Positions 1 to 64,000 of a stretch of 64,000 bases of DNA are shown piece by piece. This DNA comes from Utricularia gibba (taxonomy: Eukaryota > Plantae > Magnoliophyta). Numbering within the stretch: the stretch's first letter is position 1; each line of letters opens with the position of its first letter. Position numbers and translations under genes: made by a program. The stretch spans positions 2,852,001-2,916,000 of the forward strand of contig NEEC01000007.1 in the NCBI GenBank assembly GCA_002189035.1, in the 5' to 3' direction. The notes below the pieces were generated by a model, which saw nothing but the letters and a program-made list of their open reading frames with translations, did not search any database and was not told the DNA's origin.

Positions 1-2612
1 CAAAAAGTAAATCATTCATCCTAGTATTTCTTTAGTTCAATTATGTTAAATTTCGGAGTTCTCGCAAAATCCAAAGCATTCGTATTGCTAAGATTGCACC
101 CAAGTAGTGTCACACGAGCAAACGACACATATGTTATACTTTTGGATTCGATCATTATATCTTCCAAATCATTTTGATTTACAATATTTATATTACATTA
201 TTTTGAAGCTCTTTTTAAATCCATCACGTTGGATGACCTTCTACTCAAAAAGTGACTATATGGCAAGCAATTGGCAAAGGCATCTGAGCCATTGATATGA
301 ATTAAACGTTATGATTCTAGATCTCTAGATTAATGTAGAAGACACATATGGTTCTCACAAAATATAATATTAATAAATAGATCAGCATGCCATATTTTGG
401 TTCCCATGTTATCGTGTAATGCAGATGGTAGGCAGTGGTACATTGCTACTTATATAATTGTAATCAATGGTATCACATGAACAACGGACAAAAAAAAGGA
501 TGCAGTACGAATACTTCTCACAATCATCTATTTTAATATTATTCTCTCACAAACATGTTTAGTTTTGAAGTTTTGATGGGATATAATGCATTGACACTGG
601 TATCATCGCATATGAGTGGTTATTAAATGTCATTTTTTAATATATTTTACTATATATTTTTAAGTGTTAATATAGGATTAAATTATCCAATAGAAATTAA
701 ATTAAGTGCTATTAGATATTTATTAAAAAATATAATTATCTTATTATTATTATTATTTTCATTATATATTTTATATTATTATATATAAATGTAAGATCAT
801 CAACAGGTGAAATGTGACACAGGTTTACAAACAAAAAAAATGGCCGAAACGTGACTTCTACTAAAGCTGCAATTATGGTGGGATTAAATAATGATACTAT
901 CCATGGCCCATGTATGAAGATGCATGGGAAATAAACGGAGGGGAAAAGGAGAATGTTTTCACACTTTAACTTTATCATGAATTTTGTTCTTACTGTCTAC
1001 CATAAAAAAAGAAGATGACCTGTAATTTCTATTTTTGCTTTTTATTTGTAATGACCATTGATAGCTGTTTTTAATTTCTAAAATTGATGAAGTTTCTTTC
1101 AATGTTTTTAGCATATTTTCTTTATTATTCATTGTATTTCTTATATATTTTGCATATTTTCACATGTATTATTACAATTCTTATGTACCTCTTAATCATG
1201 GTCTATAAATAGTTAACTACTATTCTTAAATTATATCACATTCTATCCTTCTAAGTTGGGGAGAGATAATGAATTATCTATGATCAAAATATTTCATTAA
1301 TTAATGAATACTGACCTCATAAGCAAGGTTATGTAGAAAATTCAATTTTGAGAGCAATCAATAATAATTTTCTTGTTTTCTTAATCATCTAAAAGAAAAT
1401 AATATAAAGTTATTTTTGTACCTCTTTACAAAAGAGTGTAATAAAATATATGATATTTCTTATTTCTATAACTAATTATTATGAAGAAATTTGAGGCAAT
1501 GAGAGATAAATAAGAAAACAAATTCTTAGTCAATTATTTAAATGTTATTTTCTATTTTAAACATTTTCAATCCCTCTTACATAACTTGTATTTTGTAATA
1601 GGTTAACATATAACATTTTTTTTATAGAAACTTAGTTCCCAATGATTGACACATTAATATATTAAATATGTTTTATGTTTTACTAATTAAAATTTATTGA
1701 GTAAACGACGCACATCAATGATATCAAATGAGTGAAAAATACATATATTGCACCCTTCAATACAAATACCATAGAATGAAAATTGTTGGGTTTATGACAA
1801 GATTATTCATTTGGGCCAATGAATAATCATGTCCAACTATAAGCTAAGCTAGGGAGCTTAACGTAATTTTAATTTTTAAGGTTCATTATCATTTTGCATA
1901 AAACAAGAAAAAGTTCAAGTTTATAGCCAATGGATTCCGTATTCTCTTGGATCACATCATAATCCTTCATTTGATATGATCTCATCCATTTTAGTAGATA
2001 TGAAATCAACAAGCACAAATATCATGATATAGTGTTCAATAATTTGATTATCTTATCTTTGTAAAATTTTTCTATCTATTTAATTTATTTTTACTATGTT
2101 TATCTTATAATTGAACTATTGAATGGGTGTAACTAATTGTATCTATTGATTTAGTTATAGTGATTTGTTTTCTTACTATCATAGAAATTACTTCAGTTTT
2201 CTTATTTTTTGGATGAACAATATATGTGACTATAATAATTTATTTTGAAAACTTCTTAACCACAGTATAGCATTGAATTTTATAATATTTATTGCATTAT
2301 TGACAACTTGAATATAAAAAATATATATAATTCATAACCAAATTAAAATAGCATACATATATGGTTCAAATTATATCTAATTGTAGTCCGCCAGCCATCC
2401 AAGTGATTAATAAATAATTTTAATTAAAAATTTTTAGAAAAAAGAAAAAGAGTGATGGCTGGATTTGATTGGAAATTTAATAATTATTAATCACAAAGAA
2501 TATCTTGAATAGTTATATCGAAATACCCGAAACAATATAAAATACTAAAAATCATTAATCGTGATTTGACGATGTCATTACCATAGAAACTGTCGTGTAA
2601 AAAGGAAGTTGC

Positions 2613-2645
2613 TTGACTTCAAAGTTCATATGTACAAGTTTGACC
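2613..2645 (+). promoter_or_regulatory. Two W-boxes upstream of the ankyrin gene
   Basis: TTGACT at 2613-2618 and TTGACC at 2640-2645, about 70-100 bp upstream of ATG 2714. WRKY sites would fit a defence-type ankyrin-TM gene. Confidence 0.4.
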
Positions 2646-2713
2646 ACTTGTCCGATTTCATTTTGGATGTATGAAATTGAATTCCATTTTCAATACACTC
2701 TCTCCCGAGAGCA

Positions 2714-4012
2714 ATGGAGAAGATCATCTTCGACGCTGTGGCAACGGGGAACTTGCTAGTTCTTCAAGGATTGCTCCAGGAGGACTCATTGCTGCTCGAG
2801 AGAGCTGTGTATTCATTTCACGGCAGGAGCCTCCTACATGTAGCAGCTGATCACGGCCATCTCGACATCGTTAAGGATATCGTTGGCCGGAATGCTGGGC
2901 TCGCCGAATTACCGGACCTGCAGGGATCGACCCCGCTGCATTTAGCGTCGTCAAGAGGCGATCTTCGCGTAGTCGAGGTATTGTCATCAGCGGCTCCTGA
3001 TGCATGCTTCTGGCGAGACAACCAGGGGAGGAATCCTGTACATGTTGCAGCGCTGAAGGGCAGGTTGGATGTTGTGAGAACTCTGGTGAAGAAATCCCCG
3101 ATCGCAGCACGGGAGACGACGAATCGCAACGAGACGGTGTTGCATTTATGTGTGAAGTACTCTCAGTTTGAGGTACTGAGGTATCTTGTTAGTGAGAAGG
3201 ATGCTGTTGATGATGGCGATGATGAGGGGAACGGGATACTGCACTTGGCTGTTAAGTATCAACAAATTGAGGTAAATGAGAGGCTTCCCTGACACCAATG
3301 GTGTATCATGTTCACTGTAAACTTACTGTTTCTTCTGATACAGATTATCAGATACCTAGTTGAAAGGACTGTTATTGACAAAAACATGAAGAACTTTAAG
3401 GGAAAGACTCCATCCGACTTGGCGCAATCATCCGAAATCCGGAAAATCTTCGATGAGACACCCTCTTTATCATCAGAGTCGAAGATCTGGATACACAATA
3501 GCCGCGAGATAATCATGGTAGTGGCTGTACTGATATCCACCATGGCTTTTCAAGCCGTGATCACCCCACCGGGTGGCGTGTGGCAAGATAACAAGATTCT
3601 GAACGATCCGGGAAGAAGCCCACGTCGGATCGGAGAGCCGGTGATGGTTTCTGCAAATCCAGTGCTGTTCAAGCAGTTCATCATCAACAACATCATAGCC
3701 TTCTTCTCGTCCCTTGCCGTAATCGTCCTCCTAATCAGCGGTCTGTGCAGCAGATGGAAGATCTTCAGATGGGTGCTGATCCTGATGATGTGGCTGTCGG
3801 TGGCGAACATCGCGGGGACCTTCGCCATCTGCATCAAGGCGATGAGCCCGGAATGGGAGAAGGAGCTCATCGGAGCTAACGTTGTGCTTGGAAGCTTCTT
3901 TTGGCTGGGTGTTCTGGTCACACTTTTCCACTTAGTAAATCATCGTTTAATGTTTGCGTGGCTCAAAAATGTCGGAGTTGTTGGCGTGGGGACCAAGTCA
4001 TTGCCTCGTTGA
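2714..4012 (+). CDS. Ankyrin-repeat protein with C-terminal PGG transmembrane domain (ACD6/BDA1-like)
   Basis: Exons 2714-3271 and 3344-4012 with an in-frame 72-bp GT-AG intron. Repeated TPLHLA/SLLHVAA/TVLHLC ankyrin motifs; 'MVVAVLISTMAFQAVITPPGGVWQD' PGG motif followed by hydrophobic helices. Confidence 0.92.
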
Positions 4013-5368
4013 TAAATGGCGTCACATGCATTATTGGTGAAAATACCAAAATGACATATAGCTCAGCTTTAATCATTTATTCCAATTTGGAATAAATTTT
4101 TAATTATATTTATTAAATGAGAAATAAAAATTCTTAAATTGAATTTCAAAATTGCGCACGTAATCTTTTCGCGAGTTAATTGCACCCACCAACCAAGTTT
4201 GACACAACAGCATAACATTGATTGCACGTCACCGATACACATCCAATTTGATTTTTAATATTTGGATAATTATTATTTCAAACCATTTCGGTCATGTTTC
4301 CAGCTGGAAAAATGGGAAATTGGTTTACAGTAAATATTACGCATGCTTTTTTAAATTGACCACTATACCCCTAAATTAAATAACTGCGATTAAAATATGA
4401 AATTCTCGGGATCTTCAAACTCGTTTAGAATGAAGTTTTAATTTATTCGACACAATTGTAAATGATGTTAATTTATATAAAATGAGAGATTTTTAACAAA
4501 TTAAATTAATCTTATAGAGAGTATTATTTAACAAATAATTAATCATCATATTTGATAATAAATATTTATAATTATATTAATATAAAATATTATTAAATTT
4601 CTATGATTAAATAATTTTTTTAATATAAATTCTCTCGTTGTCTTAGATATTTTTCTTTCCTAATGCTGTCAACATTTTGTCTCAACTATATGACATATAC
4701 AAAAAAAATTAGGTCGGTGAACACTAATTTCAACATTTCTACGTGTTGACGATCTTTTTGACCGAGGTTATAGCAACGATCCTCCAATCATGTTTTAAAT
4801 CATTAAAAAAACCCGTTAATCATTTGTAAAAATTATTCAGGTTTGAGAGGTTCAATTTAAGTTCAAATAGTGATTAAATCGTCATTTTTCTTCATGACTT
4901 ACATCCTCATTGTATGATATTTTTTATTATAAACATTTAATTCTTAAGGTTTCATATTTTTCTTTTCTGTAGAAAAAAACATCATACAATATTAAAAATA
5001 TTTCTTTATTTAAACACGTCTTTTTTTCATCTATAATTAGCATGAAATAATATTATCAAGCCTTAGGATAATGATATTTTAAATTTAAATTCTATCTATT
5101 AGTTTAGTTACTTATGACTTTCAAAATGTTTTAAATTTAATTATCTTTTGATAAATAAATTTTTATTATACGGATCCACATAATTTTGTAAATTTTTGCA
5201 ATCGATTCTATATATCCTAAATCTGAACATCTGACTTTGTGCATCACAACATGGCATGCCATTCGCAGGTTGACGTGTTAGGCAATACTTTTTGTTGTTG
5301 TTAATTTAAAAAAAATGAACGGAAAATAAGGGGTTGCATTTCTCAAAATATGGGGAAAAAAAGGAAAA

Positions 5369-5520
5369 TGGGCCCGGGTTATGTGGACAAGAACCGTTTG
5401 GGCCAACGTGGAGAGCTCCATTTGGCCCAATTTCATGCAGATATGGATACGGCGCCGTTTCGTGAACATGAGAACGAAGAATTCCGCGGAATAAGACAGT
5501 GGGCAGGGCCTCAACCCTAG
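5369..5520 (+). promoter_or_regulatory. Site II (TGGGCC) cluster and telo-box-like motif in the eIF4A promoter
   Basis: TGGGCC at 5369 and 5399, GGCCCA at 5424, AACCCTAG at 5513-5520. This is typical of translation-machinery promoters. Confidence 0.5.
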
Positions 5521-6114
5521 CCGCTGAAAGTGCTTAGCAAATATCCGTAACTCTCTCTTCAACTCCGCGGCGTAGATCCGGGGAGTCGTGGCAAAACTTC
5601 ATTTCGGAAGCTTTCTCGTCGATTGCTTCCTCATTTTACTACATTCTTCAACAAGATCTTTCTCTCGGTTTGTGCTTTTATCTGGTTTGTCGAATCCTCA
5701 TTTCTCCTGATGTGCCTGCATCTGTCTGTTGATGTTTGATCGGCCAATCGTAATGGGTTTCTTTTTTTCAAGATCTTTTCGTTAATCGAATCGTGATACC
5801 GCTTCCTTTCGTAATCATGTCGGTCTTTTTTCAGTTTGAGCGCCTGAGGCGTCTTTTCTTTGCTTAGGAAAGTATGTTTGCTTTCGTTGTTCTACGTTTG
5901 TATGCCCTCTCCTTGTGTAATTGCTACATGGAGTGAGATGAAATCCATAATGTTTTAGTGATATTATTTGAAATACTATTTCACTGGAATAACCACAGTA
6001 GTTATCACGCTTGTTTTTATGTTCTGTAGTTAGAAGGGGCGAACTTTTTTTTTTCTCCGTGGAATTGGATACTTTGCTAGTGTATTTGTATTAATATATG
6101 ATACTTTTTCAGTC

Positions 6115-7682
6115 ATGGCTGGACTGGCACCGGAAGGCTCCCAATTTGATGCTCGGCAGTTTGATGCGAAAATGAATGAATTGTTAGTTACTTTCTGTTA
6201 TGGCCGTAAGCAAGCTTGGCCACATACGGCAGGTGTTTGTTGTTGATCTGAATTTTTAAATTTTTACTGTAGACTCGGCAGCGATGCAGATGATTTTTTT
6301 ACAAGTTATGATGAGGTTTATGATAGTTTTGATGCAATGGGTCTGCAAGAAAACCTTCTCAGGGGAATTTATGCTTACGGTACATCAATCTGCATCTATT
6401 CTTACAATTACGGTTACTGCTTGACCACCATTTCTATATTTGATAGCCAACATTTGATCTTTGAAAACTATTTTGGTAAGGTTTTGAGAAGCCTTCTGCA
6501 ATTCAGCAGAGAGGTATTGTGCCCTTCTGCAAGGGCCTTGATGTGATTCAGCAGGCTCAATCTGGAACTGGGAAGACTGCAACGTTTTGTTCTGGAATTT
6601 TACAGCAGCTGGACTATAGTCTTGTGGAGTGCCAGGCGTTGGTTTTGGCCCCTACTCGTGAGCTCGCCCAACAGATCGAGAAGGTCATGCGTGCTCTTGG
6701 TGATTACCTTGGTGTCAAAGTCCATGCGTGTGTTGGAGGAACTAGTGTTCGTGAAGATCAGCGCATTCTTTCAAGCGGTGTTCATGTTGTTGTTGGTACC
6801 CCCGGTCGTGTTTTTGACATGTTGAGAAGGCAATCACTGCGTCCAGATTACATTAAGATGTTTGTGTTGGATGAGGCTGACGAAATGCTCTCCAGGGGTT
6901 TCAAGGACCAGGTAAATATGTTTCATTAATTTTTCCTTTGTGCTGGTGTGTCTCCCATGCATCAAGCTTCAACTAATTCGTATTTGGCCTCGGAACTGAT
7001 TGTATCTCTTGGATGATTAATGTTTTTCTTTATTTTTTTGTCTCAGATCTATGATATCTTCCAGTTGTTGCCACCGAAGATCCAAGTTGGTGTGTTTTCT
7101 GCAACTATGCCACCTGAGGCGCTTGAAATCACCAGGAAATTTATGAATAAGCCTGTCCGCATTCTCGTCAAACGTGATGAGCTGACCCTTGAAGGTATCA
7201 AGCAGTTTTATGTGAATGTTGATCAAGATCAGTGGAAGCTGGAGACCCTGTGCGATCTCTACGAGACTCTGGCGATCACTCAGAGTGTCATCTTTGTGAA
7301 CACCAGGCGCAAGGTGGACTGGCTCACCGACAACATGCGCAGCCGTGACCACACCGTCTCAGCCACTCACGGAGACATGGACCAGAACACCAGAGACATT
7401 ATCATGAGAGAATTCAGATCCGGTTCGTCTCGTGTTCTCATCACAACCGATCTCCTGGCCCGTGGTATCGATGTTCAGCAGGTGTCGCTTGTCATCAACT
7501 ATGATCTTCCCACCCAACCTGAGAACTATCTTCACCGCATTGGAAGAAGTGGAAGGTTTGGAAGGAAGGGCGTGGCAATCAACTTTGTGACCAAGGATGA
7601 CGAGCGCATGCTTTTCGACATCCAAAAGTTCTACAACGTCGTCATTGAAGAGCTTCCAGCCAACGTTGCAGATCTGCTGTGA
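6115..7682 (+). CDS. eIF4A: Eukaryotic initiation factor 4A (DEAD-box RNA helicase)
   Basis: Exons 6115-6182, 6273-6379, 6481-6911 and 7047-7682 splice in frame. [12 protein letters not shown] start; [21 protein letters not shown] and [13 protein letters not shown] motifs. Probable 5'UTR intron about 5668-6112. Confidence 0.97.
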
Positions 7683-7948
7683 TGTATTGGCATTCGGCAC
7701 TTGCTTGTTTTCCAGTAAATCATTGGTTTTTGTTTGGTAATTCCCGGTTCCCATTAGACATCTTTTTGTTTGGGTTTTGTTGTATGTGTCACTTGTTAGA
7801 AATAACTTATTTGCGTGAGCCACTCAGAGACTCCAGTCTTGCCCGCCCTCACATGCCTTGAAATTTAAAGCACAAAGTGCTCAATGAGATCGTGTCCAAC
7901 ACTAATAGCACAGCATCTGGAACAAAAGAAAAGCATACCGAATGAATG

Positions 7949-9417
7949 TCACAGGGATTCTCCTTCTGCTGTATAACCAGCAAGATGATCCATTTCCCAG
8001 CTCTCATGGGGAGCGACATTCCCATCAAAAGGAACATGATTCTGTGCGAAAGGCAGGAATTAGGTGCTGCTCCTGATGAAGAAGATACAGACAGTATTGC
8101 TTTATAGTTGTGCAGATATCAGTTACCTCCATCTTACTGATGAGTTCTTTGGCCGTGGAAGCAGACAGAATGATGTTCCTTGCCCCTGCTTTTATGAAGC
8201 CTTCCTTCACACCATTGTCGAACAATGCCAGTAAAGGGTCGTAGTATCCATCCACATTCAGCAAACCAACCTGTTCGTATCACCAAACATGTGTTGTAAG
8301 TTGAGAGGTCTTGCCAAAGCATGAATAGGCGGAAAGACGCATCACCGGTTTAGTGTGGATTCCAAGCTGTGCCCAAGTTATCATCTCCAGAAGCTCTTCC
8401 ATGGTTCCGTATCCTCCTGAAAGTGGGATTAAATGCACAGTTTTCGCTTGGAAAGCAATAAACTTCTCCATCTGGGAGTGAAGAGTAATGTTTGTACCAG
8501 GAAGAGCGATGAAGGCTTCTGACTCTCGTGCCATTACAGCTTTACGCTCGTGCATGTCTGAAACAATCTTCACATCTCCAACAGCTTCCCCTGATATCTG
8601 TCACATACAAACCATGTGCCCATGGCATATAGCTTAACTATGAAAGAAACACACTGCACAGAAGACCCTTGTGCCCTCAAAGCTGCCATACCCTCAAGTC
8701 TACTGTTTCATACCTCTACCTCCAAATGCAGTAAGATTCACTTGCAGCAGAACATTTCGAGGCAAAAGGTTCAACTATTGCTCACTAATACATACTTTTA
8801 CAACTTCCCAACACATTGTAAATTAAGGGATGAGAAGGATGCAGCAGCTGAGAGACCAAATTTGAAACACTACCAGTAAGTACCTCAACGGGGACTAGAG
8901 CTCGTGGATTACTCTGCATTTGAAGCAAAATAAATCCCATGTAAAGCTATTATCCATAAGCCATGATATTGACAAACTTTATTTAAAGCTGGGCTTGGTC
9001 TAGATCATGGGCGTGAATTTCCAGAATCGAAATACAAATACAGAGATCACTGATCATGAATTATAGATTTTGAACAATCGAGTGAAAAAGAAGGGGACTT
9101 ACCCAAGAACACTGCAGCCTCCGTCATATACTCTCTGTGATATTAGCCCCATTAGTCCAACGCTCCCACCTCCATAAACCAAGTTTATCTTTCTATTCAC
9201 CTGCAAATGAAAGCGATCCCTCCATCAATATACTGTTCACAAAGCTCCGGTACTTATTGCTATCTCATTAGATGATTTTTCACTGAGACAAACAACTAAC
9301 GAGTTCGTTTCCCAAGTCAATAGCAGCATCTCTGAAGACTTCCCTACGGCCTGGATTGCTTCCACAGAAAACGCAGATTCTCTTGAATTTGACACCGCCG
9401 TTCGCTTCGTTTTCCAT
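7949..9417 (-). CDS. LOG: LONELY GUY cytokinin phosphoribohydrolase (LOG8-like); exon 3 is 1 nt short as assembled
   Basis: Seven exons: 9417-9301, 9200-9103, 8913-8884, 8597-8498, 8416-8346, 8270-8127 and 8041-7949. Motifs [31 protein letters not shown] and [10 protein letters not shown]. Confidence 0.93.
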
Positions 9418-12400
9418 TTTCGATTCCTTCTACGCGAACACCCACAAAGAGAGAACTCTGAAAAAATAAAGGGAACACATTCAATATTCTAATCCAATGC
9501 GTCAAAAGGAAAAAGCTGCAAATGTGTGAAGAAAAGAAAACGAAGGCAACATCACAAAAAGAGGCATCAGGGTACTCTTTTTGTCAGATTAATCCCCCGG
9601 AATCAGACACAAAAAAAAAAGAAAAAAAAACATTGTGGGGTCTGAGAAAAAGGGGCGAATGTTACAGGATGAAGTCAAAAGTAACCCAAATGAGAAGCCG
9701 CACTTCACGTTCTGTGAATATTTTATAGCAGGCAGCTCGGAGATGATCAAATGCAACAAAGACAGAGAGACAAGAAGGAGGAATCCTGTTTTACAACTAT
9801 ATTCCGCAAATCATTAAATGAAGAAAAGAAGGAAAATGGTCCCCATGTGTCTTGGTCACTGGTCACACCCCTGTTTTTGAGATCACTCGAGGAAGACAAG
9901 ATCAGGGAATCCAAACCATTCATTGCTAAAAATCTCATCTTTCATCAAAACCAACAATTGGTTTGTCCAAATTTGTAACCGTTACTTCAATGAGCGAACA
10001 AATTTTCCAGCCAAAGTAAAAACAAGTCGAAGATGAACTGGCAAGCCATCGGTCCAATTCAAGGCCACCGTGGCCCTAACGGGGGATGCGAAGACGAAGA
10101 TGAAAAGGAGTGATACTTGCTCCCAGCCAAGGCCAACCATTCCTTCGTTTTCCGATCCCACCGGAAAAGATGACAATCATTCATAACACTGGCGCACAAA
10201 CTCCGAAACACCACCGCTACAACGGCTTCGTTGGTGAGACTGAGCCCATCTGTGATCAGGATGATGGCGCACTTACTTATTCATTTCCGATTCTCCGTGC
10301 GCCGACTCGTCTTTGTTCTTGTGTTGCAGCGGCGAACTTCCACATTTGCAGTTACAGGGAGTCCCTTGACCTAGAAGAAATGCAAGACGTCAGTTAGCAG
10401 TAGCGCATAATGCTCCTCAGTTCTGCCTCCCCCGAGCTCCCCCCAACCAATCACACCCCATCTCTACACCTGCTAGAGGCGTATCCGCATTAATGTGCAT
10501 AAAGACAAGAAAGACAAACTTTCAGCTTCCTGACATCAGTTTAGCAGCAGTTGCCAATTTCATGCCCATTAAAGATAATATTTTTCCATTGAAAAAAAAT
10601 AATATTTTATATTTTAATATTTAGTAAAACATTTATTTCATTATGCATAATTTTATAATAAATTTTTATCAAATACATTATAATATTTATTATTTCATTT
10701 TTTTGTAAACTAAGCGTAACCAAATGTAACTAACAATTATTCTATTACATGTTATGTTCGTTTGGATACACACCCCTCATAATTTTACATTTTCTATACT
10801 CAAGAAAAGGATATCATTCAAAGAATCATTTTATTTAACTAATGTCGTATACTGTGGCCCATACATCATTTTTTTGTCCAAAATAGAAAGATCAAGCCTT
10901 TTTTTTAACCCCACGTCTACTTCCAAAAATATCTACAAAATAATATATATCTCTATAATTATTTATTTATTCGTGTTCCCAAAGTTAAAGGGTCTGGTTG
11001 TCCACTGTACGGCCCCCTTTCCTTTTTGGGCACGCATTCCAGAATGAGTTTGACCACCCAAAACATGTCGTCATTTTTTAAAAAGTCAACCCTCTTCGGA
11101 TGCCTATTAATTGATACTTGCGATTAAATTGTGACCTAAGTGATGTAATAATAAATAATTCCAATAACCTGAAAGAGTAGTACGATTTTAATATTTCCCT
11201 GTTGGGTTCCCCCGTCTGTGTATATGGTTCTCGCCTGCTGCCCGGTCATCGAACACACACGGTGATGAGGCATCTCTCATTCGAGGCATGCTCCCCCTTG
11301 TCGCCCAAGAGACGTGTCCGCGTCGCCAGGGATACTTCCGGTGGATCGGCGACACGGAGCTCCAGGTACAGAGGCGTCACTAGGTAAAGTCATATTGCTT
11401 AACGGAATAATGGCATGGGAAAGTAACCCCTTTTAAGAGGAATCACATCGTGATCTAGGCAATCTCTTGGTGGTGCAGACACAAAGCCACCGGAAGGTAC
11501 GAAGCTCACCTCTGGGACAGGACCGCTTGGAACCCCAGCCGCAGAGTGCGGGGAAAGCAAAGTACACTCCTCCTCCTCACGCTTTATTTTTTCATGGATT
11601 AAAATGATGACATTGATATTGCTTCTTCGACGCCTATTTATTATTCTACTATCATCACTTTCCATGCAATTATATTTTATGTTACTGATTTTTGTTGTTT
11701 GATGATCGCGTCTCCTGGCGACTGATGCGTTCCAAATAACTTAACAACGAAAGTCTATTTAGGTATGTAACTGTTGTTTTTGGATCATTTTTTCTTCTTT
11801 TTACTGATCCGTGTTCTGTGGTTTTGAGATGAGTGATGGCTGTTTCCTGTTTGGGGTCTGTTGTTGTTATGATTGCAGCAAACACTAATGTGGGTTGATG
11901 TGCAGGGCGTATGCCGTTGAGGAAGACGCCGCCCGAGCATACGATCTTGCCGCTCTTAAGCACTGGGGCCGCGCCGCCGTGCTCAATTTCCCGGTAGATA
12001 TCTAGCAGCACACACACACGACTGAAAATGAGATTCTATCAGAGTGATTCATAAGAGACACGGTCACACACCAACCCCAAATTTAAACTTTCTGAATTTC
12101 GACACAACGTCTGAATGAAGGACAGGCCCAAGTGTATGGGAAGGAGATGGAGGAGATGCAGAAGGTGAACAAGGAGGTTTATCTTGCTCACCTGAAACGC
12201 AACAGCAGCGGATTCTCCCGAGGCACTTCCAAGTATCGTGGGGTCACAAGGTGACGGATGATCAATCTCAATGGCGATGTTACCATGAATATGTGTTTGT
12301 ATCTTAAATAGAAGATGATGAATTTCTAGGCATCATAACAGTGCCCGATGGGAGGCTCGAATTGGGCTCCTGCACAGCAAAAAGTATATCTATCTGGGTA

Positions 12401-12766
12401 CTTACGGTATGATGATCCCACTTTTCCATACTTAAAAAAAAATTGTACACAGAATGATTGTTCTTGCACTTGTTTCTCTGATGCAGACACCGAAGAAGAA
12501 GCTGCAGCGGCGTATGATATGGCGGCCATCGAAATCCGAGGTCAAAACGCTGTGACCAACTTCGAGGCCAGCAACTACAACTACACTGAAAAGCTGAAGG
12601 GACCCCATGAAGCGGACACCACTGGCCTTCCGAGCGTATACGAACAAGAACTGCAGGACGACCTCCAGGAGTCATCGGGGAGTAATGCTCTGTTATGTCA
12701 TGAACCCGAGATAAACTCACTAGACGTGAGCATGATGCACGGCTGGGATCCATGCCTCGTTAGCGC

Positions 12767-13156
12767 TGATGTCGAGTGAGGACGAATATGAGATAAACCA
12801 GCAGCAAACTGTGAGAAATGTGGAGGACCCAGAACAGGAAAATACGAATGTGTTGAGAGATAACGGGAGGAAGAAGAAGAAGGTCTGTCAGCAACTCGGA
12901 CTGATTATACTGGACAGCAAGATCAGAAGATGGGCCACCAACAAAGATCTTGCTACTCATCCACTTCAAGAAAATGGCCCAACATGATGATATGGCCCAA
13001 CGTGCTGAAGTCAATATTGTTGGAAGTCGTAGTGAGCAACGGCTAATCCCTAGAAGTAGGCGACCGTTGCTAAAGAACTATAAATATGTGTACTCTTGCA
13101 TAACATTAAAATATATCTGTTCTACAACCCTCACACATCGATATAAACTGCTATCA
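12767..13156 (+). repeat. 5' LTR (390 bp)
   Basis: TGATGTCGAG...CTGCTATCA; no difference from the 3' LTR by eye; TATAAAT at 13079-13085. Confidence 0.97.
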
Positions 13157-13174
13157 TGGTGAACCCGACGTGAA
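13157..13174 (+). other. Primer-binding site complementary to the 3' end of cytosolic tRNA-Trp
   Basis: TGGTGAACCCGACGTGAA directly after the LTR. It is the reverse complement of TTCACGTCGGGTTCACCA, the 3' end of plant tRNA-Trp(CCA) as I recall it. Confidence 0.8.
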
Positions 13175-13288
13175 ACAAGCAGCTCAACATTGCTATCCTT
13201 CCAAACACGGTTTGCCACTCAAACACTACATCTAAAGGCTTCTTACCTTACTCTATATTCTATCGCAGGTTCTCAAAAGAGTGTCATC

Positions 13289-16200
13289 ATGTCTGTAACA
13301 AACATATTACCTCCCATTTTTGACGGAAAGGAATACGATATTTGGGCGCCAAAAATGGAGATATATCTCCAACTTCATGGGCTCTGGAAAATAATAGCCA
13401 CTGATCCAGTTTTTGAAGGAACACCTGAAGAAAAAACTGCAGCTGAAAAAGCTTATAGAGACAAAGAAATTCAGGCTGCAGCTGTGCTAGCCACAGCAGT
13501 GGTTGGAGATGCTTACAGGTGTATAACTCGAAGGTCTCCAAGAGAGGCGTGGCTTATGCTCGAGAAAACCTTTGAAGAAACAAAGGAAGACAAGCACAGG
13601 GAGATACAGAAACTATGGAATGAAGTTTACAACTTCAAAATTAGAGATGGCGAGGTAGCCACCAATGCAGAACAACTTCTCAAAAACCTGGAAAAACTAA
13701 AGCGCCTTGGAGAAGAAGTTGACTCCCGTGAAGAGCGCAAGCTTAAGGCCAGGATCATTCATAGTGCTCCGGCAGATTATGATGCTGTCGTTGAATCCTT
13801 GGAAGCAACCGGATTTCTAGAAACTCTGAGTCTGCAGCAACTGCTCCAACACTTCAAAAATGTGGACAGCAGACGTAAATCTCGCAATGAAGAAAATCTA
13901 TTAGAAGCTGCCTTCAAAGCATCACTTACTATAGCAGGTCCTAAAGGAGAAAATGGGACACAACAATATTCTGCACCAAGTTTCCTACCTGTCAAGAAAG
14001 AGAAAAAGGGGCCACATCCTCCTTGCCCATATTGCGCACAGAAAAACCACATTCCAACGAACTGTTTTTGGCATCCTGAGGCTCATTGCGCAATCTGTTC
14101 AACCAAAGGCCATGTGGAGCGTGTGTGTCCCACCAAGAAATCATATGCCTCTACTTATGTTGTTGCTGCATCTTCTGAACATTCAAAAAACAAATCAATT
14201 CATGTATCTCCTGATGATTCAAATATGAAAGTGAAGTCTTCAGTTTATATCTTGTGCAGCAAGACTACTCTCTCTGATTTCACTGATCTACGACACAACA
14301 CAATCTGGTTCATTGATTGCGCCTGCAGTAATCACTTGACCAACAACAAGTCTATATTCACAACATATACCCCAATATCAGGAAAAACTCTCACCATTGC
14401 TGATGGAACGCTCATTGCAGTTGAAGGTGTTGGATCAATCTGTCTGGAAACTGAACAAAAACTCATCAAGATTACTAATGTATTCTATGTACCAAAGGCT
14501 TCTCACAACTTACTGAGTGCAGGACAACTAGCAGAATGTGGATATGAGTTGAATATAGAGAACAATATGTGCTTGTTGAAGGATTATGCTCACAATATTG
14601 TACTAAAAGTGCCCATGGTAAATCGCCTCTTTCCAGTTAACTGCATGACAACTAATAGTAATTTCTGTCTTGCAGCTGTAAATACCTCTTTCCTATGGCA
14701 CAAAAGATTAGGTCACTATCATGCAAGCCAACTCAGAACAGCGCAAACCCAAGGAGTTATACATGGCGTACCTCAATTAAAGGACTGGAATTTCCCGTGC
14801 AGCACCTGTCTATTTGGGAAAATGCACAAGAAGCCATTCAAGAATCGTACTGAAGTATCCGACTCTAAACTACAGCTAGTAGTCTCTGACGTATGCGGAC
14901 CTATGCATGTTGAGACACCTGGTGGAAAGAAATTCTATGTCCTATTTATTGATGACTACACCAAGCATATGTGGGTATATTTTCTTAAGCAAAAGTCTGA
15001 AGTGACTAAATACTTCAAGCAGTTCAAGATGATGGCAGAATTACAAAGCAATTGTAGAATACTTACTTTGCATTCAGACAATGGCGGGGAATACAAATCA
15101 TCCGAACTCCGAGACATCTGCAATGCAAGTGGTATAGTTCATCGGTTTACCGTTCCATATACCCCTCAACAAAATGGTGTTTGTGAAAGGAAAAATCAAA
15201 CGATTATGAATATGGCTCGTTGCTTGTTATTGGAACACAACTTACCATTGCGCTTTTGGGGAGAAGCTGTTAACACAGCGGTATTCCTATTAAATCGACT
15301 TCCCACCAAAGGAATACCTGAAGGAAAAACTCCACATGAACTGTGGTATGGAAAAGTCCCAGATCTACAGAATCTGAAAATCTTCGGATCCCTCTGCTAT
15401 GTCCATATATCTAAAGAAAAACGCAGAAAGTTAGAGAATCATGCTCAAATGGGGGTCTTTATGGGATATTCGGACTCCTCTCAAATTTACAGAATATTTA
15501 TTCCATCCAAACAATGTATAGAAGTTCAAAGATGTGCTGATGTTGTGGTTGAAGAAAGTCTGACCTATGACTGGCATAATATCTCTTCTACTCCTGAAAA
15601 CGAAGCTGAATATTCCAGAGACATGCAACTCCTATTTCCTATCAATGCATCTGAAAATCTTACTGAAATGCACGAAGAGAATCTTGTCAATGAACTTCCT
15701 GAAACTAATACCACTATTACGAATAATTCCAATCTTGTTGGTGCAGAAACAGAGGACAACAATTATTTCAGACATCACTCAGAAAGGAATCAAGACATGC
15801 AAAGTAATGATCATATGCCATATCCTACTTCGTCGCAACAGCCTCAACATGGAGAAAGCAGAGAATCAGAATATCAATTCTCTTCATTACAAGAACAGGA
15901 GGAAAATACATCTCACTTCCAAAACTCTGAGCAAATTATATCTGAAAGACATGATAACACAGAAAATATCTCAGAAGATTCAGCAAACAACTACAATTCC
16001 TATACACATCACTTTATGCTGCAGTCAGCCGATCATCTCATAGATGAAGAGCCTGCTAGAGGTTACTGTCCTCTTACTGAAGTCTATGACAGATCGCTTA
16101 TGATTTGTGAACCTACCTCTCCCTTCGAAGCTCTCAATGATCCTGCATGGAAAACCTCAATGGATAATGAGTTACAGGCCATAGCAGAGCATCAAGTGTG

Positions 16201-17944
16201 GACAGCGGTGGATAAACCTCTCAATATTAAACCGTTGGGATTAAAATGGATTTATCGCACAAAGCTAAATCCAGACGGCTCAGTAAATAAGTTAAAGTCT
16301 AGGCTGGTTGCAAAAGGATATCTTCAAAAGGAAGGTATAGACTACTGGGAGACTTTCGCACCGGTAGCTCGTCTGGATACAATAAAATTGATTATCGCAT
16401 TAGCCGCCAGTCAAGGTTGGATCCTGCACCATTTAGACATAAAGAATGCGTTTCTGAATGGAGACTTGAAAGAAGACATATATGTTGAAAATCCTCCCGG
16501 TTTTACACTAAAGGATGGCTCAAATAAGGTGTTAAAACTCCAAAAGGCTCTCTACGGGCTTAAACAAGCGCCCAAGGAATGGTATTCAACCATAGATTCA
16601 TACTTTGGTCAAATGGGTTATATCAGAAGCAAGAACGACCCTACTCTATACACCCTCAACAATCAAACTGGAAAGGTCATCATATCTTTATACGTTGATG
16701 ACATCTTACTAACAGGAAATAACGAGACATTGATAGCAGATCAAAAATCAAGGCTCAAACAACGGTTCGAATTGACTGATCTAGGGCCAGCAAGATATAT
16801 TCTTGGACTAGAGATAATACAAGATCCCAATTTTATATTTCTCAGCCAGCAAAAATACACTGAAGACTTACTAAAAAAATTTGGGATGGACAATGCAAAA
16901 GAAGCAACTACGCCTTTCACTCCATACCTGAAGAACAAGGCAAACAACTATCTGAAAGAATTAAATTCTGCCGATTCAGGGCCACAAGATCCTCAAGAAA
17001 ATTCAGTGAACATACGAGAATATCAGAAGACTGTTGGTGCCCTACTATACCTCACCTCAACTCGACCGGACATTACATTCGCTGTAACGTTTCTATCCAG
17101 GTTTATGCATCACCCTCTTGCTTTACACCTTAGAATAGCTAAACAAATATTCAAATATCTGAATGCTACAAAAACTATGGGTTTATACTTCAAAAGGCAT
17201 ACTGACCTATCTCTTCAAGGGTTCGTAGACTCTGATTTCGCAGGTGACGAATCTGATCTTAAATCCACCACTGGTTATTTGTTTACTCTGGGCTCTGCTG
17301 CATTTGCTTGGAACAGCAGAAAACAGACCTTAGTAGCTCAATCCTCAGCCGAAGCAGAATACATGGCTGGAGCTTGTGCTGCAAATCACGCTCAATGGCT
17401 CCTGAAATTATGTGAAGATTTACAGATCAAGATTAACAAGCCACTCATTCTGAAAATTGACAGCAAATCAGCCATAAGTATAGCTCAAAATCCGGTCATG
17501 TTTGGGAAGACGAAGCATATCAAAATCAAATACCATGTTCTTAGGGAATACATCAAAGAAGGAAGCATAAAATTGGAGTATTTACCATCAGAAAGACAAG
17601 CCGCAGACATTCTCACCAAAGCCCTCTTTCCAAGTCATTTCTCTCAAATCCGTGAGCTATTAGGGCTGCGCAGAAATCCCTTGATTACTGCTGCCTCATC
17701 TCATGTTCTTCCTCAAGGAGGAATGATGTCGAGTGAGGACGAATATGAGATAAACCAGCAGCAAACTGTGAGAAATGTGGAGGACCCAGAACAGGAAAAT
17801 ACGAATGTGTTGAGAGATAACGGGAGGAAGAAGAAGAAGGTCTGTCAGCAACTCGGACTGATTATACTGGACAGCAAGATCAGAAGATGGGCCACCAACA
17901 AAGATCTTGCTACTCATCCACTTCAAGAAAATGGCCCAACATGA
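13289..17944 (+). CDS. Copia Gag-Pol polyprotein
   Basis: First ATG at 13289 (MSVTNILPPIFDG..YDIW). Zinc knuckles CPYCAQKNH..C and CAICSTKGH...C; protease WFIDCACSNH; integrase LWHKRLGH, SDNGGEY and PQQNGVCERKN; RT TFAPVARLDTI, DIKNAFLNG, LYGLKQAP and YVDD; RNase H DSDFAG, AEAEY and ADILTK. Confidence 0.97.
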   Translation: MSVTNILPPIFDGKEYDIWAPKMEIYLQLHGLWKIIATDPVFEGTPEEKTAAEKAYRDKEIQAAAVLATAVVGDAYRCITRRSPREAWLMLEKTFEETKEDKHREIQKLWNEVYNFKIRDGEVATNAEQLLKNLEKLKRLGEEVDSREERKLKARIIHSAPADYDAVVESLEATGFLETLSLQQLLQHFKNVDSRRKSRNEENLLEAAFKASLTIAGPKGENGTQQYSAPSFLPVKKEKKGPHPPCPYCAQKNHIPTNCFWHPEAHCAICSTKGHVERVCPTKKSYASTYVVAASSEHSKNKSIHVSPDDSNMKVKSSVYILCSKTTLSDFTDLRHNTIWFIDCACSNHLTNNKSIFTTYTPISGKTLTIADGTLIAVEGVGSICLETEQKLIKITNVFYVPKASHNLLSAGQLAECGYELNIENNMCLLKDYAHNIVLKVPMVNRLFPVNCMTTNSNFCLAAVNTSFLWHKRLGHYHASQLRTAQTQGVIHGVPQLKDWNFPCSTCLFGKMHKKPFKNRTEVSDSKLQLVVSDVCGPMHVETPGGKKFYVLFIDDYTKHMWVYFLKQKSEVTKYFKQFKMMAELQSNCRILTLHSDNGGEYKSSELRDICNASGIVHRFTVPYTPQQNGVCERKNQTIMNMARCLLLEHNLPLRFWGEAVNTAVFLLNRLPTKGIPEGKTPHELWYGKVPDLQNLKIFGSLCYVHISKEKRRKLENHAQMGVFMGYSDSSQIYRIFIPSKQCIEVQRCADVVVEESLTYDWHNISSTPENEAEYSRDMQLLFPINASENLTEMHEENLVNELPETNTTITNNSNLVGAETEDNNYFRHHSERNQDMQSNDHMPYPTSSQQPQHGESRESEYQFSSLQEQEENTSHFQNSEQIISERHDNTENISEDSANNYNSYTHHFMLQSADHLIDEEPARGYCPLTEVYDRSLMICEPTSPFEALNDPAWKTSMDNELQAIAEHQVWTAVDKPLNIKPLGLKWIYRTKLNPDGSVNKLKSRLVAKGYLQKEGIDYWETFAPVARLDTIKLIIALAASQGWILHHLDIKNAFLNGDLKEDIYVENPPGFTLKDGSNKVLKLQKALYGLKQAPKEWYSTIDSYFGQMGYIRSKNDPTLYTLNNQTGKVIISLYVDDILLTGNNETLIADQKSRLKQRFELTDLGPARYILGLEIIQDPNFIFLSQQKYTEDLLKKFGMDNAKEATTPFTPYLKNKANNYLKELNSADSGPQDPQENSVNIREYQKTVGALLYLTSTRPDITFAVTFLSRFMHHPLALHLRIAKQIFKYLNATKTMGLYFKRHTDLSLQGFVDSDFAGDESDLKSTTGYLFTLGSAAFAWNSRKQTLVAQSSAEAEYMAGACAANHAQWLLKLCEDLQIKINKPLILKIDSKSAISIAQNPVMFGKTKHIKIKYHVLREYIKEGSIKLEYLPSERQAADILTKALFPSHFSQIRELLGLRRNPLITAASSHVLPQGGMMSSEDEYEINQQQTVRNVEDPEQENTNVLRDNGRKKKKVCQQLGLIILDSKIRRWATNKDLATHPLQENGPT
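17714..17723 (+). other. Polypurine tract
   Basis: CAAGGAGGAA immediately before the 3' LTR. Confidence 0.75.
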
Positions 17945-18113
17945 TGATATGGCCCAACGTGCTGAAGTCAATATTGTTGGAAGTCGTAGTGAGCAACGGC
18001 TAATCCCTAGAAGTAGGCGACCGTTGCTAAAGAACTATAAATATGTGTACTCTTGCATAACATTAAAATATATCTGTTCTACAACCCTCACACATCGATA
18101 TAAACTGCTATCA
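17724..18113 (+). repeat. 3' LTR (390 bp)
   Basis: Same sequence as 12767-13156, followed by the TSD AGCGC. Confidence 0.97.
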
Positions 18114-20427
18114 AGCGCTTCCGATGTTCCTCTGTTTTCCGGCGATGGGATGATGATGGAAGAAACGTCAACCCTCTGCACCAACACGGGCTTCCATGAC
18201 GACGGCATCTTTGAGTGGGCATTTGGAGATCAAGGTATGCTTTATCTACATGTATAAAGAGGGCTTTCTTTGCACTTGCTCTTCTGCTAAACTGCTCCTT
18301 TTTGGTTGCAGTGATCAACTTCAACGTAAGCGAAACCATCGGCATAGGAGAAATGCAGCACACCAGCAGACGAACAGCGTCACACGACGATCAACTGATT
18401 CATGTTCCTGAGTTAAGTCCACCAAACCTGCTACTCTCCCAAGGCATGGGTGAGATGAACCCCTGGAACGATCTGGAACCGGATCTATTCTTCGATCATA
18501 CCTTCAACATTTCTTCCTTTTTCGACGTCATGACCTACGACGATGGAACAAGGGCCTGATATCCCCCACACTGAGTACCACATAACTACAGCACTCTCGC
18601 TTCTCAAACATGGAAACTTGCTACTGTTCATTCTCATTGGCACGTCAGATGAGAATTTTATTTCACTTTTTTTCTCGCCTTTATCTTACAAAAACAACAA
18701 CATCAACAAACTGTTTGAAGAAATTGAATGTAAGTAACATAAAACTTGTCCAGAAATATAAGCTACTATATGTGAACTAAGTGTTGGCATTGACAATGCC
18801 GTACTGTGCAATCCATGTGTCTACACAAGTAGCCACGTGGGTGGCCAATACAAATGATATCAGCAAGTACTACAGAAATCACATAGGCGTGCGTGCTTCT
18901 TGACTCTGCTGCATTCGTCAATGCAGCAGCATATCATCATCTGGGCTGCCACCCCAACATCGATACTATGGGAAATCCCCTTCCTTGGGGCAACCATACT
19001 CGGTTAATAAAAACCCCAATATACAACTCTAGTATTTATGTTAAATTAAAATAATACAGATAACCATTTCTCAAATAAACTCAAAATCCGTGTCCTTTGA
19101 GCTGATATAAAGCACAGCCGGATTGAAAGAGGTAGTCAAATTATATATAAATGATCATTCGTACAATCTTTCTCACATAATAAATTAAAATTTTTACATT
19201 AGTTCATTTTTATTAGACACTCATACGGGGACGTCCACTTTTCTAATGCAACTCCATGATATTTATGAAAAAGTGATGCTGAAATTCAGAATTCGATAGA
19301 TTGAATAAGAATATGTAAAGTTTAAATATATAAGAAATATAAATTATATTAAAAAAGATTAGATTTAAATCTATTATTATTGATTTATAATTTATTATAG
19401 TATAAATAATAATAATAAGTTGTATTATACACATAAACTAATTTATTTATCAAATACTGCTTAAATATATACTTTTCTAAAGGATTGAAGCAAATAAATT
19501 AGTTATCCAAAAAAATATATAAATTGAAACAACAATAAATAATATGTTAATACAATTATACAAAAATAATAAAGTATTTTAAAATAAAAAAATTAAATAA
19601 TATAATATTTTATAAATTTCTAGTTTAAAACTAAAACGATTCATACTTCAAAATAAATAAGTTCATAAGTTCAAAAATATAAAAATTTATATTTCTATAA
19701 GAGTCCATGTTTTCATCTCTAACTCATAAAATAACGATAAGATAAATGTATCTAAATTTTAAATTATCCAAATTTTACAAAATAAAAAGCGATGAAGAAA
19801 AGGAACAAGAAACCTTGGGTAGTAAGAGACAATACAAAAATAGATGAGAAACCCTAATTATCATAACATTTGAATTTGATTTAAATAATTATTTTTAACA
19901 CTTTAATATTATTTTCGAATTAATTGTATTTTATAAATAATAAAATAATTTGAAGATTTCAAGTTGTAGAAAAAGAATATATTCAATTAAATTAATCCTA
20001 TGTAATGTTTTAATACATACTGTATTACGTATTCAATATGTATTCGATATTCGACATTTGAAATATTTTTGTAATATTTTCAATTTAGATGGTAATATTT
20101 GAAATATTAAATATTTTTTTGAAATAATGGTAATTTCAATGGTTTAGGATGAATTTGGGTTCATTTAATAAATGCGATCAACACATTTTGGATGATTGCT
20201 CGCAAAGAGGGAATCGGATTCCTCGCTGGTCAAAAAACTTCTTCCCTCTCTCGCCATGGGAGGAAAGAAATTAGGTAAGATGGGAGGGGATCCCATTTTT
20301 CCGATTGGCGGTCATCTCTGTCTAATGGGTTCTCCGGCAATCTCCTGCAGCGTCGTTTTTCGGCAGCCTCTGCGGGAACTCGCCGCCGTCCCGGGAGCCA
20401 TCCAGGTCATCAGTCGACGGTGCGAAG

Positions 20428-20724
20428 ATGGAGGTGGGAGAGCAGCAGAAACCGAGGTCGAAGAGCATGAGGATTGTGAGCAAGAAGAAGATGGAACGGG
20501 AGGATTCCGTGTGGAAGAAGCCGATCATCTTGGGGGAGAAATGCAGGGTGCCTGACGAGGATGAAGACGACGCCGTTTTACACGACGAGAACGGGAACCG
20601 GATCTCGGCGTACCACCGGAGAAGCTCCGCCAGCGCGAGCTTCGCCATGCCATGTTCGCGGCTGAGCTGCTCGACGGATGACGGGGAACAAGTGCATGCG
20701 CCGGAGAAAGCGGGTAGATCATGA
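20428..20724 (+). CDS. Small conserved plant protein (W.K.II.GEKC motif family); true start may be 20256
   Basis: SVWKKPIILGEKCRVPDE...VLHDENGNRI resembles a widespread uncharacterised family. GC-rich island within AT-rich DNA. Confidence 0.65.
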   Translation: MEVGEQQKPRSKSMRIVSKKKMEREDSVWKKPIILGEKCRVPDEDEDDAVLHDENGNRISAYHRRSSASASFAMPCSRLSCSTDDGEQVHAPEKAGRS

Positions 20725-22101
20725 ATTTTGTCAATATTCTTTCGTTCATTTTTTTCTAAAAGAAAAGAAAAGGAGAAAATTCAAATAAATAAATGCCTTG
20801 GTCATTCCAAAATTCCACAACGAAGATGAACCAGGACCATAATCCAGCATCCATGCAGTGCAATGCAATTGCATGAGGAGAACATGATTCTAAGTCGCCC
20901 ACCAGCACTCTCAGATGATGTTCTACACATTTTTTAAAATACTTTTACTTCAGCAATCATAAAAATGGAATTTTATAAGAACAATAAATATTTCTTTTTT
21001 TCTTTTTTTTTTAAATTTTTTTTTCCTTTCTCCTTCTTCATCCAAAGGAGACCTCTTAAGAGTTCCATGCCTTCAAATCTGAAATTGATGGTTCTTCGAG
21101 CAACTACGATTCCATTGGTAAAGTATACTTGATACATCTTCATGGCCTTAGAGTAATTGAAGATGAATCAATTAAAAGAGATGACAAAGGCGAAGCACGA
21201 AATTTAAGAAGTAAATCGATATTAATAATATTTGCTGTGCTATGTGCATTTTTATTTTGTTATATGGGTTTCACGTAGCCATTAAATATAAAAACAAGAA
21301 GTCTGGTATGTATGAGTTTATAACATAGATAACTGGATCATATCTTTGTTTTGACAGTGATTTTGGAACCTAAAATGTAAAAACTAGCTGATTTTCTATG
21401 AAAAATCTGTTCTTTTCTTTTGTAAAGTATCAAACTCAACTTCTTTGTGGACTTCAAATGCAGAAACTTCTGGAAATATACTAGACAACAACTTGAAATC
21501 TCATTGTTTCAAATCCCGCCTGATGAGTCCAGCCCCATGCTCTAGACACTACACTAAACTTTTTCAAGATCTCATTAGGAAGTGAAGAAAAATCTATCAC
21601 TCTTTTTCCAAAGTTAAAAAACAGTACCATCTCCTTTATTTTTAAGACATCAAAAATGTCTAGCAATGCATATTCAATGATAACCCTAAAATATCATACA
21701 CTAAAACTGAACATATTTCTATCAAATGTAATCAATGTGGTTCCTCCATTCCTTCAAAGGCTGTTACAAGTCGAAAAGCATTGCATCAATGGGATCTTAG
21801 CTGCAAAATTTTTCAGGCAGTGAGGAGGCAAATGCTCATGTAAATTTTTCTGCTGTAACTGAGATTGGCAAGGGTGAGTTATAAGGAGAGGCTGATGGCA
21901 TCTGTTATACAAAAAGATGGATAATTTAACTGCCTTCATGTGCATGTACAGATACAGTAAAATGCAGAGGGAGTACTGGTTAGAGGACACAGAGGTAGGA
22001 ATTAAGACTCTTGTTCACCACAGCTACGTATGTTTTGGTTCCCTTCTCAGCTTCTTCTCCACAAAGCATTCTGCCAAAGCTACAAAAGAAGCAAAGTTGT
22101 G

Positions 22102-23753
22102 TTAAGATAGCAGATTCCATGGGTGCAAGAGCATGAGCGTGGGGTATAGACTGAGATGCATACTTTGGGGTCCTCTCATCTTCTTCTCTTTAGACAGCAA
22201 CTTTGCAAAGCTACAAGAAAAAAGCAAGAAAGGCTTCAAGATCAATGGTAGTTACAGGGCCACACAAATGACGTGTACCTTACAAGAGCTTCCTCATTGG
22301 TAACTGCTTCAAAAGCAGTTGTCTCCATGTCCTCCACTCTTGAAACTGGTTTCTTTAGTAGATTCTTCCCAATTTCAACCAACTTATGCAGATTAGTTTC
22401 GGTTGCAAAATCCACTTGTGCCTCTTTATTTGTTAGACTGTTCTCCTGCCATGTTTATATTGTCGGTTCATGTGCTTGTTCACTGTTAGATTAAAGCATG
22501 ATGTTCCTCTTGTGTCTGGGTAACTTACTTGGATTCTTAGATAGTTTTGCATGGAGTAGAAGGCTTCAAAAACCACAGGCATTTGAAATTCGATCATCTC
22601 TGCACTCGCTTCACTGAAGACCTCGAATATTGGCAACAACCATTGGAAAACACCCCAATGTGATGCATTCTTTGCACTCAAATGTCTCTCCTGCTTACCA
22701 GTTCCCACAGAGATGACTAAAAACCGAGCCATTTCTATTGGTTTTACTGTGAAGAAACTGGGGTTCAGTTCCAAGATTTGCTTCAACACTTCATTGATTG
22801 CAACCAATGCCTAAAACAACAACAAAGATGACTGATTATATATCGTCAAAACCTTCCAGAGCGCAGAAAAGACTCTGAGTATTACAATCAACCTCACCGG
22901 ATTATTCGCTGCAACACCGCCATCGACTAGATTGAATTCACGTATCCTGCCTTGATCATCCTCTGTGGTGAAATAGTGTGCTGGGAAGTAAGTCGGAGCT
23001 GCAGATGTTGCTATGCAGATATCTGCTAAGTGAGCATCAAGACCAGGATTTGTCTTCACCTATTTTTATGCAGAGAAAAAACAATTACTTCACTAAAGTT
23101 GAACTCAAAATTTTGAACACCTGCAAGAGCAAGACAAGAAGAACAACCTGAAACGAAGAGAAAATGGTAGGCTTCGATTCCTTGATATCAAAAGTTGGGA
23201 TGACAAGATTAGTAACAGTCTCGTGCAACAGAGTTTTCCCGAGATTTTCCCTCACTACTTTGTGCAGAAACTTTCCATCATACCTTGGACCAACTAATGA
23301 TCCCAGTAATCGCTTCAAGCAACTGCGGTCGAATCAAAGACTGTTACTTTCTACTCAAGACGCTGCTGAAAGCTATTGAGATTTGTTTGATTTCTTACCG
23401 TCGCTGAGGAAATATCTTGGGGCCATTCTCAAGATAAAACGGCACAATATCCTTAGCAGCATAAAGAGGGCGGTTATTCTCGTTAGGAGCCGTTAGCATG
23501 GAAGCGATCAGACCACCGGTGCTCGTCCCCGCCACCACATCGAAGTAATCAGCGAGCCTTGCGTCCTCACCGTCTAGTTTCTGACAAATTTAAGCACACG
23601 TGTAACAAGCAAGAGATCATGAGTTTTTCTAACATCTTGTACCTGAAGCTCGCCTTCGAGGAATTCGAGGACTGTGGCTGGTATGATCCCTCGTATGCCT
23701 CCTCCATCGATGGTCAGAATCGTGATGAGTTTGGTTTTTGAAGGACTCTCCAT
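22102..23753 (-). CDS. Patatin-like phospholipase A (pPLA-II type)
   Basis: Exons 23753-23643, 23580-23399, 23322-23148, 23059-22898, 22810-22529, 22445-22279 and 22210-22102 splice in frame. DGGGIRG, GTSTG and DGG catalytic motifs are intact. Confidence 0.94.
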
Positions 23754-24334
23754 TGGCTTGCGTCTGCTAAGTATTACTTTGCTGATTCCTGGTGGGGTGA
23801 TCAAGGGGTTTTTATACTCTAAACCCAAATAGACCAAAGAACACTTCCTGTAATAAGTTCCACACAAGTAAAAAGTAGCACTTTTCATGTAATAAGTCAA
23901 CCACGTTTGTGTTGTGCTGCCTACAGAGCATGTTTTAGATAAGGTCGAAGCAAGCTCCCATGCGCATGCACTGCTGATGATTAGACTAATCATTTTAATA
24001 CATGTTTTTGGTAACTTTAGGAGCCCCATGTGATCATTGACCGCTAGAAAGCAAGCCGTCTGTGTAATTCGACATGTGATGTATTATATTAGTTTTTTTT
24101 TGTTGAGCACGCCAAAACAGCATCTGCTGATAGATTCATGGTTCAACTGTCTGTAAACATCAGCTTCAACCATGTAATAACACGAAGCAGAGCAAATGAA
24201 CTCGAACATGGGAACTCTTGCAGACAGACGAGTAAGAATTAAAGCGCTACACCAACAACAAGGATGCATATTGGGAAGAGGAAACTAGGGTCATCGTTTA
24301 AGTGGTCAGCAACAAATCTCCAGTTGAGTTTGTT

Positions 24335-26004
24335 TCAAGACGAGGACACGCCAGGAGATGTGTTGTTGCCAGAGCAACTCAAGTCTAACTGCAGTCGAAA
24401 AACGGTGTCGTCCCGGCAAATATCCTGTAAAGCAATGGATAGATACCCTGAGGTGAGTTTTCCAATCCAGTTTTCAAGCAACGCTAGTATGGAATACCAA
24501 CCTTTGGGGAGCTTAGATGATTAAGAAGTCCGTAGTGGTTCTGGGATGGTGGACCAAACTGTGGGATGGCTACGGAGCTGGTGGCATTCGCAACAGAGGT
24601 CGTGAAGCTCGGCATAGTAGAGGAGCTGACAACATTAGTTTCCGGTACATTCTGCATGAAAACGTTGTGGTCCCTGGTTTGAAGTTCTGGAACTCCGATG
24701 GCATTCAGCCGGGCACTCCCTTCATGGAGCTCTGGCACTGACGATGAAGATACCATGGATTGTAGTGTGCTCAATGAATACCCAGGATGTAAACTTAATC
24801 CATTTCTCACAGTCAACATCTGCAAAACAAGCCTATGACCAGGCAGGCAATGACAGGTAACAAAATGCATTGATTTCGATGAAACTTCATATGCTGCAAT
24901 TAAGTTCTTGATAACACAAATAGAATATGACCTCATCCTCTACACTCCCCCAAGAGAGAAAAGCCTCGAAAGAGAATCATGAACTCATCATGCTTTTTCA
25001 AAAGCATTTTTTTTTTTCCTAGGGTGCTACACTCACCCTCTCTGCAGAACTTTTATCATCTTCCCACGACTACTGACCGACCTATCATGTTTTGATGTTC
25101 GATTTTGCAACTTGACTTCACATGAACCTCAAAAACAATCATGTGAGGACACCACTAGGAGGATTCCAAGGTGCTACTCGATCCATTACGTTTCACAAAA
25201 CGACTGCAAAATCCTCTGAACTTCGTCCTCTTGGTGTGTCGTGTATGCACAGTGATAAGAGGGAAAAAAAAAGGTGTTAGCAGAGTTGAAAAACCTGAAC
25301 TTGCCGTTGAAGCTGCTTGAGATATTCAATGGCTTCATCCAACATGGATGCCTTGTCAGTCTACCAAACAAAAAGGAAGGTCACTTCACATAGCAAACTA
25401 GAACATAACAAACCATCACACGTTTACTTTGTTGGAGTTTGGAATCAAGGTCTGAAGTGCTTTCAGCTTCTCATTAATCCGACTTCGTCTTCTCTGTTTA
25501 CGTAGTGTCATGGATTAGGGGAAAAAAACACACACACACACACAAACTGCATAAAGATGATTTGTTGTAAGAAATGGAAAAAACCTTCTCAGACAAATTA
25601 TGAACTTCTGCAGCTCTGGTTCTTTTAGAGGAGCGCGGGGGAGCAGAATTCGAAGCAGCAGCAACATCAAAAGAATCAGATCCCTGCTAAAACCAAACAA
25701 GGGTGTAAACATGGATGAATCATGAAAAGCTGCAACTTGTGCATATGCGAACTACCTCAGCTGTGGAACCCAGCACATACTTCACAGAATTCATCCTCTC
25801 GGAATCTCCAGTGAAAAAGCTGGTGGGATCAGAGAAATTGATGCTGGAGGAAGAAGACTCTGCTTTAATCCCTCCAGAGATAAACACACTGGTAGACGCT
25901 GTATTCCCATCGTGATTATGCGGCGGAGGAGACGAATTCTGAAGAAGAATTTGAAGGAAAGAAGACATATCCCCAGATTCATTGTTTCCATAAGGATCCG
26001 ACAT
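24335..26004 (-). CDS. SPT: SPATULA/ALCATRAZ-like bHLH transcription factor
   Basis: Exons 26004-25756, 25683-25585, 25493-25428, 25360-25295, 24819-24502 and 24424-24335. bHLH [67 protein letters not shown].SLHP; N-terminal DMSSFLQILL helix. Confidence 0.9.
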
Positions 26005-26411
26005 CTCAAACACCAAAACACGATCACAGAACACAAAACAACTCGAACCCCACAATAAAACTCAGCCCAGAAACCCAGATAAACCCGAGATCGAAATGGG
26101 AAGGATTTCCCAAATTGCCAACTTTTTTTCGGGAAAGCAGGAAAATTAATCAAGAACATATGGAGACATCCCGCTCATCAACATTTCGATCTTTCGAAAG
26201 AGGTTTCTAGTTCGTGGTCGATTATTCAAGTGACAGGAGCATCTGGGGGAGTTTCCTTCCTGTGGGTTGTCTTTTTCGGGATAAAGCTCAACTGAAATCA
26301 GCTCACTCTTGACGACCCGCCACCCGCCTTAATCTCCATCGTTATTCACACTAAAACCACCCCATTTCACACTCAGTAATCCCCCAAACCGGAGACTTAT
26401 ATAGCATCCAT

Positions 26412-26440
26412 CCATTCCAATTCCAATTCCAATTCCAATT
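26412..26440. repeat. (AATTCC)n hexamer microsatellite
   Basis: CCATTCCAATTCCAATTCCAATTCCAATT. Confidence 0.7.
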
Positions 26441-28310
26441 TCAAATATCCAAGTGAGATCCTTGAGAAAGTGGATACACTCACCAAAGCAGCAGCGTACC
26501 CAATATTTTATTTCCCAATTGAAAAGCAAATGAATGAATATGCTGGAGCAATTATTGCACATGATGCAGGAGGGGGAGGCCAGAGGAACAGTGCTCCGCG
26601 ACGCGAGGTTCAATTAATTGCAACTTGCAAGGCGCTCCCTTCCGGCCCCCTGTCCGATACGGAAATCCCAGCAATAGGCCCGTGCCCCGGTGCCCCAACC
26701 AAGATCTCCGGTCCCGAGGCACTCCTGCTCAAGGAATAGATTTGTTTTGGTTGCGCTTTGTCCGAACGCGAATCATGGTCAGGGTCGGGTCAACAATGTC
26801 GGGCGGGCGGGTCCACATTGACCAGACAGCAGTTACTGTTCATTCAAGAATGCCCACCGTCCCTATCCACCACCATATTCCTTCTTTATGACAACCCTTT
26901 GTTTCCCAACACTTCACTTGCCTTCCTGTCATTTTTTTAAAAAAAATTGTGTATTTAAAAGAATTTCAACAAGAAAGCCCACTCAATATGCAATTATTTC
27001 ATTAAGGATCACGAATACTCTAATCTTTTTTACGATGATGTAATGTTAATATTTCGTAAATTTAATTCTTTTCATAAATTTAAAGCTGTAAATCCTTACT
27101 TTTTCCCCCTCATTTTTTAGATTTTTGCAAAGTAAGAGGTGAAAATAAAAAATAACACATGAATAAATTTCATCCAACTAAAAAAAAGAAACAACTATTG
27201 GAATTAAAATACTCATGGTTAAGTATATATTCCAACCTACTTCTTTTTTACCTTTACTTCCAAAAAAAGTAAAATAAAAATTAAATCAGAACAAAATAAC
27301 ATTTTAATTTCTACTTCTAACTTTTCAACAATTTCTATTTTTTTGCAAAATATATTGAGTATTAGAATTAATTTTGAGTTAATTCTGCCTTTTTATTTCT
27401 ACTTCTATTTTAAACTTTACATTTACATGTAAATTAATAAACTCAATTTGTAATGAACAATGACATATCTATCACGATCAAGTTAACATGTGACTGTGTT
27501 TGGTAGCGAACTAAAATTATACATGTATATATTATACTGATATAAATTTATCCACATTATCGGGATAAATTTAAGAAGGAGATTGAAGAAATATATGCTT
27601 ATATTAAGTAAAAAAGTATACGGACAAAAATTATACTAATTACCAAATACAAATTCTATATTCTAATATCTAATATATCTCTATTTATACCAGCTACCAA
27701 ATACAACCATAAAAATAAAGATGAAATATCATGATTAATATGTTGCTAGTGTAATTTTCATTAAAATAAATAATTTAATTGTGATTTTCATTATTCCAAT
27801 TCAATATATTTCATTTTTTTATGTTTTGTTTAAATTAATGATATTATTATTCTTATTACATCTACATACATTATCAATAATGATTTTCTTTTATAAAAAT
27901 ATAAAAGTGATAATTTATTTTTAGTAGTATGATAGATTTGGAATTTATCATAAAAATAAGAATTAAAAATCAATACACATGATAAAACATGATTTGTAAC
28001 TTTTCCAAAAATAATTTCTACTTTCTACTAATTTTTTTAACTTCTTGAAAAAGATAAGTTATTGTTTTAAAAGTAAGTTAGAACATACCATAATTATAGC
28101 ACCATTATAAGTTACAAAATGGTGCTACATTCTTCGTAGAGAACAAGGAAACAACATGGGTGCACTGCACTAAAACCAGAGCAACAATTTCAAGCAAAAA
28201 AGACAGGCAGACTGCATGCAGCACAATTGAGATGAAGCATTTCAGAGCAATTACTCGTTGAAGAAGCTTAAGGTTATCTTGTTTGCATCCGGGGAAGAAG
28301 CTCGGTCCAT

Positions 28311-30314
28311 TTATCGATTGATCGGAGTGAGCAATCTGTGAACTATTCTGTTTACAGCATCGCGCGACATGACAAGGGTATCATGCAGCAAGATGCTGTA
28401 GACGTTCAGACCCTGTAAACAAATCACCGTAAAATAAACAAAGGGATAATGTACGAATGGAGGTAGTGTTCTGCAGAGCTGAACAGAACGAGCAATATAA
28501 GCTGCTTTTGCTTCTTTTGTTGAATCTTGGATTTCAAAATTTCAGATCTAACCTAGATGAAATATAGTTTCGAAAATAGGCAACTTGCAAACTTACAATT
28601 GAAGGTAGCACATTGACATAATGAAGATTCTGGGTAGCAAGCTTCAGCTTTTCATTGATTGGCCCACCATCAACAAGTAGAAGTTTTTTTGCACTCTCCA
28701 GTTGTTGCACATAGTTAACGATATTCTTCGTCTTGTGAGTCGGAACCTCAAGATTCTCAAAAACAATAAGCTGCAGAACATAGGATGTCTTATAAGCTAG
28801 TTTGAGAATCTCTCTCTAGGTAGTCAAACAAGGAATGGGCTGCAAATGGTCACATAAGGGCAAGAATTTGACATGGGAAAAAACGTCAAGGGATAATAGG
28901 TGTAGGGAATTGATAATAGGCCACAGGCAACACAGCTTGTTACGTGTACAGTTTAGACACAGGACAGTCTTGACGGAGAGGCATCATAACATTGGAGGAA
29001 ATCCGAAAGAAACATTATATTTCTATACTGAAACACTTACCTTTCCCTCGGCAGCACGCGCAGATAGTGCAATCTTGAGTCCCAGTCGGCGAACCTTTTT
29101 GTTCAACTTGATAGCATGGCTCCGTGGCTTGGGACCATGCATGGTGGCACCACCTCTGAACTGGCTCCATCAGATACATGTAGGTGAGTGCAAGAGAAAA
29201 TCTTAAAATGAAGTAGGAAACAACATACACACCCCAAAACCAGTGCAAGTTCACCTGTGGGCCACGTAAGGTTCCATGCCTTGCTCTGCCTGTACCCTTC
29301 TGCCGCCAAGGTTTTCTACCGGTGCCGCTGACCTCACTAATAGTCTTTGTTGAGTGAGTCCCCTAAAAAACAAAAACCGAGACAATCGGTAAATTCTCCA
29401 CTCAGTTGGAGAAACAGAGATAAAAAGCAACAGAAACCAATCTATAAATTTTGGCAACAAAAGGCTTGGGGCTACAAGACACGGCAGAATATATATGCCC
29501 ATCTCTGAAAACAAAACACTGTCAAACCTGCTGCTGTTTAGCACGCTGCCAAAGTACAACGCGGTGAATGATATCCTTCCTTATCGGCACATCAAAAACT
29601 TCACCAGATAACACCATAAACCCCTTATCCTCGTTCTGAAAATTTGTTACTGGAATTACCAGGTCTTCCAATCGACCTTAAACAGTTAAACAAAAAAAGG
29701 CATTTGGAAATGCGACCAGAATAAAACAGCAAACCAGAAAAAACAACCTAGGAATAAATATTCTCGCCATATTTCTACAACATGAATAAACATTACAATG
29801 AAAGCTTGATCGCACAAAAATAATATCAATTCATTGCACCTATTTCCCGATCAAGGGTGAGTACTTGTTGGGAGCGTGAAAAGTCATACGGGACCGTGCC
29901 TTCCCCCGCATTTGGGGTCAAGATTGTGGAAGAGTACCACCGGAAAATGTTTGAAAGTACCTGATTTATATATCAACAATCAAAATTCGACCGGCATGAA
30001 AATACCCACAACTGAAGCGAATTAAGATAGTATAGATTTTGCTTAAAATCCATATGCATACTCGAAAATAACCACCTTGTTGTCCGCAGATGACTGCCCC
30101 GGAAAAAGGCCTGGCAGATTACGATGACAACGGAATGCTGCTTCAAATTAAATAGCGAAAAAATTAAATACAACACAGGAAAGTAAGAGTTTGCATTAAA
30201 AGAATTCCTAAACCAGTAGAATATGAACTAACGAAAACTAACTCCAAAAAGATGAGAGAGTAGGTACACACGGGAGCTGAAGGCACGCAGTGCTTTCAAA
30301 ATCGAAGACGCCAT
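28311..30314 (-). CDS. RPL4: Organellar (mitochondrial-type) 50S ribosomal protein L4
   Basis: Exons include 29676-29528, 29362-29255, 29160-29041, 28770-28597 and 28412-28311. Motifs [40 protein letters not shown] and [11 protein letters not shown]...PINR. Boundaries of the 5' transit-peptide exons are uncertain. Confidence 0.92.
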
Positions 30315-30899
30315 CAGATTCCGAGCTCCAGAATAATCAATCAAACGTACGAGAACCCAGCAATTTCTCACTCAAATCATCACTTGGTAGCCACCGCGAA
30401 ATGCGAGCGACGGACTGGTGGAAGTAGACTGAGATGTCGAGAGATCAAATGCATCGATGACTGCTCTGTTCTTCTCGCCTGACTCAAAACCCCTAAAATC
30501 TCTTGGGCTGGGCCTTTTATGGGTAGTTTAACAGTGCAGACTCTCTAAATAAGATTGAAATGAGGCCCAGGCCCAATACCCAGCACTTTCTTTGAGTGTG
30601 GTCTATTGAAGAAAGCTGAACAATGTTTATTCATCAAGTATCATTTACAAATCTAATCATCCTAACATTTTATTATACACATTACATTAAAAAAATACAT
30701 TAAAGATAATCAGATTTCTCATACAATAATGAGAAGGTGATCAGATTTCTAAATACCCCCAACTATGATTACATTCTTTTTTTATTTAAGTGGACTAGTA
30801 AAAGTGACACGCAAACTTGAAAAAGATGGACAAAAGAATGCCCCTCAAAAGAGGAATAGAAAAAAAAAAAAAAAACACAGCAGTCAACAAGACCCTTAA

Positions 30900-32072
30900 C
30901 TAAAGCCATGACTCATCTTCACTGTCCAATAAGAAATCACCATCTCCCATTTCTTCTTCTTCAGTCAATGTGGCTGTAATCCAGTCATCATCCTCATCAT
31001 ACTCCCCTGAGAGGGATGATCCACTGAATCTGATATCACTGCCTCGGAACTCAGTGTCCCCATCAAAAAAACTAACTGTAAAACCTCCATGAACATCATC
31101 AGTAGAGTCTGCCATCCTCATTTCAAGATCACTATCCTTAACATCTCTGTTTTCTACCTTAATCCATGGAATCCAGACATCAGCGAATCTCCCTAGAGAT
31201 CTATCCTGATCACCCACAACCACAGTTCCTATATTCGCATCTCTGGCTTTGTTCAGCATCTCAGAGAAGTCGGAATCATCTGAAACCAACACAATCCAAT
31301 CTACACCACTACTCATTGAATGCAAAATCTGTCTTTTCAAAGCCCAATCAGCAGCTTGGGGCTTATCCTGCACAGTTTTCACGAACACGCCAGCTCGTTT
31401 CAACTCCTGAGCTAAGCCATAACCGACTTTGGGTGTTAGCAAGCTACGAGCTGCTTCATTGTACTTTTCATTACCATCTATAAACCTTTCCTTGAAACGC
31501 TGCCTTTTTTTGCCCTTCAAGCTTCTCATCCTGCCAAGCTTCTTCTGCCTCTCCCTCTCGTGCAATTGTTGAAAATGCTTCTTTAAATCCATATGCGTCT
31601 TGCACTTCCTACCGCAAACGGAGCAGATGTAGGGCTGTGGAGAAGACACGAGCTCTTTCCGTTCGAGGAGATCGATTTGCCGCCTTTCGCGGCGTTCCTC
31701 GACTACCCATTGAGGAATATGAATGAAAGCGTGGCGATTAGCGTAAGCCGAGATGTCGATTACGGACCCGAATTTCTGGGCGACCGATTTCAGGGCTATC
31801 GCAGCATCGTATGGCGGCCCGCGCGGCGGCTTGTTGTCTAGATCCCAGAGTATCACGACTCGTTTCTCCTTTGGAGCGTACACCCCCTCTTTCGTTCTCA
31901 CCATATCGATTTCTCCGTGCGAAGCGCATGACTTCACGGGGAAGAAACGGCGGCGAGGATTAGAATCGAAGTGAAGGCTCGTTGCAAAGGATTTATGCGG
32001 CCGTGCTGAGGAGGAGAACAAGAATCTGGTGTTGAGGTTAAGGCGCTCGATGAGATTGATCGTGGCCACCAT
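30900..32072 (-). CDS. NYN/PIN-like domain protein with inserted C2H2 zinc finger and probable plastid transit peptide
   Basis: Intronless 390-aa ORF. VILWDLDNKPP, C..C...K.H...H finger, VLVSDDSDF motif and acidic tail; S/R/F-rich N-terminus. Confidence 0.85.
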   Translation of the reverse strand: MVATINLIERLNLNTRFLFSSSARPHKSFATSLHFDSNPRRRFFPVKSCASHGEIDMVRTKEGVYAPKEKRVVILWDLDNKPPRGPPYDAAIALKSVAQKFGSVIDISAYANRHAFIHIPQWVVEERRERRQIDLLERKELVSSPQPYICSVCGRKCKTHMDLKKHFQQLHERERQKKLGRMRSLKGKKRQRFKERFIDGNEKYNEAARSLLTPKVGYGLAQELKRAGVFVKTVQDKPQAADWALKRQILHSMSSGVDWIVLVSDDSDFSEMLNKARDANIGTVVVGDQDRSLGRFADVWIPWIKVENRDVKDSDLEMRMADSTDDVHGGFTVSFFDGDTEFRGSDIRFSGSSLSGEYDEDDDWITATLTEEEEMGDGDFLLDSEDESWL

Positions 32073-35000
32073 TTCTGGAGGCTTCCTCCCAACCCCTGTA
32101 ACTTGAACTAACAGACCAAGGGGAGGATAAAGGTGGGACTGGGGGCTCTGCTCCGTTGGATATTTTCGTGAGGGCAATATTATCATTTCCCGTTATCAAT
32201 GGGCTGAAAATGGCCCAACATAAGAGAACGCGGGGGCCAAATGCATCTCACCTAAGACCTGCTCTGCAATCGACAATCGACAATCAACATTACACTTGCA
32301 TTAATTTAAGTTACTGGATGATTAGCAAATACTTCAACTGGGGTGGGTCCCACTGAAAACTGACCCTACAATCCACATGCATGGTCATTAAAATTTAGTA
32401 TAAGTTGATGAAATACATTATTTTGTATTTTCGTTTACAAAATACATTTTTTTGGAGAAGATCGGGAAAACTCATTTTCATGTATTTTTGTTTTTTTAAT
32501 TTTTTTTTGATTCCGATCGATACAAATTATTGTTTTGTATTGATAGGAGGTGAAATTGTCTATTCGACTTAAAACCATTGTTTGAAAATCGAATCAACCA
32601 TCAAATCGTATTTTAGATAGTTTAAAAACATCCACTTATTTTTGCATGTACTGCTTATTTTATTTCATATAAGTTTCACAAGACCATACTTTCTCTGAGT
32701 GTAAGTGTATGTGGCAATGCCACTCTCTAGTTATGAATGCCTTGGGGGATGCAATATCGAATTCCTACTAGATGTGCCACTTGCTAATTGCGAAGTTCGG
32801 GAGGGATGCAATATTGAATTATGTGACGCTATCAAGGCAGGTTGTATAGTGAGGCTCAATTTGACACCATAGTACGACAAATGTTTGAATAAGGACCCCT
32901 CATTGCGTTGTATCCTATGGAAAGTAATGTACTATCTCATCTAGAATGTGACAGCTCACTATAATAAGAGATCGAATACATTGAAGACTTATTGAATGAG
33001 ATCACATATGCATAGTCCTAACTTGGAGGAGGAGGAGTATTCAAATAAATTGAGCTCGGCCTCTTACAATTTGAATCCAATTATTTTCATTCAAATTAAT
33101 TTTATCGTTTATTTTCTTTTTATTACAGATAATTCTCAATTTTTCTTTTTTATTAATATTTTTTTATTTAAATCTTAAATATGCAAATTTTTTAAATATT
33201 ATTATTTTCATCATAATTGATATGAGTAATAAATTAGTTTTTAAAATCAATTATCTCAATATTTTAAGTTATTCATTATTAAATAAAAGATTAATATTAT
33301 CATGAATATTTACATGATCTATGCTAATATGGTAATAACTTAACTCTAAATCTAATGAATTATATGTATTAATAAAATATTACACAATCATATGATAAAT
33401 ATACACATCATTATATATTAAAAAATAAATATTTATATTAATATTATACAAAATGTAGAGTTTTAATACATGAAAAATCAATATAAAATTAATATAAATC
33501 AGTAAGAAGTTGAAGTTGAGAAAAATTAATATTATATTTACGTACAAGTCTACATTGTATTCTTAGTTTAATGGATTAAAGTTTTACCGCATCCCAGATT
33601 CATTAGAAATCAAGAAGAAGTTGAAGTTGAGAGTTTTGACATCATAAAACTCAATTTTATTACAAGTAACACAAGAATCTATAATAATATTTAACTCGCG
33701 TTGTAAAATCTCGACAAACAGATTTATTTAAATTCTAAGTTTGCCTAGAAACACCTTTACATTCTCACAATCATATATGATAAAATTGAAGTATTAATCT
33801 TGAAAGATATTTTCACCAAAGAATACATGAACGTAAATATTCGATATGGTGATTATGTATAAAATCTGTTTTAAGAAAGGTGACCGCATGTTCGAGATGT
33901 AATATTCGGAAATGAAGAATTTCAAGATTATTTTGTCAATTAAAAATATAGATAGGATTTAATATTCACCCACAATAAAAATAGTATGTGTATTTCACTG
34001 AGTTATCCACACGCTTCTCACTAAGTTTCCATGTATTTTTGGCCGTTAATTGTATTCCATTGACAAAAATAGTATGTAAAAAATGTCTTTTGCAAGTAGA
34101 AAATACAAAATGATGTATTTCACAAATTTCATCTAGTATAAATATACTTATCAAATACTTTCGGTAAATATGTACGAAACTTTGAAAATATGGATATTTT
34201 TATACTGAACGACGATGCCAAAAATCAACAATGTACGGTGAATTGATTTAAACTGATGTATACTCAAGAACTGGACCTAAGCTCATGAATTAATATAAAA
34301 AAGGGAAATGGCATTGAAGAATTGGGTAGAAATCAAGACGTTAATTAGTAAAGCAAATTGAAGTAACGGATACACCAATGACCAATAAAGTGGTTCAAAG
34401 GTAGTCGGTATCTTAATTACACATCTTGATAACACATATTTTGGAATGTTTAAGAATAAGAAAATAATTAATATTTTGCTACAAAATTCGGATTTTATTG
34501 TGTATTTTTACGTTTTTATGATTAGAACCACTATTTGGGTCTGTTTTTTACTAATTGAGACAAAATCATGGATTTAATTTCAATATTAGATCTAATCATT
34601 TTCTTGGTCAATGTATCACTTTTTATCAGTCCAAATCCCAAAAAACTCAAAGGGAGCATTGAAGCGGCAGGAGGTTGTTATAGAAAATGAAAATATCAAA
34701 TATCAAATTTGAATGTGAAAGAAAAAGTAGATTTTTTGGATAATGAAGAAAAAGAAAAAATATGTACACGTTTGGAACCACATGCCCATGGATTTCTTGG
34801 GGGGAGATTTAGGGAAAAAGCTATAGGATGAACGAAGAAGACGAATCAAAAACCAAACCCTTATTGGAAGACTTTTTTTGCTTATGAACAACATTAATCT
34901 AAGATAGGAATAATTTTAGTTTTTTCGCGCAAAGTCTTTAAGATTCCAATTACTCCTTACGTTATTGTCTCTTTTCTTATTATTAAGTTGTAGAACGAGG

Positions 35001-38000
35001 ATGATATTCATGTTATGCTATAAAATTAATTTATTTTTCTTTAGTATGGGTAGCTAAACACCTAAGATTGCCTTGGGATCGAAGGAGGATAATGCACAAA
35101 TCATTTTTTTGATCTTATTAGTCATAAATCACAACTTTCTTAACATATTAGGCTACATTCAGGAGAGAAGGTAGTGACATTCATTTTAAACAATACTAAT
35201 TAGAGGTATACCAAAGATTCAGAAAAAAAGTAGCTGATACATTCAGAATCGATCAATTAGAGCTTTTTTATAAATAGAATCCCATATCTCAAGAATAGAA
35301 GTCTAACTCCATTATATCCTTTATAAATATCTCATTTTATGTTAGGGCAGTTTACATTTAAAAATCCTTGGTCTTACTTTACTACTCACCATATTTTCAA
35401 AACCATAATCTTACAAATCGACAACTCGGATCACCAAAACATACAATTTAGTTCTAAAAATTTGGATCGCTACGTATTACTGATTTGTAACCACAACACC
35501 AACTTTGAAAATTCTTATTTTCTTTTATTTATTAATTATCAAAATTTTTATTATTTTGATTATTATACACGTATAAATTTGTTTTCATTACAAATTATAT
35601 ATATAATTAAAATTAATACTTATATATTTATATGAATTGATCTCTTAATAACGTTTACAATATTTTAATTCATTTAATTATTTTTTAATCTCTTAATACT
35701 ATTTTGAATTAATTTTAATTTTTATATAATAATATAATTTTACACGAAAACGAATGAAAACTTCAATCATTAAGATCCAAGATAGAAATATAGCAGACTT
35801 GGTTGCTAACGTAAATTATATAAAACCCATTCCATGTAGTTGGATGTGTAAGGATTTAGCATTTGCAGCATGTATTGTACATGAACTATATTTGTGTATC
35901 TATATTTTTATACGATTTAAAGGTTTTGGATTTAGGGTTTAAAATATGAAATTTATGTTTGGGGCATGCGTTCAGGTTAATTATTTGAATTAAATTTGTG
36001 TTTTTTATTTGAATTAATTATTTGAAGTTAATTTTGATACGCCTTAACCTCAAATATAGACTGTCAAGCTTAGCGTATATAGTCATGCATCATAATATCC
36101 TTAATACACTTTTATTAAAAAATTTGAATGCATAATAAGAGATAAGTTTAAAAAAATTATGATTTTTTATCACATTATTCATGCAGTTTGACTAGTGTAA
36201 GATATGGTTTGTCATGTATGTGTGAGTTATAAATTCATTGGATATACGAATTAGCATTTTACACAACGATGTAAAATTTTTCGTTTATCATCTTTACAAA
36301 TTGTTTTGACGTCCAAAGGAAGTTTAATATCTTAGACAGTGAGTTATTATAAAATGCATCCTTTTGTGTATGAGAACCACCTTGCTAGTATTCAAATGAG
36401 ACAAATGGAGGATTTTAAGTTTCCCAAAACCTGATTGTTTATATGGTATTCTTAGAAAATATGTGGTTGTGAATGTACACCACTAGAAAAATAGGTTATC
36501 TATGGAAAGCAAGACTGATACAATATCAAACATGTCTACGCGAAATAGCTTGTCTAATACAATAGCTTATAAAGAAAGAGTAGATCATGGAATTCTTCTA
36601 AATAGTAGTTGAGCAATCCAGTGAAGAACAAAAGTAAATAATTTGGATTGAGACTTAAGACATAAAAAGTAAAAATAAAATGATCAATTCGATTCTATGC
36701 ATTTAGATGGATCCAAGACACTTATATTTGTTCAAATGAGTCAACTTACGAATTACTTGTGTGAACTTGTATTTTATTCAGATAGTGCTTTTGAAGGGTT
36801 CTAAAAAACTGTGTGTTTGTCCGCAAATCCTTCAACAATGACTTTTAAAGAGATACAAGGCCATGAGCCTAATAATCTACATCGAGGTAACGATTGAGAT
36901 CTTAGCACTCGGATTGCAGGATAAGTGCCCGGGTAGCTGCTCATTGTTAATAGATTTTTTCCTTTGATGTGAATTGAAGTATCTTGATTTTCTAGTTTTG
37001 TGGATCAACATACTATCTTCCATTTGTTTAGTAAGAACAAGCATGACACCTAAAGAAAAAAATGTTCAAAAATTTGAGTGTTATAGAAAGAAACTTTTGC
37101 ATTGATAATATTATTAAGTAGGGCATATGCTTGGAAGGGGGATATTTTGAGCATGGTAGGTCACATCCATACCTGAAATTTAGGCATTGATGCATAATTT
37201 GCTTTGTACAGTGTTGTCCCTTTCATTACCCGATTAGATATATTCTTATTTAAAAAGCGTACAAAAAATAGGAGAGTTACACGTCCATTGGGATCCAAAA
37301 CAGGTATGATTGGGATTAGGGGTCGCTGTCATCACTGCCTATTATTCACAATTTAATAATTAATTATTCAGGATTAATGATAATACCGTTGCTTGATTGC
37401 ATCGCTTGCCCGAATTGGACCCCCTGCCTCGTGCTCTGTCGACATAACGCCATGCCCGATTTATCCAAATAACGCCGTTTTCAATTTCCATATTAGAAAT
37501 ATTTTGAAATTAAATAGCCACGTGTGCGGTTGGAGGAAAACGAACTGTGCGGTGTAGGGCTCATGGGAGGGAGGGAGGAGGTGAAAGGGAATCTTGATTG
37601 GCCTCCTCCAGTGCGCCACAGCTGGCAAAACCCACATCGGAAACGGACAAAACACACGCCCCCGCCCCCGGCCCCTTTTTTACTCTTCTTTTTTTTTTTT
37701 ATAAAAAAAAGGGCTCATGATGATTCTGCTCATTATCCGCGTGGGACCTACAAAACTAACTGCTGATGCTCATGTGGCCCCCGCCCTCCCACCGCCACAT
37801 GTTTCATTGCAGACCGTTGGTTGAAGCAAGAGTGATGATGAGGATGAGGAGGTAGTTTAGGGTTTCCTTTAAATGTGTTATTACCCTCCCTTGATATTAA
37901 GACCATGTTTTTTAACGTTGTAAACATCTGCCCTAAGATTACTTATGTGCAAGTAAGTGCGTTTTCATTCCGTTCAAAAATCATAAAAATTGAATTTGAA

Positions 38001-38117
38001 TTCCACCGCCGAGGTCGTTGCCTCTTTTTAAATGCCGAAATTTGAATTTTTATAGTACGGGTAACCGCGTGTCCGACAGTGTCTTAAAATATTGGGAATC
38101 TCACCACCACCACCACA

Positions 38118-38173
38118 ACAGCAACAAAATAAAATAAAATAAAATAAAGAAAAGAAAAGAAAAGAAAAGAAAA
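38118..38173. repeat. Compound (AAAAT)n(AAAAG)n microsatellite
   Basis: Visible pentamer arrays upstream of the MYB gene. Confidence 0.7.
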
Positions 38174-39214
38174 GGAACAGAGAATAGGGAATAGGGGGAA
38201 TAGGGATCCGTTGAGGCTTTAGCGAACGGTGTGCGGAGGGGGGGGGGGGCGGGTGTCGTCATACGGATACATAGTACATACATACAGCTGGTGGGTGATT
38301 GGCGGGGAGTCACGTGAGGGCCGCGCGTGCGGGGCAGGTGGAAAAGGATGCACAACGGGCACGTGACAACTGTATCCCACAACGGCCCTTCTCCATCGGG
38401 CAACGAGCTGGACATCCATCCGGCTTCCTTGTCGCACCAGCTGGAGACGAGTGCGGCACTATGAGTCCGTCCAGCCCGTACGACTCAAGTGCAGAATAAA
38501 TTAAAAAGGGGAGCCGGAGGGGTGCATGAGCGCCGCGTGGAGGTTGATCGGACGGGCGTTGGGTACGCGTCAGAGACACAGGCTGGCGTCCGTTGATAGG
38601 TGGGCCTCACCAAATCTTCTGCAATATTTTTGTTAATGCCTTACAGCCTGGATCGAATGGAATGGAATGGTATGGATCAACTCCAAACACCAAAACAAAA
38701 AAGAAGAAAACTCCCAACTGCTCTTCCTTCATTCATTCCCCCCCCCCCCCCCCCCGAGTAACCAACCGTTTCCTTCCCTCAGTTAAAAAAAAAATATATA
38801 TATTTATATATAGGGAAATGCAATTTCAAAATGCGTAGGGAATCTTCATTGTAATAATCAACTTTAGGCACAAATATTCATCATATATTAAAGGGGAAAG
38901 TACAAATTTGAGTGCATTGGAAGTGGTGGCATCATCGCATCCGTTTAACCTGATTTCCTTTGATGTGCGTGACGCGTCTTTCTTGCCAGCTGCATGCTAA
39001 CTGCCCATCCAGTCCAGCCGGTTATTCTCACCGGCTAAACCGGTTATCCCTATCTTCTCCCCTCCCCTCTGTTTCTCCTGCTGCTATAAATATCCTCCCC
39101 CAAAATGTCCCTCCCTCAATTGCGAATGCCCAGGCCTTGCCGGTTCGGTTACACTCCGAGGACGGTTTTCGATTTCAAATTTCTAGGGTTTCCTTCTTCT
39201 AATTGACTCCCTTC

Positions 39215-40060
39215 ATGGCGGCTAGAAGCGAATCTGATCGGATAAAGGGGCCGTGGAGCCCTGAGGAGGACGAGTTGCTGCAGAAATTGGTTGAGAAGCA
39301 CGGCGCGAGGAACTGGTCGCTGATTAGCAAGTCGATTCCGGGTCGGTCAGGCAAGTCCTGCCGCCTCAGGTGGTGTAACCAGCTGTCGCCGCAGGTGGAG
39401 CACCGCGCCTTCACGGTGGAGGAGGATGAGACCATCATACGGGCGCACGCCAGGTTTGGGAACAAATGGGCCACGATCGCGCGGCTTCTCTCCGGCCGTA
39501 CGGATAACGCTATCAAGAACCACTGGAACTCCACGCTGAAGCGCAAGTGTGTGTCGATGTCTGCGGAAGAGTTCAAGAGCTTCGATCCCGACGCTCAGCC
39601 CCCACCTCCGCGGAAGAGATCGGCGAGCGTCGGACCCGGCACCTCCGTTTCCCCGTCGTTCAACGCGGGTAGTCCCACGGGGTCCGACATCAGTGACTCT
39701 ACCCATTCGGGTCATCTCGTTTACGGACCCGTCCCAACTCTCATAACCCCTTCACAACCCATCCCCGCGCCTGACCCGGTTACTTCACTTTCCCTTTCGT
39801 TACCCGGATCCGAAACCAAATCCCCGGATTCCATCCAGATGCCTGCGCCAAAACCCCCCGTCCCCTCAATAATGATCCCATCTCACCCTCCTCCTCCGCC
39901 GCAGCTCTTCTGCCCGGAGATTTTAGCGGTGATGCAGGAAATGGTGAGGAAGGAGGTGAGGAATTACATGGCGGGCATGGAGCAAAACGGGTTCTGCCTT
40001 CAGACGGATCCCCCCAGAAATGCGGTGATCAAGCGAATGGGCATAAGCAAAATCGATTGA
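39215..40060 (+). CDS. MYB44-like: R2R3-MYB subgroup 22 (MYB44/73/77-like), intronless
   Basis: [12 protein letters not shown]...[17 protein letters not shown]...[18 protein letters not shown]; GSPTGSD.SDS motif; [11 protein letters not shown]-like motif; [13 protein letters not shown] motif. Confidence 0.95.
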
Positions 40061-40891
40061 ATCGGAAATCTCAGGCGACGATGCTGTAAAAATCATCCTC
40101 TTTCTCTCAGCCGCAGGAACAAAGCAGCCAGCAGATTTTGATTCAGTGACAATCTTGGAAAAACAATCAAGCAGCCAAAGCAAGGCGGCTCCTTCCCCCC
40201 CCCCCTGTGCCTGTCCCTGTTGGTGTAACGCGCTGTGTACATGGAGGAGGCCGTTGAGAGGCTGTTTTCCTCAGTTAAATCCAGACAAAGCCCACTTTGT
40301 CTTGAGGCGCGAAGCAAAATTTTGCTCGTTATGGAGAAAAAAAATTTACTGATCAACCTTCCCCTGTCACATCTCCAAAACGGGATTTTTTTCCTGCTAA
40401 AAGACATGTATCAGAAGAAAGAAATATCATTGACACCACTAGAGTAGCTGCATTAAGGTTTTTGAACTAACACAGAAGCCCTATTATGTTGTTCCAGACG
40501 CCCCGCACGTCGTGGGTGCGGTGTGGCCCCTCCCGGAATGCGTTACCCGCGGCGTGGTCAAAGGGGGCGGCTGGCGGTATTCCCACAAACCTAGACTTGA
40601 ATCATCCAACGTGCTTCACTAGTCTGCTCTGTTCTCCGATTGAAGAGTACCTACCCAATGGGCTGACGCAGCCCAATATTCGCGATTCCGATTCGGCCCG
40701 CCGGAGCCCAGCCCAGGGGACTGACTTTCTGGTTTTTGAAGATCAGATCCGTATCATACCTAATCCAACGAAATTTTCCCTCCGTATTATGTTTCCATGT
40801 TCGAAATATCCATGGAAACTCACCTTCACCTATATAGTTTCGAGGCAGCACCATCAACAAGGGCATTGGTTTGAAGAAGAGAGGAGGAGTG

Positions 40892-41904
40892 ATGGCCGAC
40901 TACTTGCCACCGGAAATCATTGAGGAGATCTTGAAGAAAGTTCCTCCAAGTTCCCTTCTGAGATTCAGGAGTGTTTGCAAATCATGGTGTGCGTTGATCG
41001 ATAGCGAGCGCTTTGTTCGAACCCATCTTGATCATGCCTCCAGCGCCCGATTGAATATCCTCTCCCAAAAGGATTATGGCCCCATCCAGTTCTGTTCTAT
41101 CCCCGATATGCTAGCTGAGTGCACCGCCGACGAGGTGGATATCGAGTTTTGGGAGGAACCTTGCTCCCCTTTAGACATTCTGGGCTCTTGCAATGGACTC
41201 ATTTGCCTTACTTTTCATCACCTCTTGTTTTCCCTATGGAACCCGTCCATACGGTACTACAAGAGACTGCGTCGGCTTCAATGGCAGAAGAAGGGATTCT
41301 GTCCCTCACATTTCGGGTTTGGATATGATGAAGTCGACATGGATTACAGAGTCGTGCTCATCGACCGTAAAATTGTTCAAGTCTGGTGCGCGAAGGAGGA
41401 CGCTTGGAAGGAAATCGTCCTCCCGAGCGCCCCCGTATGTTGGACCCAATCGGGACTCACTGGAGTGGAAAAATCTGTTGGGTCGGAGAGACCGGATCAC
41501 ATCCTTCCATCGTTTACTTCGATTTACGGAAAGAGAGAGTCCAAAGCATTGAGCTTCCGGAGCATGGCACATGGTCTGATATGGGTGTAGTAGATGGGTG
41601 CCTCTGTGCTCTGTCTCATCCCTTGATCGGAGGATCCATCAGGTTTTGGATAATGAAGGACACAGAGCAAGTGCAATGGAAGGTATTGTTCACCATTCCC
41701 TACGATTTCCAGCTGACGACATTCCTGAATCGGGTGGTGCCACTCCATCTGGAGGTGAACGGAGATTTCATGTTTGGGTGGGACGGCAGCATCCTGATCT
41801 ACGAATCCACTACCCAGGTGTTCAGGATCATCAAGGCCTTCGATTGCTTCTGGAATCGCAAGGTCAATATCTTCGTCGAGAGCCTGGTGCGGCTAGATCC
41901 ATGA
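40892..41904 (+). CDS. F-box protein with F-box-associated domain (CPR1-like); 1-nt frameshift as assembled
   Basis: LPPEIIEEILKKVP..SLLRFRSVCKSW, ILGSCNGLICL, LWNPSIR and FGFGYD. The C-terminal half (IVYFDLRKE, DGCLCA, FWIMK, FVESLV) is in a second frame; the switch is at the C5 run 41430-41434. Confidence 0.85.
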
Positions 41905-42773
41905 AGCAGAGGGAGTCTCACAAGAAACACACACACACGCACCAGAAAAAAAAATCATTTATATCATTATTACAAATTTTACATCATTTAACGGTTTAGG
42001 TCGCACGTCTATCCAACTGTTAAACCACTGTTATCGAAAATTTGTAAAACTAATCTATTCCTTACTTTTTAAAAGTAAATTTTGTAGTATAATTTAAAAA
42101 GTATTTTTACTAGAATTATTTTTACAATTGATATTATTCTAAAATAAAATTATTTTTATTTTTTTAAAAATAGAAATAGTTTTCAAATTCATAATAATAG
42201 CACGAAAAATGAGTTCACTGATGGGATAGCTCCCAAGTGCACATTCCCTCCTTTTATGTTGTATTCCACAATTTTTTATTTATAAATTAGAGTTGATTTT
42301 TTTTATAATATTGATTTTATCACTTAGATAAACGTTAGAAAAAATAAAATGGACTAAATTATTGTTTTAATCCATTTTTATAAATAAAAATATAAATTTA
42401 ATTCCAAAATTTCTAAAACATTAAACGTAATAAACGAAGATGTTAATAAGAGCATGAATTCACATCTTCATCGCCATGATTTATTAACATATGTTTAATT
42501 CTATTATTTGCACTTGTTGAAAATTAATTCTAATATAATAAAAAGCAAACATTTTCAACTTTAAATTTATTTTTTTATGTAGAAAGCCAATTATTGATGG
42601 TGATTCTGTAAGTATACAGAAACTGTTGAAATAATAAAATATGATCGTATCCACAGAGAATTGTTATTAAAATTTTTCTTTTCAAAATAAGGACTTAAAA
42701 AGATTGAAAACAAAAAGATTTGGTTTTTGAAAACAATAATAAAAGTGGCCTTGGATCTAAGATCCACCTTACT

Positions 42774-43807
42774 TGAAACTCGCTCTTACGTGTGTGCAAA
42801 TCTTTAATACTAATCTGCTTGTGCAAACTTTAGGGGTGTTATGTTAAAGTAGTGCTACTCGATGACCGTTATACCACTGTCCCTTGTTTTGTGGGATTAT
42901 GGAATCAACCACGCCACCAGAGTTATTTCACCTATTGTGATAACCCATGTTTTCCCCACACCCAAATCTAACTCCTACACCTCTCACATTGCATACAAAT
43001 TAGATAGAATGTACCTTACCAACGATGTCCAATTGATCCCTTCTCCTTAGGTGCTTGAAGCCAACCTTTGATTCTCCCACACTCCCTTAGGGCTATATGG
43101 TATTAAAGATCACGTTGGTAAAGAAAACATTGCGAAAAACAGAATCAAATATCAAATTAAATGCTGAAAAACATAGTAAGACAGTCACATGTGCAGAACT
43201 TACGCAAGCAAGGTTTCATAGTAGATCCTCAGCCACAAGCGCTTGCATGCACATACTTGACTCTAAACAACAAAAGTTGATGAAAAACGAAAGGAAATGA
43301 ATCCAAAACATGTTAGACTCGACTATAAACCTTAAATTGACTTTCTGATCGTCCACATTTGACTCTATGATCGTCCACACTTGACTCTCCCTTTTGATCT
43401 TCGTGTTTGGATATTTATATAATGGTGGGAACTTGTCGGGTTTTCTTGATGAGCTCACATCAAATCTTTTATCTGCATCTTCTAAGATTTGATACATATA
43501 TTCTAGGTTAAGATCCAAGTTTTCCAAGATAAGATGCGAATCTTATTTTATCCGAGAATCTTTGATCGAGTCTTCATTCGGATAGATCAAATATTAGACT
43601 CCATCAAATTAACTCGATAATCCTCCAAATTATGTCAAAATTATCCTGAAAAATCACAAAACACACTTTTACTCCAAAAAAATCAAAATGGTATGAAAGA
43701 TATAAAATTCTTCAAACAACATAAATAAAGTGAAATAAAAAGAAGGCAAAATTCATCTAAATGAGTTCTAAAAAGCATAAATATAAGTGATACAAAATCA
43801 TTTATCA
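42774..43807 (-). mobile_element. Possible degenerate Gypsy (Athila-like) LTR fragment
   Basis: The minus strand begins TGATAAATGATTTTGTATCACTTATATTTATGC and has an LTR-like composition. No matching TSD or PBS was found. Confidence 0.3.
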
Positions 43808-44677
43808 ATTATACTTAATGGAAAATTTCTTTTTAAACATTTTTTTTTATAAAATTGGAAACTATTAAAAATAAATATCGAATATATCATATAAAAAATA
43901 AATAGAAATGCAATTTAGAATACATAGTGGAAATGAGATTTCTATTATAAGGGCACGTTTTCTAAACATTTTCTGTATTTTTTATTCTTTTCTTTAGGCA
44001 GAAAAATGAGGTCAAATGAAAATAAATTTTCAATAAAATACAAAATGTGTTATAATAACATTTAAGGAGGATAGAAAATTAATTTATTTGATGAATATCA
44101 AATCCTAATATTAAAAACATAAATATCTGTTTATTTTACGTGCCCCGTCAAATGAATGTGATAATATCTAAAAGTGTTTTTTGAGTTTTTTAATTTTCAA
44201 AGAGTACCTTGAATTGTTTTTATTTTATTCTTTTATGACAAAGAGAATACACTTTTAGAAGTTACAAAATAGTGCAGACTACACCTTAAATTTTTTTCAA
44301 AGTATTTTTGTTTAATTTACATTGAGTGTAGAGTTAATGACATTGGTGGGAAATTTTTGTTTAAATTTTTTCATGTTTTTTGTGTTTAGAAATTTCCTTT
44401 TTGAAAATTTTTGTTTTTCGAAAAGTATTATCCAAAAAAACTTTAATAAAATAAGAATTGAGAATACCTAACTTGTATATTTTTGTTCTTTGCTACAGAA
44501 GAATAATGTTGGGGAAGTGATTGTAGAGGGAAAACCTTTTGACTGTTTGGGAAGTGCAATAGGGTCAAGCGGTGATCTTTGCGGGTAGACGCGGTGGTTG
44601 CACGATCGGAAGGGGGCTTTTGGGTCGGCAATAAAATTGGAGGAGAAGCCGCCGATTTAATTCGTTTTGTTCTGGTC

Positions 44678-45536
44678 ATGGGTGGCGGTAACGCCCAGAA
44701 ATCTAAGATGGCCCGTGAGAGGAATATGGAAAAGAACAAAGCTGCAAAGGGTAATTCCTTTATTTTGAGATATTTTCCCTCGTGGTTTGTGAAATCATTT
44801 TCTAGGTTTTGCTGGGGTATGATGAAAGTTGGCTGACAAGAGGGTTTTTTTTTTTTTTTTTTTTTTTGTTGAATTGCTTCAGGGAGTCAGCTAGAGAACA
44901 ACAAGAAGGCTATGAACATCCAGGTTTCACTTTCATTAAAGTTTTTTTTCTGTGCTTCGAGATGGAATTGGGTTGGTTTTAACCAGTGAACTGGATTCAT
45001 ATTTGTTGGTTATTCGTTAGTTTGTCGCTGCTTGTTGCACGGTGTTAGTTTGAATGACATCTTGATGAAACATTTGATTTTCAGTTCTTGAGTGGGAGGG
45101 GATAACCCATTGTTGATCTCACCCATCAGATTTAAAATTTGTCACTCATTGATTCCGGTTTGGTTTCTTCTTTAAAAGTTGAAGCTTTTGAATGCCTTAA
45201 GCTCTTTATTCTGATGGCTTTTCCTGTAATTTCTCTGTTAAAGTAGAAGAAATTTCGATATGCAGAGGCGTTAGAAGGTCATAATGCTTTAAATCCCGGA
45301 ATGGTTGTACCCCTAGGTTAAAACAACACACTAGGAGAGTGTGCTTGCTCTTAAGTGATGCTTGTTTATTGGGCATACTCATTAGCCATTTTGTTTCTTC
45401 GTGTTGTACTCTGCAGTGCAAAGTGTGCATGCAAACCTTTATATGCACTACCTCGGAGGTTAAATGCAAGGAGCATGCAGAAGCTAAGCATCCCAAGTCT
45501 GATCTCTACGCTTGCTTTCCGCATCTGAAGCACTGA
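44678..45536 (+). CDS. Small SERF-like/C2H2 zinc-finger protein (At2g23090-like, 77 aa)
   Basis: Exons 44678-44750, 44883-44923 and 45417-45536 give MGGGNAQKSKMARERNMEKNKAAKGSQLENNKKAMNIQCKVCMQTFICTTSEVKCKEHAEAKHPKSDLYACFPHLKH. Confidence 0.93.
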
Positions 45537-46361
45537 TGCATCCAAGACTTGACTCCATGGCATTCTCTTCTTTGCGGCATCCATAGTTTCAGTTGATCAT
45601 GTAGCTTGTCGAGATGGTTGTCTGTAGCTTCCCCTCTTCCAATGATCACGTTGCTGAAAATCAAATGTTTGTAATTGTCAAACACTATTTGTCGATAATT
45701 TAGATTTGAATATTTTTTTTATAATGATTTGAATTTTTTAAAATATTAAAAATATATTATTTAGATAGATTAAACTAATAATATTTTCGTACTGAATCGA
45801 ATTTAATTATAAATTACATTTATGATTTTAAAATATTGTTGTCAAAAGACAAAAACCTCCTCCAAATAAACAGGCCCCACTCCCCCATGGGCCCACAGTA
45901 CAGTAGTCCGTGCACCGGACAAGTGCACTATAACTTATGGACCCATTCGGTCCAAATTCTAGCCCGGTGCACGATGGTCCATGACGTGGGGCACCCACAC
46001 ATGGACCTCATGCACCATGATTCTGGGGCCCACTAGGCCCATAATTGAGTATTGATAAAAGTGTAACAGGATTTGATGTAGAAAATTTAATTTTGAAATT
46101 ATATATTTGATTAGAAATTATTTGAAGAAAATGAAATTTAAATATTGAAAATAAAATATATTTAGTAATGAAATAATTAAATTCCATGCTATTAATTCGA
46201 AACCCAACAAATAATATATTTCAAATATTAATCTGTATGTCCATAATACATTAATCTTTTGTTCTTTTAAATTCCAGATAAATTGATCTATGAATTTATA
46301 TTAATCTGAATAGATAAATTAATCCATAATATATTTTTAAAAAAAAATCAACTAAACCACG

Positions 46362-46868
46362 TCATCTTTTGGTCACCCCCACCAACCCTGACACCATAAA
46401 CCACCCCACAGACGTGAAAATCACGGCGCGACTCCGGTCGAACACCGCCAGCAAAACCAAAATCAACACAATCATCGCCGGCAAATAGAATCGAGGCTCC
46501 CTGAGTGGCTCCGCCTTCCGCCTCCGCACCTCCTCCGCTTCGGTCGACCCGCTGATCGGAAGCCTCACCCTCGAATCCGACCTAACTTCGCCCTCGCTTT
46601 TTCCATCGTTCGGTTTCTCGGTGACTGGGCTCCCCTGATCCGAACCCTTTCTAAACCTTCGCCTCTTCACATCGTGAAAGGCCAGGAGGTCATGGAACTT
46701 GTCGACTCCCCGGCGGGAGAAAGGATTCTTCCTGTGGACGGATTTAGCGGTGGGCTTGGCATTGCGGGAGGGCGGCTAGACCCGTGGCGGCGTCACTGCA
46801 GGGGGCTGCGGCGGTTCCTTTGCTTCACGATCGAAGCTTCTAGTTCCGCATATAAGAAACTCAAGCAT
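46362..46868 (-). pseudogene. ZCF37-like membrane protein with in-frame TAG at codon 31
   Basis: MLEFLICGT start, KNPFSRRGVDKF..LL motif and C-terminal FYLPAMIVLILVLLAVFDRS.A...TSVGW helix, all in one frame. Stop at 46776-46778. Confidence 0.7.
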
Positions 46869-47989
46869 GAGATCCGAGAGGGAGTCAAAATGTGGGTTGC
46901 ATTCCTACATCCAAAGCTATTTAAGGTCGCCGTGTTGACTTTCGTTTTAAATTCAAGATAACTAATCTATCCAAACCTTGAAATTTAATTCAGTTTAAAT
47001 ATACGTACAGTTGACTTTCTCAAATTCACATGAAAGCGTAAAGTTTAATTTATGGAATATATCTAAATTTTCTATTTTAATTTAATATATTTAAATACTC
47101 ATATCAAATATAGTTTTTATGGTTTTATTCATCGTAAGTAATACCCTGCACGTGAAAAGAATGACTCGATATGCACCGGTTTATAAAGCTTAGGCATAAC
47201 AATTAAAGTAATTAAAATTTTAAAATTTACTTCAAATATGTCTAATGTTAACAAAGTTGTAATAATCTCTAAATGTGATACATGATCAAATTCTATGCAT
47301 ACGAACGACATTTTCCTGTTTATTCTCAAATCAATTTGTATAAATTTAATTTAAAATCAGTTCATGATAAGAATAACATCACTTTAGTTATTATAATTTT
47401 AGTTTGTGTCATATATCGACTTTTATGACATTGCATGTATTTCTAATGATTTACTTGCGCCTGAGATAAACCATTATACTGAAATGAAGAAGAAGGTCAC
47501 ACCAAATGTATCAAAAGATTGCATTATATACTAATAAATAAAAAACTAATTTAAACGATGTATTCTCTCTCTCTTTTTTTTTTTAATCATGAATTTGAGA
47601 ATAAAAATATGCAACCAAGATCATCATTTTTTAACTTGAACATGGCGGAACCAATTGAAGTCATATGGTTGGAATGCAATAGGGGCTACCAATTGAAAAC
47701 TTAGATCTCAACCATACATGATTGACCTACAATTGAAATGTGGTATGTGAAGATAATGTGTGTTACAGATATACAAGAAAGCTTCTATGGGCTAGTTTTT
47801 GAAAGTTTAATAGTTAGTTGGATAGGAATTAATATGGTTAAACACTAAATCCATTAGAATTGCTTGTAACAATTTTATAATTTTAGATATGGATCAATGA
47901 CTATATATTGTAAATAAATTTATTCTGATTGCGACTATCAATGAAGAAAAACTTTTATAAAGTTGATGTTTTTTTATTACATTTTGTTT

Positions 47990-48930
47990 TTGAGATTGTA
48001 ATAGTGTGTATTTTCTTCTATTTTTTTACTCCTCTCCCAACATATTTGTATTAGAGCCTTTGAATATGACAGACGATAGTAGCTTTCTGGTTCCTTTGTT
48101 AACCAAGAATAACTTTGATAATTGCAAAATTTGAATAAAAACCCTTTTTAGAGCATATGAAATTTAAGATGTGATCCAAACTGTCATTATGGCAACCTCT
48201 ATAAAGACGAATGCAGTTACACGACAGCCTCGCTGACTTGCTGTTCACTTAATTGTGTTGTGTTACGCTTTTCTTTTGTTTCCTTTAAATAGTATTTTGA
48301 ACCATTGTTACGTTGAGTTGGTTATTTTTCTGGGAAATATCTCCCATACATCGTCTTCCGCAAGTCGACATTTGCTTTTTTATGGTATAGTGAGCATGGA
48401 CGAATCACGAATCAACCAGCTTGAAACTCTTGATGACAACCTCTGTTGCGGCGGTTGAGCATTGGTTTGATAGACAATTACGATCTGAACGGACTTTGTT
48501 GGCAGCAGCATTCAAAGATGGTGATCTTAATCATGCCAATCCCTTGCATCTCAGTAGATCCGATCATCCAAATGCATCTCTCATAAGTGAACTCCTCAAT
48601 ACCAAGTATTACTTCGATTGGCATAGAGGAGTCCGACTTGCCTTGGGAGCTAAGAACAAACTAGATATCATACTTGGAGAAATACCTAAACCTCCAGCAA
48701 CGGATCCATCCTATAGTCTCTGGATAAAAAATGATTACATGTGTAATGTCATGGATTCTAAATTCCATCTCGAAAGACTTGGTTGGTAGTTAGGTTGCTC
48801 CAGCTCACATGATTTGTGGAAAACCTTGGAAGCACACTATAGTTAGATCAACAGCAACATGTTGTATCACATTCAATTCGAGTTATACAATTTGAAGCAA
48901 GGGGATCTCAGTGTTGCACAATACTAAAAG
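47990..48930 (+). mobile_element. Degenerate Copia remnants (LTR end, Met-type PBS, two gag fragments)
   Basis: CCAACA LTR-end-like motif, then TTGTATTAGAGC (48046-48057; TGGTATCAGAGC with 2 mismatches) and gag start MTDDSSFLVPLLTKNNFDN with stops. Second gag fragment NPLHLSRSDHP...W.RGVRLALGAKNKL.II.GEIPKP at about 48530-48930. Confidence 0.75.
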
Positions 48931-51881
48931 AGGCATTCTGTCTAAGAAGCAAATTGTAGCTAGCTTCAAAAGAAACATAAAATTGGTAAAATTTAATAGA
49001 CCCTAATTAAAAAAATTGGAATTGATCTGAAAACCTAAACCCATTGATGCACAAAAATTTGAGATTATGAGATCATCAATGAGTCATGTAGGATAGAGGA
49101 TTATCATAAGGGGACTGAAATGAAAACCTAAAAGATTTTGAAGACTAGCATGCTTCTAAGGTACATTAGTTTTAACAACCATTTGTTTGTTTAAGTATTG
49201 TAAAGCTAAACAAATTATTTGTCTTCACAACACTACCAAATAGCAAACTATAATTTATTTGGGTTGTTAAGTTGGCATAACAAACCTAACAAACATGGGC
49301 GCAAACATAAGGATAAACTTAATATGACATTCGAATTGTAGAGTAATTTTGTGGATAGAGATAAGATCACATTGTATTGAGGTACATAGAGGAGATTTGA
49401 AGGCGTAAAGCAAGGTTGATGATCACTATACCGATATGCATTGCATTAACTTTCATTACATTTAAAAAAATAACATAATTGTATATGAGATTATAATAAA
49501 AAAACAGGTGCAGTTTGGAACACAAATGCTCACTCACCCCCAAATCTATAATTCATATGTCGAAGGATGAAGATAACATACCTTTGGGAACATATTACAT
49601 ATGTGGTTTATTCACACTCAACATCATGTATTCATCGAATTTGTGTGCAACTTCATTTGCAATTGTTATAAGACTTCCGAATCATGGATGTGGATATTTT
49701 GAAAGAGATGTATACTTTATCATATTGCTTTTTCGTATAGCATATATTTATGTTATCTCTAGCATTAACTTTAACATTGGAACATGCTTACCATCCTTGG
49801 AAAAACATTTAAGAAAATTTAAAATAATTTGTAGTACATTTTATAATGTAGCATATCATAATTAACACTAATATAACATTATGTTACACATATTCATTGC
49901 ATTTTGAGATTTTATCGCCTTAGTGTGCTTTGATATGATTAAACCATATCCAAATAAAAAAATGCAATTGATAACTGATCAACTTCTGGCGAATGATTCT
50001 CAACGGAAGATAAAAAATATTTATACATTTCATATCTTCTATGAAGTAGCACAAATTAATATAGTTAAAGAGCTCCTTGAAATAATAAAAAAGAGCTTGA
50101 CATGTGTGTTTATAAGGGATACCTATTCCGCATATTCAAAATATCAAAATATTATAATTTTTTTATTAAATATAAAATAACAAAGCATATTTATTAATAT
50201 ATAGGATTCAATGTATGAATCACCTTCCATTAACAACCACATAGTATTATAAGTTCCATTGTATCTTTCTATTTTTCATATATTCTATATAGTTTACTCA
50301 TTTACAATCTTCTAAAAAACTACTTATACCCTCTTCACAATTGATATTCAAAATGGTATTATTTGGAGATGATAGTGTTATCCATTTTCAAATTAAAAAT
50401 TTATCTTTAATTTTATTTAGTATTTTGATCAATTTTCATGTGATCTTCTTTCCTTAATATGCCATTCATAGATTTAGAATTATTGTTGATCAATACTACA
50501 CATTTGAATGATGTGTCAAAAAAAAAAACATGTGATCAATGATAGAATCACTTTTGAAAATTTCGAATCCATTTATGCATACCTATAATTAAGATGAATT
50601 TAACATGTACTAATTCTAAATTTCTAATATATTTAATTCGTGCATACAAATTTTACATACTTTAGAATAAAATTAAATATCCTCACATTTTTGTCGCATT
50701 GCAAATTATCACAATTATCAACTATAAACTTTAATTGTAGTACTTTCATTAGAGATTACATATTGTGCACAATATTTTTTCAATCATTCAAAATCAAAAA
50801 CCAAATCATCATATGCTACTTTCTTAGCATAACATTTTCTTATTTTAATAGTATGATAGGATACTACTATATCTCAATAAGCGGATCAAAACGGTCAAAT
50901 TATGTTGTTTAGTTTTGTGACAACTTGTAAATAATTAGGTTAAGATTAGTATTAATCTCGATTTTTGAATCAGTAAAATAAGAAATCAGGGATGAAGCAA
51001 CCGGAGCTGGAAGCCACCCGAACTGTGAAGCACTGGATGCCAAAGGTTACGTAATTTAGAATACAATAGACACGTGGGAGGATGGGGCAGGCAGGGGAGA
51101 GGAGAGGAGATGATGATGGAAGCAGGAGATCACTCTGGAGGTCCCAGCTTTATATACCAGATGTCTGAGCAGCCAATGAGCTTCAAGATTACTCGCTCTG
51201 CGTTCTCATGAAAGAGGAGTTCCACCACCTGACCTGGGAAATCATGGAGAGAATGGTGCCTGCTTAATGGGATTCCTTCCTTCACTGACACGCCTCAAAC
51301 TCCCAAGCAACTAACCAGTAGAAAAATTTCCATTTCCAAGATAGGCTAGGCTAGGATGGGATAGGATGGATGCAGAGACCTTTGGGAATTCGTCTCCAAC
51401 CAGCGGCGACATGAGACGGGAAAATTTCTGATCAGAAGGCTGCCATGGAAACTGTGTGTACGTGTGCGTGAACCAACCTCAGATAGTCACGTACAAACAT
51501 GGAGAAGCAGAGCAGAAAGAAACCAACAACATAAACTCGACACTCTCCCCATTACCCTTCTTTCCCATCACAAGGTCAACCAACTTACCCTTCTTTCCCG
51601 GGGAAACCGCTCTACGCTACGCATCGCACGAGTGTGAAACTATGGGAAGTGGCGGTCTCGTGCGATGATTGGGATTCTGGAGAATCAAAAAAGTGCGCTT
51701 GGGGAAAAAGTTGAAGTTTTGTTTTGTATCCTAGAATCGAATGATGCGAAGTTTGGGCTCAGGAGAGAAGACGCGTGTAACGCGAGCGTTATATATGTCA
51801 AAGACGATGACTTAAAATTTCTGGGCGAGGGAACGTTGGCTGTGACTTCGCAAGGGTTTTTTTTCGCTTGTTTAGGGTACA

Positions 51882-53089
51882 ATGGCGGCGGATCGGAGAA
51901 AGGAGGAATCGTTGCTGCCGCCGGATTATGTTTCACTGGCACAGCTCCAGAAGCAGTGGCTGCAGGCGCAGGAAGAGAAGAAGCAGAAGCAGAAGCAAGA
52001 AGTGGAGGACAGGAACAAGGTTGAGCCCGCCGCGATCGGATACCCACCAGAGTCTGGTCGTGGAATTGAGGGTAAGGAAGACACTTCTCCCGGGCGGCGA
52101 GACAAAACACAGCGCGTTGAGCTGATGGTAGTGAAGGATACGGGGGAGTCAAAGGGGGTGATGAATTTGGTAAAGATGAGGCCGTGGACATCATGGCAAG
52201 GGAGAATAGGAAGACGAAATCAGAAAAGGAAGGGCAACAGAGCAAGGCTTTGGAGAAGGGGAATGAGGAATGCGGGGATGGAGAGAAGGGAATTTCCAGA
52301 AATTCCACGAATGAGCCGCAGGGGTCACCAGAGAATAAGCGAATTGCTAGTGCAAGTAGAAGAGGATATGTGCGTAAAGGCGATATTCGTGGTTGGGGAC
52401 AAGAAAACTCAGTGAAGCTGAATGAATCTGAAAGGAAGAAAACGGTGGAGAATGAACATGGGGAAAGGAGGGGAGGAAGTGGTGCTAAACCTTGGAAACA
52501 CAGACTGAGAAAAGGGAGTAGACCTGCTAATATAGAGATTAAAGAAGTGGATCCAGAAATGGGGGATGAAGTTGTTGAGGTGTGCAACGCAATATCCTGC
52601 TTGACTACAAGCGATGAGATTGGAATCTCAGAGCCGAAGGGGTACCAGATACACAACACCGAAGCTGACAATGCTGATGCGAACAATGTGATTGGTGAAA
52701 ATGTGGCCTTGGAGAAGGATAAGCTTGTTGAAACCAAGGGTCCAACAAAGAATGATCGGAAGAGAAGAGTTGGAAGGTGGAAGGCTGTAAATTTCTCGGC
52801 CGAGAATGAGGATAAGCATCCTGAACTCGTGTCTGGAAACTATCATGAGAAGGTAAGCTTTGCAAGTGGACGTAGCAGATATTGGAATCAGAATGCTTAT
52901 AGGAGATCAAGCTCAGGTGCACATGCGGCCTTAGGAAGATTTGGGAGAGGATGGAACGGGAAGGTGGGAAATAGTCGTATGGTGTGGATGAGGAAAGAGG
53001 AGAAGCCGAGTACAGATGCTGCTGAACAGGGATCATCTGGTAACATAGCTATCTGTTGCTTCTCTTTTAACTTGCTCCATGTTTGTTAA
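51882..53089 (+). CDS. Uncharacterised hydrophilic plant protein (N-terminal PPDYVSLAQLQ..W, C-terminal MVW.RK); 1-nt frameshift as assembled
   Basis: ORFs 51882-52415 and 52184-53089 carry the N- and C-terminal motifs in different frames. G5 runs at 52142-52146 and 52154-52158; telo-box-like TTTAGGGT before the ATG. Confidence 0.7.
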
Positions 53090-55778
53090 ATTTCACAAGG
53101 GCCTTTGCATGTTGCTAGAGTAGACAAATTCAGGATTTGGATGTAAATTCTACTATTGCCCTAGATATAGGAAAAAGATGGCTTCCCGGATTCAGAAGTT
53201 GACTTTATATGTGTACTTTCTTGAAGTTCAAGAGAGGATCCTAGAAGTTGAGGAATTATTTTTGAGCTTTCTGGATGCAAAAGTTCCAGTGGAGTTAAAG
53301 TTATCTTGCTTGACATGAAGTAGTTTGAGCTTTCACTTATTTAGGTTGAAATGCCACTCCAGGAACTGGTTAAACATCATTTTATTGCAGGGGATTTGGA
53401 AGGTCAGAATTGAAGTGGAGCTGGACACATCCATACACTGGAACTGCATATGAAATAGTGGCTGCCACTGAAAGCAACACCAAATTCTATTGTAACTACC
53501 AGGAATTAACAATTAAGTTTGCTGGGTGCCTTGTTTATGTAACCTGTGACAGCATGCGCTGCTCATTGTTGCTCAATGTAGTATTTGCTCTTTGTACTGA
53601 CAATGGAATGCCCGGCTTAGTTGGGCAAATGCATTCCACAGGTCCCTCAACCGTTTTTCTTCACTTTGGATGCACTCCCACCTCCTTTTTTCATGTTCAA
53701 CGCAAGAATAATGAATGAGTCAATCGGGTGTTATAAAGAATCTGGTAGTCTTCTGTCAATTCCACCCTCCAACGCGCAGAATCAGACGCCAGTGTTGTTC
53801 TATTGGGAATAAGGCTTTTTATGTATAAAAAGCAAGCCAAAAGATATATAGGAAGTAACAGCTACTTATACCATGTGAGGCAAGGAGCGGCAGGATGGCA
53901 GCATCTGACACTTAGCCTTTCTTCCGTGGGGTCTCCGATGGAAGAAGCGGAATGCCGAATACCCAATCCAGAACATTCAGGTACTTGGATCGGAAGACAT
54001 CGCGTTCAATGGCATAGCAATGCATGATGACAGCAGTTGATAAGCTGAAGATCACAACATCAGCTCTGTTGCAGTTTCTCCAGTGAGGCAAGCGCCCTGC
54101 ATCCGCCATTGATGCAAAGAAGCTCTCTGTTGCTCGCGCAAAGCAGTAGAGGGATATCTCCATCCGTCTACTCTTCTTCTCCACTGCAAGGGCGAGACCG
54201 GGTGGAAACTGTTACAGGAAAATGCACAAAAAATACATCATCCTTGTGCGTGCGGAGGGAAATGAGTAGGGTGCATTCCCAGTCTACCGTTCCTAGTGCC
54301 AGCAACGGGACATTGCTCTTTCCTGTAATCCTGAATACGAGGCATGTCCACATCCTACAGATCAAAAACCATGAAATAAATTGACCAACTGGATTTTTAC
54401 TCATACCTGGATGATACTTCGATTTGCTTACCAGGCAGATGCGCAATACAATGAAAGAAACAAGCTCGATCTCGCAGTGCCAAGAAGACCCTTTGAAAGA
54501 ATCGCGTATGGCCTACCACGAAAGAAATGCAGGAGGTAAACGGATTTCAGTGCCGAGGGGACAGGTGATAAGCCTGGAAAGGTGCAAGTACTACGTTGGG
54601 ACATGGAAACAATGGTTACTGGTTGAATCTGCTCAACATATTTAATGCTGCATTGTCTAGAAACCAAGGTGGGAAATTTTTGAAAAACCACTCCAATCAT
54701 TATAGTTACCGTTTCAAAACATCTAGACGGTGAACAATCAGCGCTGGAATTAGGTACACAGGTAGATAGACTGGCAATGCTCTTTGATATGCGTGAAAAA
54801 GAAAGGTAAAGCAATGTGCTGCACATGACTGATTACCATGAATCATCTGCATGAACACAAGATCTGTCTTAGTGTAAAATTATATGAAACCCAAACCTCC
54901 TAGTTGGAGAACCTTGCTCCAGCATCAATAAGAGCCTAGGGATCAAGCATGTAGTAAAGCAAAAAAACTCAACATGCCCGCCCAGTTTGGAAATTTGAGT
55001 ATTCTTCGTCAAAGACTCTTCCATGGCCCCGTGATAAGAAATTACAGCATGATAATCAAAAAGATGTGCGTGGTATACTGGTGTCAAGGATTTCCCAAAG
55101 AGAATATATCAAAACCACCCAGTACAATGGAATACACAGACAATACGCTTGGATAAAAGATTATTGAGCTGAGTTCATACCGAACAAGGTATTTTCATTT
55201 CTGGATCGAGTTTAACGTCAGCACCATTCATCTTGTAATATTTCTCTATTCCTTCTAAATTTGTAAAAGGAATTCCACACAATAAATCTCTGATACCATT
55301 CAGAATGACGGGATCCTTTCCCCCATGTTTGTTGAGAAATGACTTATAAGATGGAGGCAGACTATCTTGCTTCAAAATATAGGCACACCTAAAGCAAAGC
55401 ACCACGTTCCAGAAAAGAAAACAGTAAGATCGAGTAAACAAAAAAGAAGAAGAATTCGATACATTCCTTTAGGCATAAGATCCTGGAGTTTGTCGATCAT
55501 AATAAACTCGATAGGCTTGGGGAAAGAAAAAGAAGAAACAGATACATTTAATGAAACGTTGTAGCAAACAAATTATTTTTGATTTATAGAGCAGGTATAA
55601 AATCATTAAGGGAACAAATAGATCAAAATTCTTTATCAGCACTCCTGAGCAGGAACATAGGATGGAAAAAAAAAAGAATAATGGAAATTCAAATAAGAAA
55701 TAGGAAAAAAGGAAAAGAAGCCCTTACAGAATTTGTGAAGCCGAGATACACATAAGGAAAAGGTCTCCATGTGACCAT
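52800..55778. repeat. Segmental duplication, copy A
   Basis: Collinear and roughly 90% identical by eye to 60270-64000. Confidence 0.93.
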
Positions 55779-56759
55779 GATAGAGGTTTACACAGAGACC
55801 CGAATTTCGGGCTCTTTATCCCACATCTAGCTGCCAATACAGCCGCACGCATAAGAATGTAAATGGCCAAGCTTGTATGCTGTGTGTTAAGCCCAGTAAG
55901 AAGAATAGATGGCCCTGCAACAGCACCAGCTACCAAAGCTCTCCATTTTGCTGTCCTAAATAGTAAACAAATTCAAAACAATCAAGATGATGAACAACTG
56001 CATCGTTTCGTAAGTAACCGCATGCTTCACCCAAGCAGCTTCAAATGTGCCTGACCAAAATTTATGCAGAATTTCAGAGCTTAACGCAATTCCAGAAGTG
56101 ATTCACCTTTAACTCTCACATGCAAACAAGGTAATAGTTTCTCCTACGTTTCAACAAATTAGCACTGCTTTTGTTCTGTAATGAAGGTGAAATTACTCAT
56201 CTACAGTTTGGTTGCTACATCAGATTACTTCCCAAACAGCAACAAAACTCAAAAAACCATACCGGCGGTGGCCACCCATAGCAGAGATAAACTCATCAAC
56301 AGACACAAATGTGCCGGCAAATGTACCGAGAAACAGCCCGTATTTCAATGTTTCCTTCAGAGACGAAAGCACGTCGGCATTCATTGAACCCATCTCACGC
56401 TTCCTGAAAGAACATGCCATACATTCGTTAAATCATTCCTAAATATACACAAGATGCAATTGAATGAATGATCAAACGAACAGTCGGCGACGGCGGAGGC
56501 GCATCAGTAAAGAAAAGAAGGCCAGGCCCCCTTTCAATCCAGCCCCGATGACGAATCCCTTCACGGAGGCGGTGTAAACTCGCCAATACTTATCGTAGTC
56601 CTGAACCGGAAACGAGTCCAAACTGAGCAGCGAGCATGACGATGATGCAGATAGAAGCCCGGAGCTCGAAGATCGACTCTTCCTGCACTCCTTACAGTCG
56701 ATTGAGTCGCAGGGGCATGCCCCGGCGGAGTCCCCGATGCCATCCGCCGTATCCGCCAT
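53912..56759 (-). CDS. TMEM135: TMEM135/PMP52-like multi-pass membrane protein, copy 1
   Basis: Multi-exon gene with KGF.IGAGLKGGLA, KETLKYGLFLGTFAGTFVSVDE, HTSLAIYILMRAAVLA, RALPVYLPVYLIPALIVHR and EKKSRRMEISLYC motifs. Confidence 0.88.
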
Positions 56760-57309
56760 CTGAACTCAGCTCCACGGTTGAGAAACAAAAGTCGACTGAA
56801 AAAGGAAGCTCCCGCGGCCGCCCATTCAGCGGCCAATACGCTGGGCCCCACACTAACAAAGCCTTGTGCGTTTATTCGCCTATAATTTTGCAACGTGGAT
56901 TCAGTCTATTTTAAAAGACTCATCCCATGGGTTTCAAAATAAACGCTCCCAACTGCTAAAATTTAAAGATCAATTTTGCAGCTTCTTCATCACCACTCTC
57001 GATGCCGCAGTCCCCCATCCTGGATGTTAACGGGAGGTTTGGAACTTGAAAAGTTAAAGAATGGAGGGCAGCCATGAGGCTTCAAGGGAATAAAGCTTCT
57101 TAAATCAAACAGCAGAGCCGTCTTCACGTCAAAAAAATCTCATTCATAACCAACACCATTGCAGATGCACTATTGATAACAAGACTAGACAAAAGGGATG
57201 CCTTTCCCAAGCAACGCACGGCAGAATATGAGAGAGCAGTGTTTTGGGGAGGAGAAGTACTTCCAGGAAAAGCCGCAGGAGTGATCAGATCACTGGAAGT
57301 TGCCTTAAC

Positions 57310-58371
<1,062 letters not shown>

Positions 58372-58479
58372 CGTTGTCAGGCGTCAGAATCCGGCGAGGC
58401 TGCCGATAATGGAGAAGCGACGGCGGAGTGATCCCTAGTTTTGGTGAAAGTGAGATAAATTATTTCGTAGTAATGAAAA

Positions 58480-58546
58480 ATGGGCCTCAACACCCGACCA
58501 GCCCAAAAAAGGAAAGGCTTTAGTTTAGAACAACTTGGGCTGGGCG
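58480..58546 (-). promoter_or_regulatory. Site II (TGGGCY) cluster in the RPS11 promoter
   Basis: TGGGCC, AGCCCA and TGGGCTGGGC within about 70 bp. Confidence 0.5.
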
Positions 58547-58608
58547 TGCGGGCTTTTGCTCTCGGATCCCCAGCGTTGAAAATAATAATGATGGAGAATT
58601 GTCAAAAC

Positions 58609-59122
58609 CAGTATTTTAAAAACGGGTTTAACTCATTAAACCGTTTAATCATGGTTTTGGGTTCAACCATTTTTAAAATGGGTTGAACCGAGTTCATTAA
58701 TTTTGAATTATATTTATCAAAATATTATAATATAATTATAAAATCATAATTTAATATATTAAAATATTGAAAATATAAAAAATAAAAATATATCTATCAA
58801 TAATTGATATAATTATATTAAAAATTTTAATCAAAATCATATTTATCATTTCATATCTCATTCAAATAATATGCAATTTAAATATAAATGATTATTTTCT
58901 ACTATCAATATAAATACATAAATAAAAATATAATTATTAAGATTTATTTAAAATATATATCTATAACATATTTTATATTTATTTATAACCATTATCATAA
59001 AATAAATAATAAAAATTTTAAAAATAAAAAGTAAAGAATAGAGTTGGATCCAACCAACCAAAACATGGGTTCGGATCTAATCGGGTCGAACCATGAGTCT
59101 AATCCAGGTTTTTAAAACATTA
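58609..59122. mobile_element. Non-autonomous hAT-type MITE (514 bp)
   Basis: Imperfect TIRs CAGTATTTTAAAAAC / GTTTTTAAAACATTA; 8-bp TSD GTCAAAAC (58601-58608) / GTTAAAAC (59123-59130); GGTT/AACC subterminal motifs and an AT-rich core. Confidence 0.75.
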
Positions 59123-59499
59123 GTTAAAACAAACGTCATAAATTAACGAGTCTAAATTAGGGATGAGCAATTCGGAGCTCACTAATATCACATAACATTA
59201 TTAAATATACACATCTCATAATACATAATTTCAATGGATCGTTGATATTCTTAGTCTTTGTAAAAATTACAAAAATAGTTTTCATTGTTTTACTATTATT
59301 CTCATTATTTAAAAATGAAACATTATTTTAAAGTGATGGTAAATTTTAATGAAAACATGCGGATAAATATGAAGCAAGCCATCGACGAGTTATTTTCGTA
59401 TATTATTAACCATTAGCTATGAATTATTTGTATAAATAGTATACAATAACTTTTCTTTACATGTAAAAAAAAGATTATTTTTTCTGCTTAACTTCATCA

Positions 59500-60050
59500 A
59501 TGGTTCCATCCGATAATTGTATACCCAGCCTCCAATTTGCATCTCTTGCATCGTATAATTATAAACAAGGTGAGAATGTATCTATTGCAAAATATTTTAC
59601 AAAGATGAATGATTTATGGAAAGATGTAAGTACCTTGATGCCAAAGGTGAAATGCGGCAAATGTGAGGCTCCAATTTGTGTTGATAAGACTTTGGGAGTG
59701 ACCAAACTTCCTCAATTTCTCATAGGACTAAATACTAAATTTGAGACTACTCTAAATCAGATCTTAGCTATGGATTTGATGCCAATAGCAAAAGCATATT
59801 GCATGATTTAATCTTGAGCATTGTATGAACAGAAGAGAAGATTCAGTTAGATAAACTTATTTGGAGATGCAGACTTCGCTATTAGGTCAATTGGACATGA
59901 ACAAAATCCTAGTAATGCTGTTGCAATTTTGGGACCAAAACAAAGAATGAACAATCGCTTTTGCACGATCTCTAAGAAGAATGGACATATGAATTGTTTT
60001 ATGATTGAAGAACTACCACTACAATGGAGGTGTAAAGGTGAGAGATGAAA
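59500..60050 (+). mobile_element. Degenerate Copia gag remnant
   Basis: KQGENVSIAKYFTKMNDLW...LPQFLIGLN.KFETT.NQILAMD.MP, then a decayed zinc knuckle (C..SKKNGH..C). Confidence 0.7.
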
Positions 60051-60269
60051 TGGGCAGAATCAACAAAGTAAAATTGAATGAAGAAGTTACTGACAGAATG
60101 AATCACATGAATAACAAAATTGATATAGTATAGATCAATAAAGACATGATTATCGATATGTAGAGCTCATGATTGATAAATGAAAAATTTGCACACGTCA
60201 TTAAGAATATAAATTTTTGTTATTAAATAAATTTATAAATCTAATTAACATTCAATCATAAAACAAATA

Positions 60270-60558
60270 CGATAACGAAGATAAGCATTATAAACTCATG
60301 ACTGGAAACCATCATGAGAAGGTAAGCTTTGCAAATGGACGTAGCAGATATTGGAATCAAAATGCTTATAGGAGATCAAGCTCAGGTGCACAAGCCTCCA
60401 TAGGAAGATTTAGGAGAGGATGGAATGGGAAGGTGGGAAATAGTCGTATGGTGTGGATGAGGAAAGAGGAGAAGCCGAGTACAAATCCTGGTGAACAGGG
60501 ATCATCTGGTAACATAGCGATCTGTTGCTTCTCTTTTAACTTGCTCCATGTTTGTTAA
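60270..60558 (+). pseudogene. Orphan 3' fragment of the 51882-53089 gene
   Basis: HEKVSFA.GRSRYWNQNAYRRSSSGA...MVWMRKEEKPS; the upstream two-thirds of the gene is absent. Confidence 0.85.
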
Positions 60559-60918
60559 ATTTCACAAGGGCGTTTGCATGTTGCTAGAGTAGACAAATTC
60601 AGGATTTGGATGTAAATTCTACCATTTAACACAAAGCATTGCCCAAGATATAGGAAAAAGATGGCTTTCCGGATGCAAAAGTTGACTTTATATGTGTACT
60701 TTCTTGAAGTTCAAGAGAGGATCCTAGAAGTTGAGGAATTATTTTTGAGCTTTCTGGATGCAAAAGTTCTAGTGGAGTTAAAGTTATCTTGTTTGACATG
60801 AAGTAGTTTGAGGTTTAACTTCTTTAGGTTGAAATGCCACTCCAGGAACTGGTTCAACATCATTTTATTGCAGGGATTTAGAAGTTCAGAATTGAAGTGG
60901 AGCTGGACACATCCATAT

Positions 60919-61882
60919 TAGGGCTGCTAAGTGCCCGAGCTCGAGCTGAGGTTTTGGAAAAATTTCAAGCTTGAGCTTGAGCTCGATTGCAAATTACTAG
61001 GCTCAAGCTCGAGCTCGAGTTTGTAGATCCCTGGAAAACTTGGCTCAAGCTGAGCTCGAGCCAGCTTGAAAATTTTTATAATTTTTTTTTATTAGTATAG
61101 TTTTTACTCTCAAATTAACTTATAAACTTAATATTTAATTATAATTATTTAAAAATAAAATACAATCAAAATAAAAACAAACTATGAAAATGCTTAATCA
61201 AATAATAGAACAACAATGTTCAGATTTAAATAATAGTTCTAATCTTTTTTAAAAGTAAAAAAAACTACTTTTGACCATTATTACCTAATAATGTTGAGAA
61301 TCCCAATTACCTGTAAAAAAAATGAAAATAGATATAAAATGAATATCATGAAAACTTAATAGTAAAAACTCATCCAAAAATGTAAAGGGTATATTAAATA
61401 ATTACCATCAAGTAATGTGAATTTCATTTTGGGTTTGCAAATCACCAATCCGAAGCAGTATTTCAATTATTTTTGCTTTTTTCTGAAGATATACATTATT
61501 AATATATGGACAAAAATTAAATAATACAATAAATAATTACCTTGATTTTATATTACTAGATTATTTGTAATTATAGGAATTGATTGAATTTCTAAAATAA
61601 TAAAATATTATGATATATTTATGGTATAATTTATTTTTCATATTAAATATGTTGATTTGATAGTATTTAAATTATTGATATTATTAAATATTTTTTGTAA
61701 AAAAGCTCGCGAGCCGACTCACGAGGTTGGAACTTTGAAATACTAAGCTCAAGGTCGGCTCGACTTCTGACTCGAGCTCGATATTGGCTCGGCTCGAGTT
61801 CGATCAAGCCGAGCTGTAGTTGAGTCGAGTTCGAGCCGGCTCAAAAAAGCTCGGGAGCTGGTTGGACTCGTTTGCAGCCCTA
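60919..61882. mobile_element. Non-autonomous hAT-type element (964 bp)
   Basis: TIRs TAGGGCTGCTAA / TTTGCAGCCCTA; 8-bp TSD ATCCATAT / ATCCATAC; many GCTCGAGC subterminal repeats. The empty site ATCCATAC is present in copy A (about 53430). Confidence 0.9.
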
Positions 61883-62123
61883 ATCCATACACTGGAACTG
61901 CATATTAAATAGTGGCTGCCACTGAAAGCAACACCAAATTCTACTGTAACTACCAGGAGTTAACAATTAAGTTTGCTGGGCTGGGTGCCTTGTTTATGTA
62001 ACCTGTGATAGCATGCTCTTGAGAATGAGTCTTGTTCTGTAAAAAGCAAGCCAAAAGATATAGGAAGTAACAGCTACTTGTACCATGTGAGGCAAGGAGC
62101 GGCGGGATGGCAGCATCTGAAAC

Positions 62124-64000
62124 TTAACCTTTCTTCCGTGGGGTCTCCGATTGAAGAAGCGGAATGCCGAATACCCAATCCAGAACATTCAGGTACTTGG
62201 ATCGGAAGACATCGCGCTCAATGGCATAACAATGCATGATGACAGCAGTCGATAAGCTGAAGATCACAACATCAGCTCTGTTGCAGTTTCTCCAGTGAGG
62301 CAAGCACCCTGCATCTGCCATTGATGCAAAGAAGCTCTCTGTTGCTCGCGCAAAGCAGTAGAGGGATATCTCCATCCGTCTGCTCTTCTTCTCCACTGCA
62401 AGGGCGAGGCCGGCTGGAAACTGTTACAGGAAAATGCACAAAGAATACATCATCCTTGTGCGTGCGGAGGGAAATGAAGAGTGGGGGCATTCCCAGTCTA
62501 CCAATGCTAGTGCCAGCAACGGGACATTGCTTTTTCCTGCAATCCTGAACAGGAGGCATATCCACATCCTACAGATCAAAAACCATGAAATAAAGTGATT
62601 AACTGGATTTTTACTCATACCTGGATGATACTTTGGTTTGCTTACCAGGCAGACGCGCAACACAATGAAAGAAACAAGCTCGATCTCGCAGTGCCAAGAA
62701 GACCCTTTGAAAGAATCGTGTATGGCCTACCACAAAACAAATGCAGGAGGTAAACGGATTTAGTGCTGAGGAGACAAGTGATAAGCCTGGAAAGGTGTAA
62801 ATACTCCGTTGCGACATGGAAACAATGGTTACTGGTTGATCTGCTCAAGATATTTAATGCTGCATTGTCTAGAACCCAAGGTGGGAAATTTTTGAAAAAC
62901 CACTCCAATCATTATACTTACCGTTTCAAAATATCTAGACGGTGAACAATCAGCGCTGGAATTAGATATACAGGTAGATAGACTGGCAATGCTCTTTGAT
63001 ATGCATGAAAAAGAAAGGTAAAGCAATGTGCTGCGCATGACTGATTACCATGGATCATCTGCATGAACACAAGATTCTGTCTTAGTGTAACATTATATGA
63101 AGCCCAAACCTTGTAGTTGGAGAGCCTTGCTACAGCATCAATAAGAGCCAAGGGATCAAGCAAGTGGTAAAGGAAAAAAACTCAACATGCCCAGTTTGGA
63201 AATTCGAGTATTCCTTGTAAAGGACTCTTCCATGGCCCCGTGATATGAAATTACAGCTTACAGCATGATAATCAAAAAGATGTGCGTGGTATACTGGTGT
63301 CAAGGATTTCCCAAAGAGAATATATCATCATTTTACACAGCCACCCAGTACAATGGAATACACAGACATTACGCTTGGATAAAAGATTATTGAGTTGAGT
63401 TCATACCGAACAAGGTATTTTCATTTCTGGATCGAGTTTAACATCAGCACCATTCATCTTGTAATATTTCTCTATTCCTTCTAAATTTGTAAAAGGAAGT
63501 CCACACAATAAGTCTCTGATACCATTCACAATGACGGGATCCTTTCCCCCATGTTTGTTGACAAATGACTTATAAGATGGAGGCAGACTATCTTGCTTCA
63601 AAAAATAGGCACACCTAAAGCAAAGCACCACGTTCCAGAAAAGAAAACAGTAAGATCGAGTAAACAAAAAAGAAGAAGAATTCGATATATTCCTTTAGAC
63701 ATAAGATCTGGAGTTTGTCGATCATAATAAACTAAACAGGCTTGGGAAAAAAAAAGGAGAAACAGATACATTTAATGAACGAAGTACCAAACAAATGATT
63801 TGTAATTCATAGAGCAGGTTTAAAATCATTACGGGAACAAACAGATCAAAATTCTTTATCAGCACTCCTGAGCCGGATCATAGGATGGAAAAAATAAGAA
63901 TAATGGAAGTTCAAATAAGAAATAGGAAAAAAGGAAAAGAAGCCCTTACAGAATTTGTGAAGTCGAGATACACATTAGGAAAATGTCTCCATGTGACCAT
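62124..64000 (-). CDS. TMEM135: TMEM135-like protein, copy 2 (5' part outside the window)
   Basis: The visible exons keep frame and splice sites and show only amino-acid substitutions relative to copy 1. Confidence 0.85.

Follow-up and report, generated by a model that had tools for sequence, protein, structure and literature searches.

Because young LTR retrotransposon insertions into exons are a well-known source of mutation in plants, the insertion that we describe here is in itself ordinary. The closest described systems are the exon alleles made by plant Ty1/copia (Pseudoviridae) elements such as Tnt1, Tos17, and ONSEN. With these, the present element shares TG..CA LTRs and a 5-bp target-site duplication, a single GAG-PR-INT-RT-RH frame with a primer-binding site beside its 5' LTR plus a polypurine tract before the 3' LTR, and the outcome of exon insertion, in which the host frame runs into the LTR and meets a stop within a few codons. 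WRINKLED1 (WRI1) proteins are fatty-acid regulators that switch on genes of glycolysis and fatty-acid synthesis by binding AW-boxes. For AtWRI1, the protein with which we compare the product of the interrupted gene, the transactivation domain was reportedly mapped by Ma et al. in 2015 to about aa 307–397. Reviews describe the AtWRI1 C-terminus as containing a transactivation domain plus a separate PEST degron (PMC7011094, PMC6681333). As for priming, a survey of ~5,400 plant copia elements found that tRNA-Met is used by every copia lineage priming with whole tRNAs, and non-chromovirus Ty3/gypsy elements prime the minus strand with the 3' end of tRNA-Trp (PMC6317226).

We examined a window (the whole 64-kb stretch of DNA analysed) that contains one such insertion. 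It is probable that a full-length Ty1/copia element of a recently moved family integrated in sense orientation into a WRI-clade gene, most probably WRI1, within its last coding exon, and that it did so after the split from a second accession, referred to below as X6.

Structure and age of the insertion

The element is full-length (5,347 bp) and occupies positions 12767–18113 on the forward strand, in the sense direction relative to the host gene. Its 5' LTR (12767–13156) and 3' LTR (17724–18113) are both 390 bp long, begin and end with TG..CA, and have the same sequence. Alignment of the two gave 390/390 identity with zero mismatches, ending exactly at both LTR ends. The 5-bp sequence AGCGC lies on either side (12762–12766 and 18114–18118), so that direct TG..CA repeats with a flanking 5-bp duplication are present as in Ty1/copia elements. 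A preliminary description of this DNA had claimed identical LTRs and a perfect AGCGC duplication, and the alignment bore this out. The LTR start sequence occurs twice in the window compared with 0 expected occurrences. Within the 5' LTR there are TATAAA signals at 13079 and 13142 and an ATTAAA at 13105, and a polypurine tract on the forward strand, AAGGAGGAA (17715–17723), adjoins the 3' LTR. Searches of the 64-kb window with blastn and tblastn found no further copies or fragments of the element.

Assembled contigs from other samples were compared with both junctions. In X6, which carries the same species label but belongs to a different study and has flanks that differ by ~2–3% from the window, a 3,288-nt contig joins 12761 to 18114, skipping 5,352 bases. 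This is an exact empty site with a single AGCGC copy. Hence, accessions under this species label are not fixed for the insertion; X6 is no evidence for segregation within one population. By contrast, short-read contigs of X3 cross the left (12443–12796) and right (18089–18298) junctions without a mismatch. X3 was sampled in the study that probably also supplied the assembly, so it is not fully independent. The junctions are seen in samples of that study only, and the window is probably from a long-read assembly, both of which could be taken to mean that a repeat was misplaced inside the host gene. We find this barely credible, given the agreement of the X3 short-read contigs and given that a perfect 5-bp duplication with exact LTR ends is the signature of an integrase rather than of misassembly. 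In addition, excising 12767–18118 restores a single open host frame and a conserved protein motif. These results also agree with the earlier placement of the element within a coding exon.

Zero differences between the LTRs gave a 95% upper age of ~0.30–0.55 million years, assuming rates of 1.3e-8 to 7e-9 substitutions per site and year. LTR–LTR gene conversion is known in plants, and conversion between the LTRs or with other copies could make an old insertion look young. This is very improbable here because the site is empty in X6, the 4.65-kb ORF is still open, a collapsed multi-copy contig matches the internal sequence exactly, and the target duplication has no mismatch. As had been proposed from the sequence, the insertion is very young: its two LTRs do not differ, and a diverged accession that bears the same species label has no element at this site.

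The host gene and its truncated product

The portion of the host gene 5' of the insertion spans 11265–12766 on the forward strand. Its exons are at 11265–11383, 11479–11561, a micro-exon at 11754–11762 (or 11754–11766), 11906–11993, 12126–12250, 12330–12406, and the last exon from 12487 to the insertion at 12766; all introns are GT-AG. The severed rest of the last exon (18119–18257, forward strand) contains 45 codons, SDVPLF...TGFHDDGIFEWAFGDQ..., followed by a TAA stop at 18255–18257. A candidate splice donor, CAAG/GTATGC, lies near 18235 on the forward strand in this remainder. The spliced protein matched double-AP2 proteins over residues 20–214 (59% identity, E 4e-73) and has two AP2 domains with the conserved linker. 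Single host exons are too short for this and gave weak, partial Pfam AP2 matches below thresholds.

To place the gene we used trees, C-terminal motifs, and DNA-contact residues. The host is firmly inside the WRI clade (WRI1/3/4 type, apart from the ANT/PLT type), with an SH-aLRT support of 99 in a 102-row tree and 100/99 in a careful 27-row tree. In the best tree, it groups (72/92.7) with a set that includes clusters named WRI1 by NCBI (Pistacia vera, Zingiber). Placement with a WRI3/4-like set was not rejected when the AP2 domains were the only input (p-AU 0.275), the host branch being long, and cluster names are uninformative for the WRI3/4-like and non-seed-plant groups. The tail of the host protein carries motifs of the WRI1 type (W-x-x-C-L/M-D and TGF-E-D-D-I-D/E-F-x-F). 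Its HGWDPCL... and ...TGFHDDGIFEWAF align with ...TWSFGLD...TGFEDDIDFMF of Pistacia WRI1 and with ...PWDLCLD...KGFEDDIEFIF of a WRI1-like protein from Buddleja, whereas by eye the tails of WRI3/4-like proteins differ (FP-D/E-D-I/V-Q-T-F/Y-F). A by-eye comparison with the published list of AtWRI1 DNA-contact residues found that T70, H72, T75, E79, H81, W83, Q98, Y100, E181, and R183 are kept; the departures are R73 to K and W74 to A. Judged from sequence comparison, the gene is most probably on the WRI1 branch and the WRI1 orthologue of a Lentibulariaceae plant, probably the reference line of Utricularia gibba. The preliminary description had called it WRINKLED1-like, which fits both the clade support and the grouping with WRI1-named proteins.

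Other searches added less. A library-wide search returned 869 AP2 proteins. Scarcely any match extended much past the AP2 part and the few longer ones stop by residue 93 of 99, which means that the host tail has no close relative among the cluster representatives. A word search with the host last-exon ORF gave no matches, a look-up in the ESM Atlas returned generic AP2 clusters only (all <0.9), and a literature search for Utricularia plus WRINKLED1 found nothing relevant.

Micro-exons of 9 nt that encode VYL are not peculiar to WRI1. In the host, the forward-strand stretch from 11754 to the exon-4 acceptor at 11906 begins with a micro-exon coding I-Y-L at the position of this "VYL" motif. Taken as 9 nt (11754–11762), the micro-exon has AG/GT borders and leaves the frame into exon 4 one base short. 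A 13-nt version, with a GT donor after 11766, keeps the frame and adds one Met that is absent from all five of the aligned proteins. The frame break could be a real 1-bp loss, could be rescued by the alternative donor, or could be an assembly error in a run of Gs.

This break raises the idea that the host copy was already non-functional or dispensable, through the micro-exon frameshift or as a redundant duplicate left by whole-genome duplication, and that the insertion was neutral, the gene being in decay. We regard this as unlikely. Skipping the micro-exon is no cure for the frame, W74, which is reportedly highly conserved among WRI1 orthologues, is Ala, and no host-gene RNA was seen in any run examined. 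On the other hand, a base missing from a G run is a typical long-read assembly error, the 13-nt micro-exon would preserve the frame, the remaining splice sites and frames show no defect, and conservation extends to the C-terminal motifs. The host branch (0.43–0.58 compared with a median of ~0.09) is what a decaying gene might show, but Lentibulariaceae are known for rapid sequence evolution, which would account for its length. When the window and the X6 allele were compared over the last two host exons, five of the six coding differences were synonymous (P = 0.002). For this reason we consider the host gene to have been under constraint, which argues against prior decay.

The effect of the insertion on the host protein can be read from the junction. 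The reading frame ends ...CLVSADVE at a TGA stop (12777–12779), 11–13 nt inside the 5' LTR, so that the previously proposed truncation at ...LVSADVE was right; both AP2 domains are 5' of the insertion and are retained, also as proposed. The accompanying claim that most of the acidic tail is removed did not hold. After the second AP2 domain the tail has ~112 residues, of which 67 (12 acidic) are kept and 45 (8 acidic) are lost. The conserved W-D-x-C-L motif precedes the insertion point and the conserved T-G-F-x-D-D motif follows it, and the lost residues include the C-terminal TGF-x-DD..F motif. In the uninterrupted form the host protein is short (307 aa) and has no Ser-rich PEST tail past the last motif.

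We propose that transcripts of the filled allele would terminate within the 5' LTR or read into it. Both types would be expected to give a 265-aa protein, made of 262 host residues plus DVE, in which the two AP2 domains for DNA binding and two thirds of the disordered tail remain. This product would be missing the last 45 residues and, with them, the conserved acidic-hydrophobic motif. On this prediction, the truncated protein is likeliest to be a weakened or inactive activator. It is also possible that it would act as a dominant-negative competitor for DNA binding or that the allele would be null at the mRNA level.

Coding capacity, priming, and activity of the element

The element contains a single forward-strand gag-pol ORF of 1,551 codons from an ATG at 13289 to 17944 (stop at 17942–17944) with no internal stop; its final 221 nt are within the 3' LTR. 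This agrees with the stop-free frame of 4.6 kb noted before. Along the polyprotein, gag (13355–13888; Pfam Retrotran_gag_2, aa 23–200) is followed by two CCHC knuckles (aa 246 and aa 267), a protease barrel (14306–14545; Pol_BBD, aa 340–419, E 8.5e-23), a Pfam gag_pre-integrs match (aa 447–512), an integrase with an HHCC motif (14627–15166; rve, aa 528–626), an SH3-like domain (15347–15565), an RT (16193–16918; RVT_2, aa 969–1210, E 1.5e-78) with YVDD at aa 1135, and an RNase H 3' of the RT, all on the forward strand. The order GAG-PR-INT-RT-RH with an RVT_2 domain in Pfam is that of copia elements. The nearest database polyproteins were ≤40% identical over the best local alignments, with 51% across one short stretch. 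At this distance the element could not be assigned to a copia lineage (Ale, Ivana, Tork, etc.). No exact matches to the polyprotein, or to a neighbouring 427-aa protein, are on record in public assemblies.

The protease active-site triplet is D-C-A (14315–14323, forward strand; aa 343–345), compared with D-S-G in all ten of the distant relatives examined. An autonomous element needs a D-S/T-G catalytic motif at this position, and because of this departure the copy may be non-autonomous. A collapsed 3,113-nt contig of X3 spans the triplet and agrees with the window there, and none of the differences listed for the X6 family variants falls in the triplet. The insertion had been described as intact, and this stands for its full length and open frame, with a caveat for the protease.

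An 18-nt primer-binding site (13157–13174, forward strand) is flush with the 5' LTR and is the complement of the nuclear tRNA-Trp(CCA) 3' end plus CCA. Among the metagenome loci scanned, ten tRNA genes overlapped the pattern of this site; all ten were tRNA-Trp and in all ten the 15-nt gene-encoded part corresponds to the tRNA 3' end, exactly or within one base. There are no tRNA genes in the 64-kb window. The primer-binding site and polypurine tract are placed as is general for copia, but the primer is tRNA-Trp rather than the usual tRNA-Met. Non-chromovirus gypsy elements are also primed by tRNA-Trp, but the RVT_2 domain and an integrase that precedes the RT make the element copia, not gypsy.

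Several observations bear on how many copies there are and whether they move. In X3, the depth was 51 for the LTR contig and 21 and 8 for internal contigs compared with ~3 for the flanks, and in a further contig the end of the 3' LTR is followed by a different flank. In X9, a probable RNA run, the LTR is joined to yet another flank. Taken together, the depths and the additional flanks suggest that the family has several identical copies. Family sequence, including LTR contigs, is present in X9. In one X9 contig, a 92-nt GT..AG intron on the antisense strand of gag (13425–13516, reverse strand; GTAAGC...TTCTTCAG) is spliced out; the joint is from 13422 to 13515, with CT..AC ends for the cut at +2. 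No full-length sense transcript, extrachromosomal DNA, or new insertion of the family was observed among the run contigs. Substitutions between the window copy and the X6 family variants in gag-protease numbered 10 synonymous to 19 non-synonymous, a ratio too weak to argue for constraint. The family, which had been suggested to be probably still active, shows signs of recent activity, namely several identical copies, other insertion sites, and sequence in X9. A more far-reaching proposal is that a currently transposing copia lineage with tRNA-Trp priming and a D-C-A protease is mobile in a ~100-Mb genome with reportedly weakened RNA-directed DNA methylation, and that the WRI1 hit is recent, perhaps heterozygous in a clonal reference line, and gives a truncated DNA-binding WRI1 with altered activity. 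We think this quite unlikely as a whole.

Comparison with known systems

A defective allele of this gene may be private to the reference line, and the gene models and expression data obtained from it might then be untypical of the species. The host shares with AtWRI1 two AP2 domains with a WRI-type linker, a candidate VYL-type micro-exon, and a disordered acidic tail with W-x-x-C-L/M-D and (T)GF-E-D-D/N-I-D-F-M-F-type motifs. It differs in being 307 aa long without a Ser-rich PEST tail, in having I-Y-L for V-Y-L, and in the changes of W74 to Ala and R73 to Lys. As a natural variant that truncates the C-terminus of a WRI1-type regulator between two conserved tail motifs, the allele could help to map the activation region.

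The genome is probably among the smallest and the poorest in transposons of any flowering plant, and every live family in it bears on how it remains small. The element belongs to a copia family that has moved there very recently. It has the same primer as the tRNA-Trp-primed non-chromovirus Ty3/gypsy elements but, unlike them, has RVT_2 and an integrase before the RT. Compared with plant Ty1/copia elements, it has a tRNA-Trp primer-binding site, a D-C-A protease, and an ORF that runs 221 nt into the 3' LTR. Of these comparisons, the choice of primer and the protease motif are more interesting than the gene hit.

The copia element and its age

The Ty1/copia retrotransposon at 12767–18113 (5,347 bp) has LTRs of 390 bp each at 12767–13156 and 17724–18113. 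When the direct repeat was extended base by base, no mismatch was found between the two LTRs and the identity broke off precisely at both boundaries. Both LTR copies start with TG and end with CA, and AGCGC abuts the element on either side (12762–12766 and 18114–18118). The sequence at the LTR start occurs twice in the window, both times at the LTRs, against 0 occurrences expected, and no further pieces of the element were found elsewhere in the 64-kb window. An ORF of 1,551 open codons extends from an ATG at 13289 to a stop at 17942–17944. Pfam matches on this ORF are in copia order: copia-type gag, the Pol beta-barrel (protease), GAG-pre-integrase, the integrase core, an SH3-like domain, and RVT_2 (E 1.5e-78). 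The ORF also contains two CCHC knuckles, the integrase HHCC motif, YVDD, and an ADILTK-type C-terminal motif, and a short purine tract, AAGGAGGAA, lies directly 5′ of the 3′ LTR. The closest polyproteins in a collection of 5.8 billion proteins are at most 40% identical over the best local alignments, with 51% identity over one short stretch.

This is a real and very young full-length copia insertion. The preliminary description of it, with identical LTRs, an AGCGC duplication, and a stop-free ORF, was borne out in every point. With 0 differences in 2 × 390 bp, the 95% upper bound on the age is ~0.30–0.55 million years at rates of 1.3e-8 to 7e-9 substitutions per site per year, which agrees with the earlier view that the insertion is very recent.

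The host gene and the predicted truncated protein

The host gene is on the + strand with exons at 11265–11383 and 11479–11561, a micro-exon at 11754, and exons at 11906–11993, 12126–12250, and 12330–12406, all with GT-AG borders. The last exon starts at 12487 and is cut by the element after 12766. The spliced exons encode a double-AP2 protein. Upstream, on the minus strand (8280–9420), is a neighbour that resembles a LOG-type cytokinin riboside 5′-monophosphate phosphoribohydrolase gene, as judged by eye from motifs in ORF translations. For a 427-aa NYN-domain protein encoded nearby, the best matches are from Lamiales at ~70% identity, with 79% identity to a partial Genlisea aurea protein.

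We compared the spliced protein with 150 representatives out of a full-library search and found 55–60% identity across both AP2 domains, with E values down to 4e-73. In trees of the AP2 region the host falls inside the WRI clade with strong support (SH-aLRT 99 in a large tree, 100/99 in a careful tree). The best tree puts it with a set that includes clusters named WRI1 by NCBI (Pistacia vera, Zingiber; support 72/92.7), and an AU test does not reject grouping with a WRI3/4-like set (p-AU 0.275). The tail is more decisive than these trees. Its HGWDPCL aligns to TWSFGLD of Pistacia WRI1 and PWDLCLD of a protein from Buddleja (Lamiales), and its TGFHDDGIFEWAF aligns to TGFEDDIDFMF and KGFEDDIEFIF, respectively. 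From these tail alignments, it is quite likely that the host gene is a WRI1 orthologue. Those published DNA-contact residues of Arabidopsis WRINKLED1 (AtWRI1) that were checked by eye are kept in the host except that R73 is Lys and W74 is Ala (11479–11500). W74 is described as highly conserved among WRI1 orthologues, and a W74R change increases DNA affinity tenfold (PMC9401623).

The insertion point lies between the two conserved tail motifs. The filled allele encodes 262 host residues followed by D-V-E and a stop at 12777–12779, which is the truncation that had been proposed. With the element removed, 45 further host codons follow in frame to a TAA at 18255–18257, giving 307 aa in total. The suggestion that most of the tail is removed was overstated; of the ~112 aa beyond the second AP2 domain 67 are retained and 45 are lost, with 12 acidic residues in the retained part and 8 in the lost part. 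The lost 45 residues include the best-conserved acidic-hydrophobic motif of the tail. According to reviews, the AtWRI1 C-terminus holds both a PEST degron and, distinct from it, a domain for transactivation (PMC7011094, PMC6681333), and we infer that the lost segment may match one or the other.

The functional outcome of the insertion is a prediction from sequence, and the upstream frame of the host gene calls for caution. If the micro-exon has its canonical 9 nt (I-Y-L), one base is lacking at its joint with exon 4 and the reading frame breaks (11754–11906). Skipping the micro-exon also leaves the frame broken. Use of the next GT gives a 13-nt micro-exon that keeps the frame and adds one residue, absent from all five aligned proteins. 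A mistake of the assembly within a run of Gs could explain this one-base problem, as could a genuine deletion or a change that has been compensated. It speaks against long-standing decay of the gene that, in exons 6–7, five of the six coding differences from the allele in X6, a run with the same species label from a different study, are synonymous, compared to 21% expected (P = 0.002).

Filled and empty sites and transcripts in public runs

Evidence from public runs comes from contigs compared over 6,000 letters. In X3, the second sample of the probable source's study, contigs span both junctions without mismatch (12443–12796 and 18089–18298) and another contig runs past the end of the 3′ LTR into other flanking sequence. 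Depths in this run are 51 for the LTR contig, 21 and 8 for internal contigs, and ~3 for the flanks; these give a rough hint of several identical copies rather than a count. A 1,250-nt X3 contig (depth 8) has an extra A in the seven-A run at 16866–16872 in the RT-RNase H part. This would break the frame, and reflects either a frameshifted other copy or a homopolymer error.

In X6, a 3,288-nt contig joins 12761 straight to 18114 with a single AGCGC, and is thus an empty site. Over 442 bp of flank it shows 10 substitutions and 3 indels, the latter in introns, relative to the window, and the element occurs in this run as variants at 95–99% identity only. The insertion is therefore not fixed across the species label.

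In the probable RNA run (X9), the LTR continues into a third flanking sequence. A minus-strand contig of this run over 13343–13787 lacks 92 nt of gag (13425–13516) with antisense GT..AG borders (GTAAGC...TTCTTCAG), which argues that X9 is real RNA. The splice points to a member of the family from which antisense RNA is transcribed through gag. No host-gene RNA was seen in the contigs of any run over the 6,000 letters compared. A 2021 run (X5) has more than 1,300 short contigs on the element (12767–18113), for which C>T and G>A are the sole kinds of difference listed, and no cover of the host flanks. Our guess is that this pattern fits a bisulfite library in which cytosines of the element are methylated and those of the gene are not. 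The dates of the runs agree with published work on Utricularia gibba, the probable source, which includes a bisulfite and small-RNA study from 2021. That study reports that methylation is low and DCL3 truncated, and that clonal propagation has maintained the reference plant since 2006 (PMC8333044).

Less ordinary traits of the element

Interruption of the last exon of a WRI1-type gene by a very young copia element adds one more case to a familiar class of events. The less ordinary traits of the element are its tRNA-Trp primer, a D-C-A protease motif, an ORF that ends inside the LTR, and splicing on the antisense strand. The ORF overlaps U3 of the 3′ LTR by 221 nt (17724–17944), which adds 73 codons past the usual C-terminus; an open frame as long as this extension arose in 0.8% of shuffles. 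The same ORF, 72 codons long from an ATG at base 3, is present in each LTR (12769–12987 in the 5′ LTR). The protease active-site triplet (14315–14323) is D-C-A, compared to D-S-G in 10 of 10 distant relatives. The triplet appears to be shared by the family and not to be recent damage to this copy, because the multi-copy X3 contig is the same as the window there and no difference is listed for the diverged X6 variants.

The primer-binding site (13157–13174) is the 18 nt after the 5′ LTR and pairs without mismatch to the 3′-terminal 15 bases of nuclear-type tRNA-Trp(CCA) genes plus CCA. We scanned metagenome contigs for the 15-mer and typed the overlapping tRNA genes. All 10 genes, at seven metagenome loci, were tRNA-Trp; the 15-mer is the exact 3′ end of eight and within one base of it in two. 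As a comparison, in a plant survey covering ~5,400 copia elements, a tRNA-Trp primer occurred in non-chromovirus gypsy elements only, and every copia lineage that uses whole tRNAs was primed by tRNA-Met (PMC6317226).
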